Origin: a virus
Taxonomy: Duplodnaviria; Caudoviricetes
Virus record (IMG/VR): IMGVR_UViG_3300038530_000810
Coordinates: 1 to 35,672 of that record
DNA length: 35,672 nt
Reading direction: 5' to 3' (one strand)
Shown: positions 1 through 35,672 of the stretch, piece by piece
Layout: the number at the start of each line of letters is the position of its first letter
Position numbering within the stretch: position 1 is the stretch's first letter
Position numbers and translations under genes: made by a program
The notes under the pieces: model-generated
What the model was told of the DNA's origin: nothing
Databases searched by the model: none
Seen by the model: only the letters and a program-made list of their open reading frames with translations

Positions 1-318
1 ATGTTTAGTTTACCAAATGGAGCTAGAATCCTTGGTGGTAGACTTGCACATGATGCACTAGGTTCATCAACTACATTGTCAGTTGGTCATAACGCATACA
101 TTGATTCATCAGGATCAACAGTTGCGCTTGACGTTGACGAGTTTAAAGCGGCTGCTTCTTCAGCATCTGCTTCATCTGTTGCTGTTGCACAAACAATAGC
201 TTTAGGTGAAAACTCAGTTGTGAACGCTGATAAAGATGGTATTCCGGTTTCTGTAACTATTGCAGGAGCTAATGGTACTGGAACTATTCAGTTGCAAATG
301 ACATACGTTGTAGACTAA
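1..318 (+). CDS. 3' part of capsid-adjacent virion protein (allele A of 34550..34999)
   Basis: Aligns to 34682-34999 with 16 substitutions in 318 nt; the 5' end of the gene lies at 34550 on the circular map. Confidence 0.8.
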   Translation: MFSLPNGARILGGRLAHDALGSSTTLSVGHNAYIDSSGSTVALDVDEFKAAASSASASSVAVAQTIALGENSVVNADKDGIPVSVTIAGANGTGTIQLQMTYVVD

Positions 319-327
319 TAACTAGAT

Positions 328-355
328 AAGATAGGGGAGAAATCCCCTATCTTTT
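328..355 (+). terminator. Intrinsic terminator after the capsid genes (allele A)
   Basis: AAGATAGGGGA-GAAA-TCCCCTATCTT 11-bp stem, GNRA loop, T-run; covaries with the allele at 35010-35039. Confidence 0.8.
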
Positions 356-381
356 AAATAAAATTTATATTATAAGAATTT

Positions 382-963
382 ATGGCATCTATAGTAGACA
401 TTAACAATGCAGCGTTAAATCAGTTGGGAGCATCAACAATACTTTCACTTACAGAAGATTCAAAAAATGCTAGAATTTGTAATGCTAGATATACACAAAT
501 AAGAGATTCAGTTTTCAGATCACATCCTTGGAATTGTTTACAAAAAAGATTAGAACTTTCATCATCAACTACAACACCAGCATGGGGTTATAGTTTTCAA
601 TATGATTTGCCGGGTGATTGCTTAAGATTATTGAGAATTTTAGATTATGACTCAGACCATAAAGTAGAAGGTAGAAGTATTTTGTCAAACAACTCTTCTA
701 TGAAAATACTTTATGTTTCAAGAGTTACTGACCCTAATCAATATGATGAGTTGTTAAGAGAAACATTAGCAGCAGCAATAGCTGCTGATATAGCTTATGC
801 AATTACATCAAACAATACAACTCAACAAAACATGATAAATCTTTACCAGAACAAATTAAGAGATGCTAGATTTGTTGATTCAACAGAAGGTTATAATACA
901 ACTCAAGAAGATGGAATGACCGATGTTATAGATGCAGGTACGTTTATTAACTCAAGGTTTTAA
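382..963 (+). CDS. Tail tubular protein A / adaptor (T7 gp11-like)
   Basis: 193 aa; N-terminal 'VDINNAALNQLG', 'HPWN' and 'YDLPGDCLR' motifs; lies after the capsid genes. Confidence 0.8.
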   Translation: MASIVDINNAALNQLGASTILSLTEDSKNARICNARYTQIRDSVFRSHPWNCLQKRLELSSSTTTPAWGYSFQYDLPGDCLRLLRILDYDSDHKVEGRSILSNNSSMKILYVSRVTDPNQYDELLRETLAAAIAADIAYAITSNNTTQQNMINLYQNKLRDARFVDSTEGYNTTQEDGMTDVIDAGTFINSRF

Positions 964-966
964 TAC

Positions 967-3174
967 ATGGCTAGGGTAGCTGCACAACTTACAAATTTTA
1001 CTGCGGGTGAATTATCACCTAGATTAGATGGTAGAAACGACCTAGCAAAATATCCAGCAGGCTGCAAAACTCTTGAGAATATGGTTGTATTTCCACATGG
1101 TGCAGCAGCTCGTAGACCCGGAACTCAATTTATATCTGAAGTAAAAACAAGTTCTAACAAAACAAGATTAATACCTTTTGAATTTTCAACAGTACAAACT
1201 TATGTTCTTGAATTTGGTAATCAGTATATGAGAGTTTATAAAGATAAAGCTCAAGTTTTATCAGGTGGTTCTGCTTTTGAAATATCAACTCCATATTTAA
1301 CAGCAGAATTATTTGACATTAAATTTGCACAAAGTGCAGATGTAATGTACTTAACACACCCAAGTCATTCAACAAGAAAACTATCAAGAACAGGTCATAC
1401 ATCTTGGACATTAACAGAAGTTGATTTTACCAATGGTCCTTTTTTAGATACAAACATATCAACAACAACTTTAACACCAAGCGGTACAACAGGTTCAGTT
1501 ACAATCACAGCATCTGCTAATACTTTTGTTTCTACAGATGTAAATAGATTAGTTCGTATAGGTGATGGTATTGCAAAGATTACAAATTTTAGTTCAGCTA
1601 CATCTGTTACAGCAACAACGTCTACAAATTTTGCAAACACAAACGCATCAACAAATTTTTCATTAGGAGCTTTTTCAACTACTACAGGCTTTCCATCTTG
1701 CGTAACATTTTTTGAACAACGATTAGTATTTGCTGCAACAGTAAATAATCCACAAACAATTTATTTTTCTAAATCTGGTGATTATGAAAATATGGATGCA
1801 AACATTGGTGGTACTATTAAAGATGATGATGCTATTGTTTATACTATTGCATCAAACCAAGTAAACGCTATTAGATTTCTTTCACCAACAAGAACTTTAA
1901 TTATAGGTACTGCGGGAGGGGAGTTTGCAGTATATGGGGGAGGGGATAATGATGCTATAACTCCAACTAATATAATTATTAAGAGACAATCTAATTTTGG
2001 TGCGGCTAATGTAGATGCTGTACCAGTTGGTAACGCCACTTTATTTTTACAAAGAGCTAGAAGAAAAATTAGAGAACTTGCATATAATTTTGATGTAGAT
2101 GGTTATATTGCACCTGATATGACTATACTTGCAGAACATGTAACTGAAGGTGGTGTAACTCAAATGGCTTATCAAGATGAACCGCTTGCAATACTATATG
2201 TTGTAAGAGGTGATGGTGAATTAGTTGCTTTGACTTATCAAAGAGATCAACAAGTTACAGCTTGGCATAGACATATATTCGGTGGTGTGTTTGGAACAGG
2301 TAAAGCTGTATGTGAAAGTGTTGCTGTTATTCCAACAGATGATACAGAATATCAAGTATATGTTATTGTTAAAAGAACAATTAATGGATCAACTAAAAGA
2401 TATATTGAAGTTTTAAATACATTTGATTTTACAGAAACAGACAATACAACATTTAATTTTTTAGATAGTCAATTAAATTATGATGGTGTTTCAACAACAC
2501 TTAATGGTAATATTTCTAACTCAGCAACTACAATAGCATTAACAGATGCAAGTAGTTTTAGTAGTGCAGGTAAGATAAAAATTAATAATGAAATTATTTC
2601 TTATGCGGGTAAATCAACAAATAATTTAACAGGATGTACGAGAGGTGTAAATTCAACAACTGCTGTGGCTCACACATCTGGCGCAACAGTAGATCAAGTT
2701 ATTGAAACAGTAACAGGTCTTTCACATCTTGAAGGACAAACAGTTTCTATATTAGCAGATGGAGCAACGCATCCCACAAAAGTTGTAAGTTCAGGTTCAA
2801 TAAGTTTAGATAGAGCTTCAAAAAAAGTAAAAGTAGGTTTAAGTTATACTTCAATATTACAAACTATGAGAATAAATGCAGGTTCACAAAATGGAACAGC
2901 TCAAGGTAAAACAAAAAGAATATATGAAGTAACTGCAAGATTGTTTGAATCAGTAGGAATTGAAGTAGGACCTGATCTTAATAACATGGAAAGAGTGCCA
3001 TTTAGAACATCCTCTGACCCAATGGATCAAGGAATACCACCATTTACAGGTGATAAAGAAGTAGAATTTAGAGGTAATTTTGAAACTGATGGTTTTATAT
3101 TCGTAAGACAAACTCAGCCTTTACCTTTGACAGTTTTATCGTTATACCCAAGGTTAATAACAAATGATGGATAA
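967..3174 (+). CDS. Tail tubular protein B / nozzle (T7 gp12-like)
   Basis: 735 aa; 'NFTAGELSPRL', 'RRPGT', 'FFEQRL', 'AWHRH', 'QPLPLTV' motifs; follows tube A. Confidence 0.85.
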   Translation: MARVAAQLTNFTAGELSPRLDGRNDLAKYPAGCKTLENMVVFPHGAAARRPGTQFISEVKTSSNKTRLIPFEFSTVQTYVLEFGNQYMRVYKDKAQVLSGGSAFEISTPYLTAELFDIKFAQSADVMYLTHPSHSTRKLSRTGHTSWTLTEVDFTNGPFLDTNISTTTLTPSGTTGSVTITASANTFVSTDVNRLVRIGDGIAKITNFSSATSVTATTSTNFANTNASTNFSLGAFSTTTGFPSCVTFFEQRLVFAATVNNPQTIYFSKSGDYENMDANIGGTIKDDDAIVYTIASNQVNAIRFLSPTRTLIIGTAGGEFAVYGGGDNDAITPTNIIIKRQSNFGAANVDAVPVGNATLFLQRARRKIRELAYNFDVDGYIAPDMTILAEHVTEGGVTQMAYQDEPLAILYVVRGDGELVALTYQRDQQVTAWHRHIFGGVFGTGKAVCESVAVIPTDDTEYQVYVIVKRTINGSTKRYIEVLNTFDFTETDNTTFNFLDSQLNYDGVSTTLNGNISNSATTIALTDASSFSSAGKIKINNEIISYAGKSTNNLTGCTRGVNSTTAVAHTSGATVDQVIETVTGLSHLEGQTVSILADGATHPTKVVSSGSISLDRASKKVKVGLSYTSILQTMRINAGSQNGTAQGKTKRIYEVTARLFESVGIEVGPDLNNMERVPFRTSSDPMDQGIPPFTGDKEVEFRGNFETDGFIFVRQTQPLPLTVLSLYPRLITNDG

Positions 3175-3619
3175 TATACTAAATATAGTACCATACACTA
3201 AAGAACATGGAGATTTTATTTTGTCTTGTCAAATGAATCATAATATTTTGGAAAGAGATAGGAAGTTTATAGAGGATGGAAAAAACTTATTAGAACCAAA
3301 TTTATCTTTTACAGGACTAATTGGTAAGAAACCAATCTTTGCTGCTGGTATGAAAATGATTTGGGGAAAAGTAGCAGAAGGTTGGGTTATAGCAACTTCA
3401 GATGTTTGGGATCATCCATTATCAGTTGCTAAAGCTATTAAAAAAGATTTTGCAAGAATTGCAAAACAAAATGATATTACTAGAGTTCAAACAGCAATCA
3501 GAGCAGACTTTATAAAAGGTAAAAGATTTGCTGAATGGCTTGGTTTAGAAAATGAGGGACTTATGAAAAAATATGGTTATGATGGTTCAGATCAATTTAG
3601 ATATGCGAGGGTTTTCTAA
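3164..3619 (+). CDS. GNAT-like protein at the T7 gp13 position
   Basis: 151 aa; 'RFAEWLGLENEGLMKKYG' acetyltransferase-like C-terminus; synteny. Confidence 0.6.
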   Translation: MMDNILNIVPYTKEHGDFILSCQMNHNILERDRKFIEDGKNLLEPNLSFTGLIGKKPIFAAGMKMIWGKVAEGWVIATSDVWDHPLSVAKAIKKDFARIAKQNDITRVQTAIRADFIKGKRFAEWLGLENEGLMKKYGYDGSDQFRYARVF

Positions 3620-4107
3620 TGGCTCCAGCGTTACCTTATATTGCAGCAGGCACTTCTGTATTAGCAGCAACTCAAGCATCTGCTATAGGAAAATTTAATC
3701 AAGCTGTTCAAAATAGAAATGCTCAAGTTGCAGAACAAGAAGCAGATCAAGCAAGAAAACTTGGTTATTATAATATTCAAAAATTTAATCAACAGTTTGA
3801 AAAATTACAATCAAAAACAAAAGTAGGTCTTTTAAAATCTGGAGTTACACTTGAAGGAACTGCTCTAAAAATTTTGCAATCAAATGCAGAGCAAGCTGAA
3901 CTAAATAGAGATATGATAGAATATAATTCTAATGTTGCAGCATTAAGAAAAGATGAAGAGGCAAACTTTGCAAGAATAACTGGTAATCTTAGAAGAATGG
4001 AAGGTAGACTTGCAGCATTAGGTTATTTAAGTCAAGCTGGTACAAGTTTATTAAGTTTGAATCAAGCAGGATTTGATGGTGGTATTAGTGTAGGAGACAT
4101 GCCATAA
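3619..4107 (+). CDS. Small internal virion (ejection) protein, T7 gp14-like
   Basis: 162 aa, Ala/Gln-rich and helical; 'KSGVTLEGT' motif; synteny. Confidence 0.6.
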   Translation: MAPALPYIAAGTSVLAATQASAIGKFNQAVQNRNAQVAEQEADQARKLGYYNIQKFNQQFEKLQSKTKVGLLKSGVTLEGTALKILQSNAEQAELNRDMIEYNSNVAALRKDEEANFARITGNLRRMEGRLAALGYLSQAGTSLLSLNQAGFDGGISVGDMP

Positions 4108-6140
4108 TGGTAAAGATACCCACATATACTGCTGACACAGCTCCAACTGAACAAGTTTCAAGTGTTAAATCCAACATATCAGTTTCACCAAGTAGTTCAC
4201 TTGCAGCAACATTATTACCAGCAGCTAAAGATGTTGAAAAATATTTTATACAAGAAAAAATTATTTCTAATAAAGTTGAAGGTGGAAAATTATTAGCAGA
4301 CGCAAATCAAGAATTATATGAAGCACAACAAAAAGCTAATTTAAAAAGCACACCCCAAGAGGGAATGAATTTTTTTAACAATAGATATAATGAAGTAATA
4401 TCTAAATATAAATCAAAAGGCAGCAATAATTATATTCAAAGATATTTTGAGTTAAATATGAACGCCAATAGACCATCTTATACAAATAACATTTTAAAAA
4501 CTACTAGAGCAAATATGGTCAAAACAAGAGTAGCTCAAGTTGATTTAAAAGTTCAAAATAAAATAATAGCTGGAACCATAGACAGAAACAATTTTGATTT
4601 TGAAACTTTATCACAAAGTGTATTACGAGATTATAGAGAATTAGTTGATGAAAAAATTATCGGTGAATCAGATTTTCAAATTGTAAAACAAGGTTTACCT
4701 CAAGAAATAGAAATAGGATTAATTAGAAATATTGCAAAAACTAATGCTGCTGAAGCGATAGTTATTCTATCAGACAGAAATCAATTAACAAATATAGCAG
4801 ATAGTGAAAAAAGAAAGCTAGTAACAGAATTTGGTGCATTACTTAAAATTCAAGAAGATGTAATTAAAAATGCTAATTCGTCATTTCAATTAGATGCTAT
4901 GAAAAGAATAGTGCAAAAATTCCAAACTACTGATACTATAGGAATACAACCTGAAGAATTAGAAAATTTTAAAAATGGCGACATTGAATTTGATAATCAA
5001 GTTGATGAACTTAATAACAAAATCATCAATAAAAAGTTTAGTACTGATACAAATTATGATACTAACACCGATATAATTTCAAAAATTTATGATGGAACTA
5101 TAACAAACTTAACAGATAAATTTTTACTTGCGAATGAGACAGAACCAAAAAGTATCATTCAAAGATCAGGTGAAGGTTCTATTAACTTAAATGATGTTAA
5201 GTATCTAAGCACAGTTTTTACGAGAAGTAATAATGAACAGTTTAAACAAGAGGATCAAGTTTTTTTTAAATTTGTAAATGACTTACAACCTTTATTGCAA
5301 GGTAATAGTTTTATTAATTTTTTTGATAAACAATACAATTCTAAAGCAAGTACACTAAGACAAACTCTTTACAAAAGATATGTAGATGGATTGTTTAAAG
5401 GTGAAACACCTGAAAATCTAACAACTCCAAGTAATGAAAATTATATCGCAAAAGATATTACAAGTTATTTACCAAAAACAGCAGACTTAGATAAAATAGT
5501 TATTGATATGGCTGGAGGTGAAATCTTACCAAATGGTTTTCCTGTTAGAGAAAATGGGGAAGATGCAAATACTTATCTTACAAGACTTGAAACTTTTAAT
5601 GAGGATGAAGCTGATTTTAATTTAATAACAGAAGAAAATCCGGGAATTGTAAAACTATGGAGTAGATATTATCAAACAGATGAAAGTTTTATGAAAGAAG
5701 CTAATGCTATAAAAAATTTATCTCTTAAAAAAAATATTCCTGAAATAGCAAAAAAAGCAATAGATACCGCAGCTACAATTTTTGAAGGTGATGAAGGATT
5801 TACTAAAGAAACTTTAAAAAGTTATTTAACTGATATTGGACAAATTGAAACTAAATATGAAACCAAAATTCAAAGAGGTATAACTGTAGAAAGAACTAAA
5901 TTTGGTGCAAGATCATATTGGCAAATAGAAGTTACAACTGCAAAAGACTTATTGGAAAATTCTGAACCTTTGTTTGGTGAAAAATTTGAAAAACAATTTG
6001 GTAATTACAGAGGTAATTTTAAAACTGCAAGAGAAGGATTATTAAATTTATCTGATAAAGAATTAACATTAATAATAGAAAAAGATGATGCTTTAGGCGC
6101 ATCATTTGCTGCTGCGATTATCGTATCAAGATTTGAGTAA
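4107..6140 (+). CDS. Internal virion protein with putative C-terminal lytic-transglycosylase-like domain
   Basis: 677 aa; starts 'MVKIPTY'; 'QIET...GARSYWQIEVTTA' near the C-terminus; synteny. Confidence 0.55.
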   Translation: MVKIPTYTADTAPTEQVSSVKSNISVSPSSSLAATLLPAAKDVEKYFIQEKIISNKVEGGKLLADANQELYEAQQKANLKSTPQEGMNFFNNRYNEVISKYKSKGSNNYIQRYFELNMNANRPSYTNNILKTTRANMVKTRVAQVDLKVQNKIIAGTIDRNNFDFETLSQSVLRDYRELVDEKIIGESDFQIVKQGLPQEIEIGLIRNIAKTNAAEAIVILSDRNQLTNIADSEKRKLVTEFGALLKIQEDVIKNANSSFQLDAMKRIVQKFQTTDTIGIQPEELENFKNGDIEFDNQVDELNNKIINKKFSTDTNYDTNTDIISKIYDGTITNLTDKFLLANETEPKSIIQRSGEGSINLNDVKYLSTVFTRSNNEQFKQEDQVFFKFVNDLQPLLQGNSFINFFDKQYNSKASTLRQTLYKRYVDGLFKGETPENLTTPSNENYIAKDITSYLPKTADLDKIVIDMAGGEILPNGFPVRENGEDANTYLTRLETFNEDEADFNLITEENPGIVKLWSRYYQTDESFMKEANAIKNLSLKKNIPEIAKKAIDTAATIFEGDEGFTKETLKSYLTDIGQIETKYETKIQRGITVERTKFGARSYWQIEVTTAKDLLENSEPLFGEKFEKQFGNYRGNFKTAREGLLNLSDKELTLIIEKDDALGASFAAAIIVSRFE

Positions 6141-6141
6141 T

Positions 6142-9100
6142 ATGAAACTAGGGGATCAAAAAACTGCATTACAAGAAGCTGGTTTTTCTTTTAAAGAAAT
6201 AAATGATTGGCAAAAAGATAAAATTACTAAGTTAAGTAAAGGTGGCTATAATAATTTAGAAATAGCTCAAGAGTTTAAATCTGTACCAGATGACAAACCT
6301 TTTATAGAATATTGGCAAGGCGTTACTCAAGAAATAAAAGATGAACTATATGATAAAGATGAAATTGTTTCACCCGATGATGAAATGCTTTACAATGATC
6401 TACAAAGAGAAGGAAATCCAAAATCTATAAAAGAAATACTTGTTGGTCAAAAATTAAATAGTCAAGATATTTGGGACAGAGGTGCAGGTAAAACATTATG
6501 GAGTTTAGGTGAAAGACTTGTAAATGAAAAAGGTTTACCTGAGTTTATATCAAATCCTGAAGAGCCTGAAGATTATACATGGTTTGAAGGATTACTAGAA
6601 CACGCATTAACTATTGGTGGTGATCTACCTTTTTATGGTTTAAGTTATCTTCCGGGTTTTTTAACAACAGGAAATCCTATTGCTGGAGCCTTTACTTCTG
6701 GCGCAATACCATCCGCAGCTAGAGCTACAATCGTTGAAGGTTTAGAGCAACAATCTTATGGACAGCCTGTTGACACTCTTAAAAATTTTTTGAGGGTAGG
6801 AGTACAAGAGGGAATAAAAGGTGGTACACAATTTGCAGTTACTGCTTATGCACCACAACTAAGATTAGTACCGGGTGGTCCACAACTCGGAGAAAAATAT
6901 TTAACTAGATTTCTTTCACAACTTACAGCCTTTGAAGGTTCTGGCGCAATATTAAATCAACAGTTACCGAGTGCAAAACAATTTAGTTACTCTGCTGTTT
7001 TGTTTGGTGGTCTTGGAATAATACAACCAAGAAAAACAATGGAGGCTAGAACAAAAAAAATATATACAGATACAGGAAAAAAACCAAATCAACTTTTTTT
7101 AGATGCTATAAAAGATAGAACTATATTAGAAGATGTATCATCAAGAAGTTACATTAGAGCTTTTAAAAATTTACTTACAAGAAAAACTGTAGAAAAAGAT
7201 GCAAAGGAGCAAACTAATTTTAAATTTAAAGATGAATTAGATATTGCTGCTGCAAAAAATATTGCAACTAAAAATAAAATTCCAATCCTTTCAAAAGAAA
7301 TGTTACTAGAAATGGGTAAAACTGCAAAGGAAGTAAAAAGACAAACTATTATACATGGTATTGATAGTAAATATCCTATTCTTGAAACTATGAGAAATTT
7401 AAAAGTAAATACAAAAACAGGAATAGAAAAGTTAAATTTATATGAGCAAGTAAGAATATTGGAAGGAATACCAAATAGAGCAGGATATTTCATAGAAAAC
7501 AAAACAATCAATAATAAAACATTAGGTGATAAAGGTATGGGTCTAAAAGAAATAATGGAGCCAATAACTAAAAAAGGAAAATTAGAATTAGAATTATTTG
7601 AAACATATTTATTAAATAGAAGAGCAATAGAATTAAATAAAAGAGGTATTGAAAGTAATTTTGATAATGCTGTAGCAAAAGAGTTTGTTAATAAATACAA
7701 ATTAAGATTTGAAGAAACAGCAAAAAAACTAGACACTTATCAAAGACATCTTTTAGAATATGCTGTTGATGGAGGCTTTCTTCCAAAATCTGCATTTGAT
7801 GCAATGACAACAGCTAATAAAAATTATGTTACATTTGCTAGAGAACTTATAGGTTTAGATGGAAAACCAGTAGCAGAAAAAGGAAGTGTTAATCCTTTTA
7901 AATTTATAAAGGGTGCAAAACTCAAAGTGTTTCCACCATTAGAACAAATAGTAAAAAATACAAATACAATAGTTAGTCTTACAGAAAAAAATGCAGTTAA
8001 AGTTAAATTTATTGACATGATTGAAAAGGCTAAAACTAAAGATAAAAGTTTATATCCTTTTATACAAAAAGTTAATCCTCAAAAAACAAATGCACCAAAA
8101 GCAGATTTAATGACAATCAGAAGAGATGGTAAAACTGAAACATGGAATGTGGGAAGAGAAGTAAAAGAAGCATTTAGAACAATGGATGAACTAGGTGTAA
8201 ATCAACTTGTTCATTTCTTAGGAACACCTGCTAGAACTTTAAGAGCTGGTGCAATACTTACACCTGACTTTGCTGTGCCAAACTTTTTTAGAGATACAAT
8301 GCAAGCAACATTTTTAAATAAAGTTCCTTTTGTTCCTTTTGCAGATTCTATGATTGGTTTGTTTGGTATATTAACAAAAGGTAATAATAAAAAAGCATTA
8401 GAACTTTATAATAGATATATCAAATCAGGTGGTATGCAATCTACTTTGCTATCAATGGATAGACCTAATTTATTTGATGGTAAAGTTTTTGATATATTAT
8501 CAAAAGGACCAGTAAGAAATGCAGATAAAGGTATACTTGCTCCTCTTAGAGCTTTGACAAGATTATCTGAGGAGATGACAAGGTTTAGAATATTTACAAA
8601 AACTTATAAAAAAGCAAAAAAAGAAGGTTTATCTGAAAGAGAAGCTATTGAAAGAGGAGGTTTTGAAGCAAGAAACCTTTTGGATTATGCAAAAAGAGGT
8701 ACTACAGGTAGAGTTATAAACCAATTAGTCCCATTTTGGACAGCTAGAGTCGGAGGTTTGTCAAGATTGTATGAAGCCTTTAGAGATGCGCCTGCAAGAA
8801 CAACAAGTATGATTGGTGTAACCATAGTTTTACCTACATTGGGTTTTTACATGTTAAATTACAACAATAAAAATTACCAAGAACAATCAAATTGGTTAAA
8901 AATGAATTATTGGTATTTTGAAATAGATGGAAAGCCTCGAAGATTTCCAGTTCCTTTTGAAGTAGGAACTTTTTTTAAAGGTTTAGTTGAAAAAACTTTA
9001 GATTGGTATTTTAAAAATGAAAGAAAAGAAGCGTTAAGGTTTGCAAAAGATTTTATCAAACAATCTTCTAAATCATTTTATCCTTTACCACCTGCTGTTA

Positions 9101-9795
9101 CTCCTTTTATAGAAAATGCAATGAATTATAGTATTTTTAGAGAAGCACCTATTGTTCCAAAGTCATTAGATAAAAATTTACCAAATCATTTTTATTATAC
9201 TGAATACACATCAGAGACTTTTAAATATTATGCAAAGGTTTGGAACTCCATGGTTGGTGATGATAGTTTACTTGCAACCAATCCAATACATGCAGAGCAT
9301 GTTTTTAGATCATGGACAGCAGGATTGGGTAGACACTTAATAGATGTGATGGATGCAGCTTTAATTAAAAGTCAACTTATAGAAGACCCTATAAAACCTA
9401 CAGATACTTTAAGCAAAATACCTATTATAAGAGCTTTTGATGTTAGAGATGTCCCGGGTTATTCAGCTTCATCTTTAGTAAAATTTTTTGAGGAATATGA
9501 CAAAGTTTCAAAAATAGTAAATGGTATGGAAAAAGCCAAAAAAGATGGTAATGTGGAAGAGTACTTTAAATTGCAAAAACAATTTGGTGCAGATCATAGT
9601 GTTATACTACAATACAGGGAAAGTATTAAAGAGCTAGATACAACTATAAGACAGATTTATAACACTAAAAAATTAGCAGATGGTACGACTATAACACCAG
9701 ATGAGAAGCGGGAAATGATTGACCGACACTACATGTTAATGATAAACTTTGCTCAAGAAGCGTTAAAACTTCTTGAAGAAATTAGGAAAGAATAA
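6142..9795 (+). CDS. Large internal virion protein (T7 gp16 position) with LPD38-like C-terminal region
   Basis: About 1217 aa from ATG 6142; 'YWYF...PVPFEVG...PFIENAMNYSIFREAPIVP...EYTSET' resembles LPD38. Confidence 0.6.
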   Translation: MKLGDQKTALQEAGFSFKEINDWQKDKITKLSKGGYNNLEIAQEFKSVPDDKPFIEYWQGVTQEIKDELYDKDEIVSPDDEMLYNDLQREGNPKSIKEILVGQKLNSQDIWDRGAGKTLWSLGERLVNEKGLPEFISNPEEPEDYTWFEGLLEHALTIGGDLPFYGLSYLPGFLTTGNPIAGAFTSGAIPSAARATIVEGLEQQSYGQPVDTLKNFLRVGVQEGIKGGTQFAVTAYAPQLRLVPGGPQLGEKYLTRFLSQLTAFEGSGAILNQQLPSAKQFSYSAVLFGGLGIIQPRKTMEARTKKIYTDTGKKPNQLFLDAIKDRTILEDVSSRSYIRAFKNLLTRKTVEKDAKEQTNFKFKDELDIAAAKNIATKNKIPILSKEMLLEMGKTAKEVKRQTIIHGIDSKYPILETMRNLKVNTKTGIEKLNLYEQVRILEGIPNRAGYFIENKTINNKTLGDKGMGLKEIMEPITKKGKLELELFETYLLNRRAIELNKRGIESNFDNAVAKEFVNKYKLRFEETAKKLDTYQRHLLEYAVDGGFLPKSAFDAMTTANKNYVTFARELIGLDGKPVAEKGSVNPFKFIKGAKLKVFPPLEQIVKNTNTIVSLTEKNAVKVKFIDMIEKAKTKDKSLYPFIQKVNPQKTNAPKADLMTIRRDGKTETWNVGREVKEAFRTMDELGVNQLVHFLGTPARTLRAGAILTPDFAVPNFFRDTMQATFLNKVPFVPFADSMIGLFGILTKGNNKKALELYNRYIKSGGMQSTLLSMDRPNLFDGKVFDILSKGPVRNADKGILAPLRALTRLSEEMTRFRIFTKTYKKAKKEGLSEREAIERGGFEARNLLDYAKRGTTGRVINQLVPFWTARVGGLSRLYEAFRDAPARTTSMIGVTIVLPTLGFYMLNYNNKNYQEQSNWLKMNYWYFEIDGKPRRFPVPFEVGTFFKGLVEKTLDWYFKNERKEALRFAKDFIKQSSKSFYPLPPAVTPFIENAMNYSIFREAPIVPKSLDKNLPNHFYYTEYTSETFKYYAKVWNSMVGDDSLLATNPIHAEHVFRSWTAGLGRHLIDVMDAALIKSQLIEDPIKPTDTLSKIPIIRAFDVRDVPGYSASSLVKFFEEYDKVSKIVNGMEKAKKDGNVEEYFKLQKQFGADHSVILQYRESIKELDTTIRQIYNTKKLADGTTITPDEKREMIDRHYMLMINFAQEALKLLEEIRKE

Positions 9796-9807
9796 TATAG
9801 GGATTGT

Positions 9808-12318
9808 ATGACAGTATCAACAACGATAATAAAATCTTCCCATAATGGTAATGGTTCTACAACTACATTTGCATATAGTTTTAGAATTTTATCAAACTCA
9901 GATTTAGTTGTAATAATTCGTAATAATTCAACAGGCACAGAGACTACCAAAACTTTAACGACTCATTATACAGTTAGTGGAGCTGGTGATCCCTCGGGAG
10001 GAAGTATAACATTTACTTCTGGGAATATACCTGCTTCTGGTGAAACTGTAGTAATTAGACGAAATGTCCCGCAAACGCAATCTATTGATTATATTGCGAA
10101 TGATCCATTCCCTGCGGAGACTCATGAAGAGGGTTTGGATCGTGCTACTATGATTGCACAACAAGTCTCTGAAGCAACAGATAGATCAATAAAATTATCA
10201 AGAACAAATACAATGACATCTACAGAGTTTACTGTAGGTGCAACAGATAGAGCAAATAAAATTTTAGCATTTGATGGTAATGGTGAAATATCTGTTACTC
10301 AAGAATTAGGAACATTCAAAGGAAATTGGTCAAGTGGTACAGCATACGCTGCTAGAGATTTAGTAAAAGACACATCAACAAATAATATTTTTATTGTAAA
10401 CACAGCACATACTGCATCAGGTTCTCAACCTTTAACAACAAATACAAACTCAGCTAAATATGATTTAATTGTAGATGCAGCAACTGCAACAACCGCACAA
10501 ACCGCAGCATCTAATTCAGCAACTGCCGCAGCAAACTCAGCTACAGCAGCAGCAACTTCAGAAACAAATGCAGCTAATTCAGCAAATTCTGCAACATCAT
10601 CTGCATCAACCGCAACTACAAAAGCTAGTGAAGCATCAACATCTGCAACCAATGCAGAAAATGCAAAGAACGCAGCAGAGGCAGCATTAGATACGTTTGA
10701 TGATAAATTTTTGGGAAGTAAATCATCTGATCCAACAGTAGATAATGATGGTAATGCACTTACAGATGGTGCTTTATATTTTAATACAACTTTAAATGTT
10801 ATGAAGGTTTATGACCTTGGTAATACACAATGGAAACAATTAGTACCAACAACATCACAACAAGCAAACATTGATACAGTTGCTGCTAACAATGCAAATA
10901 TTACAACTGTTGCAGGACAAATCACACCAACAAATAATATTTCATCGGTTGTTTCAAACGCAACAAATATAGGTTTAGTAGGTGGTTCAATAACCAATGT
11001 AAACTTAGTAGGTGGTTCAATAACAAATGTTAATGAAGTTGGAAACAACATGGGTACAGTTAATGAATTTGGTGAAAGATATAGAGTTTCAAGTTCTGCT
11101 CCAACTACTTCATTAAATGTTGGTGATTTATATTTTGATACAACCCAAAATGAACTTAAAGTTTACAAATCAAGTGGTTGGAGTGCTGCGGGTTCTACTA
11201 TTAATGGTACATCAGCAAGGTTTACATACACAGCTTCTGCTAATCAGACAGTATTTACAGGCTCGGATAATAATGGAAACACCCTCGCTTATGATGCGGG
11301 TTTTGTTGATGTTTATTTGAATGGTGTAAAAATGGTTAATGGAGTTGATGTAACAGTAACTTCAGGTAGTTCAGTTGTGTTAGCTTCAGGAGCTAATGCG
11401 TCTGATACAGTAGATATAGTTGGATTTGGTACGTTTAATGTAGCTTCTATTGCAGCATCATCAATAACTTCAGGGACTTTAAATAATGATCGTTTACCTT
11501 CACCAACATTAGTTGTTAAAGGTGATGGTTCAAGTGTAGATGGATCTATACAATTAAACTGTCATGTTAATACTCATGGTGTAAAAATAAAAGCACCACC
11601 TCACTCTGCTGGACAATCATACACTTTAATATTACCTCAAAACACAGGTACAAATGGACAAGTATTAGCAAGTAATGGTTCGAGTACAAATCAATTATCT
11701 TGGATTGATGCAACAGAAACAAAACCTACTGTAGCAAATGTTTCACAAACAATATCACCTGCTACCGCAACTACAATAAGTATTACAGGAACAAACTTTG
11801 TATCTATACCTCAAGTTGATTTTATTAATGGTTCTACTGGAGCTATAACAAGAGCTAATACAGTTTCATTTACAAACGCTACAACATTATCTGTTAATGT
11901 TACTTTAGCGGCAGGAAATTATTATGTAAGAATAGAAAACCCAGATGGTAATGCTGGAAGGTCTACAAATAACATTATTACAGCATCTACAGCACCAAGT
12001 TTTTCTACAGCAGCAGGTTCTATAGGAACAGTTGGAGCTGGAGAGTCAGTATCGTTATCAGTTTCTGCGACATCAGATTCATCTGTAACAATAACAGAAA
12101 CAACATCAGTATTAACATCTAATGCTAACACTCCAGCAGCAACTATGAACTTGAGCTTGGCATCAAATGGTAATATAACAGGAACAGCACCAAGTCCTAC
12201 AAACTCTCAAACTTATAATTTTACTTTGAGAGCTACAGACGCTGAGGGACAAACAGTAGATAGAGCATTTTCAATTACTATATCAGTAGGTGCAACTGGA
12301 GGAGGACAGTTTAACTAA
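9808..12318 (+). CDS. Tail fibre protein (T7 gp17-like N-terminus, Ala/Ser/Thr-rich shaft, C-terminal Ig-like domains)
   Basis: 'GNGSTTTFAYSF' adaptor motif; low-complexity shaft; IPT-like and He_PIG-like 'NFTLRATD...DRAFSITI' end. Confidence 0.8.
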   Translation: MTVSTTIIKSSHNGNGSTTTFAYSFRILSNSDLVVIIRNNSTGTETTKTLTTHYTVSGAGDPSGGSITFTSGNIPASGETVVIRRNVPQTQSIDYIANDPFPAETHEEGLDRATMIAQQVSEATDRSIKLSRTNTMTSTEFTVGATDRANKILAFDGNGEISVTQELGTFKGNWSSGTAYAARDLVKDTSTNNIFIVNTAHTASGSQPLTTNTNSAKYDLIVDAATATTAQTAASNSATAAANSATAAATSETNAANSANSATSSASTATTKASEASTSATNAENAKNAAEAALDTFDDKFLGSKSSDPTVDNDGNALTDGALYFNTTLNVMKVYDLGNTQWKQLVPTTSQQANIDTVAANNANITTVAGQITPTNNISSVVSNATNIGLVGGSITNVNLVGGSITNVNEVGNNMGTVNEFGERYRVSSSAPTTSLNVGDLYFDTTQNELKVYKSSGWSAAGSTINGTSARFTYTASANQTVFTGSDNNGNTLAYDAGFVDVYLNGVKMVNGVDVTVTSGSSVVLASGANASDTVDIVGFGTFNVASIAASSITSGTLNNDRLPSPTLVVKGDGSSVDGSIQLNCHVNTHGVKIKAPPHSAGQSYTLILPQNTGTNGQVLASNGSSTNQLSWIDATETKPTVANVSQTISPATATTISITGTNFVSIPQVDFINGSTGAITRANTVSFTNATTLSVNVTLAAGNYYVRIENPDGNAGRSTNNIITASTAPSFSTAAGSIGTVGAGESVSLSVSATSDSSVTITETTSVLTSNANTPAATMNLSLASNGNITGTAPSPTNSQTYNFTLRATDAEGQTVDRAFSITISVGATGGGQFN
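10975..11030 (+). repeat. 30-nt-period tandem repeat in the tail fibre (LVGGSITNVN)
   Basis: TTAGTAGGTGGTTCAATAAC at 10975 and 11005. Confidence 0.85.
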
Positions 12319-13718
12319 TGGCTAGCACATATTTAACAAAGGTAGCACCAGCAGCAGGAAATAGAACTAAAGGTACTATTTCTATGTGGGTAAAAAGAGG
12401 CAGCTTAGGTAGCACCGAATATCTTTATACAGAATATCTTAACAGCACAGATCATGGAGTTGTTTATTTTTCTGGTGCAAATGGTTTAAACATAAAAAGT
12501 GTTAATGGTAATTCAGCAGAAATGCAACTATCTACTAACAGAAAATTTAGAGATATAAATGGTTGGTATAATTTAGTTTTTGCTTGGGACACATCACAAG
12601 TAACTGCATCAGATAGAGTTAAAATGTATGTAAATGGAGTTCAAGAAACTTCATTTAGTACAGCTACTTATCCTTCTCAAAGCTCTAATTTAAAATTTGG
12701 GATTGGTTCACCAAGTGGAAATAATTATAACATTTATATTGGAAGAAAAGGTAGTGCTTCAGACTATTTTACTGGTTCTATGTCGCACTTTCATAGAGTT
12801 GACAACCAACAACTAACACCATCAACATTTGGTTCAACAGACAGCACAACTGGTGAATGGAAAATAAATACTTCACCAAGCATAACTTATACTGGTTCTA
12901 GTAGTCATAATTTTTTTATTTTAAAAGATGGTAATTCAGTAACAGACCAATCAGGCGAAGGTAATAATTTAACAGTTGGCGGTGGTACACTTACAAAAAC
13001 AGAGGATTGTCCAAGTAATGTTTTTGCTACTTTAAATCCTTTAGACCAAGCTCAGATTAATACTAAACCTACATTGGCTAGCGGTAATACTCAATGGACA
13101 GCATCAGGTAATTCTTCATCAAACTGTTCAATAAGAGGAACAATAGGTAATTCAAGTGGAAAATTTTATTTTGAAGCAAAACTTTTAGAAGCAAGTAATG
13201 CAGGATTTGGTATGCACAGAATTAATGAGGGTAATTGGTATGATAGTACTGGTTACATGGGAAATAATGGTGGTTTGAATGGCATACTTTTTACAGGTAC
13301 TGATAATATTCGTTCTATAGTTAATGGCACAAATAATGGTTCTAGTTTAGGCACAGTAAGTAATAATGATATTATTGGTTGTGCTTTTGATTTAGATAAC
13401 AAAAAATTTTATTTTCATAAAAATGGAACATATATTTCAATAGGTGGAAGTGTAGGTGATCCAACATCAGGTTCAACTGGCACAGGTGCTTTTGGAACTT
13501 TAGGTAATGGACTTAATAGTTCAACAGCTCTTTATGTTCCTGCGGTATGGAATGAATCTTATGGTACTGCATCAAGTGTAGCATTTAACTTCGGCAATGG
13601 CTACTTCGGAACAACAGCAGTATCAAGTGCAGGAACTAACGCTAGTAATATCGGAATATTTGAGTATGATGTTCCAACAGGTTATACTGCTTTATCAACA
13701 AAAGGATTAAATTTATAA
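12318..13718 (+). CDS. Virion protein with LamG/ConA-like and SPRY-like domains
   Basis: 'TISMWVKR', 'WYNLVFAWD', 'MYVNGVQ'; 'GKFYFE', 'DIIGCAFDLDN', 'FNFG'. Confidence 0.65.
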   Translation: MASTYLTKVAPAAGNRTKGTISMWVKRGSLGSTEYLYTEYLNSTDHGVVYFSGANGLNIKSVNGNSAEMQLSTNRKFRDINGWYNLVFAWDTSQVTASDRVKMYVNGVQETSFSTATYPSQSSNLKFGIGSPSGNNYNIYIGRKGSASDYFTGSMSHFHRVDNQQLTPSTFGSTDSTTGEWKINTSPSITYTGSSSHNFFILKDGNSVTDQSGEGNNLTVGGGTLTKTEDCPSNVFATLNPLDQAQINTKPTLASGNTQWTASGNSSSNCSIRGTIGNSSGKFYFEAKLLEASNAGFGMHRINEGNWYDSTGYMGNNGGLNGILFTGTDNIRSIVNGTNNGSSLGTVSNNDIIGCAFDLDNKKFYFHKNGTYISIGGSVGDPTSGSTGTGAFGTLGNGLNSSTALYVPAVWNESYGTASSVAFNFGNGYFGTTAVSSAGTNASNIGIFEYDVPTGYTALSTKGLNL

Positions 13719-13719
13719 T

Positions 13720-14778
13720 ATGGCTTATACAACAATTAATAAACCTACAGATTATTTTAATACTAAACTTTACACAGGAAATGGCTCTACAAATGCAATA
13801 ACAGGAGTGGGATTTCAACCTGATTGGGTTTCTATTAAAAGAAGAAGCGGTGGTGCAGCTAATGGTGGTGTTTTTGATGCTTTAAGAGGAGTAACAAAAC
13901 TTATAAGTACAAGTACGAATGATGCTGAACAAACTAGAGCAGATAGTTTAACAGCATTTGGTACTGATGGATTTACTTTAGGTGCTGATTCAGGAAATTA
14001 TGTAAATGGAAATAGTCAAACATTTGTATCATGGAACTGGAAAGCAGGAACAACTGGTTCTGGCACAACAACTGGATCAGGATATGGCAAAGCGTATTCT
14101 TATTCTGTAAGTACAACAGCAGGATTTTCTATAGTTAAATATAAAGGTAATGGTTCAGCAGGACACACAATACCACATCATTTAGGCACAACACCTAGTC
14201 TTATTTTTGTTAAAAATTTAGATGCAGCTCAATCTTGGTTAGTAGGAAATACTCATTTAGGTTGGACAAGAAATTTACATTTAAATGAAAGTGGAGTTAT
14301 AGAGACTACATCAAATATATGGAACGACACAGCACCTACTTCAACTGTTTTTACTGTGGGAACAAACTCAAAATGCAATACTGATGATGCTGATTATATA
14401 GCTTATGTATTTGCAGAAATAACTGGTTATAGTAAATGGGGTAAATATTATGGTACTAATAGTACTGATGGAGCATTTTTATATACTGGTTTTAAACCAG
14501 CTCTAATGATTTTAAAAAGATTAGATGGACAAGCTAATTCTTGGTTAATATTAGATAACAAAAGAGATACTGACAATTTAGTTGAAAATTATCTTTTTCC
14601 ATCAGAAAGTGATGCAGAAGGTAATGGTTCAGGAAGTCAAGGATGGGATTTTTTATCAAATGGAATAAAACAAATAAATACTTATGGTTCAGCAAATCAG
14701 GCAGCAAATTATTTCTTTATTGCTTTTGCAGAGACACCATTAGTAGGAACAAATAACATACCATGCACAGCGAGGTAA
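13720..14778 (+). CDS. Tail-associated structural protein with three YxGNG-type repeats
   Basis: 'YTGNG..GFQPDWV', 'YKGNG..HHLGTTP', 'YYGTN..GFKPALM'; 'Y-x-x-x-x-FAE' repeat ends. Confidence 0.55.
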   Translation: MAYTTINKPTDYFNTKLYTGNGSTNAITGVGFQPDWVSIKRRSGGAANGGVFDALRGVTKLISTSTNDAEQTRADSLTAFGTDGFTLGADSGNYVNGNSQTFVSWNWKAGTTGSGTTTGSGYGKAYSYSVSTTAGFSIVKYKGNGSAGHTIPHHLGTTPSLIFVKNLDAAQSWLVGNTHLGWTRNLHLNESGVIETTSNIWNDTAPTSTVFTVGTNSKCNTDDADYIAYVFAEITGYSKWGKYYGTNSTDGAFLYTGFKPALMILKRLDGQANSWLILDNKRDTDNLVENYLFPSESDAEGNGSGSQGWDFLSNGIKQINTYGSANQAANYFFIAFAETPLVGTNNIPCTAR

Positions 14779-14779
14779 T

Positions 14780-16414
14780 ATGACAAAAGCAAGAACAATA
14801 GCAGATTTAGGAACAGGTTTTGTAAACATAAGTGATACAGGTACTGAAGGCACTAAAGTTGCATCTGGTACAACAGCACAAAGAGGATCAACAACAGGAC
14901 AAATTAGATTTAATACGACTACAAGTGTTGCAGAATATTATGATGGTTCAGGTTTTAAAATTATAGATACACCACCTACTGTTACTGCGGTAAGCAAAAC
15001 ATTAATAGATAGTAATTCAGGAACAACATCCGATATAGTTATAACAGGTACACTTTTTGCTAATGGTGCAACTGTTTTACTTATACCCGCTTCTGGTTCA
15101 AATATAACACCTAACAGCACAACATTTAACAATACAGCTCAAATAACTATTACTGTAACAGATAGTAATTTTGTTAATGCAAATGAACCTTATGCTGTTA
15201 AAGTTACAAATCCATCTGGCACAAGCGCAATATTAGAAAGTGCCATAAATGTTGATACAAGTGTTGCTTGGTCAACTTCTGCTGGATCATTAGGAACTAT
15301 TCAAAGTGATACTACAGGAAATCATTTTACAGTTTCAGCAACAGATTCAGATGGTGATACAATCACTTATTCAGTTCTATCAGGTTCATTGCCGGGTGGC
15401 TTAAGTTTAAACTCTAGTACTGGTGTTATATCAGGTGATCCTACAGACGTAGTAAGTTCAACTACAACAAATTTTACTTTAAGAGCATCTACAACAAATG
15501 CTAATGCAGACAGAGCATTTTCAATAACAGTTACACCCCCGCCAGTTCCAATAGATTTTTTAGTAATAGCGGGAGGTGGTTCAGCAGCTAATAGTGGTGA
15601 GCAACATACTGCGACAGGAGGTGGTGGCGCAGGAGGTATGAGAAGCTCAGTTGCGGCTACAGGCGGAGGTGCTAGTCCCGAAACAACCCCTACTGCTCAA
15701 CCCGGAACAGTTTTAACAATCACTATTGGAGCAGGAGGTGCAAAAAGTAATAGTTCTTTTGGTTCAGGTTCAAGTGGTTCAAATAGTTCAATAGCAGGAA
15801 CAAACAGTTTTACAACAATCACCTCTATCGGAGGAGGTAAATCACCCGGTTATGGAACTACAACAGGAGTTGCAGGAGGATCGGGAGGCGGAGTTGGTCA
15901 ATTCCCGGGAGGGGGAACAGGCGGTGCAGGAACTGCCGGTCAAGGTTTTGCAGGCGGAAATACAAGTGTTAAAAGTCAATCCTATGGAGTTGCTGGATCA
16001 GGCGGTGGCGGAGCAGCAGCAGCAGGATCAAATAATAGCGGCTCTACTGGAGGAAATGGAGGCAATGGTGCTTCAAATAATATTACAGGATCAAGTGTTA
16101 CTTATGCTGGAGGCGGAGGTGCGGGAGGCGCATCGGCTGGGTCGGGAGGCTCAGGTGGAGGCGGTAATGCTGGAGCTTATAATGGTGGTATGGGAAGTGA
16201 TGGAGCTACGAATAAGGGTGGTGGAGGCGGTGGAACCGGCTCTGACCAAAACGATGGTTTTAATCAAAGAGGAGGAAATGGTGGTTCAGGTGTAGTGATT
16301 ATAAGAGTACCTACAAATAGATACTCTTCAACATCAACAGGTTCTCCAAGTGTTACAACATCTGGTTCAAATACAATATTAACATTTAATTCAAGTGGGA
16401 CTTATACAGTATAG
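14780..16414 (+). CDS. Ig-like (IPT + He_PIG) and glycine-rich tail/receptor protein
   Basis: 'GSLPGGLSLNSSTGVISG'; 'FLVIAGGG...GGGGAGG...GGSGVVIIR...TFNSSGT'; RBS-linked to the next gene. Confidence 0.65.
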   Translation: MTKARTIADLGTGFVNISDTGTEGTKVASGTTAQRGSTTGQIRFNTTTSVAEYYDGSGFKIIDTPPTVTAVSKTLIDSNSGTTSDIVITGTLFANGATVLLIPASGSNITPNSTTFNNTAQITITVTDSNFVNANEPYAVKVTNPSGTSAILESAINVDTSVAWSTSAGSLGTIQSDTTGNHFTVSATDSDGDTITYSVLSGSLPGGLSLNSSTGVISGDPTDVVSSTTTNFTLRASTTNANADRAFSITVTPPPVPIDFLVIAGGGSAANSGEQHTATGGGGAGGMRSSVAATGGGASPETTPTAQPGTVLTITIGAGGAKSNSSFGSGSSGSNSSIAGTNSFTTITSIGGGKSPGYGTTTGVAGGSGGGVGQFPGGGTGGAGTAGQGFAGGNTSVKSQSYGVAGSGGGGAAAAGSNNSGSTGGNGGNGASNNITGSSVTYAGGGGAGGASAGSGGSGGGGNAGAYNGGMGSDGATNKGGGGGGTGSDQNDGFNQRGGNGGSGVVIIRVPTNRYSSTSTGSPSVTTSGSNTILTFNSSGTYTV

Positions 16415-16422
16415 GAGATTTT

Positions 16423-16767
16423 ATGGCACATTTTGCAAAATTAGGAGCAGGTAATATAGTTGAAAGAGTTGAAGTAGTTGCAAATGATATAGCAACAACT
16501 GAAGAAAAAGGAATAGAATTTTTAAAATCTCTTCATGGTAATGATACAGTTTGGGTACAAACATCTTATAATAGTAATATAAGAAAAAATTATGCAGGAG
16601 TAGGTTATACTTATTATCAAAATTTAGACGCATTTATAGAACCAAAACCTTTTGATAGTTGGATTTTAGATCACGAAACTTGTTTATGGCAAGCTCCAAC
16701 ACCACACCCTAATGATGGTAAAAGATATTCATGGGATGAAGATAATAAAACGTGGTATGAATTTTAA
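16423..16767 (+). CDS. Conserved phage protein that typically follows Gly-rich tail proteins (possible chaperone)
   Basis: AGGAG RBS; 'MAHFA', 'WVQTSYN', 'RKNYAG', 'YSWDE'. Confidence 0.55.
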   Translation: MAHFAKLGAGNIVERVEVVANDIATTEEKGIEFLKSLHGNDTVWVQTSYNSNIRKNYAGVGYTYYQNLDAFIEPKPFDSWILDHETCLWQAPTPHPNDGKRYSWDEDNKTWYEF

Positions 16768-16773
16768 TCTAAA

Positions 16774-16998
16774 ATGAAATACATACTAAGTATGATACTT
16801 TGTAGCGGTGTTGCTACATCATGCTTAGAACCAATACCTTTAGAAGATATATTGTATGATGATGTTTATTCATGTATGATCGCTGGTTATAAAGAATCAA
16901 GTTCTAAAATAATAGAGATAGGACCTGATGATGTAAATGAATATGAGATATATATAAAGTTTTATTGCAGAGAATATTTAGAGGGAGTCAATGCGTAA
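16774..16998 (+). CDS. Small Cys-containing hypothetical protein with hydrophobic N-terminus
   Basis: 74-aa ORF in the operon; four Cys. Confidence 0.5.
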   Translation: MKYILSMILCSGVATSCLEPIPLEDILYDDVYSCMIAGYKESSSKIIEIGPDDVNEYEIYIKFYCREYLEGVNA

Positions 16999-17236
16999 AA
17001 AAAAGAAAATTACAAGCAAAGATTATGGAGAGTTATCGGCTGGAGTTAGACTTTCAACACATGAGAAAGTTTGCGCAGAACGAATGAAAACATTATTTAA
17101 AGCAATAGATGAAATGAGATTAGAAATAAAACAACTAAGAACAGATGTATCAAAAGGGAAAGGAGCAATTAATTTATTAATTATATTAGGTGGACTAGCA
17201 GGAGCTTTGCTAGGCTACTTCAAATGGAATGGTTAG
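16991..17236 (+). CDS. Coiled-coil protein with C-terminal TM helix (possible lysis protein)
   Basis: GAGGGAG RBS; 'HEKVCAER'; hydrophobic C-terminus. Confidence 0.5.
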   Translation: MRKKKKITSKDYGELSAGVRLSTHEKVCAERMKTLFKAIDEMRLEIKQLRTDVSKGKGAINLLIILGGLAGALLGYFKWNG

Positions 17237-17531
17237 GCACTCCTCAACAATAGCAGGACTAACTAGCGAAATCACAGCACAACTTAAATTTGCCAAAGAC
17301 CCAAACATTTTAGTTTTTACACCATTAGGAGGTCTTGGTCCCATTGATATTATAACTCTAAATATTAAAACAGGTGAGTATAAAGCCTATGATGTAAAAT
17401 CAAAAAACACTAGAAAAAAAGATTTTATGGCTAAAGATGGATATAAAAGGAACACAGTTGGATCATTGATAAATAGACCTAAAAGTGATATACAAAAAAA
17501 ATTAAATGTTGAAATTATATATGTGGATTAA
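17229..17531 (+). CDS. Small PD-(D/E)XK endonuclease-like protein
   Basis: 'SE...VFTP...PIDII...YDVKS' fits the E..PD..(D/E)xK pattern. Confidence 0.55.
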   Translation: MVRHSSTIAGLTSEITAQLKFAKDPNILVFTPLGGLGPIDIITLNIKTGEYKAYDVKSKNTRKKDFMAKDGYKRNTVGSLINRPKSDIQKKLNVEIIYVD

Positions 17532-17540
17532 ATAACTAAT

Positions 17541-17912
17541 ATGCTGCCATACAATATATTATTTAAAATAGGCTCTAAAGCAGTAGGAACTTATATGAAC
17601 AGACGAGCAGAGAAGAGTGAACGTAAACATCAAATTGCTCTTCAAGAGATGCAAACTGGTAACGAAAGAGCAAAAAGAAATGGATCATTAATATTAGATT
17701 TAGTGTTAGGTGCATTTATATTAGCACCATTAGGTATACTTGCTTATGCTACATTTTATGGTGATATGGCTATGTTAAAAAAAGTAGAGTTTTATTTTGA
17801 GCAACTTAAAAATATACCAGAGGTTTATTTATATTTAATTTTTATTGTAGTGGGTGGCAACTATGGAATATCTGTTACTAATTTATTGTCCAATAAAAAA
17901 TTTAAAAAATGA
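17541..17912 (+). CDS. Holin-like membrane protein
   Basis: 123 aa; two hydrophobic segments; basic C-terminus. Confidence 0.5.
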   Translation: MLPYNILFKIGSKAVGTYMNRRAEKSERKHQIALQEMQTGNERAKRNGSLILDLVLGAFILAPLGILAYATFYGDMAMLKKVEFYFEQLKNIPEVYLYLIFIVVGGNYGISVTNLLSNKKFKK

Positions 17913-18142
17913 CAATAGCTGCCTTTGATCCCTCTTTATTATCTAACTATGAACAACCTAAACATTTATTACATTTTCAATGGAAAAATTCTGATACTAA
18001 AATTTATAGATATGCTTTAGTTGAAGTAATTGATATAACTAAAATAGATCATAAAACAAAAACTAAACAAGATGAGAAAGGATTAAAACAAAAGGATATA
18101 TGGTTAAAAAAATATTCGTACAACAATACAGTAAAAGGGTAA
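17909..18142 (+). CDS. Hypothetical 'LHFQW...YRYALVE' protein, homologue of 35040..35264
   Basis: ATGA overlap with the holin-like gene; about 42 of 69 aligned residues identical to the 35040 ORF by manual alignment. Confidence 0.75.
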   Translation: MTIAAFDPSLLSNYEQPKHLLHFQWKNSDTKIYRYALVEVIDITKIDHKTKTKQDEKGLKQKDIWLKKYSYNNTVKG

Positions 18143-18163
18143 CACACTTATCCCAACAAGGCT

Positions 18164-18307
18164 ATGGCAAGAAAAAAATTCAACGTAGAAAAAATACCAC
18201 ACGAAAGAATACCAAAAAAAACTAGCATTGGTCGTAGACCTAAGATGAGTTCTATGAACAAAAGTCGCAAAAGGTCTTGGAAATCTTACAATAGACAAGG
18301 TAAATAA
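18164..18307 (+). CDS. 47-aa basic protein (MARKKFNVEK...KKTSIGRR...RQGK), not in the ORF track
   Basis: Open frame read manually; fills the operon gap. Confidence 0.65.
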   Translation: MARKKFNVEKIPHERIPKKTSIGRRPKMSSMNKSRKRSWKSYNRQGK

Positions 18308-18337
18308 AAAATTATAGTATATAAGGGGAGGGTAATT

Positions 18338-18436
18338 ATGAATAAAATAAAAGAAGTATTAAAACACTTTTGGTCAGATCATAAAATTGTATCAGGTGTT
18401 ATTATTTTAATTATTGTTATAGCAACTATATTGTAA
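18338..18436 (+). CDS. 32-aa single-TM protein, not in the ORF track
   Basis: GGGGAGG RBS; MNKIKEVLKHFWSDHKIVSGVIILIIVIATIL; TAATG coupling to the next gene. Confidence 0.65.
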   Translation: MNKIKEVLKHFWSDHKIVSGVIILIIVIATIL

Positions 18437-18819
18437 TGAAGATCAGCGAAAGTACATCAGTAAGTATGCCAATCAAAAACATGTTGGCTATTATTGCTGG
18501 AATTATCGCTGGCGTAATCGGTTACACAGAACTTACTGCTAGACTTACATCTCTTGAAACAAGTCGTGAGCTTATGCAATCTGACCTGCTCAAGGCTTCC
18601 GATCAGAAGCCAGTAGATCAGGAGCAATTTTTGATTCAAGAATCACTAGCATCTGATTTGGAAAAGACTATAGTGCGTGTAGATGAGATGATGCACAATG
18701 GAGTAAATATCTCAAGAATGATGAAAGATATTGAAAGATTGCGTGAAGATGTTGAAAAATTAAAAGATAAGGTAAGAGAAAATGGAAGTAGTTATAGCAC
18801 TAATAATGTTTCTAAATAA
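18436..18819 (+). CDS. Protein with N-terminal TM and coiled coil
   Basis: 127 aa; 'MLAIIAGIIAGVIGY' followed by heptads. Confidence 0.55.
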   Translation: MKISESTSVSMPIKNMLAIIAGIIAGVIGYTELTARLTSLETSRELMQSDLLKASDQKPVDQEQFLIQESLASDLEKTIVRVDEMMHNGVNISRMMKDIERLREDVEKLKDKVRENGSSYSTNNVSK

Positions 18820-18988
18820 TGAGAGAGTAGAATTTACTTATAAAGATACTTTATCTTCATGCCTAAAGTCAAAGCGCATAGCTCTGCGTGAAGTAAATCC
18901 GCAGCGTGTAAGATTTGAATGTAAAAAAGTCAAAGCACAAATGGAAATATACATGGGTCAAAAAAAAATTACAAAGATTATAGATTAA
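18782..18988 (+). CDS. Small hypothetical protein with two Cys
   Basis: 68 aa; overlaps the upstream gene by 38 nt; 'SCLKSKR...FEC'. Confidence 0.5.
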   Translation: MEVVIALIMFLNNERVEFTYKDTLSSCLKSKRIALREVNPQRVRFECKKVKAQMEIYMGQKKITKIID

Positions 18989-18989
18989 T

Positions 18990-19229
18990 ATGGCAATAGA
19001 TAAATCAAAAATGAAATGCAACACGCCTAAAAGACAAGTTCAAGGTGGTAAAAAATTTGTAGTCAAAGCATGTAAAGGTGGCAAATCAAAAATTATCAGG
19101 TATGGAGATGCCAACATGAAAATTCGTAAATCGAATCCAGCAGCTAGAAAAAGTTTCAGAGCAAGACATAGATGCAATACAGCAACTGATAAATTTACAG
19201 CACGTTATTGGTCTTGTAAAAAATGGTAA
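18990..19229 (+). CDS. Basic conserved viral protein ('RKSFRARH.C...ARYWSC..W')
   Basis: 79 aa; the motif is familiar from marine viral hypothetical proteins. Confidence 0.6.
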   Translation: MAIDKSKMKCNTPKRQVQGGKKFVVKACKGGKSKIIRYGDANMKIRKSNPAARKSFRARHRCNTATDKFTARYWSCKKW

Positions 19230-19438
19230 GAAAGACTTGGAATAAAACCAAAGATAGAATTTTTGTTTGTGGGTACTGCAATATGTGTGAAAAAGAATTG
19301 TTGAATAACGAAGGTGGATGGATTATAAATGCAGAGAAGAAACACTTTTGCCACGATGGTCGTGATGGAAGTTGTTTTGATAAATACTGTCATAAAAAAA
19401 AGGAGGCACAATGCCGGGACACTATGGAAAAAAAATGA
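19223..19438 (+). CDS. Small Cys/His-rich (zinc-finger-like) protein
   Basis: 'CGYCNMC...HFCH...SCF'. Confidence 0.5.
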   Translation: MVRKTWNKTKDRIFVCGYCNMCEKELLNNEGGWIINAEKKHFCHDGRDGSCFDKYCHKKKEAQCRDTMEKK

Positions 19439-19512
19439 AGAAACCAATGGGTAAAAAAAAGAAAATGGATAAGAAAAAAAATAAAACAAAAATGAAAGCG
19501 AGTAAAAGATAA
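19411..19512 (+). CDS. 33-aa Lys/Met-rich peptide (MPGHYGKKMKKP...), not in the ORF track
   Basis: AGGAGG RBS; TAATG coupling to the next ORF. Confidence 0.65.
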   Translation: MPGHYGKKMKKPMGKKKKMDKKKNKTKMKASKR

Positions 19513-19643
19513 TGCCGGGTAAAGGTAAAAAAAAATATACTAAAAAACAAATGAAGATAGCTCGAGTTGCTGAACCTAGAGATAAGATTACAAGAGCTGA
19601 CTTTGCAAAGTTAAGAAAAGGTAAAAAGAAAAGATATGGCTAA
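19512..19643 (+). CDS. 43-aa basic peptide (MPGKGKKKY...DKITRADFAKLR), not in the ORF track
   Basis: Read manually; overlaps genes on both sides. Confidence 0.65.
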   Translation: MPGKGKKKYTKKQMKIARVAEPRDKITRADFAKLRKGKKKRYG

Positions 19644-19776
19644 ACTTTGTGCAAAAGGTAAAGCTGCTGCTAAACGAAAGTTTAAAGTATATCCATCAGC
19701 GTATGCAAACATGTACGCTGCTGGTGTATGTAGTGGTAGAATAAAACCTAAAGGTACAAGAAAAAAAAGAAAGTAA
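19636..19776 (+). CDS. 46-aa basic peptide with 'YPSAYAN' motif, not in the ORF track
   Basis: Read manually; TAATG coupling to the 19776 ORF. Confidence 0.65.
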   Translation: MAKLCAKGKAAAKRKFKVYPSAYANMYAAGVCSGRIKPKGTRKKRK

Positions 19777-20021
19777 TGTCAAAAGGTTTACGATCTTGGG
19801 TAAGAGCTAATTGGGTTGACATTGCTAATCCTAAGAAAGGTGGTGGCTTTCCCAAGTGTGGTAGGAGCAAAGGAGAGAAGAGACGTAACTATCCTAAATG
19901 CGTACCTGCTGCAAAAGCTAGAGCTATGACACCTGCACAAAGACGTGCTGCTGTATCAAGAAAGAAAACTGCTGAGAGACGACCAAGAAAAGGTAAGAAA
20001 CCTAATTATGCTAGAACTTAA
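19776..20021 (+). CDS. Basic protein, DUF5872-like ('GL..W....WVDI...CGRS...YPKCVP')
   Basis: 81 aa; motif recognition; last gene of the late operon. Confidence 0.55.
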   Translation: MSKGLRSWVRANWVDIANPKKGGGFPKCGRSKGEKRRNYPKCVPAAKARAMTPAQRRAAVSRKKTAERRPRKGKKPNYART

Positions 20022-20547
20022 TTAGTTCATTATACTCATCCCAAATAGTTTGAGCAGGATCCCAATAATATTTTTGTTGTAGTTTCATTTGTATAGCATA
20101 GTTTACTGTGGTGTGGTCTTGACCAAATATTTTTCCAATACTTGATAAGTTCATTTTATATTTATCATATAAAATATTTTGACAGATGTTTCTTGATCTA
20201 ACTACATCTCTTGATCTTACTTTACCAAGTAAATCTTTTTTACTTACCTCATATCTTATACAAACTTTGTTAATTATAGAATTAAGTATATCTTGTTTTG
20301 GCTTCGAGAACTGATAAAGAATTGGTCTATTAACCCAACTATATTTACTAATTGGTTTTTGCTCTGTTAGTTTGATACCTTTCTTTTTATTTTGTTGAGC
20401 TTGTTTGTAACCATTTATAAAACCATCTTCATATAATTTTTGTTCAGCATCTGTAAAAAGATACCATGCCTTTTTATGAACATAGATAAAATAATTGTTG
20501 CCTTTATCTTTGATATGTTTTTTGCAAATTGTTTTTAATAGAGCCAT
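20011..20547 (-). CDS. Protein with DnaA C-terminal (domain IV) DNA-binding domain
   Basis: 'DLLGKVRSRDVVRSR...LSSIGKIFGQDHTTVNYA' matches the DnaA signature; no AAA+ domain. Confidence 0.8.
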   Translation of the reverse strand: MALLKTICKKHIKDKGNNYFIYVHKKAWYLFTDAEQKLYEDGFINGYKQAQQNKKKGIKLTEQKPISKYSWVNRPILYQFSKPKQDILNSIINKVCIRYEVSKKDLLGKVRSRDVVRSRNICQNILYDKYKMNLSSIGKIFGQDHTTVNYAIQMKLQQKYYWDPAQTIWDEYNELIKF

Positions 20548-20590
20548 AGAATCCCCTCGGTCTTTGTTGTTTTTTTTATAATTTTAATGC

Positions 20591-20749
20591 TTATCGCATC
20601 AACATTTCTTTAGTTCTTTCAATCTTCCAAATCAATCTAAAACTATCTTTCTTATACTTCTTAGCTTTATCTTGAGTCTCAAGAAACTTGCTATGTTTCT
20701 TTGCTTGCAAATCCCTGAGTTTTTGGAGTCGTTGTCGTAACTTGTCCAT
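20591..20749 (-). CDS. 52-aa basic helical protein (MDKLRQRLQKLRDLQ...), not in the ORF track
   Basis: AAGGAG RBS; open frame read manually. Confidence 0.6.
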   Translation of the reverse strand: MDKLRQRLQKLRDLQAKKHSKFLETQDKAKKYKKDSFRLIWKIERTKEMLMR

Positions 20750-20912
20750 CCTTCTCCTTTTTCACTTTGGTGAAGTCTATCTTTACTCCAGTAACTTCAC
20801 ATTCTACTAACTCTCCCTGTGCGTTGGGATCAGCAGCCTTTTCAACACTCTCAAATCTTTCAGACAAAATAAAATTTGCCTCGCCTGATTTAATTCTAAT
20901 ATAATTACTCAT
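20691..20912 (-). CDS. Hypothetical protein
   Basis: 73-aa ORF; AAGGA RBS; overlaps its neighbours. Confidence 0.55.
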   Translation of the reverse strand: MSNYIRIKSGEANFILSERFESVEKAADPNAQGELVECEVTGVKIDFTKVKKEKDGQVTTTTPKTQGFASKET

Positions 20913-21204
20913 CTTTATCCTTTTTGTCTATAGTTTTTTTATGTAGGTTTTTAGCCATTTTTGTATAGATTTCCAAGTCATCATAGTTATCACTCTTAAA
21001 TTTTTTTGTAGTCCTAAATAATTTTAACCCCATCATAAGTTGCGCAACTTGATGTGGTTGTATATCATCTTTTAAAATATCATGCAAAATAACATTGAAT
21101 ATTATTGCAAGTAATCTGAAATTCTCATCATAATCACCATAATCTTTTTGGCGATCTGCCATAATTTTTTTTATTTTTTGTTCGTTGAGGTCTATTGTTG
21201 TCAT
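20905..21204 (-). CDS. DUF6378-like protein
   Basis: 'RQKDYG..DENF...QVAQLMMGLKLFR...DNYDDL..Y'. Confidence 0.65.
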   Translation of the reverse strand: MTTIDLNEQKIKKIMADRQKDYGDYDENFRLLAIIFNVILHDILKDDIQPHQVAQLMMGLKLFRTTKKFKSDNYDDLEIYTKMAKNLHKKTIDKKDKDE

Positions 21205-21213
21205 AAATTAGGG

Positions 21214-21276
21214 GATGAGGCAGAGAAAACAACTAAAGAGAGAGCCGAAAGGATGACTCAAAAACTCCGCCTCATC
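21214..21276 (-). ncRNA. Putative structured antisense sRNA (C4-like architecture)
   Basis: 12-bp outer stem GAUGAGGCGGAG/CUCUGCCUCAUC and 5-bp inner stem, each with a G-U pair on the minus strand; unpaired segments complementary to several early-gene RBS regions. Confidence 0.6.
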
Positions 21277-21278
21277 AG

Positions 21279-21310
21279 ACATAAGTCTTATAAATAATTA
21301 CAACTTATGT
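21279..21310 (-). other. Hairpin immediately 5' of the putative sRNA
   Basis: ACATAAGT/ACTTATGT 8-bp stem plus inner TGTAA/TTATA. Confidence 0.45.
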
Positions 21311-21315
21311 TCTTG

Positions 21316-21624
21316 TTATTTAGCATAAGAACCCGGTTTTGCATAAGGTTTTTTGTATGCAAATTTTGGTGTTCCTCCACCTCCTGAACCTTGAGAGGGA
21401 GATTTTTCATTTGGTGTTAAACAAATTGTCAAACCACCTGTCGGTTCACCATTCTCAGCTAATTCGTCAAAACCAGCTTGGCTGTACCATTTACCATTTA
21501 TCTCAACGCCAATAGTCCAGTTCTTATCTGGTCTTTTTAAGTTTGGCGGTGCAACATAACTTGGTTGATTAGGTGCAGTTCTTTTCTCGTTTGGTATGAG
21601 TTTAATATATATTTTTTCACCCAT
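21316..21624 (-). CDS. SSB-like (DUF736-type) protein
   Basis: Likely start 21624 (AAGGAG RBS); 'NEKR...QPSY...INGKWYSQAGF'; follows exonuclease and annealase-like genes. Confidence 0.45.
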   Translation of the reverse strand: MGEKIYIKLIPNEKRTAPNQPSYVAPPNLKRPDKNWTIGVEINGKWYSQAGFDELAENGEPTGGLTICLTPNEKSPSQGSGGGGTPKFAYKKPYAKPGSYAK

Positions 21625-22282
21625 TTTTTTTTGCTCCTTGATTGTTAAGTTGTAACATCCTAACGTCATAACGATCCATCAAATCTCTATAAACCGCAGG
21701 ATGTCTTGTTAATGCAACATTGAACTCTTCCGCAAAGGAAACATTTTTAATGTAATGTAACCTCGTTGGATGTTTTGCTTTTGATATAAGTTCAATGATG
21801 TGTTCTACTGGTGTACCCAACAACTTAACTTTTGCGAGAGATGCTATATAAGTCATTCCCGATACAGAGTTAGGATGTTCAATTACATCAGCACTTCCTC
21901 TTTCTTTTAAAGGTATGCCTATGTGGTCATACTCCTCTTTTGAGGTAATGTTATCATCCATTACACCAAAGAAAGATAAAGCTCTTGATAAGCTAAAAGT
22001 TTCAGCACACTCAAATGAATTGGGTTTGTTTCTGAAAACTTTAGCATGTCCGGTTGATAGTATTAAACCATCTTTATCTTTTATTTCTGTGTAGCCGACA
22101 TAAAAATCATCAAAAGATTTGATGCTAGTTTTTATACCTATCTCGCCTACAAACTCTTCAATAAAATATTTGATTTTACTTGCAGCTTTGATGCAACTTT
22201 TACCTGTCTCTGGATCCATGTAAGTTCCATCTTCTTTGCACTTATCTACTACTTTTGCTATTCTTAATTTTAAATTTTCCAT
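21617..22282 (-). CDS. Putative single-strand annealing protein (Rad52/Sak-like)
   Basis: 'STGHA...FECAETFSLSRALSFFG'; lies after the exonuclease. Confidence 0.5.
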   Translation of the reverse strand: MENLKLRIAKVVDKCKEDGTYMDPETGKSCIKAASKIKYFIEEFVGEIGIKTSIKSFDDFYVGYTEIKDKDGLILSTGHAKVFRNKPNSFECAETFSLSRALSFFGVMDDNITSKEEYDHIGIPLKERGSADVIEHPNSVSGMTYIASLAKVKLLGTPVEHIIELISKAKHPTRLHYIKNVSFAEEFNVALTRHPAVYRDLMDRYDVRMLQLNNQGAKKNG

Positions 22283-22312
22283 AATATTCCTTTAGTTGTT
22301 TTTTTCATTTAT

Positions 22313-22399
22313 TTAAAATGGTAACAAACCCCATACTTTTTGTGCATAAATAAAAGTATAAGTGCCTATTACTTTTCCTTTGTATATTAACCAAGACAT
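22313..22399 (-). CDS. 28-aa aromatic/hydrophobic peptide (MSWLIYKGKVIGTYTFIYAQKVWGLLPF), not in the ORF track
   Basis: AAGGAG RBS four nt before the ATG; fills the intergenic gap. Confidence 0.55.
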   Translation of the reverse strand: MSWLIYKGKVIGTYTFIYAQKVWGLLPF

Positions 22400-22425
22400 G
22401 TTTCTCCTTTTTGTTTGTTGTTAGT

Positions 22426-23322
22426 TTATCCCCACAATTTTTTAATTATTTGTAGTTGTTCTTTACTTGCATCATTCATGGTCCAATGTGTAATGTCAGG
22501 TCTTTCAACTAACTCAGCCATACGCATTGGATCACCATTACTTAATAAAAGTAATCTTTGTATAGTCTTAGCCTTCTTAATCATTTGGTCTAAGTTATAA
22601 TCTAAATAATCTTTTGATAGTTTTTCATGTGTGTCATCAAAAATAATAAAGTCTTTATCGTTTGCGTAAAATAAAAATGGAGTCTTGTTGCTAGCCTTTT
22701 TATAAAAGGCAACTTGAGGTATGTTCTCTTCATCTGGTTCTTTTGGTAATGTTTGAGTATATATTTTTAAATCACCTTTAATAAATTTTGCAGTAGGTGG
22801 TTTTGTTTTACACTCAGCAAAATCATAATCGGTTTCAAAATCCACACGACCAGTTATTCCTATAATTAAATCTTCAAGTATCATGCTTACATATCTCTCA
22901 CATGTTAGTTCTTTATCTTGAAATATATTTTTAACCGCAGCTAAAATGTTTGTGATTGTTTCATGTATGTGTTGTTCTATTTGTTCTCTTATCTTTTTAT
23001 CGTTATCATCGTATGGTTCTTTAAGATATTTATTGTATTCAAATTGAAATACTTTTTTGTAATCTCTTTCTAATATTTCTTTTCTATCAGCTCCCTCAAA
23101 ATAATACTTACCAATTAATTTTTGCGCTACATTATTAGCACAGCTACCAAAGCCAAGTTTATATCTCTTCTTGTCCTTTCTTCTTTGATCCTGTTTTCTA
23201 CAAAAATAATCTACTATCCACATTGAGATAGGTTTGTATCTTTTGGAGAGCTGAGAAAAACTAAAATGATCTAAGCCTTCGCCACCTGATAAGAGCTTAA
23301 ATATTTCGTTTGGTTTTTTCAT
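22426..23322 (-). CDS. PD-(D/E)XK exonuclease (RecB/lambda-exo-like)
   Basis: 'HFSFSQL', 'GRVDF...ECKT', 'QVAFY'; AAGGAG RBS. Confidence 0.75.
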   Translation of the reverse strand: MKKPNEIFKLLSGGEGLDHFSFSQLSKRYKPISMWIVDYFCRKQDQRRKDKKRYKLGFGSCANNVAQKLIGKYYFEGADRKEILERDYKKVFQFEYNKYLKEPYDDNDKKIREQIEQHIHETITNILAAVKNIFQDKELTCERYVSMILEDLIIGITGRVDFETDYDFAECKTKPPTAKFIKGDLKIYTQTLPKEPDEENIPQVAFYKKASNKTPFLFYANDKDFIIFDDTHEKLSKDYLDYNLDQMIKKAKTIQRLLLLSNGDPMRMAELVERPDITHWTMNDASKEQLQIIKKLWG

Positions 23323-23378
23323 AGTTGTTTTACTCCTTATAGTCTATTATATACCAGTTTGTCTAGTGTTTTTTTTTA

Positions 23379-23407
23379 TTGATTTAACTTGCCAATATGG
23401 CTATAAC
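23379..23407 (+). promoter_or_regulatory. Sigma70-like rightward promoter
   Basis: TTGATT-17 nt-TATAAC in the divergent intergenic region, upstream of the RBS at about 23418. Confidence 0.5.
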
Positions 23408-23426
23408 AAGGCAACCGAAAGGATTT

Positions 23427-23651
23427 ATGAGACTCAAAGATTGGATAAAAAAGAAAGGTTATAGTTATTCAGAAACAGCAAATGTTTTGAAAATACATAA
23501 TTTTAACCCAGCAACAAACATTATTCGTTATGCCAAAGGTGATCGTATACCTCACCCAGATTTTATGTTGAAGATAAAAAATGGCACGAACAATGAAGTT
23601 CAACCAAATGATTTTTATGAAGAGTACTGGGAAAAAAATAAAAAAGTTTAA
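23427..23651 (+). CDS. Cro-like HTH transcriptional regulator
   Basis: Start 23427 after GAAAGGA; 'MRLKDWI...RYAKGDRIP...TNNEVQPNDFY'; first gene of a divergent operon. Confidence 0.7.
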   Translation: MRLKDWIKKKGYSYSETANVLKIHNFNPATNIIRYAKGDRIPHPDFMLKIKNGTNNEVQPNDFYEEYWEKNKKV

Positions 23652-23892
23652 ATACAAAAGGGTCAAAATATACTGGCAAGATATTGTATCAAACCCGGAA
23701 TGGATGACTTTAAATAAAGCAAAAGATCAAGTCTATTCTTGGTGTGAAGATACCGGGTATCTGTTATTTAAAGATTCAAGAAGAGTAATCATTTTTGCAT
23801 CACATAGTTTTGATGATGATGGCGAGCTTACAGTTGGCAATATAACTGTTTACCCTAGAGGAGTTGTTAAAAAGATTGAGAAACTACAATGA
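23581..23892 (+). CDS. Conserved phage hypothetical protein (start uncertain)
   Basis: 'IYWQD....W...C...GYL...YPRGVVKKI'. Confidence 0.55.
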   Translation: MARTMKFNQMIFMKSTGKKIKKFKYKRVKIYWQDIVSNPEWMTLNKAKDQVYSWCEDTGYLLFKDSRRVIIFASHSFDDDGELTVGNITVYPRGVVKKIEKLQ

Positions 23893-24071
23893 CCTATACT
23901 GGTATGTTTGAAGATGCGCAGCTATCATCTAAATTAAAAGAAGCTAAGAAAGAGATACAACGACAAAAAAGATATATCGAAAAACAATCTGGTATTATTC
24001 TTGCTTTAGAAAAAGACATTGAATTGAAAGACAACATTATTTTGGTTTTAAAAAATAAACAAAAAAAATAA
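23889..24071 (+). CDS. Small coiled-coil protein
   Basis: 60 aa; ATGA overlap. Confidence 0.5.
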   Translation: MTYTGMFEDAQLSSKLKEAKKEIQRQKRYIEKQSGIILALEKDIELKDNIILVLKNKQKK

Positions 24072-24659
24072 GTGAGTGTTAAAAAATATAAAGTAAAAAT
24101 ATGTAATAGAAAGGATGTAAAAGACTTCATAGAAACTTGGCATTACTCTAAAAATATTAATGGTCTTAAATCTAATTATTGTTTTGCATTACTTGATAAC
24201 AATAATCTTATTGGTGCTATTATGTATGGACAAATTGCTATGGCAAATGTTTGGAAAAAATATGTATCAAAAGAAAAAGATTTAATTGAACTGCGTAGGT
24301 TATGTTGCATAGATAATACACCCAAGAATACTGAAAGTTATTTTATAGGTTTTACTTTGCGTTGGTTAAAAAGAAACACAGATCACACTAAAGTTATTAG
24401 TTATGCTGATGAAACTTATAATCATCAAGGTATTATTTATAAAGCTAGTAATTTTAAACATCAAGGCATGACAAATAAAGGTAAGGTTATTGTTTATAAT
24501 AACAAACTATATCATGACAAAACTATTAGAACTAAATATAATGGTAAGATTAAACCATACGCACAAAGAATTAAAACTGCATTAGATAATGGGAAAGCAT
24601 ATTACAAAGACACACTTGGTAAACATATTTATATTTATGAATTGAGGAAACATGGCTAG
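24072..24659 (+). CDS. Mom-family (GNAT-fold) adenine-modification protein
   Basis: 'WHYS', 'ELRRL', 'PKNTES', 'ISYAD...HQGIIYKASNF'; GTG start. Confidence 0.75.
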   Translation: MSVKKYKVKICNRKDVKDFIETWHYSKNINGLKSNYCFALLDNNNLIGAIMYGQIAMANVWKKYVSKEKDLIELRRLCCIDNTPKNTESYFIGFTLRWLKRNTDHTKVISYADETYNHQGIIYKASNFKHQGMTNKGKVIVYNNKLYHDKTIRTKYNGKIKPYAQRIKTALDNGKAYYKDTLGKHIYIYELRKHG

Positions 24660-25026
24660 ATGGACATACGCATTTAGTAATGGCAGCTATAACGATTGGC
24701 ATAGACGCTTCCCTGATTTGGCTGGAATTGATATAGATTTCATAGAGGTATGTCCTAAGTGCTATCAACCATTAGCTGTAAAAGAGACATGCTATGACAA
24801 AGGTCAGGTTTATAAGGCTACTACCCTTACAAAGAGGGTCGCAGAGGCACTAGGAGTACCCGGATTTTTAGTTTTTTACACTCCTCAAGGGGTTGATATG
24901 AAATTTAGAATTAAGCGCATTACAGAGCCTGTGAGTGCGATTTACCACATGAGCCAAGACCAATGGCTAGCTTATTTATACTCGATACATGATGAGCATA
25001 GAAAGTGTTGCAAAAATGCAACATAA
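24652..25026 (+). CDS. Hypothetical protein, possibly restriction-endonuclease fold
   Basis: 'WHR...DIDFIEVCPKC..PLAVKET'; GAGG RBS. Confidence 0.45.
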   Translation: MARWTYAFSNGSYNDWHRRFPDLAGIDIDFIEVCPKCYQPLAVKETCYDKGQVYKATTLTKRVAEALGVPGFLVFYTPQGVDMKFRIKRITEPVSAIYHMSQDQWLAYLYSIHDEHRKCCKNAT

Positions 25027-25735
25027 ATATGAGCCACATATCAGGGTTAAGTTTAGTCTGTTTGAGGACTCACAATTTAGAACTATTCCAAACAAGCAAC
25101 GAGCTAACGCCTTCCTTGTATTTATATGTTTACTCAAGTTTGCAAACTCTAAAACCTTGACTTGCTATCCACGCAAAGCCACCATTGCTAATATGTCTGG
25201 TTTATCTCGCACTACTGTATACAGAACCACAAAACTTTTAGAAAAAGCGGGTATTATACATAAAAAAAGACTTAAATCTACACTATTATACACAATAAAT
25301 GCTAAGTATATTGTAGGTTATAGAGATGATGTTTCAAAACGAAACACTAATGTTTCAAATTGGAACACCGGTGTTTCTGATAGATCACTATTAGAAGAAC
25401 TATCATATAAAACTAACATTAGTAACTTTATAAGAGTTCTTGCAGAAGGTGGTAGCGATACGAACCATATTATAGAACAGATAGCGTATGAATACCCCCC
25501 TGAACAGCTTAAGAAAGCTATTGATAATAATGACAACCCATACCTTTGTAAGAAGGCTCTTGAAATACAAGAGGAGAAAAATAAAACTTATATAAGTATT
25601 GATCCTAAGATAGTGGATAATGTGCGAAAGAAAACTAATTATTTTTATAAGAATAAGGTAGCAAAGAATAAGAAAGAATATGGCAGGGTTCAAGCAACGA
25701 AAAGTTTTCTGTCAAGGTCTGACAAGAAGAAGTAA
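25016..25735 (+). CDS. HTH replication initiator (lambda O-like organisation)
   Basis: 'CYPRKATIANMSGLSRTTVYRTTKLLEKAGII' winged HTH followed by internal 21-bp repeats; start 25016 or 24989. Confidence 0.7.
   Translation: MQHKYEPHIRVKFSLFEDSQFRTIPNKQRANAFLVFICLLKFANSKTLTCYPRKATIANMSGLSRTTVYRTTKLLEKAGIIHKKRLKSTLLYTINAKYIVGYRDDVSKRNTNVSNWNTGVSDRSLLEELSYKTNISNFIRVLAEGGSDTNHIIEQIAYEYPPEQLKKAIDNNDNPYLCKKALEIQEEKNKTYISIDPKIVDNVRKKTNYFYKNKVAKNKKEYGRVQATKSFLSRSDKKK
25328..25390. repeat. Three 21-bp-period iteron-like repeats (putative origin)
   Basis: TGTTTC at 25330, 25351 and 25372; units TGTTTC-N5-GAAACA / GGAACA / GATCA. Confidence 0.65.
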
Positions 25736-26093
25736 AAGACCTTGTTTAGCAAAAGGATATTTAACAGCCAATGGAAAATATTTATGTAGGTTTCATGGCG
25801 GAAATAATATAAAAGGTTTCAATCAACCAAACTATACAGATGAAACAAGAATCAAACAACTCTCAAAGCTCAGACAGTTTAGAGACAAATCAATCCAAGA
25901 AGTTAGAGACTACTACAATAACAAAGTCAAACCTAGAATTGGAACTAATAAAAAATCAAGATATTATTATAAGCAACTTAGTAGAAGGAAAGACCCTTAC
26001 AGAAATAGTGCAAGACAAAAACCTTCCTGTCTCACCGATGAGCTTACAAAAGTTTTACAGCATATTAAAGAAAAACAAAGACCTCAACGATAA
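25680..26093 (+). CDS. HGGxSTG-type zinc-binding protein
   Basis: 'CQGLTRRSKRPC...CRFHGG'; adjacent to TerS. Confidence 0.6.
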   Translation: MAGFKQRKVFCQGLTRRSKRPCLAKGYLTANGKYLCRFHGGNNIKGFNQPNYTDETRIKQLSKLRQFRDKSIQEVRDYYNNKVKPRIGTNKKSRYYYKQLSRRKDPYRNSARQKPSCLTDELTKVLQHIKEKQRPQR

Positions 26094-26394
26094 GATAGTT
26101 GAGGCTCGTAAGATTGGTATTCAAACATTAATAGATAAACTGTTACAAATATTCCAATACCAAGAGGTCGAAAATCCAAATCAAATACTATGGATCAGAG
26201 AAAAAACAAAGTTTATTCAATACCTAGCTGGGAAGCTAACCGATCTTTATTCTGATAACAAGCCAATAAAACAGAATATAGATCAGAAAATTTCTGTATC
26301 TTGGACAGATACTCCTGATCTCGTTGACTTAGACGCAGCATTAGTTGATGATATAAAAGACCCCGAGCCAAAATCCAATAGCACAGGGTCTTAA
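25840..26394 (+). CDS. terS: Terminase small subunit (Sf6-type)
   Basis: 'LVEGKTLTEI...P...F...EARKIG...AGKL..LYSD'; start uncertain. Confidence 0.55.
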   Translation: MKQESNNSQSSDSLETNQSKKLETTTITKSNLELELIKNQDIIISNLVEGKTLTEIVQDKNLPVSPMSLQKFYSILKKNKDLNDKIVEARKIGIQTLIDKLLQIFQYQEVENPNQILWIREKTKFIQYLAGKLTDLYSDNKPIKQNIDQKISVSWTDTPDLVDLDAALVDDIKDPEPKSNSTGS

Positions 26395-26410
26395 TTTTTA
26401 ACTCAGCCAT

Positions 26411-26617
26411 TTAATCAATACAATTTTCTTTATTGATTACATCAGACCAATCTGTATCTTTTTCAACAAACCAAATCCATGATGAGGTAACTGTTTTTGT
26501 ATTCTCATAGCCAGCTACATCATCATCTATAGCACACTTTTTGCCAACCATTATCTTCTTGTTAGCGCATGCGGTCATTGTCAAAGCTAATAAAATAATC
26601 AAAACTATTTTATTCAT
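26411..26617 (-). CDS. Small lipoprotein
   Basis: MNKIVLIILLALTMTA-C lipobox-like; GGGGG RBS; two further Cys. Confidence 0.65.
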   Translation of the reverse strand: MNKIVLIILLALTMTACANKKIMVGKKCAIDDDVAGYENTKTVTSSWIWFVEKDTDWSDVINKENCID

Positions 26618-26634
26618 TTGATATGTACCCCCTT

Positions 26635-26784
26635 TCAAAGTTTATCCTTTAGTTCTTTTAAATAATCCTCGTTCTCTTTTTCCTCGTCTGTCTTTCTATT
26701 TATTATTTTGTAAGCTATAAATGCGCCAATAAGAAGGCAACCCATAGAATAAAAGAACATTAATACACCAAAGCCAGCACTCAT
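26635..26784 (-). CDS. 49-aa single-TM protein, not in the ORF track
   Basis: MSAGFGVLMFFYSMGCLLIGAFIAYKII...; ATGA overlap. Confidence 0.6.
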   Translation of the reverse strand: MSAGFGVLMFFYSMGCLLIGAFIAYKIINRKTDEEKENEDYLKELKDKL

Positions 26785-26969
26785 TTTTTACAACTCTTTA
26801 AATAGCTTTGTATTTCTCTGACCATTAGTACACACATACCAGCAAAAACATTCCATCGTTTTACCTCAGATTTTAAAACCTTGTCTGTCTCTAAATCCTT
26901 TTGAAACCTAGCCATAAATGTATTGAATCTTTTTTGGTACTTTTTAATTGCTTTATCTTTTGAGTTCAT
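26781..26969 (-). CDS. Hypothetical protein
   Basis: 62 aa; GAGGGGG RBS; TAATG coupling. Confidence 0.55.
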   Translation of the reverse strand: MNSKDKAIKKYQKRFNTFMARFQKDLETDKVLKSEVKRWNVFAGMCVLMVREIQSYLKSCKK

Positions 26970-27127
26970 TATTCCCCCTCGTTTAGCCAGTTAGGCAAGC
27001 CATAGCTCATAGCCATGACCCCGCCAAATGTTATTAATAAACCCACAACAAAATCAAAATGAATTGCTAAGATAAAACCTAAAAAGGCTGTAACAAAGCC
27101 AAGCAATAAACAAAGTAAATTTTTCAT
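26969..27127 (-). CDS. 52-aa two-TM protein, not in the ORF track
   Basis: MKNLLCLLLGFVTAFLGFILAIHFDFVVGLLITFGGVMAMSYG...; GGGAG RBS; ATGA overlap. Confidence 0.6.
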   Translation of the reverse strand: MKNLLCLLLGFVTAFLGFILAIHFDFVVGLLITFGGVMAMSYGLPNWLNEGE

Positions 27128-27618
27128 TTTATTAGCTCCCTTCTTTTTTTATTTATCCAAAATTTAGGGTCTAGCCTGTAGTTATTTGCAGCTAGCTCCT
27201 TTTCAGTTACAATGACAAAGTTAGTACGTTCACAGTTGCAAGCCTTCCTATATGGCAAGGGGTCAACCATTGAACCGATATTATTATTACCTGTGGCTTC
27301 AAACTTATTATAAAAATCTTCAATATTATTATAAGTTGCTTGAGCTGTTACAACTTTAAAAGTTCCTGAAATTAAATACAGTTCTTTTAAAAAGTCCCTG
27401 TAACCATGCCAACAGACAGCGTTTACTTTTTTTCTTGATCCATCTTTATTTCTTGAAAATCCTAAACGCTGATATTTTTTAGATGTTCCAAGTTTTAATT
27501 TAACTCTATGACAATTACCTGATACTTGGTTCATATCTAAATCAATTCCAAGTTTACCAGCTATAGACCATAAGCTACTCTTAAATTGCCAAATGTTTTT
27601 AGTGTTATATATTTTCAT
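27124..27618 (-). CDS. Hypothetical early protein ('AVCWHGYRDF', 'NIGSM..P....ACNC')
   Basis: 164 aa; GAGG RBS; ends in an 'NYRLDPKFW' motif. Confidence 0.6.
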   Translation of the reverse strand: MKIYNTKNIWQFKSSLWSIAGKLGIDLDMNQVSGNCHRVKLKLGTSKKYQRLGFSRNKDGSRKKVNAVCWHGYRDFLKELYLISGTFKVVTAQATYNNIEDFYNKFEATGNNNIGSMVDPLPYRKACNCERTNFVIVTEKELAANNYRLDPKFWINKKRRELIK

Positions 27619-27635
27619 TTTTATACCTCATAGTT

Positions 27636-27751
27636 GTTTTATGACTTTGAACGTCAAAAGAATTTTATTAACACCAAATTTCAATCCTTTGTTATCCTAT
27701 CACCATCAAAAGTCGGGTGTTGGTTTAAAATCACATTCAAAGTCATATAAC
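27636..27751 (-). other. Long hairpin in the leader of the 27618 gene
   Basis: TATGACTTTGAA (27640-27651) / TTCAAAGTCATA (27736-27747), plus inner ATTTTA/TAAAAT and AACACC/GGTGTT stems. Confidence 0.6.
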
Positions 27752-27826
27752 CTTATCGGTTATAATTATGGCAATAATAAGACAATATATGCCTTAATTT
27801 AGACATAATATTTTTATAATTTGAAA

Positions 27827-27967
27827 ATGCGGTGTTAGTAGCGGTATGTTTTAGTCCGAAGTGAACACCGCTAAATAGATTTATCCGAATGGGTGTTAAT
27901 CTCCCAGCGTGATAATCTGAGAAGTGCGGTGTTAGTAGCGGGGAATGACCTAACCAAAGCACCGCAT
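27827..27967 (+). ncRNA. Putative structured leader/ncRNA with 17-nt direct repeat
   Basis: TGCGGTGTTAGTAGCGG at 27828 and 27925; complementary AACACCGCTA (27864) and GCACCGCAT (27959); GC-rich against the background. Confidence 0.5.
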
Positions 27968-27992
27968 AAAAAACAACAAGGAGTAATATAAA

Positions 27993-28271
27993 ATGATTAA
28001 ATCATTACAAGACCTTAAAAAAGTAAATAAATTATGGTTCTCACCGAGTAATAAAAAGTTTTTTAATGATATAAATTATAAACTTTTAACCGGTGGTAAA
28101 TCAAAAAATAAGTTTTTAATTCAACACACTTACAGATTTTCAGATATGTTTGAAGGAGTTAAAAAAGCTGTTTATTTAATTAAACCAATTACAATAGATG
28201 GCAAGATATTACCAAGCATTCAAACAGTTGAAACAATAGAGAAAGTTAAACAATACTTAAAAATGAATTAA
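27993..28271 (+). CDS. Hypothetical early protein
   Basis: 92 aa; AAGGAG RBS; 'WFS....KFF' motif. Confidence 0.6.
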   Translation: MIKSLQDLKKVNKLWFSPSNKKFFNDINYKLLTGGKSKNKFLIQHTYRFSDMFEGVKKAVYLIKPITIDGKILPSIQTVETIEKVKQYLKMN

Positions 28272-28447
28272 TATTAAAGTTGGATTTTCCACATATAACC
28301 GGCATGCAGCGACCCCGCATATACAAGCGGCAATAATACTGACCTATTAAGTTAATTTATTACCATCTCGGTATATTGATAATAAAAGATTATCGGTCAT
28401 AATTAATTTATACTGTAGCTTTTTGCGGTTTTTGCTTTTGTGTTATG

Positions 28448-28512
28448 GGGGTATACCCCTAGCATGCGCCTGTATTTTATATATATATATACATGGGACT
28501 CGAGGACTCCCT
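28448..28512. other. Palindrome cluster upstream of the packaging genes
   Basis: GGGGTATACCCC (28448-28459), GCATGC, TGTAT..(TA)n..ATACA, CTCGAG. Confidence 0.45.
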
Positions 28513-28563
28513 TACACACAGCCACCCTTTGACAGACCTATAAATATAAACTAAATGTAGTAT

Positions 28564-28752
28564 ATGGATGAATTTACTAAACAAGATTTAGAATCAATAT
28601 GCTTTGTAGAAAAAGGCACAAACGATGTAGTATTAATGTTTCAAGGTTTCTCAAGTGAAAGATCTGCGCATTTATTTATTACATTTGCAATGCTTTGTTT
28701 AGGATTTGATTACAAACCTATTGAAGATAGACCTAGTAAAACAATCCATTAG
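28564..28752 (+). CDS. Hypothetical protein preceding TerL
   Basis: 62-aa ORF ending 2 nt before TerL. Confidence 0.55.
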   Translation: MDEFTKQDLESICFVEKGTNDVVLMFQGFSSERSAHLFITFAMLCLGFDYKPIEDRPSKTIH

Positions 28753-28754
28753 TT

Positions 28755-30026
28755 ATGGATATTAAAATACCTTACACGCCTCGTAAGCATCAGGCTTACT
28801 TACATAAACAAATATCTAAATTTAGATGGTCGGTCTTAGTTTGTCATAGAAGATTTGGCAAAACTGTGTGTATGATAAACCATTTAATAAGATCAGCACT
28901 CACATCTAAAAACAAAAATCCTAGGTTTGCCTATATTTCGCCAACATTTAAACAATCAAAAGCTATAGCTTGGGACTACATGAAACAGTTTACCGCCAAG
29001 ATACCTTACACAAAGTTTAACGAAACAGAACTAAGAGTTGATTTACCTAATGGCTCTCGTATCACCTTGCTAGGCTCCGAGAACTCGGATAGCTTGAGGG
29101 GTATATATCTTGATGGCTGCGTAATTGATGAGTATGCAAACGTAAACGAAAAGCTATTTCCTGAAATAATTAGACCGGCTCTAAGTGATCGCAAGGGGTA
29201 TTGCGTCTTTATAGGTACACCCCAAGGCATGAATAATAATTTTTATGATTTATACCAACATGCTCAAGGAGCTGAAGATTGGTTTCAATACAAAGCAAAG
29301 GCTAGCCAGACAAAGATAGTAGATCAAGAAGAGTTGACCAAAGCAAAAGAGGTTATGGGTGAAAAGAAGTTTTTGCAAGAGTTTGAATGTGATTGGATTG
29401 CAAACATAGAAGGTGCAATCTATGCAGATGAACTAGCAAAAATGGAAAACAAAAGGCAGATAAGCAGAGTTCCTTATGACCCTAGTTTACCAGTATCAAC
29501 CGCATGGGATTTAGGGGTATCAGATCATAGTGCTATAATATTTTATCAACAATTAGGAAGAGCTATAAATATTATTGATTACCATGAGGAGAGAGGCAAA
29601 GGATTGCCGCATTATATTCAAATGATAAAAGATAAAGATTATGTTTATAAAGATCATTTTGCTCCACACGATATAGAAGTTACTGATTTTAGTAATGGTA
29701 AGACCCGAAGAGAGGTCGCCTATCAATTAGGTATTAGGTTCAGAGTAGTCCCCAAAATACCATTAGAAGATGGTATACATGCAACTAGCATGATATTACC
29801 TAGGTGTTGGATTGACGTTGACCATTGCAAAAACCTAATAGATGCGTTAAGACATTACCATCGGAAGTATATTGATAAAAATAGAATGTTTAGATCAAAG
29901 CCGGTACATGATTGGAGTTCACATGCTTGCGATGCCATGAGGTATCTAGCAATAGGACTACAAGAATTAAATACTAGACAAGTTGCACCACAAAGTGTAG
30001 CAGATAATAGTTATAGGATTATATAG
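28755..30026 (+). CDS. terL: Terminase large subunit
   Basis: Walker A 'HRRFGKT', Walker B 'CVIDE', 'GTP' coupling motif, nuclease 'WDLG' and 'HACDA'. Confidence 0.95.
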   Translation: MDIKIPYTPRKHQAYLHKQISKFRWSVLVCHRRFGKTVCMINHLIRSALTSKNKNPRFAYISPTFKQSKAIAWDYMKQFTAKIPYTKFNETELRVDLPNGSRITLLGSENSDSLRGIYLDGCVIDEYANVNEKLFPEIIRPALSDRKGYCVFIGTPQGMNNNFYDLYQHAQGAEDWFQYKAKASQTKIVDQEELTKAKEVMGEKKFLQEFECDWIANIEGAIYADELAKMENKRQISRVPYDPSLPVSTAWDLGVSDHSAIIFYQQLGRAINIIDYHEERGKGLPHYIQMIKDKDYVYKDHFAPHDIEVTDFSNGKTRREVAYQLGIRFRVVPKIPLEDGIHATSMILPRCWIDVDHCKNLIDALRHYHRKYIDKNRMFRSKPVHDWSSHACDAMRYLAIGLQELNTRQVAPQSVADNSYRII

Positions 30027-30029
30027 ATT

Positions 30030-30248
30030 ATGAGTTTTTTAACACCAAAAATGCCAGCGTTACCCCCGGTTCAACCGCCACCAGAGCCACCAAGCACAGA
30101 ATTAAGTGAAGCAGAAAAAGAAAGAATAGCAAAAGAACAAGCTGAGATTGAAAGAAAACGTAGAGGTAGAAAGTCAACAATACTTACATCACCATTAGGT
30201 GTTCAAGAAAGCGAAGAGTCAAAATTAAAAACTTTATTAGGATCATAA
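30030..30248 (+). CDS. Pro-rich small virion protein (paralogue 1)
   Basis: 'RGRKSTILTSPLGV...KTLLG'. Confidence 0.6.
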   Translation: MSFLTPKMPALPPVQPPPEPPSTELSEAEKERIAKEQAEIERKRRGRKSTILTSPLGVQESEESKLKTLLGS

Positions 30249-30442
30249 TGTTTAAATTTATTAAAAAACTTTTTACACCAAAAAAACAAAAGGATGAGCA
30301 TTTAGAATTATTTGAGGAGTTTCCTATTTCCGATATACAAGTTTTTGATGACTCAAGCACAGATAAAACATTTGAAAACGAAACTAAAAAAAAAGTAAAA
30401 GAAACTAAAGAAACAAAATCATCATCAACATTTGGAGTATAA
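30248..30442 (+). CDS. Hypothetical protein
   Basis: 64 aa; TAATG coupling. Confidence 0.5.
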   Translation: MFKFIKKLFTPKKQKDEHLELFEEFPISDIQVFDDSSTDKTFENETKKKVKETKETKSSSTFGV

Positions 30443-30444
30443 TT

Positions 30445-30660
30445 ATGGGAGGATCATTTAGACCAAAAAGACCGACACCACCACCACCACCGCCAAAACC
30501 AACTCCAACCAAAGTTGAAGTTTCACAATCTGATCCTTCACCTACAGGTTATGACTCAAGAAAAACAAAAGCTAGAGGTAGAGCATCAACTATATTAAGT
30601 GGACCAGTTGGTGTTGAACAAGAAGTAACTTTAGGTAGAAAAACTTTATTAGGATATTAA
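30445..30660 (+). CDS. Pro-rich small virion protein (paralogue 2)
   Basis: 'RGRASTILSGPVGV...KTLLG'; abuts the portal gene. Confidence 0.6.
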   Translation: MGGSFRPKRPTPPPPPPKPTPTKVEVSQSDPSPTGYDSRKTKARGRASTILSGPVGVEQEVTLGRKTLLGY

Positions 30661-32289
30661 ATGGCAAAAACAGATTTAACAAAAAATTTACTTGCACGTT
30701 TTGATAAGTTAAAAACAGGTAGACAAAATTGGGAAACTCATTGGCAAGAAGTTGCAGATTATATGCAACCAAGAAAAGCTGATGTAACAAAAACTAGATC
30801 AAGAGGTGATAAGCGAACAGAATTAATTTTTGATTCTTCTCCAATACAAGCTGTAGAATTGTTAGCAGCATCCCTTCATGGAATGTTGACTAACCCTTCT
30901 ACTCCTTGGTTTACATTAAGATATAAAAATCAAGATTTTCAAAATGATGATGAAGCAAAACTTTGGTTAGAAGGTGTAACAGATGTTATGTATACAGCTT
31001 TCAATAGATCAAACTTTCAACAAGAAATATTTGAATTGTACCATGACCTTATAACATTTGGTACAGCAGCTATGTTTATAGAAGAGGATCAAGAAGATTT
31101 ATTAAAATTTTCAACAAGACATATCAATGAAATATTTATAACTGAAAACAATAAAGGTAGAATAGATACAGTATTTAGAAAATTTAAAATTACTGCGAGA
31201 GCAGCAGTACAACAATTTGGCACAGCAGTATCTCAAGATATAAGCAAACAAGCAGACAAAGACCCATACAACGATATTGAAATATTACATGCAGTATATC
31301 CAAGAGATGACTTTGATCCTACAAAAAGAGATCAAAAGAATATGCCTTTTGAATCTGTATACATAGAATATAAAAATGGAAATGAATTATCAGTATCAGG
31401 TTTCAAAGAATTTCCATTTGTAGTTCCTAGATATTTAAAAGCATCACATGAAATCTATGGTCGTTCACCTGCGATGACCGCATTACCAGATGTAAAAATG
31501 TTAAATGAAATGTCAAAGACAACAATCAAAGCAGCACAAAAACAAGTAGACCCACCATTACTTGTTCCTGATGATGGTTTTTTATTACCGGTTAGAACTG
31601 TACCGGGAGGGTTAAATTTTTATAGATCAGGAACTAGAGATAGAATTGAACCATTAAATATTGGTGCAAACAATCCTCTTGGTTTAAATATGGAGCAACA
31701 AAGAAGAGATGCAATTAGAGCTGTGTTCTATGTAAATCAACTTATGATGCAACAAGGTCCCCAAATGACAGCAACAGAAGTTATACAAAGAAACGAAGAG
31801 AAGATGAGATTGTTAGGTCCTGTTCTTGGTAGACTACAATCAGAATTATTAAAACCTTTAATAGATAGATGCTTTGCAATTCTATTTAGAAATAATCATT
31901 TTGTTCAAGCACCTGAATTTTTATCAGGTCAAGATGTAGAAATAGAATATGTATCACCATTAGCTAAAGCACAAAAATCTACAGAACTATCATCAATAAC
32001 TAGAGCAATAGAAATATTAGGTTCACTTGCAAATGTTGCACCAGTATTTGATTATGTAAACTTTGATGCTCTAGTAAAACATGTTGCAGACTTAGTTGGA
32101 GTTCCACAAAAAATATTAAAACTTCAATCTCAAGTTAATGCAGAACGTGAAGCTAAACAAGAACAAGCAGCACAAATGCAACAGATGCAACAATTACAAC
32201 AAGTAGCGAAAGCTGGAGGAGATGTAGCACCGCTTGCTAAAGTATTGCCTGAAGAGGCAAGAGCTATAGCAAATGCTGAAGCGGAATAG
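30661..32289 (+). CDS. Portal / head-to-tail connector (T7 gp8 family)
   Basis: 542 aa; 'YGRSP', 'MTATEV..R.EEKMRLLGPV..RLQSE', 'EYVSPLA'. Confidence 0.92.
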   Translation: MAKTDLTKNLLARFDKLKTGRQNWETHWQEVADYMQPRKADVTKTRSRGDKRTELIFDSSPIQAVELLAASLHGMLTNPSTPWFTLRYKNQDFQNDDEAKLWLEGVTDVMYTAFNRSNFQQEIFELYHDLITFGTAAMFIEEDQEDLLKFSTRHINEIFITENNKGRIDTVFRKFKITARAAVQQFGTAVSQDISKQADKDPYNDIEILHAVYPRDDFDPTKRDQKNMPFESVYIEYKNGNELSVSGFKEFPFVVPRYLKASHEIYGRSPAMTALPDVKMLNEMSKTTIKAAQKQVDPPLLVPDDGFLLPVRTVPGGLNFYRSGTRDRIEPLNIGANNPLGLNMEQQRRDAIRAVFYVNQLMMQQGPQMTATEVIQRNEEKMRLLGPVLGRLQSELLKPLIDRCFAILFRNNHFVQAPEFLSGQDVEIEYVSPLAKAQKSTELSSITRAIEILGSLANVAPVFDYVNFDALVKHVADLVGVPQKILKLQSQVNAEREAKQEQAAQMQQMQQLQQVAKAGGDVAPLAKVLPEEARAIANAEAE

Positions 32290-32290
32290 T

Positions 32291-32515
32291 ATGGACACAA
32301 AAGAAATAGAAAAAAAACTAAAACAACTTAAAACAGATTACAAAACAGTATTCAACACAGACGAAGGTCAAAGAGTTTTGTCTGATCTTGAAAAACGATG
32401 CCATTTTTTGACTACCACAAATATAAAAGGTGATAGTCATGAAAGTGCATACTTAGAAGGACAACGCAGCGTCTTTCTATTTATTAAACAAATGCTGCTA
32501 TCAAAGGAAACATAA
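32291..32515 (+). CDS. Bbp19-like protein between portal and scaffold
   Basis: 'YKTVFNTDEGQRVLSDL...EGQRSV'; likely start 32291. Confidence 0.65.
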   Translation: MDTKEIEKKLKQLKTDYKTVFNTDEGQRVLSDLEKRCHFLTTTNIKGDSHESAYLEGQRSVFLFIKQMLLSKET

Positions 32516-33411
32516 TGTCAAAAGAACAGATAACACAAGAAACTGTGCCTGTAGAAAAGACATCTACAGAAGCACAACCACAAGCAACACAAACAACTGT
32601 TGCTAATGCAGACACACCAATCTCTTCTACTACAACAGAGCAACCAACTGTTGCTAAAAGTTGGAAAGAAACAATTTCAGAAGAGTTTAGAAATGATCCA
32701 AACATACAAAAATTTACAGAAATAGATGCACTTGCAAAGTCATATATCAATGCAACTAAAATGATTGGACAAGATAAAATGGTTGTGCCAAATAATAATT
32801 TTACTGAGGATCAATGGAGTGATGCTTATAGTAAAATGGGTAGACCAGAAAGTGCTGATAAATATTCTTTAAATATAAAATCAGATGTAATTCCTTTTGA
32901 AGAAACTGCTATTAAGTCTTTTCAAGAACAAGCACATAAACTTGGTTTGAATAATCAACAAGCTCAAGGCGTTCTTGATTTTTATAAAAATACTACAGAG
33001 AGTTCTATACAACAATCCAAAGTAGATACAGAAACTGCTCAAGCTCAAGCTCAACAATCTTTGAGACAAGAGTGGGGTAGAGAATATGATGCAAATATTT
33101 CAAAAGCCAAATCATTAGCAAAAGCAAATGTAAGTCCTGAAGTTTTATTAATGGAACTAAAAGATGGAACTAGAGTAGGAGATCATCCTGAAATAGTAAA
33201 AGGCTTTGCAAAGATTGCTAATCTACTATCTGAAGATAAAATAGTTTCTACAGAAGCTGAAAACATGGATAGATCAACAGATATTCAACAAGAAATAGAT
33301 CAGATAATGAATGATAAAACTGGTCCTTATTGGAATAAATCTCACCCAAATCACGATAAAACTGTGCAACAAGTGTATACTTTAAGGGAGATGTTGAGTG
33401 GAACCAAGTAA
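32515..33411 (+). CDS. Capsid scaffolding protein
   Basis: Acidic and helical; 'GRPES...Y', 'LRQEWG', 'GDHPE'; upstream of the capsid gene. Confidence 0.75.
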   Translation: MSKEQITQETVPVEKTSTEAQPQATQTTVANADTPISSTTTEQPTVAKSWKETISEEFRNDPNIQKFTEIDALAKSYINATKMIGQDKMVVPNNNFTEDQWSDAYSKMGRPESADKYSLNIKSDVIPFEETAIKSFQEQAHKLGLNNQQAQGVLDFYKNTTESSIQQSKVDTETAQAQAQQSLRQEWGREYDANISKAKSLAKANVSPEVLLMELKDGTRVGDHPEIVKGFAKIANLLSEDKIVSTEAENMDRSTDIQQEIDQIMNDKTGPYWNKSHPNHDKTVQQVYTLREMLSGTK

Positions 33412-33571
33412 TCATCTTAATGACAAAGAAATAAAACTTGAGGTTTTAAGGGTAGTTGTAGAGTCTGGTTCAATAAATCAAAAAGAAAACCCCTTGCCAA
33501 TTTGTGAAAAGTATTATAATTGGATTATAGGTAAGACAATTCGTAAGAACCTTACTGGCAAGAAGGAATAG
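33398..33571 (+). CDS. 57-aa hypothetical protein (GTG start), not in the ORF track
   Basis: GGGAG RBS; '...EIKLEVLRVV...PLPICEKYYNWI...'. Confidence 0.5.
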   Translation: MEPSNHLNDKEIKLEVLRVVVESGSINQKENPLPICEKYYNWIIGKTIRKNLTGKKE

Positions 33572-33666
33572 ACTCTAGTCTAAAAGACTTAAAATCCAAG
33601 AGATGCCTGCGTAGGCGGATAACTTCTCTGATTGTTTTAAATAAATGATAACAATGGGAGACTAAT

Positions 33667-34530
33667 ATGTCATCACAAATAACTACAGCATTTGTCCAGC
33701 AGTATTCTGCTAACATTCAAATGTTGTCTCAACAAATGGGATCGTTATTAAGAGACAAAGTTCGTCTTGAATCTGTTGTCGGGAAAAATGCTTTCTTTGA
33801 CCAAGTCGGGAAAGTAACTGCTGTTTTAAAAACTAGCAGACATTCAGACACTCCACAAATAGATACCCCCCACGCTAGAAGACGTGTCAGCTTGGCGGAT
33901 TACGAATTTGCGGATTTAATAGATCAACAAGATAAAGTAAGACTCTTAATAGACCCGACATCTTCTTATGCTCAAGCTGCTGCTATGGCAATGGGTAGAG
34001 CTATGGATGATGTAGTAATATCGGCTGCCTTGGGAACTGCCTTTACTGGTGAAACAGGAAGTACATCTACTTCTTTACCAGCAGGACAGAAAATAGTTGA
34101 GTCAGGTACAGCAGGTTTAACTATTGCTAAATTAAGAACTACAAAAGAAAAGTTCGACTTAGCAAGTGTAGACCCATCAATACCGAGATTCATTATTGTA
34201 TCTCCAAGACAAATCAACGATCTATTAGGAACTACTGAAGTTACGAGTAGCGATTTTAATACTGTCAAAGCATTGGCAAATGGTGAAATCAACTCGTTCT
34301 TAGGTTTTAACTTTATAGTATCAAACAGACTATCTATCGCATCTTCTAAAAGAAAATGTATTGCTTTCGCACAAGATGGCATCACATTAGCGGTTGGTAA
34401 AGATGTTCAAGCTAGAATAGACGAAAGAGCAGACAAATCGTATGCTACTCAAGTTTACTACTGCATGAGCATTGGAGCAACGAGAATGGAAGAAGAAAAA
34501 GTGGTAGAAGTTCAAGCACACGAAGCGTAA
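33667..34530 (+). CDS. Major capsid protein
   Basis: 287 aa; 'FVQQY...SQQMGS.LR', 'DFNTVKAL..GEI..FLGF.F', 'GATRMEE'; GGGAG RBS. Confidence 0.9.
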   Translation: MSSQITTAFVQQYSANIQMLSQQMGSLLRDKVRLESVVGKNAFFDQVGKVTAVLKTSRHSDTPQIDTPHARRRVSLADYEFADLIDQQDKVRLLIDPTSSYAQAAAMAMGRAMDDVVISAALGTAFTGETGSTSTSLPAGQKIVESGTAGLTIAKLRTTKEKFDLASVDPSIPRFIIVSPRQINDLLGTTEVTSSDFNTVKALANGEINSFLGFNFIVSNRLSIASSKRKCIAFAQDGITLAVGKDVQARIDERADKSYATQVYYCMSIGATRMEEEKVVEVQAHEA

Positions 34531-34549
34531 TAGAGGAGGATAAAATATT

Positions 34550-34999
34550 ATGGCAAATTCAATACAACAAGCGAAAATTGCTGCTACTCCTTCTGAGAAA
34601 GTAAAGACTAACGAACTTGCAGGTAGAGTTCGAGTAGCTTTTGCTGAGTACGAAGCGAGTGCAGAACAATCAACTATTCATATGTTTAGTTTACCAAATG
34701 GAGCTAGAATCCTTGGTGGTAGACTTGCACATGATGCACTAGGTTCATCAACTACATTATCAGTTGGTCATAACGCATACATTGATTCATCAGGATCAAC
34801 AGTAGCTCTTGACGTTGATGAGTTCAAAGCGGCTGCTTCTTCAGCATCTGCTTCATCTGCTGCTATTGCAACAACAATAGCTTTAGGTGAGAACTCAGTT
34901 GTGAACGCTGATAAAGATGGTATCCCAGTTTCTGTAACTATTGCAGGAGCTAATGGTACTGGAACTATTCAGTTGCACATGACTTATGTTATAGACTAA
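34550..34999 (+). CDS. Capsid-adjacent virion protein (possible decoration protein), allele B 3' end
   Basis: 149 aa; GAGGAGG RBS; 'LPNGARI' motif; lies between the capsid gene and the terminator. Confidence 0.65.
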   Translation: MANSIQQAKIAATPSEKVKTNELAGRVRVAFAEYEASAEQSTIHMFSLPNGARILGGRLAHDALGSSTTLSVGHNAYIDSSGSTVALDVDEFKAAASSASASSAAIATTIALGENSVVNADKDGIPVSVTIAGANGTGTIQLHMTYVID

Positions 35000-35009
35000 T
35001 CAATAATTT

Positions 35010-35039
35010 AGGTGGGGGAGCAATCCCCCATCTTTCTTT
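35010..35039 (+). terminator. Intrinsic terminator (allele B)
   Basis: AGGTGGGGGA-GCAA-TCCCCCATCT followed by TTCTTT. Confidence 0.75.
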
Positions 35040-35264
35040 ATGACAAGAGCTAGATTTGACCCAAGACTCATAGATATTTACAAAGAGCCTAGACTTTTGT
35101 TGCATTTTCAATGGGGAAACGATAATAAGATTTATAGATATGCTTTAGTTGAAAAAATTGATATAGGTAGTATCAACGAATTAACAAAGCAAAAGAAAGA
35201 TGAACTAAATCTTTCTAACGAGGACATTTGGAAAAAATATGGCATCAATAGTAGACATCTGTAA
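35040..35264 (+). CDS. Hypothetical 'LHFQW...YRYALVE' protein, present at this locus only in allele B
   Basis: 74 aa; homologous to 17909..18142; absent between 318 and 382. Confidence 0.7.
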   Translation: MTRARFDPRLIDIYKEPRLLLHFQWGNDNKIYRYALVEKIDIGSINELTKQKKDELNLSNEDIWKKYGINSRHL

Positions 35265-35672
35265 TGGAGCATTAAATCAACTAGGAGCAACTACTATTCT
35301 TTCACTTACAGAAGATTCAAAGAACGCAAGACTTTGCAACGCAAGATATACACAAGTTAGAGACGCATTATTTAGATCACATCCTTGGAACTGTTTACAG
35401 AAGCGAGTAGAACTTGCAGCAGATACAGCTACACCTGCTTGGGGTTTTAGTTCACAATATACTTTACCATCAGATTGTATGAGACTACTTCGTATATTAG
35501 ATTTTGATTCTAACTACAAAGTAGAAGGTAGAAAAATATTAAGTAACGCATCAAGCATGAAAATTTTATATGTTTCAAGAGTTACTGATCCTAATGAATA
35601 CGATGAATTACTAAGAGAAACTATATCGGCTGCATTAGCAGCGGACATTGCATACGGAGTTACATCTTCAAA
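35239..35672 (+). CDS. Tail tubular protein A, allele B (truncated by the window end)
   Basis: MASIVDICNGALNQLGATTILSL...; 29 differences in 144 aa from 382..963. Confidence 0.85.
   Translation, partial: MASIVDICNGALNQLGATTILSLTEDSKNARLCNARYTQVRDALFRSHPWNCLQKRVELAADTATPAWGFSSQYTLPSDCMRLLRILDFDSNYKVEGRKILSNASSMKILYVSRVTDPNEYDELLRETISAALAADIAYGVTSS

Follow-up and report, generated by a model that had tools for sequence, protein, structure and literature searches.

A conserved hairpin in the early gene block of HTVC010P-type phages and its predicted pairing with early leaders, including that of a DnaA-domain gene

A 63-nt hairpin in the early gene block of a SAR11 phage carries a pyrimidine-rich loop in which 23 bases can pair with the leader of a DnaA-domain gene on the same strand. 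The DNA analyzed (35,672 bases, hereafter the window) belongs to an HTVC010P-type phage, with tail, portal, capsid, and terminase genes recognized by PHROGs. Within this lineage, the DnaA-domain leader ranks among the best predicted targets of a conserved hairpin that likely has multiple targets; it is not a universal, dedicated two-box target. With confidence a little above even, we favor the interpretation that the hairpin is a multitarget RNA directed against the ribosome-binding sites of early leaders, with the DnaA-like leader among its strongest targets in this lineage.

Genomic context

All 21 phage records with DNA matches to positions 19900–23700 were Pelagibacter phages, with HTVC203P, HTVC034P, and HTVC010P at the top. 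Among 19 matched records, temperate subgroup II isolates were absent. On the minus strand, the order of the block is nuclease, putative annealing protein, a 102-aa gene, a 111-nt gap, DUF6378, two small ORFs, and DnaA_C. PMC8477408 (Du et al.) names this block the early region, and it describes HTVC010P-type phages as extremely abundant and as having no RNA or DNA polymerase.

The DnaA-domain gene (minus 20011–20547, 178 aa) closes the block. Its product contains domain IV only (residues 89–153; Pfam PF08299, E 7.7e-16; PDB 1j1v_A, E 8e-6), and DnaA boxes are not enriched in the window (5 versus 7.8 expected). The conserved 102-aa gene (minus 21316–21624) lies directly upstream of the hairpin and served as the anchor for locating the hairpin in relatives; it had no match in a Pfam search and may be SSB-like, judging from its position and the acidic/aromatic tail of its relatives. 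The putative single-strand annealing gene (minus 21617–22282) is named after the annotation of relatives, and the putative nuclease gene (minus 22426–23322) also belongs to the block. The divergent 74-aa gene (plus 23427–23651) is called Cro-like provisionally, on account of its position and weak HTH_3 matches (E 0.03–0.05) in two relatives, with none for the window protein.

Several other features of the window were recorded. A Mom-family DNA modification gene (24072–24659; PF25680, E 8e-34) lies in the divergent block and is unannotated at that place in the isolates examined. Between the nuclease and annealing genes lies an ORF of 28 codons (minus 22313–22399) that has an SD of its own; it had no match in a Pfam search, and its DNA shares 88.5% identity with a region left unannotated in HTVC104P, a pelagiphage of a different type. 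The end of the window (34682–35666) repeats its start (1–809) in diverged form, with 93% identity over 354 nt and 76% over 432 nt and a 74-aa ORF (35040–35264) in between; this likely reflects the overlapping ends of two strains of a circularly permuted genome. An 83-nt stretch (17993–18075 and 35121–35203, 75% identity) is common to this ORF and to another small one at 17909–18142.

Structure and conservation of the hairpin

The hairpin (minus 21214–21276) consists of a 12-bp stem, P1 (arms 21276–21265 and 21225–21214), closing a 39-nt pyrimidine-rich loop (21264–21226). Within the loop, a 5-bp inner hairpin, P2 (minus 21242–21259), presents in its 8-nt loop AUCCUUUC most of the anti-SD-like box b′ (AUCCUUUCGG, minus 21245–21254). 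Box a′ (GUUGUUUU, minus 21226–21233) is single-stranded and adjoins the 3′ arm of P1. The minus strand folded better than all 200 shuffles (z −4.5), and the plus strand also folds (z −3.5).

Among 341 related sequences, 324 had the upstream gene and the gap, giving 169 distinct gaps. Stems of at least 12 bp were found in 156 of the 169 gaps, compared with 30 of 507 shuffles, and P1 was 12–14 bp long in 154. The presence of a stem of at least 9 bp in all 169 gaps was dropped as evidence because 285 of the 507 shuffles also reach 9 bp. The stem sequence varies with the pairing kept, which is descriptive in that the stems were picked for pairing. Strand-neutral scoring of 50 distinct 12-bp stems gave 508 Watson–Crick, 77 G-U, 2 A-C, and 13 other positions; the excess of G-U over A-C identifies the mRNA-sense (minus) strand as the folding one. 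Two alignments were left out of the pair counts, one because two of its rows were wrongly oriented and the other because of register shifts.

The 60 distinct loops (one mis-called) are 19–70 nt long and 77% pyrimidine. They share CCUU (60/60), CCUUUC (48/60), a U-run at the start (59/60), and GUUU at the end (59/60). A pattern scan of viral contigs found 118 loci, 66 of them with the stem, and 57 of these 66 were beside the same upstream gene; the other 52 had neither. The scan of genome contigs found one locus, on a phage contig inside an archaeal MAG. This hairpin-bearing HTVC010P-type contig (PBPJ01000001.1) is in a MAG labeled Woesearchaeota, probably by misbinning.

P1 ends 8–17 nt before the following ATG in 164 of the 169 gaps. 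In the window, this is the start of the DUF6378 gene (minus 20905–21204), 9 nt past P1 and without an SD. An SD-like sequence between P1 and the following start was present in only 40 of 168 gaps. Immediately 5′ of P1, the window has another hairpin, which is AU-rich (minus 21277–21312); it also occurs in one relative (L037) and is absent from most clades.

No Rfam family matched the hairpin at the gathering score in the window or in seven related loci. Scans for promoters (15 versus 17.5 expected) and terminators (2 versus 1.7) were at chance, and no promoter of the hairpin itself was found. Hammerhead and K-turn readings were rejected by eye, as GAAA is missing after the stem in the former and the GA order is wrong in the latter, and a 14-codon plus-strand ORF across the loop has no counterpart in relatives. 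A published description of the hairpin was not found in the literature, supplements aside, and large catalogues of candidate RNAs may list the motif; PMC12753301 deals with other phage types.

Pairing with the DnaA-domain leader

The leader of the DnaA-domain gene (minus 20573–20545) reads AAAACAAC AAAGA CCGAGGGGAT TCT ATG. When it was co-folded with the hairpin loop, box a (AAAACAAC, minus 20566–20573) formed 8 bp, followed by a bulged A, 5 bp with AAAGA (minus 20561–20565), a 5-nt loop-out, and 10 bp with box b (CCGAGGGGAT, minus 20551–20560), including two G-U pairs. The SD-like GAGGGG (20558–20553) lies within the 10-bp helix, 5 nt ahead of the ATG. The 8+5+10 pairing and the burial of the SD, both put forward in an earlier sequence-only reading, were thus reproduced from the sequence and the co-fold. 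The loop and the leader are on the same strand and 653 nt apart (21226 to 20573), in agreement with the distance of about 650 nt given there; the single transcript that it assumed is suggested by gene order and strand. The same reading took the two A-to-G changes in box b, which become G-U pairs, as a sign of RNA pairing. These changes are little informative because they also improve the SD, whose function alone would predict them. The conclusion itself, that a minus-strand RNA and not a DNA repeat is concerned, is upheld by the G-U excess in the stems.

The duplex energy of leader and loop was −24.3 kcal/mol and the ensemble binding energy −16.3 kcal/mol; the opposite strands of leader and loop gave a pairing energy of −12.7. 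Binding was matched by 12 of 1000 dinucleotide-shuffled leaders and by 22 of 1000 shuffled loops. In binding to its own loop, the DnaA leader ranked first of the 57 listed starts of the window; start lists were taken from annotation tables, and that of the window contains one wrong start (25968). The leader ranked 17th under a plain anti-SD probe, whose sequence may differ from the host 16S tail, and 4th to 16th under the loops of 10 other phages; its rank with its own loop therefore goes beyond SD strength alone. In a duplex scan of the whole window, it was the best non-self site, and it came second on ensemble rescoring.

Other predicted targets in the window

The leader of the Cro-like gene contains a perfect box b (CCGAAAGGAT, plus 23415–23424) and, being on the other strand, is reachable only in trans. 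The leader of the annealing gene matches box a′, together with its extension, exactly over 13 nt (minus 22290–22302). Copies of box a also occur just ahead of the ATG of the nuclease gene (minus 23324–23331) and in the leaders of two further ORFs, 27124–27618 (minus 27633–27640) and 27993–28271 (plus 27970–27977). In all, AAAACAAC has nine copies in the window versus 4.4 expected, a number reached by 4 of 100 shuffles, and of the eight copies outside the hairpin, five are no more than 30 nt away from a start. Three occurrences of the pattern CCGARRGGAT were counted (hairpin, DnaA leader, and Cro-like leader) versus 0.04 expected; the pattern was derived from the first two, so that one match is independent.

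Ensemble rescoring, which covered the top 70 of 5,932 scan windows by duplex energy, ordered the sites as the Cro-like leader (−21.0), the DnaA leader (−19.5), a non-start site (−19.4), and the annealing-gene leader (−16.6). The Cro-like leader is thus the best-scoring site genome-wide, and three of the four best rescored sites are early-region starts. Among 43 pairs of loop and Cro-like leader, only 8 have loop complementarity at the two bases flanking the SD.

DnaA leaders of relatives

The sequence-only reading had found both target boxes in the DnaA leader and suggested a check of their conservation before related DnaA genes. A dedicated two-box target conserved across relatives was not supported. 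Among 133 distinct loop/leader pairs, box a reached at least 7 bp in 96 and box b at least 8 bp in 45, and both did so in only 23; other early leaders gave equal or better matches. The DnaA leaders of relatives are generally laid out with box a ahead of a G-rich SD, and the a-then-b order appeared in the co-folds of every clade shown. Changes that disrupt pairing, which that reading had named as evidence against itself, were encountered in part: GTAGGGGATCT, the core seen most often (in 40 of the 104 distinct leaders), puts U opposite U in box b. In the metagenomic loci, automatic start picking mis-called some leaders, and the counts there are lowered by it.

The ranks of the DnaA leader in 10 isolates were 1, 6, 8, 8, 10, 10, 11, 12, 12, and 13 among 56–69 starts; the isolate in which it ranked first was Skadi-5 (1 of 58). 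Only HTVC010P passed a shuffled-leader test at the 5% level (9/200), and the best loop sites in the isolates were mostly the leaders of small early ORFs. At 13 loci of clades D, E, G, and H, the DnaA leader ranked 1–14 among all scan windows (1, 5, 1, 3, 14, 6, 6, 5, 14, 12, and 4 at the 11 listed). A z score of −2 or lower was obtained for sampled pairs of clades F (4/4), G (2/2), H (2/2), E (3/4), and I (2/4), and by no sampled loop/leader pair of clades A, B, C, D, and J. Long DnaA-leader duplexes of different sequence were found in other clades (about 21 bp in L057 and about 20 bp in L083; −22 and −21 kcal/mol in L037 and L353). The DnaA leaders of L010, L012, L057, L083, and L090 have a small hairpin of their own between boxes a and b, with a GUUG/CAAC-type stem and a UGCAAA-type loop, which joins the boxes or hides a second AACAAC.

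Over 10 loop clades, DnaA leaders preferred their own loop (p = 0.01; coding control, p = 0.76), as did the leaders of the nuclease (p = 0.00025) and annealing (p = 0.011) genes. Over the same clades, such a preference was absent in two other leaders (p = 0.79 and 0.94) and in five coding controls (0.24–0.76). Binding to non-cognate loops averaged −10.9, compared with −12.4 for cognate loops. Seven swaps between sister clades gave −3.3, −3.0, −0.6, +0.3, +0.7, +1.4, and +2.0 kcal/mol, with the cognate pair favored in three of the seven. Covariation is therefore not general, and the clade-level p values are optimistic, reflecting partly shared ancestry. In one sister clade, the same loop faced leaders ranging from −6.5 to −20 kcal/mol, some of their starts being mis-picked. 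In the DnaA protein tree, members of hairpin clades B, C, I, and J are intermingled; DnaA genes are exchanged between hairpin clades.

The early-strand leader type

Leaders of the window and 10 isolates (11 genomes) were compared between the early strand (160 leaders) and the rest (508). AAAGGG was present in 20 early-strand leaders and in none of the others; GAAAGG in 33 and 13, and AAAAC in 63 and 59, respectively. GGAG was rarer in early-strand leaders (18/160 versus 110/508). A leader variant, GAAAGCGAG, recurs among early leaders of L177, L178, L179, L181, L028, and L029; it was seen in eight early-strand leaders and one of the others.

In 9 of the 11 genomes, the loop bound early-strand leaders of its own genome better than opposite-strand ones; a plain anti-SD probe also preferred early leaders in 6 of 11. 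Among six clades with whole genomes, the loop's preference for early leaders of its own clade was matched by 23 of 720 permutations. The opposite-strand leaders of the same clade, of which every third was used, were disfavored (701/720). This permutation result is driven by the clade of the window.

Proposed mechanism

The loop is the reverse complement of the early-leader type (AAAAC ... GAAAGG/AGGGG ... AUG), held open by the 12-bp stem. Here, we outline how a multitarget anti-ribosome-binding-site RNA of this kind might work. The hairpin would be transcribed as part of the early mRNA, and, protected by its stem, it would likely outlast the decay of this mRNA and accumulate over time. CCUUUC, displayed in the loop of P2, may seed on SD sequences, with GUUGUUUU gripping the A-rich standby region. 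Loading of the 30S subunit would then be blocked with no need for a dedicated chaperone. Such delayed negative feedback would lower the early proteins, including the DnaA-box-binding protein. A closed loop at an internal mRNA site cannot wind a 23-bp duplex, which is over two helical turns. It is therefore likely that each box forms a short helix of its own, or that pairing follows the opening or cutting of P1. Action would be chiefly in trans, given that the Cro-like leader, as a target, is encoded on the opposite strand; for the DnaA leader, cis action is conceivable and would not be needed.

More tentatively, the hairpin could be an RNA timer for the early-to-late switch. After its release, it would mask the early leader dialect and silence the DnaA-domain, Cro-like, and recombination genes together, as well as the early genes of superinfecting relatives. 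HTVC010P-type phages are described as having no RNA or DNA polymerase (PMC8477408), and a self-targeting RNA against ribosome-binding sites would provide control without a protein. The window offers an unusually clean test pair in the 63-nt hairpin and its 23-nt match in the DnaA leader; in addition, a leader of the opposite strand matches perfectly over 10 nt and so allows action in trans to be told apart from action in cis.

Alternative explanations

The alternative that survives best, although we regard it as unlikely, is that the pairing is a by-product. The leader would be an ordinary strong start, A-rich with an SD, and the pyrimidine-rich loop would be kept for another job, so that pairing would arise between all loops and leaders of these kinds. 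The job might be to bind a protein or S1, to direct processing or confer stability, or to help in cis the gene that starts 8–17 nt past P1 without an SD. The narrow length range of P1, its regular distance from the ATG, and the scarcity of SDs between them suit such a role. Non-cognate binding that nearly equals cognate binding, the failure of 9 of 10 isolate DnaA leaders to beat shuffles at the 5% level, and the outcome of the sister swaps are also in line with it. DnaA leaders conserve AGGGGATC, which can be read as an extended SD at the normal spacing, and this is compatible with a by-product as well. However, the match extends past the SD core, with CCGA, AAAGA, and box a following in correct order, and a second leader also has CCGA. 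The restriction of AAAGGG to early leaders and the long clade-specific duplexes also speak against a by-product.

The version of the sequence-only reading, a dedicated c4-like switch with boxes a and b acting on the DnaA-domain gene in cis or in trans, appears improbable. It would account for the first rank of the DnaA leader in the window and in Skadi-5, for the low z scores in clades E–I, and for the a-then-b layout of the co-folds. Such a switch is at odds with the few pairs in which both boxes are long, with the five clades that gave no sampled pair at z −2, and with the better sites that most isolates have in other early leaders. The perfect box b of the Cro-like leader and the exchange of DnaA genes between hairpin clades also count against it.

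We think it quite improbable that the main targets are foreign, namely host mRNAs or early genes carried by superinfecting phages of the HTVC010P type, with self-pairing incidental. Non-cognate DnaA leaders are bound almost equally (ranks 1–39), as cross-reactive exclusion would have it, and the c4 RNA of P1 is an immunity RNA (PMC8198154). Against this stand the slight preference for own early leaders and the lytic nature of the sampled group, described in PMC8477408 for members in which integrase is absent. Finally, an inverted repeat or operator at the DNA level, common to the hairpin and the leaders, could explain the perfect box b copy at 23415 on the other strand and is nevertheless highly improbable, as the strand asymmetry of the stems largely refutes it, the matches stand at SD distance from start codons, and the spacing between boxes varies freely.

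Comparison with known systems

Our preferred reading, a multitarget anti-ribosome-binding-site RNA, was compared with three known systems. The c4 antisense RNA of phages P1 and P7 has a characteristic box layout, a cloverleaf fold, and RNase P processing. The hairpin resembles it in having two short boxes and in being predicted to block expression downstream. In the window, boxes a′ and b′ have their targets in order further down one operon, with both boxes long in 23 of the 133 relative pairs. Like c4 (PMC8198154), the hairpin is a phage RNA upstream of a target in the same gene block. The genes icd and ant belong to the c4 context (PMC8198154), whereas the neighbors here are DUF6378 and DnaA_C in a lytic-type phage. 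The fold also differs, one large loop closed by a 12–14-bp stem taking the place of the cloverleaf, and there are several targets, one of them on the opposite strand. The Rfam C4 model had no match at the gathering score in the window and seven related loci, and it was not among the three matches at E ≤ 10 in 20400–21500.

NfeR1/αr14 (Cuckoo) of Alphaproteobacteria is Hfq-independent, has many targets, and occludes the ribosome-binding site (PMC10746234). It shares with the hairpin an unpaired anti-SD motif under variable stems. NfeR1 has three hairpins, each with CCUCCUCCC; here, in contrast, a single hairpin with CC(C)UUUC, a GUUUU box, and a U-run was found (CCUU in 60/60 and CCUUUC in 48/60 loops), with no CCUCCUCCC-bearing series of hairpins and no Rfam match. 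It also differs in that the RNA lies inside a phage early operon and matches the leader type of the phage itself.

RsaE and other sRNAs with the UCCC motif in Staphylococcus aureus use a C-rich seed that binds the SD and blocks the initiation complex, and RsaE is Hfq-independent (PMC2790875). An unpaired C-rich seed aimed at the SD is common to RsaE and the hairpin. In its predicted fold, the hairpin has a conserved, unpaired C-rich seed under variable stems, and it is complementary to several ribosome-binding sites. RsaE differs in being chromosomal, with its own promoter and terminator and host metabolic targets, and the hairpin has no sequence or family match to it. The hairpin is a member of none of these systems; it would resemble NfeR1 and RsaE in its predicted working and c4 in its placement.

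Follow-up and report, generated by a model that had tools for sequence, protein, structure and literature searches.

On comparative sequence grounds, the hairpin analysed here represents an RNA family not catalogued before, the co-evolution of which with early translation starts is supported by statistics and by a single-base change. As a structure it is conserved and near-universal in the lytic subgroup of HTVC010P-type pelagiphages. Its open loop is complementary to early starts of its own genome and changes in step with three of them, and it is likely to be an antisense RNA that turns those genes down. An RNA of this distribution co-evolving with three early starts would offer a concrete control point for the timing of infection; cultured systems exist (HTVC010P, Greip and Skadi on HTCC1062), and natural compensatory variants can serve as test pairs.

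Genome context of the hairpin

The window (the whole stretch of DNA analysed, 35,672 nucleotides) is a complete-looking virus record of 35.7 kb, the early region of which matches the Pelagibacter phages HTVC203P, HTVC034P, HTVC010P and Skadi, and it is an HTVC010P-type pelagiphage of the lytic subgroup. This type is given as the second most abundant pelagiphage group known in the accessible text of PMC12753301. According to the available part of PMC8477408, HTVC010P-type phages have no RNA or DNA polymerase gene and are split into a lytic subgroup I, devoid of integrase, and a temperate subgroup II with integrase and XRE genes. The original prediction had described a phage without obvious CI or integrase, and indeed no match to an integrase, a CI or an antirepressor was obtained among the 58 ORFs of the window. 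The leftward operon comprises, in this order, the genes for a nuclease, the single-strand annealing protein (SSAP), a 102-aa SSB-like protein and DUF6378, followed by two small genes and the gene with the DnaA_C domain. Together with a divergent operon that opens with a Cro-like HTH gene, and with a late block, this is the HTVC010P-type layout. The genes and parts of the element are as follows:

23427-23651, plus strand: Cro-like HTH gene, so labelled from HTH_3 matches in 11 of 23 homologues
22426-23322, minus strand: nuclease gene, first of the operon, homologues annotated as nuclease
21617-22282, minus strand: SSAP gene
21316..21624, minus strand: SSB-like gene (102 aa), named from its position and a beta-rich prediction
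21277..21313, minus strand: small hairpin rich in A and U, located between the stop codon of the SSB-like gene and the element (fold)
21214..21276, minus strand: hairpin RNA element, 63 nt (fold and conservation)
21265..21276, minus strand: 5' arm of the outer stem, pairing with 21214-21225 (fold, covariation)
21260..21264, minus strand: 5' U-run of the loop, found in 35 of 35 representatives
21242..21259, minus strand: inner 5-bp hairpin, with the b' loop (anti-SD-like) at 21247-21254
21226..21241, minus strand: a' segment, ending in G plus a U-run, as in 35 of 35 representatives
21214..21225, minus strand: 3' arm of the outer stem, ending 9 nt upstream of the DUF6378 start
20905..21204, minus strand: DUF6378 gene, directly downstream of the hairpin, with a 9-nt leader without SD
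20011-20547, minus strand: DnaA_C-domain gene (PF08299)

The SSB-like protein gave no family match in a profile search, and its predicted structure (AlphaFold) was of low confidence (pLDDT 52.6). The region 23331-23427, between the nuclease and Cro-like genes, is the divergent promoter region. A Mom-like DNA modification gene was found in the middle operon at 24072-24659 (PF25680, E 8e-34), and its best DNA matches were to Klebsiella, Geobacillus and Bacillus phages, not to pelagiphages. A long fold with two 20-nt direct repeats (27827-27967, -49.9 kcal/mol on the plus strand) precedes the gene at 27993 (92 aa). It was found only in one near-identical contig, and the close relatives L003, L012 and L044 diverge at about 27821, so that a variable insertion seems likely.

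Fold of the element

The minus strand folds as had been predicted from its letters, into a 12-bp outer stem and a 5-bp inner stem with one G-U pair in each. The energy of this fold (-24.2 kcal/mol, z -4.88) was equalled by none of 200 shuffled sequences, and the plus strand reached -17.7. One copy of the hairpin is present per genome, and across relatives the size of the element ranges from 45 to 96 nt. The CC(C/U)U core was unpaired in 72 of 74 distinct elements. The two-loop, C4-like form that had been put forward was found in 52 of these 74, in which an inner hairpin holds the core, but it is not general: the inner hairpin is missing in the other 22, and a single open loop is present in HTVC024P, HTVC204P, HTVC100P, Greip and Lederberg.

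Other variants were seen as well. The HTVC010P-like clade (L033 28206-28301, L169-L248) has a longer form of about 85-96 nt that begins with GGU; its inner stem covaries, and it has an anti-AUG bulge and an additional anti-SD segment. In L087, L092, L094 and L075-L090 the inner loop and the 3' strand each contain an anti-SD-like segment, and in L087, L092 and L094 the one on the 3' strand pairs with the DnaA_C leader. Small hairpins resembling the one at 21277..21313 are visible by eye in relatives.

A promoter of the hairpin's own was discarded, as no conserved -35/-10 was found before the stem in the representatives. A plus-strand translation start within the hairpin was dismissed by eye, since it lacks SD spacing and conservation. 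The features of an intrinsic terminator are absent, most relatives having no U-run after the outer stem, and the terminator-like score of the inner hairpin is reached in the window at the rate of chance (2 found, 1.7 expected).

Rfam scans (cmscan) gave no match for the window (E<=1) or for the element of the window and HTVC010P (E<=10), with no score near a gathering threshold, in agreement with the view that the RNA was apparently undescribed. No description of the hairpin was found either in the literature searched, which was mostly without subscription papers and included the accessible parts of PMC10504331, PMC12753301, PMC11066056, PMC5737381 and PMC2864571. The terms 'non-coding' and 'antisense' do not occur in the available text of PMC8477408. 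Four supplementary files of PMC10690425 gave no match, and the motif may be among the unnamed candidates of that work.

Conservation among relatives

Each of the 10 cultured subgroup-I genomes examined carries the element behind the SSB-like gene, and so does every scoreable locus of the first set, in which L058 and L084 were picked up by a model search and L026 is truncated. A further 169 IMG/VR loci were then scored, of which 3 were too short and 1 had no SSB call; a stem of at least 9 bp was present in 165 of the 166 scoreable ones. When only the loop and two pairs were specified in the search, stems of at least 11 bp were obtained in 63 of 64 loci, and 61 of the 64 lay directly behind the SSB-like gene. 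Two scans of genome contigs gave no prophage or host locus. The element was also absent from the temperate HTVC028P and from 29 loci related to its nuclease (XRE match in 22, equivalent region covered in 26), a search in which a strongly diverged form could be missed.

Stem covariation, one of the checks originally proposed, gave a positive result. In an alignment of 36 sequences, itself fitted to the stem model, 94.4% of the cells were paired and double changes occurred at 8 of 9 pairs; the shuffled control reached 70.2% and slid registers 41-58%. The sense strand was the better fold in 36 of 36 elements, and 26 of the 36 stems contain an internal G-U pair. These G-U pairs and the preference for one strand speak against a single-stranded DNA signal for the neighbouring SSB/SSAP recombination module, a reading suggested by the fixed position behind the SSB-like gene. 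A DNA signal offers, moreover, no rationale for co-variation with translation starts (see below), and we consider it highly improbable.

Complementarity to early translation starts

All six complementary sites named in the original prediction exist in the window. They are listed here together with one additional site:

20551..20573, minus strand: predicted a and b sites before the DnaA_C-domain gene, rank 1 of 56
23415..23438, plus strand: predicted target at the SD and start of the Cro-like gene, rank 2, on the divergent transcript
22290..22302, minus strand: predicted target before the SSAP gene, a perfect 13-nt a complement, rank 3, co-variation not replicated
26971..26981, minus strand: predicted target at the SD of the gene starting at 26969, rank 4, not named before
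23322..23331, minus strand: predicted a site at the nuclease start, 10-nt complement, the nuclease start being tracked in most own-versus-foreign tests
27631..27640, minus strand: weak predicted a site before gene 27124-27618, 10 nt
27970..27983, plus strand: weak candidate site upstream of gene 27993-28271 (8 nt and additional wobble pairs), rank 15 of 56

The 56 starts of the window were ranked by pairing energies that include a correction for accessibility (opening cost); one middle-gene start of the window is one base off in this ranking, and this same start was omitted from the leader counts and the energy contrast given below. The expectation that early starts would be found among the best pairings was borne out at the top of the list, occupied by DnaA_C (-18.5), Cro-like (-16.3), SSAP (-13.2) and the gene at 26969 (-12.7). 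The nuclease ranks 8th, 27618 10th and 27993, a putatively early gene, 15th. As a group, the 21 early and middle starts outscored the 35 late ones (p 0.003). At 20551-20573 the a' segment is predicted to pair upstream and b' on the SD, with G-U pairs, and at 23415-23438 a pairing of 10 nt is followed, after a bulge, by 7 nt that cover the AUG. Sites with a alone pair weakly, the energy being -8.6 kcal/mol at 37 C and -12.7 kcal/mol at 15 C. The a 10-mer occurs in 5 copies over both strands, one of them the hairpin itself, against 0.8 expected. The motif had also been reported missing from late-gene leaders, and this holds for the leaders themselves, with an 8-nt complement in 0 of 35, but an 11-nt a match lies inside a late gene at 17128.

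The comparison was extended to 11 complete genomes, using GenBank gene starts for the comparison genomes. Perfect complements of at least 8 nt are carried by 47 of the 162 early leaders, by 6 of the 73 middle ones and by 11 of the 422 late ones, and in the opposite orientation complements were present in just 5 of the 162 early leaders. The control with shuffled loops supports the enrichment in the pooled set, where the mononucleotide mean was 26.7 (0 of 1000 shuffles reached 47) and the dinucleotide mean 32.7 (5 of 1000), but taken singly only 2 of the 11 genomes stood out from their shuffles (p<=0.05). Composition thus accounts for over half of the leader matches. In 7 of 11 genomes the energy contrast between early and late leaders exceeded that of the shuffles; HTVC010P and HTVC034P showed no such contrast.

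A presumed 16S-tail motif alone separates early from late leaders in some genomes (AUC 0.41-0.75), and AAAGG is commoner in the early leaders (68 of 162) than in the late ones (54 of 422), so the core points to an 'anti-SD' character only and is no phage-specific evidence. GGAG shows the reverse distribution (18 of 162 early, 104 of 422 late). A general anti-SD mimic of the 16S tail, titrating SD-led host mRNAs or ribosomal proteins (host shut-off) and matching phage leaders only secondarily, would agree with a core left unpaired in nearly all elements and resembles the anti-SD loops of the cuckoo RNAs described in the accessible text of PMC4615179. However, the a' segment tracks phage leaders and the GGAG-type late leaders of the phage go unmatched, which makes such a mimic very unlikely in our opinion.

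Two further observations concern the leaders. In the own-versus-foreign comparison of 11 genomes, the complementarity of late leaders was somewhat lower with the loop of the same phage than with foreign loops (p>0.95), possibly a sign of avoidance. The 7-nt SD type complementary to the loop core is present in 6-16 copies in 10 of the 11 subgroup-I genomes (Greip has 1) and is absent from both strands of HTVC028P (L104), whose early leaders are mostly GGAG.

Co-variation of the loop with the leaders

Pairs of each RNA with its own leaders were compared with foreign RNA-leader pairs. The target tests omit L058, the DnaA_C match of L017 was dropped (wrong ORF), and L026 is truncated. All p values given here are optimistic, because the loop types cluster in the phylogeny and the tests were run with several windows and metrics. 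In the first run the Cro-like (p 0.0016) and SSAP (0.036) leaders gave a signal, and DnaA_C (p 0.23) and the nuclease (p 0.13, several nuclease starts being wrong) did not. The second run used rule-based starts, scaling per RNA and 12-16 clade representatives. Over three windows the nuclease gave p values of 5e-5, 4e-4 and 0.06 (the last in the -30..+15 window), the Cro-like gene 0.004-0.018 and SSAP 0.008-0.027; a 73-aa gene reached 0.018 in one window only. DnaA_C was null in this run (p 0.10-0.46), and so were the 52-aa gene, SSB, the replication initiator and a late gene. Neither reversed, nor reverse-complemented, nor shuffled loops produced a signal in the own-versus-foreign test.

A held-out test inside the single-loop clade (5 loop types) was null (p 0.58). 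A second held-out test, fixed beforehand for nuclease, Cro-like and SSAP, covered about 20 new loop types and is only partly independent, because these types fall in clades already seen. The nuclease (0.0048), the Cro-like gene (0.0051) and DnaA_C (0.0066) gave a signal in it, whereas SSAP (0.55) and SSB (0.60) did not. When the data were collapsed to 8-10 a' classes, a step chosen after they had been seen, the values were 1e-4 for the nuclease, 0.003 for the Cro-like gene and 2e-4 for DnaA_C, with SSAP (0.31) and SSB (0.89) again null. SSB, the 52-aa gene and the replication initiator showed no tracking of the loop in any run in which they were included. The co-variation of loop and target expected from the proposed targeting of early starts is supported for three genes; it was not seen for SSB, for SSAP, whose early signal did not replicate, or within the single-loop clade. 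These comparisons indicate that a' tracks the leaders of the nuclease, Cro-like and DnaA_C genes in most tests.

Single-base evidence comes from clade D. Three of its loci combine the loop sequence AAUCCUUUCU with AGAAAGGAU in the DnaA_C leader, and four combine AACCCUUUCU with AGAAAGGGU, on a background identity of 96.5%, so that a single loop base and its exact partner in the leader change together (3 versus 4 loci). This swap is probably a single evolutionary event. In Lederberg, a' is a perfect 9-nt complement spanning the AUG of its own nuclease gene, and the a' segments of HTVC010P-like and HTVC034P-like phages find their matches immediately before the Cro SD of their own genomes, in sequences that differ between the two.

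These results also bear on the possibility that the hairpin serves the next gene, in processing, stability or translation entry, and that the leader matches arise from composition together with concerted evolution of a repeated leader motif or protein-binding site. In 34 of 35 representatives the distance from the end of the stem to the next ATG is 8-17 nt, in many cases with no SD in between; this position, the compositional share of the matches, the null single-loop-clade test and the null SSAP and SSB results would all fit such an element. However, the loop is the complement of the motif and not the motif itself, and it is located on the better-folding strand. The null controls with reversed loops and the exact compensatory swap in clade D are also difficult to reconcile with this explanation, which we regard as quite unlikely.

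Proposed mode of action

On balance we favour, by a modest degree, a processed antisense RNA that would damp early translation. Because no conserved promoter precedes the stem, the element is likely transcribed with the leftward operon (nuclease-SSAP-SSB), and a host enzyme, perhaps RNase P or RNase E, would release it from the early mRNA by cutting at its 5' foot. The covarying stem would hold open the U-run, the anti-SD-like core and the a' segment, which could seed on the A-rich leader while the core covers the SD or the AUG. Such pairing would block ribosome loading at early starts; that it represses rather than activates is inferred from its position. The likely role would be a delayed negative feedback, limiting synthesis of the nuclease, Cro-like and DnaA_C proteins as the RNA accumulates. 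The nuclease leader appears to be little more than an a site, judging from promoter-like hexamers read by eye. In several relatives the leader of the nuclease mRNA is apparently only 5-10 nt long, also read by eye.

Metatranscriptome contigs from 8 runs of 5 studies covered parts of the operon in 8 of 8 cases and bridged the hairpin in none of the 8. Upstream contigs of one study ended at 21266 (two contigs), 21279 and 21399, those of the other studies at 21228, 21303, 21312 and 21348; these ends are no evidence of processing, because the places differ between studies and stalling of reverse transcriptase would explain them equally well. A contig edge at 23331, near a promoter read by eye, is discounted on the same grounds.

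One of these contigs, which runs from the SSB-like gene 49 nt into the hairpin (to 21228), would agree with a hairpin that is never cut out of the early mRNA. As its 3' end or an internal segment, it would fold back onto the starts of its own operon, in the manner of the icaR 3' UTR. The nuclease, SSAP and DnaA_C starts indeed share the operon with the hairpin, which has no promoter of its own. Against this, the Cro-like start, on a transcript of the opposite strand, is tracked by the loop as well, and the stem, closed and with its ends free, is more in keeping with release. We consider attachment in cis unlikely. Since the Cro-like target is on the divergent transcript, pairing there would take place in trans, and it is from this that release of the proposed antisense RNA is inferred.

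A wider and doubtful proposal is that the RNA, made from the leftward promoter, takes the repressor's part in a lambda-like switch without a CI protein. Silencing of the Cro-like gene of the divergent operon, together with the nuclease and DnaA_C genes, might allow 'strictly lytic' pelagiphages to halt infection while SAR11 cells are starved and to keep out superinfecting relatives, the immunity type being determined by a'; the temperate subgroup, which lacks the RNA, would use XRE and integrase instead.

Comparison with known RNAs

In S. aureus icaR, the 3'-UTR pairs with the 5'-UTR of the same mRNA. That pairing concerns a single gene in cis, whereas one of the tracked targets of the hairpin is on a divergent transcript. 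Among phage RNAs, the P4 CI RNA is grouped with C4 as a known comparison system.

According to the available part of PMC4615179, the cuckoo (CcsR) RNAs of Alphaproteobacteria also expose a conserved anti-SD-like loop on variable stems, and for them, too, both global and specific repression are under discussion, but they are encoded on bacterial chromosomes as groups of 2-4 neighbouring hairpins with a C-rich loop of 9 nt that is fixed in each. Identity with them was rejected, as the present element has one copy per phage, a different, U-rich and variable loop that tracks phage leaders, and no Rfam match. The same text describes RNAIII and RsaE of S. aureus, sRNAs with C-rich loops which, left unpaired, block several ribosome-binding sites; these are host-encoded, have their own promoter and show no sequence match to the hairpin.

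By analogy, the hairpin may work like C4 of phages P1 and P7 (RF01695; accessible parts of PMC5320573 and PMC12197685). C4 is likewise a short structured RNA within its own early operon, and in the available text of PMC5320573 its b' covers the ribosome-binding site while a' binds upstream and provides specificity. The same geometry, b' on the ribosome-binding site and a' upstream, is found at the DnaA_C site of the window by computed pairing and a' co-variation. Homology with C4 was not borne out. C4 folds into three stem-loops (P1-P3) of about 77 nt and the element has one stem with no or one inner hairpin in 45-96 nt; it gave no Rfam match, its several predicted targets lie on two transcripts, and none of them is ant or icd. 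As to processing, C4 is cut by RNase P at a GGW stem foot; here GGU begins 29 of 74 elements, mostly of one clade, and the window element starts with GAU. C4 controls an antirepressor for lysogenic immunity, whereas the element is present in the lytic subgroup and absent from the subgroup with integrase and XRE. It is not filed as C4 because the model match, the three-stem structure and the lysogeny role all fail. The described C4-type phage antisense RNAs serve lysogeny, and a multi-target RNA limited to a lytic lineage would extend this class.
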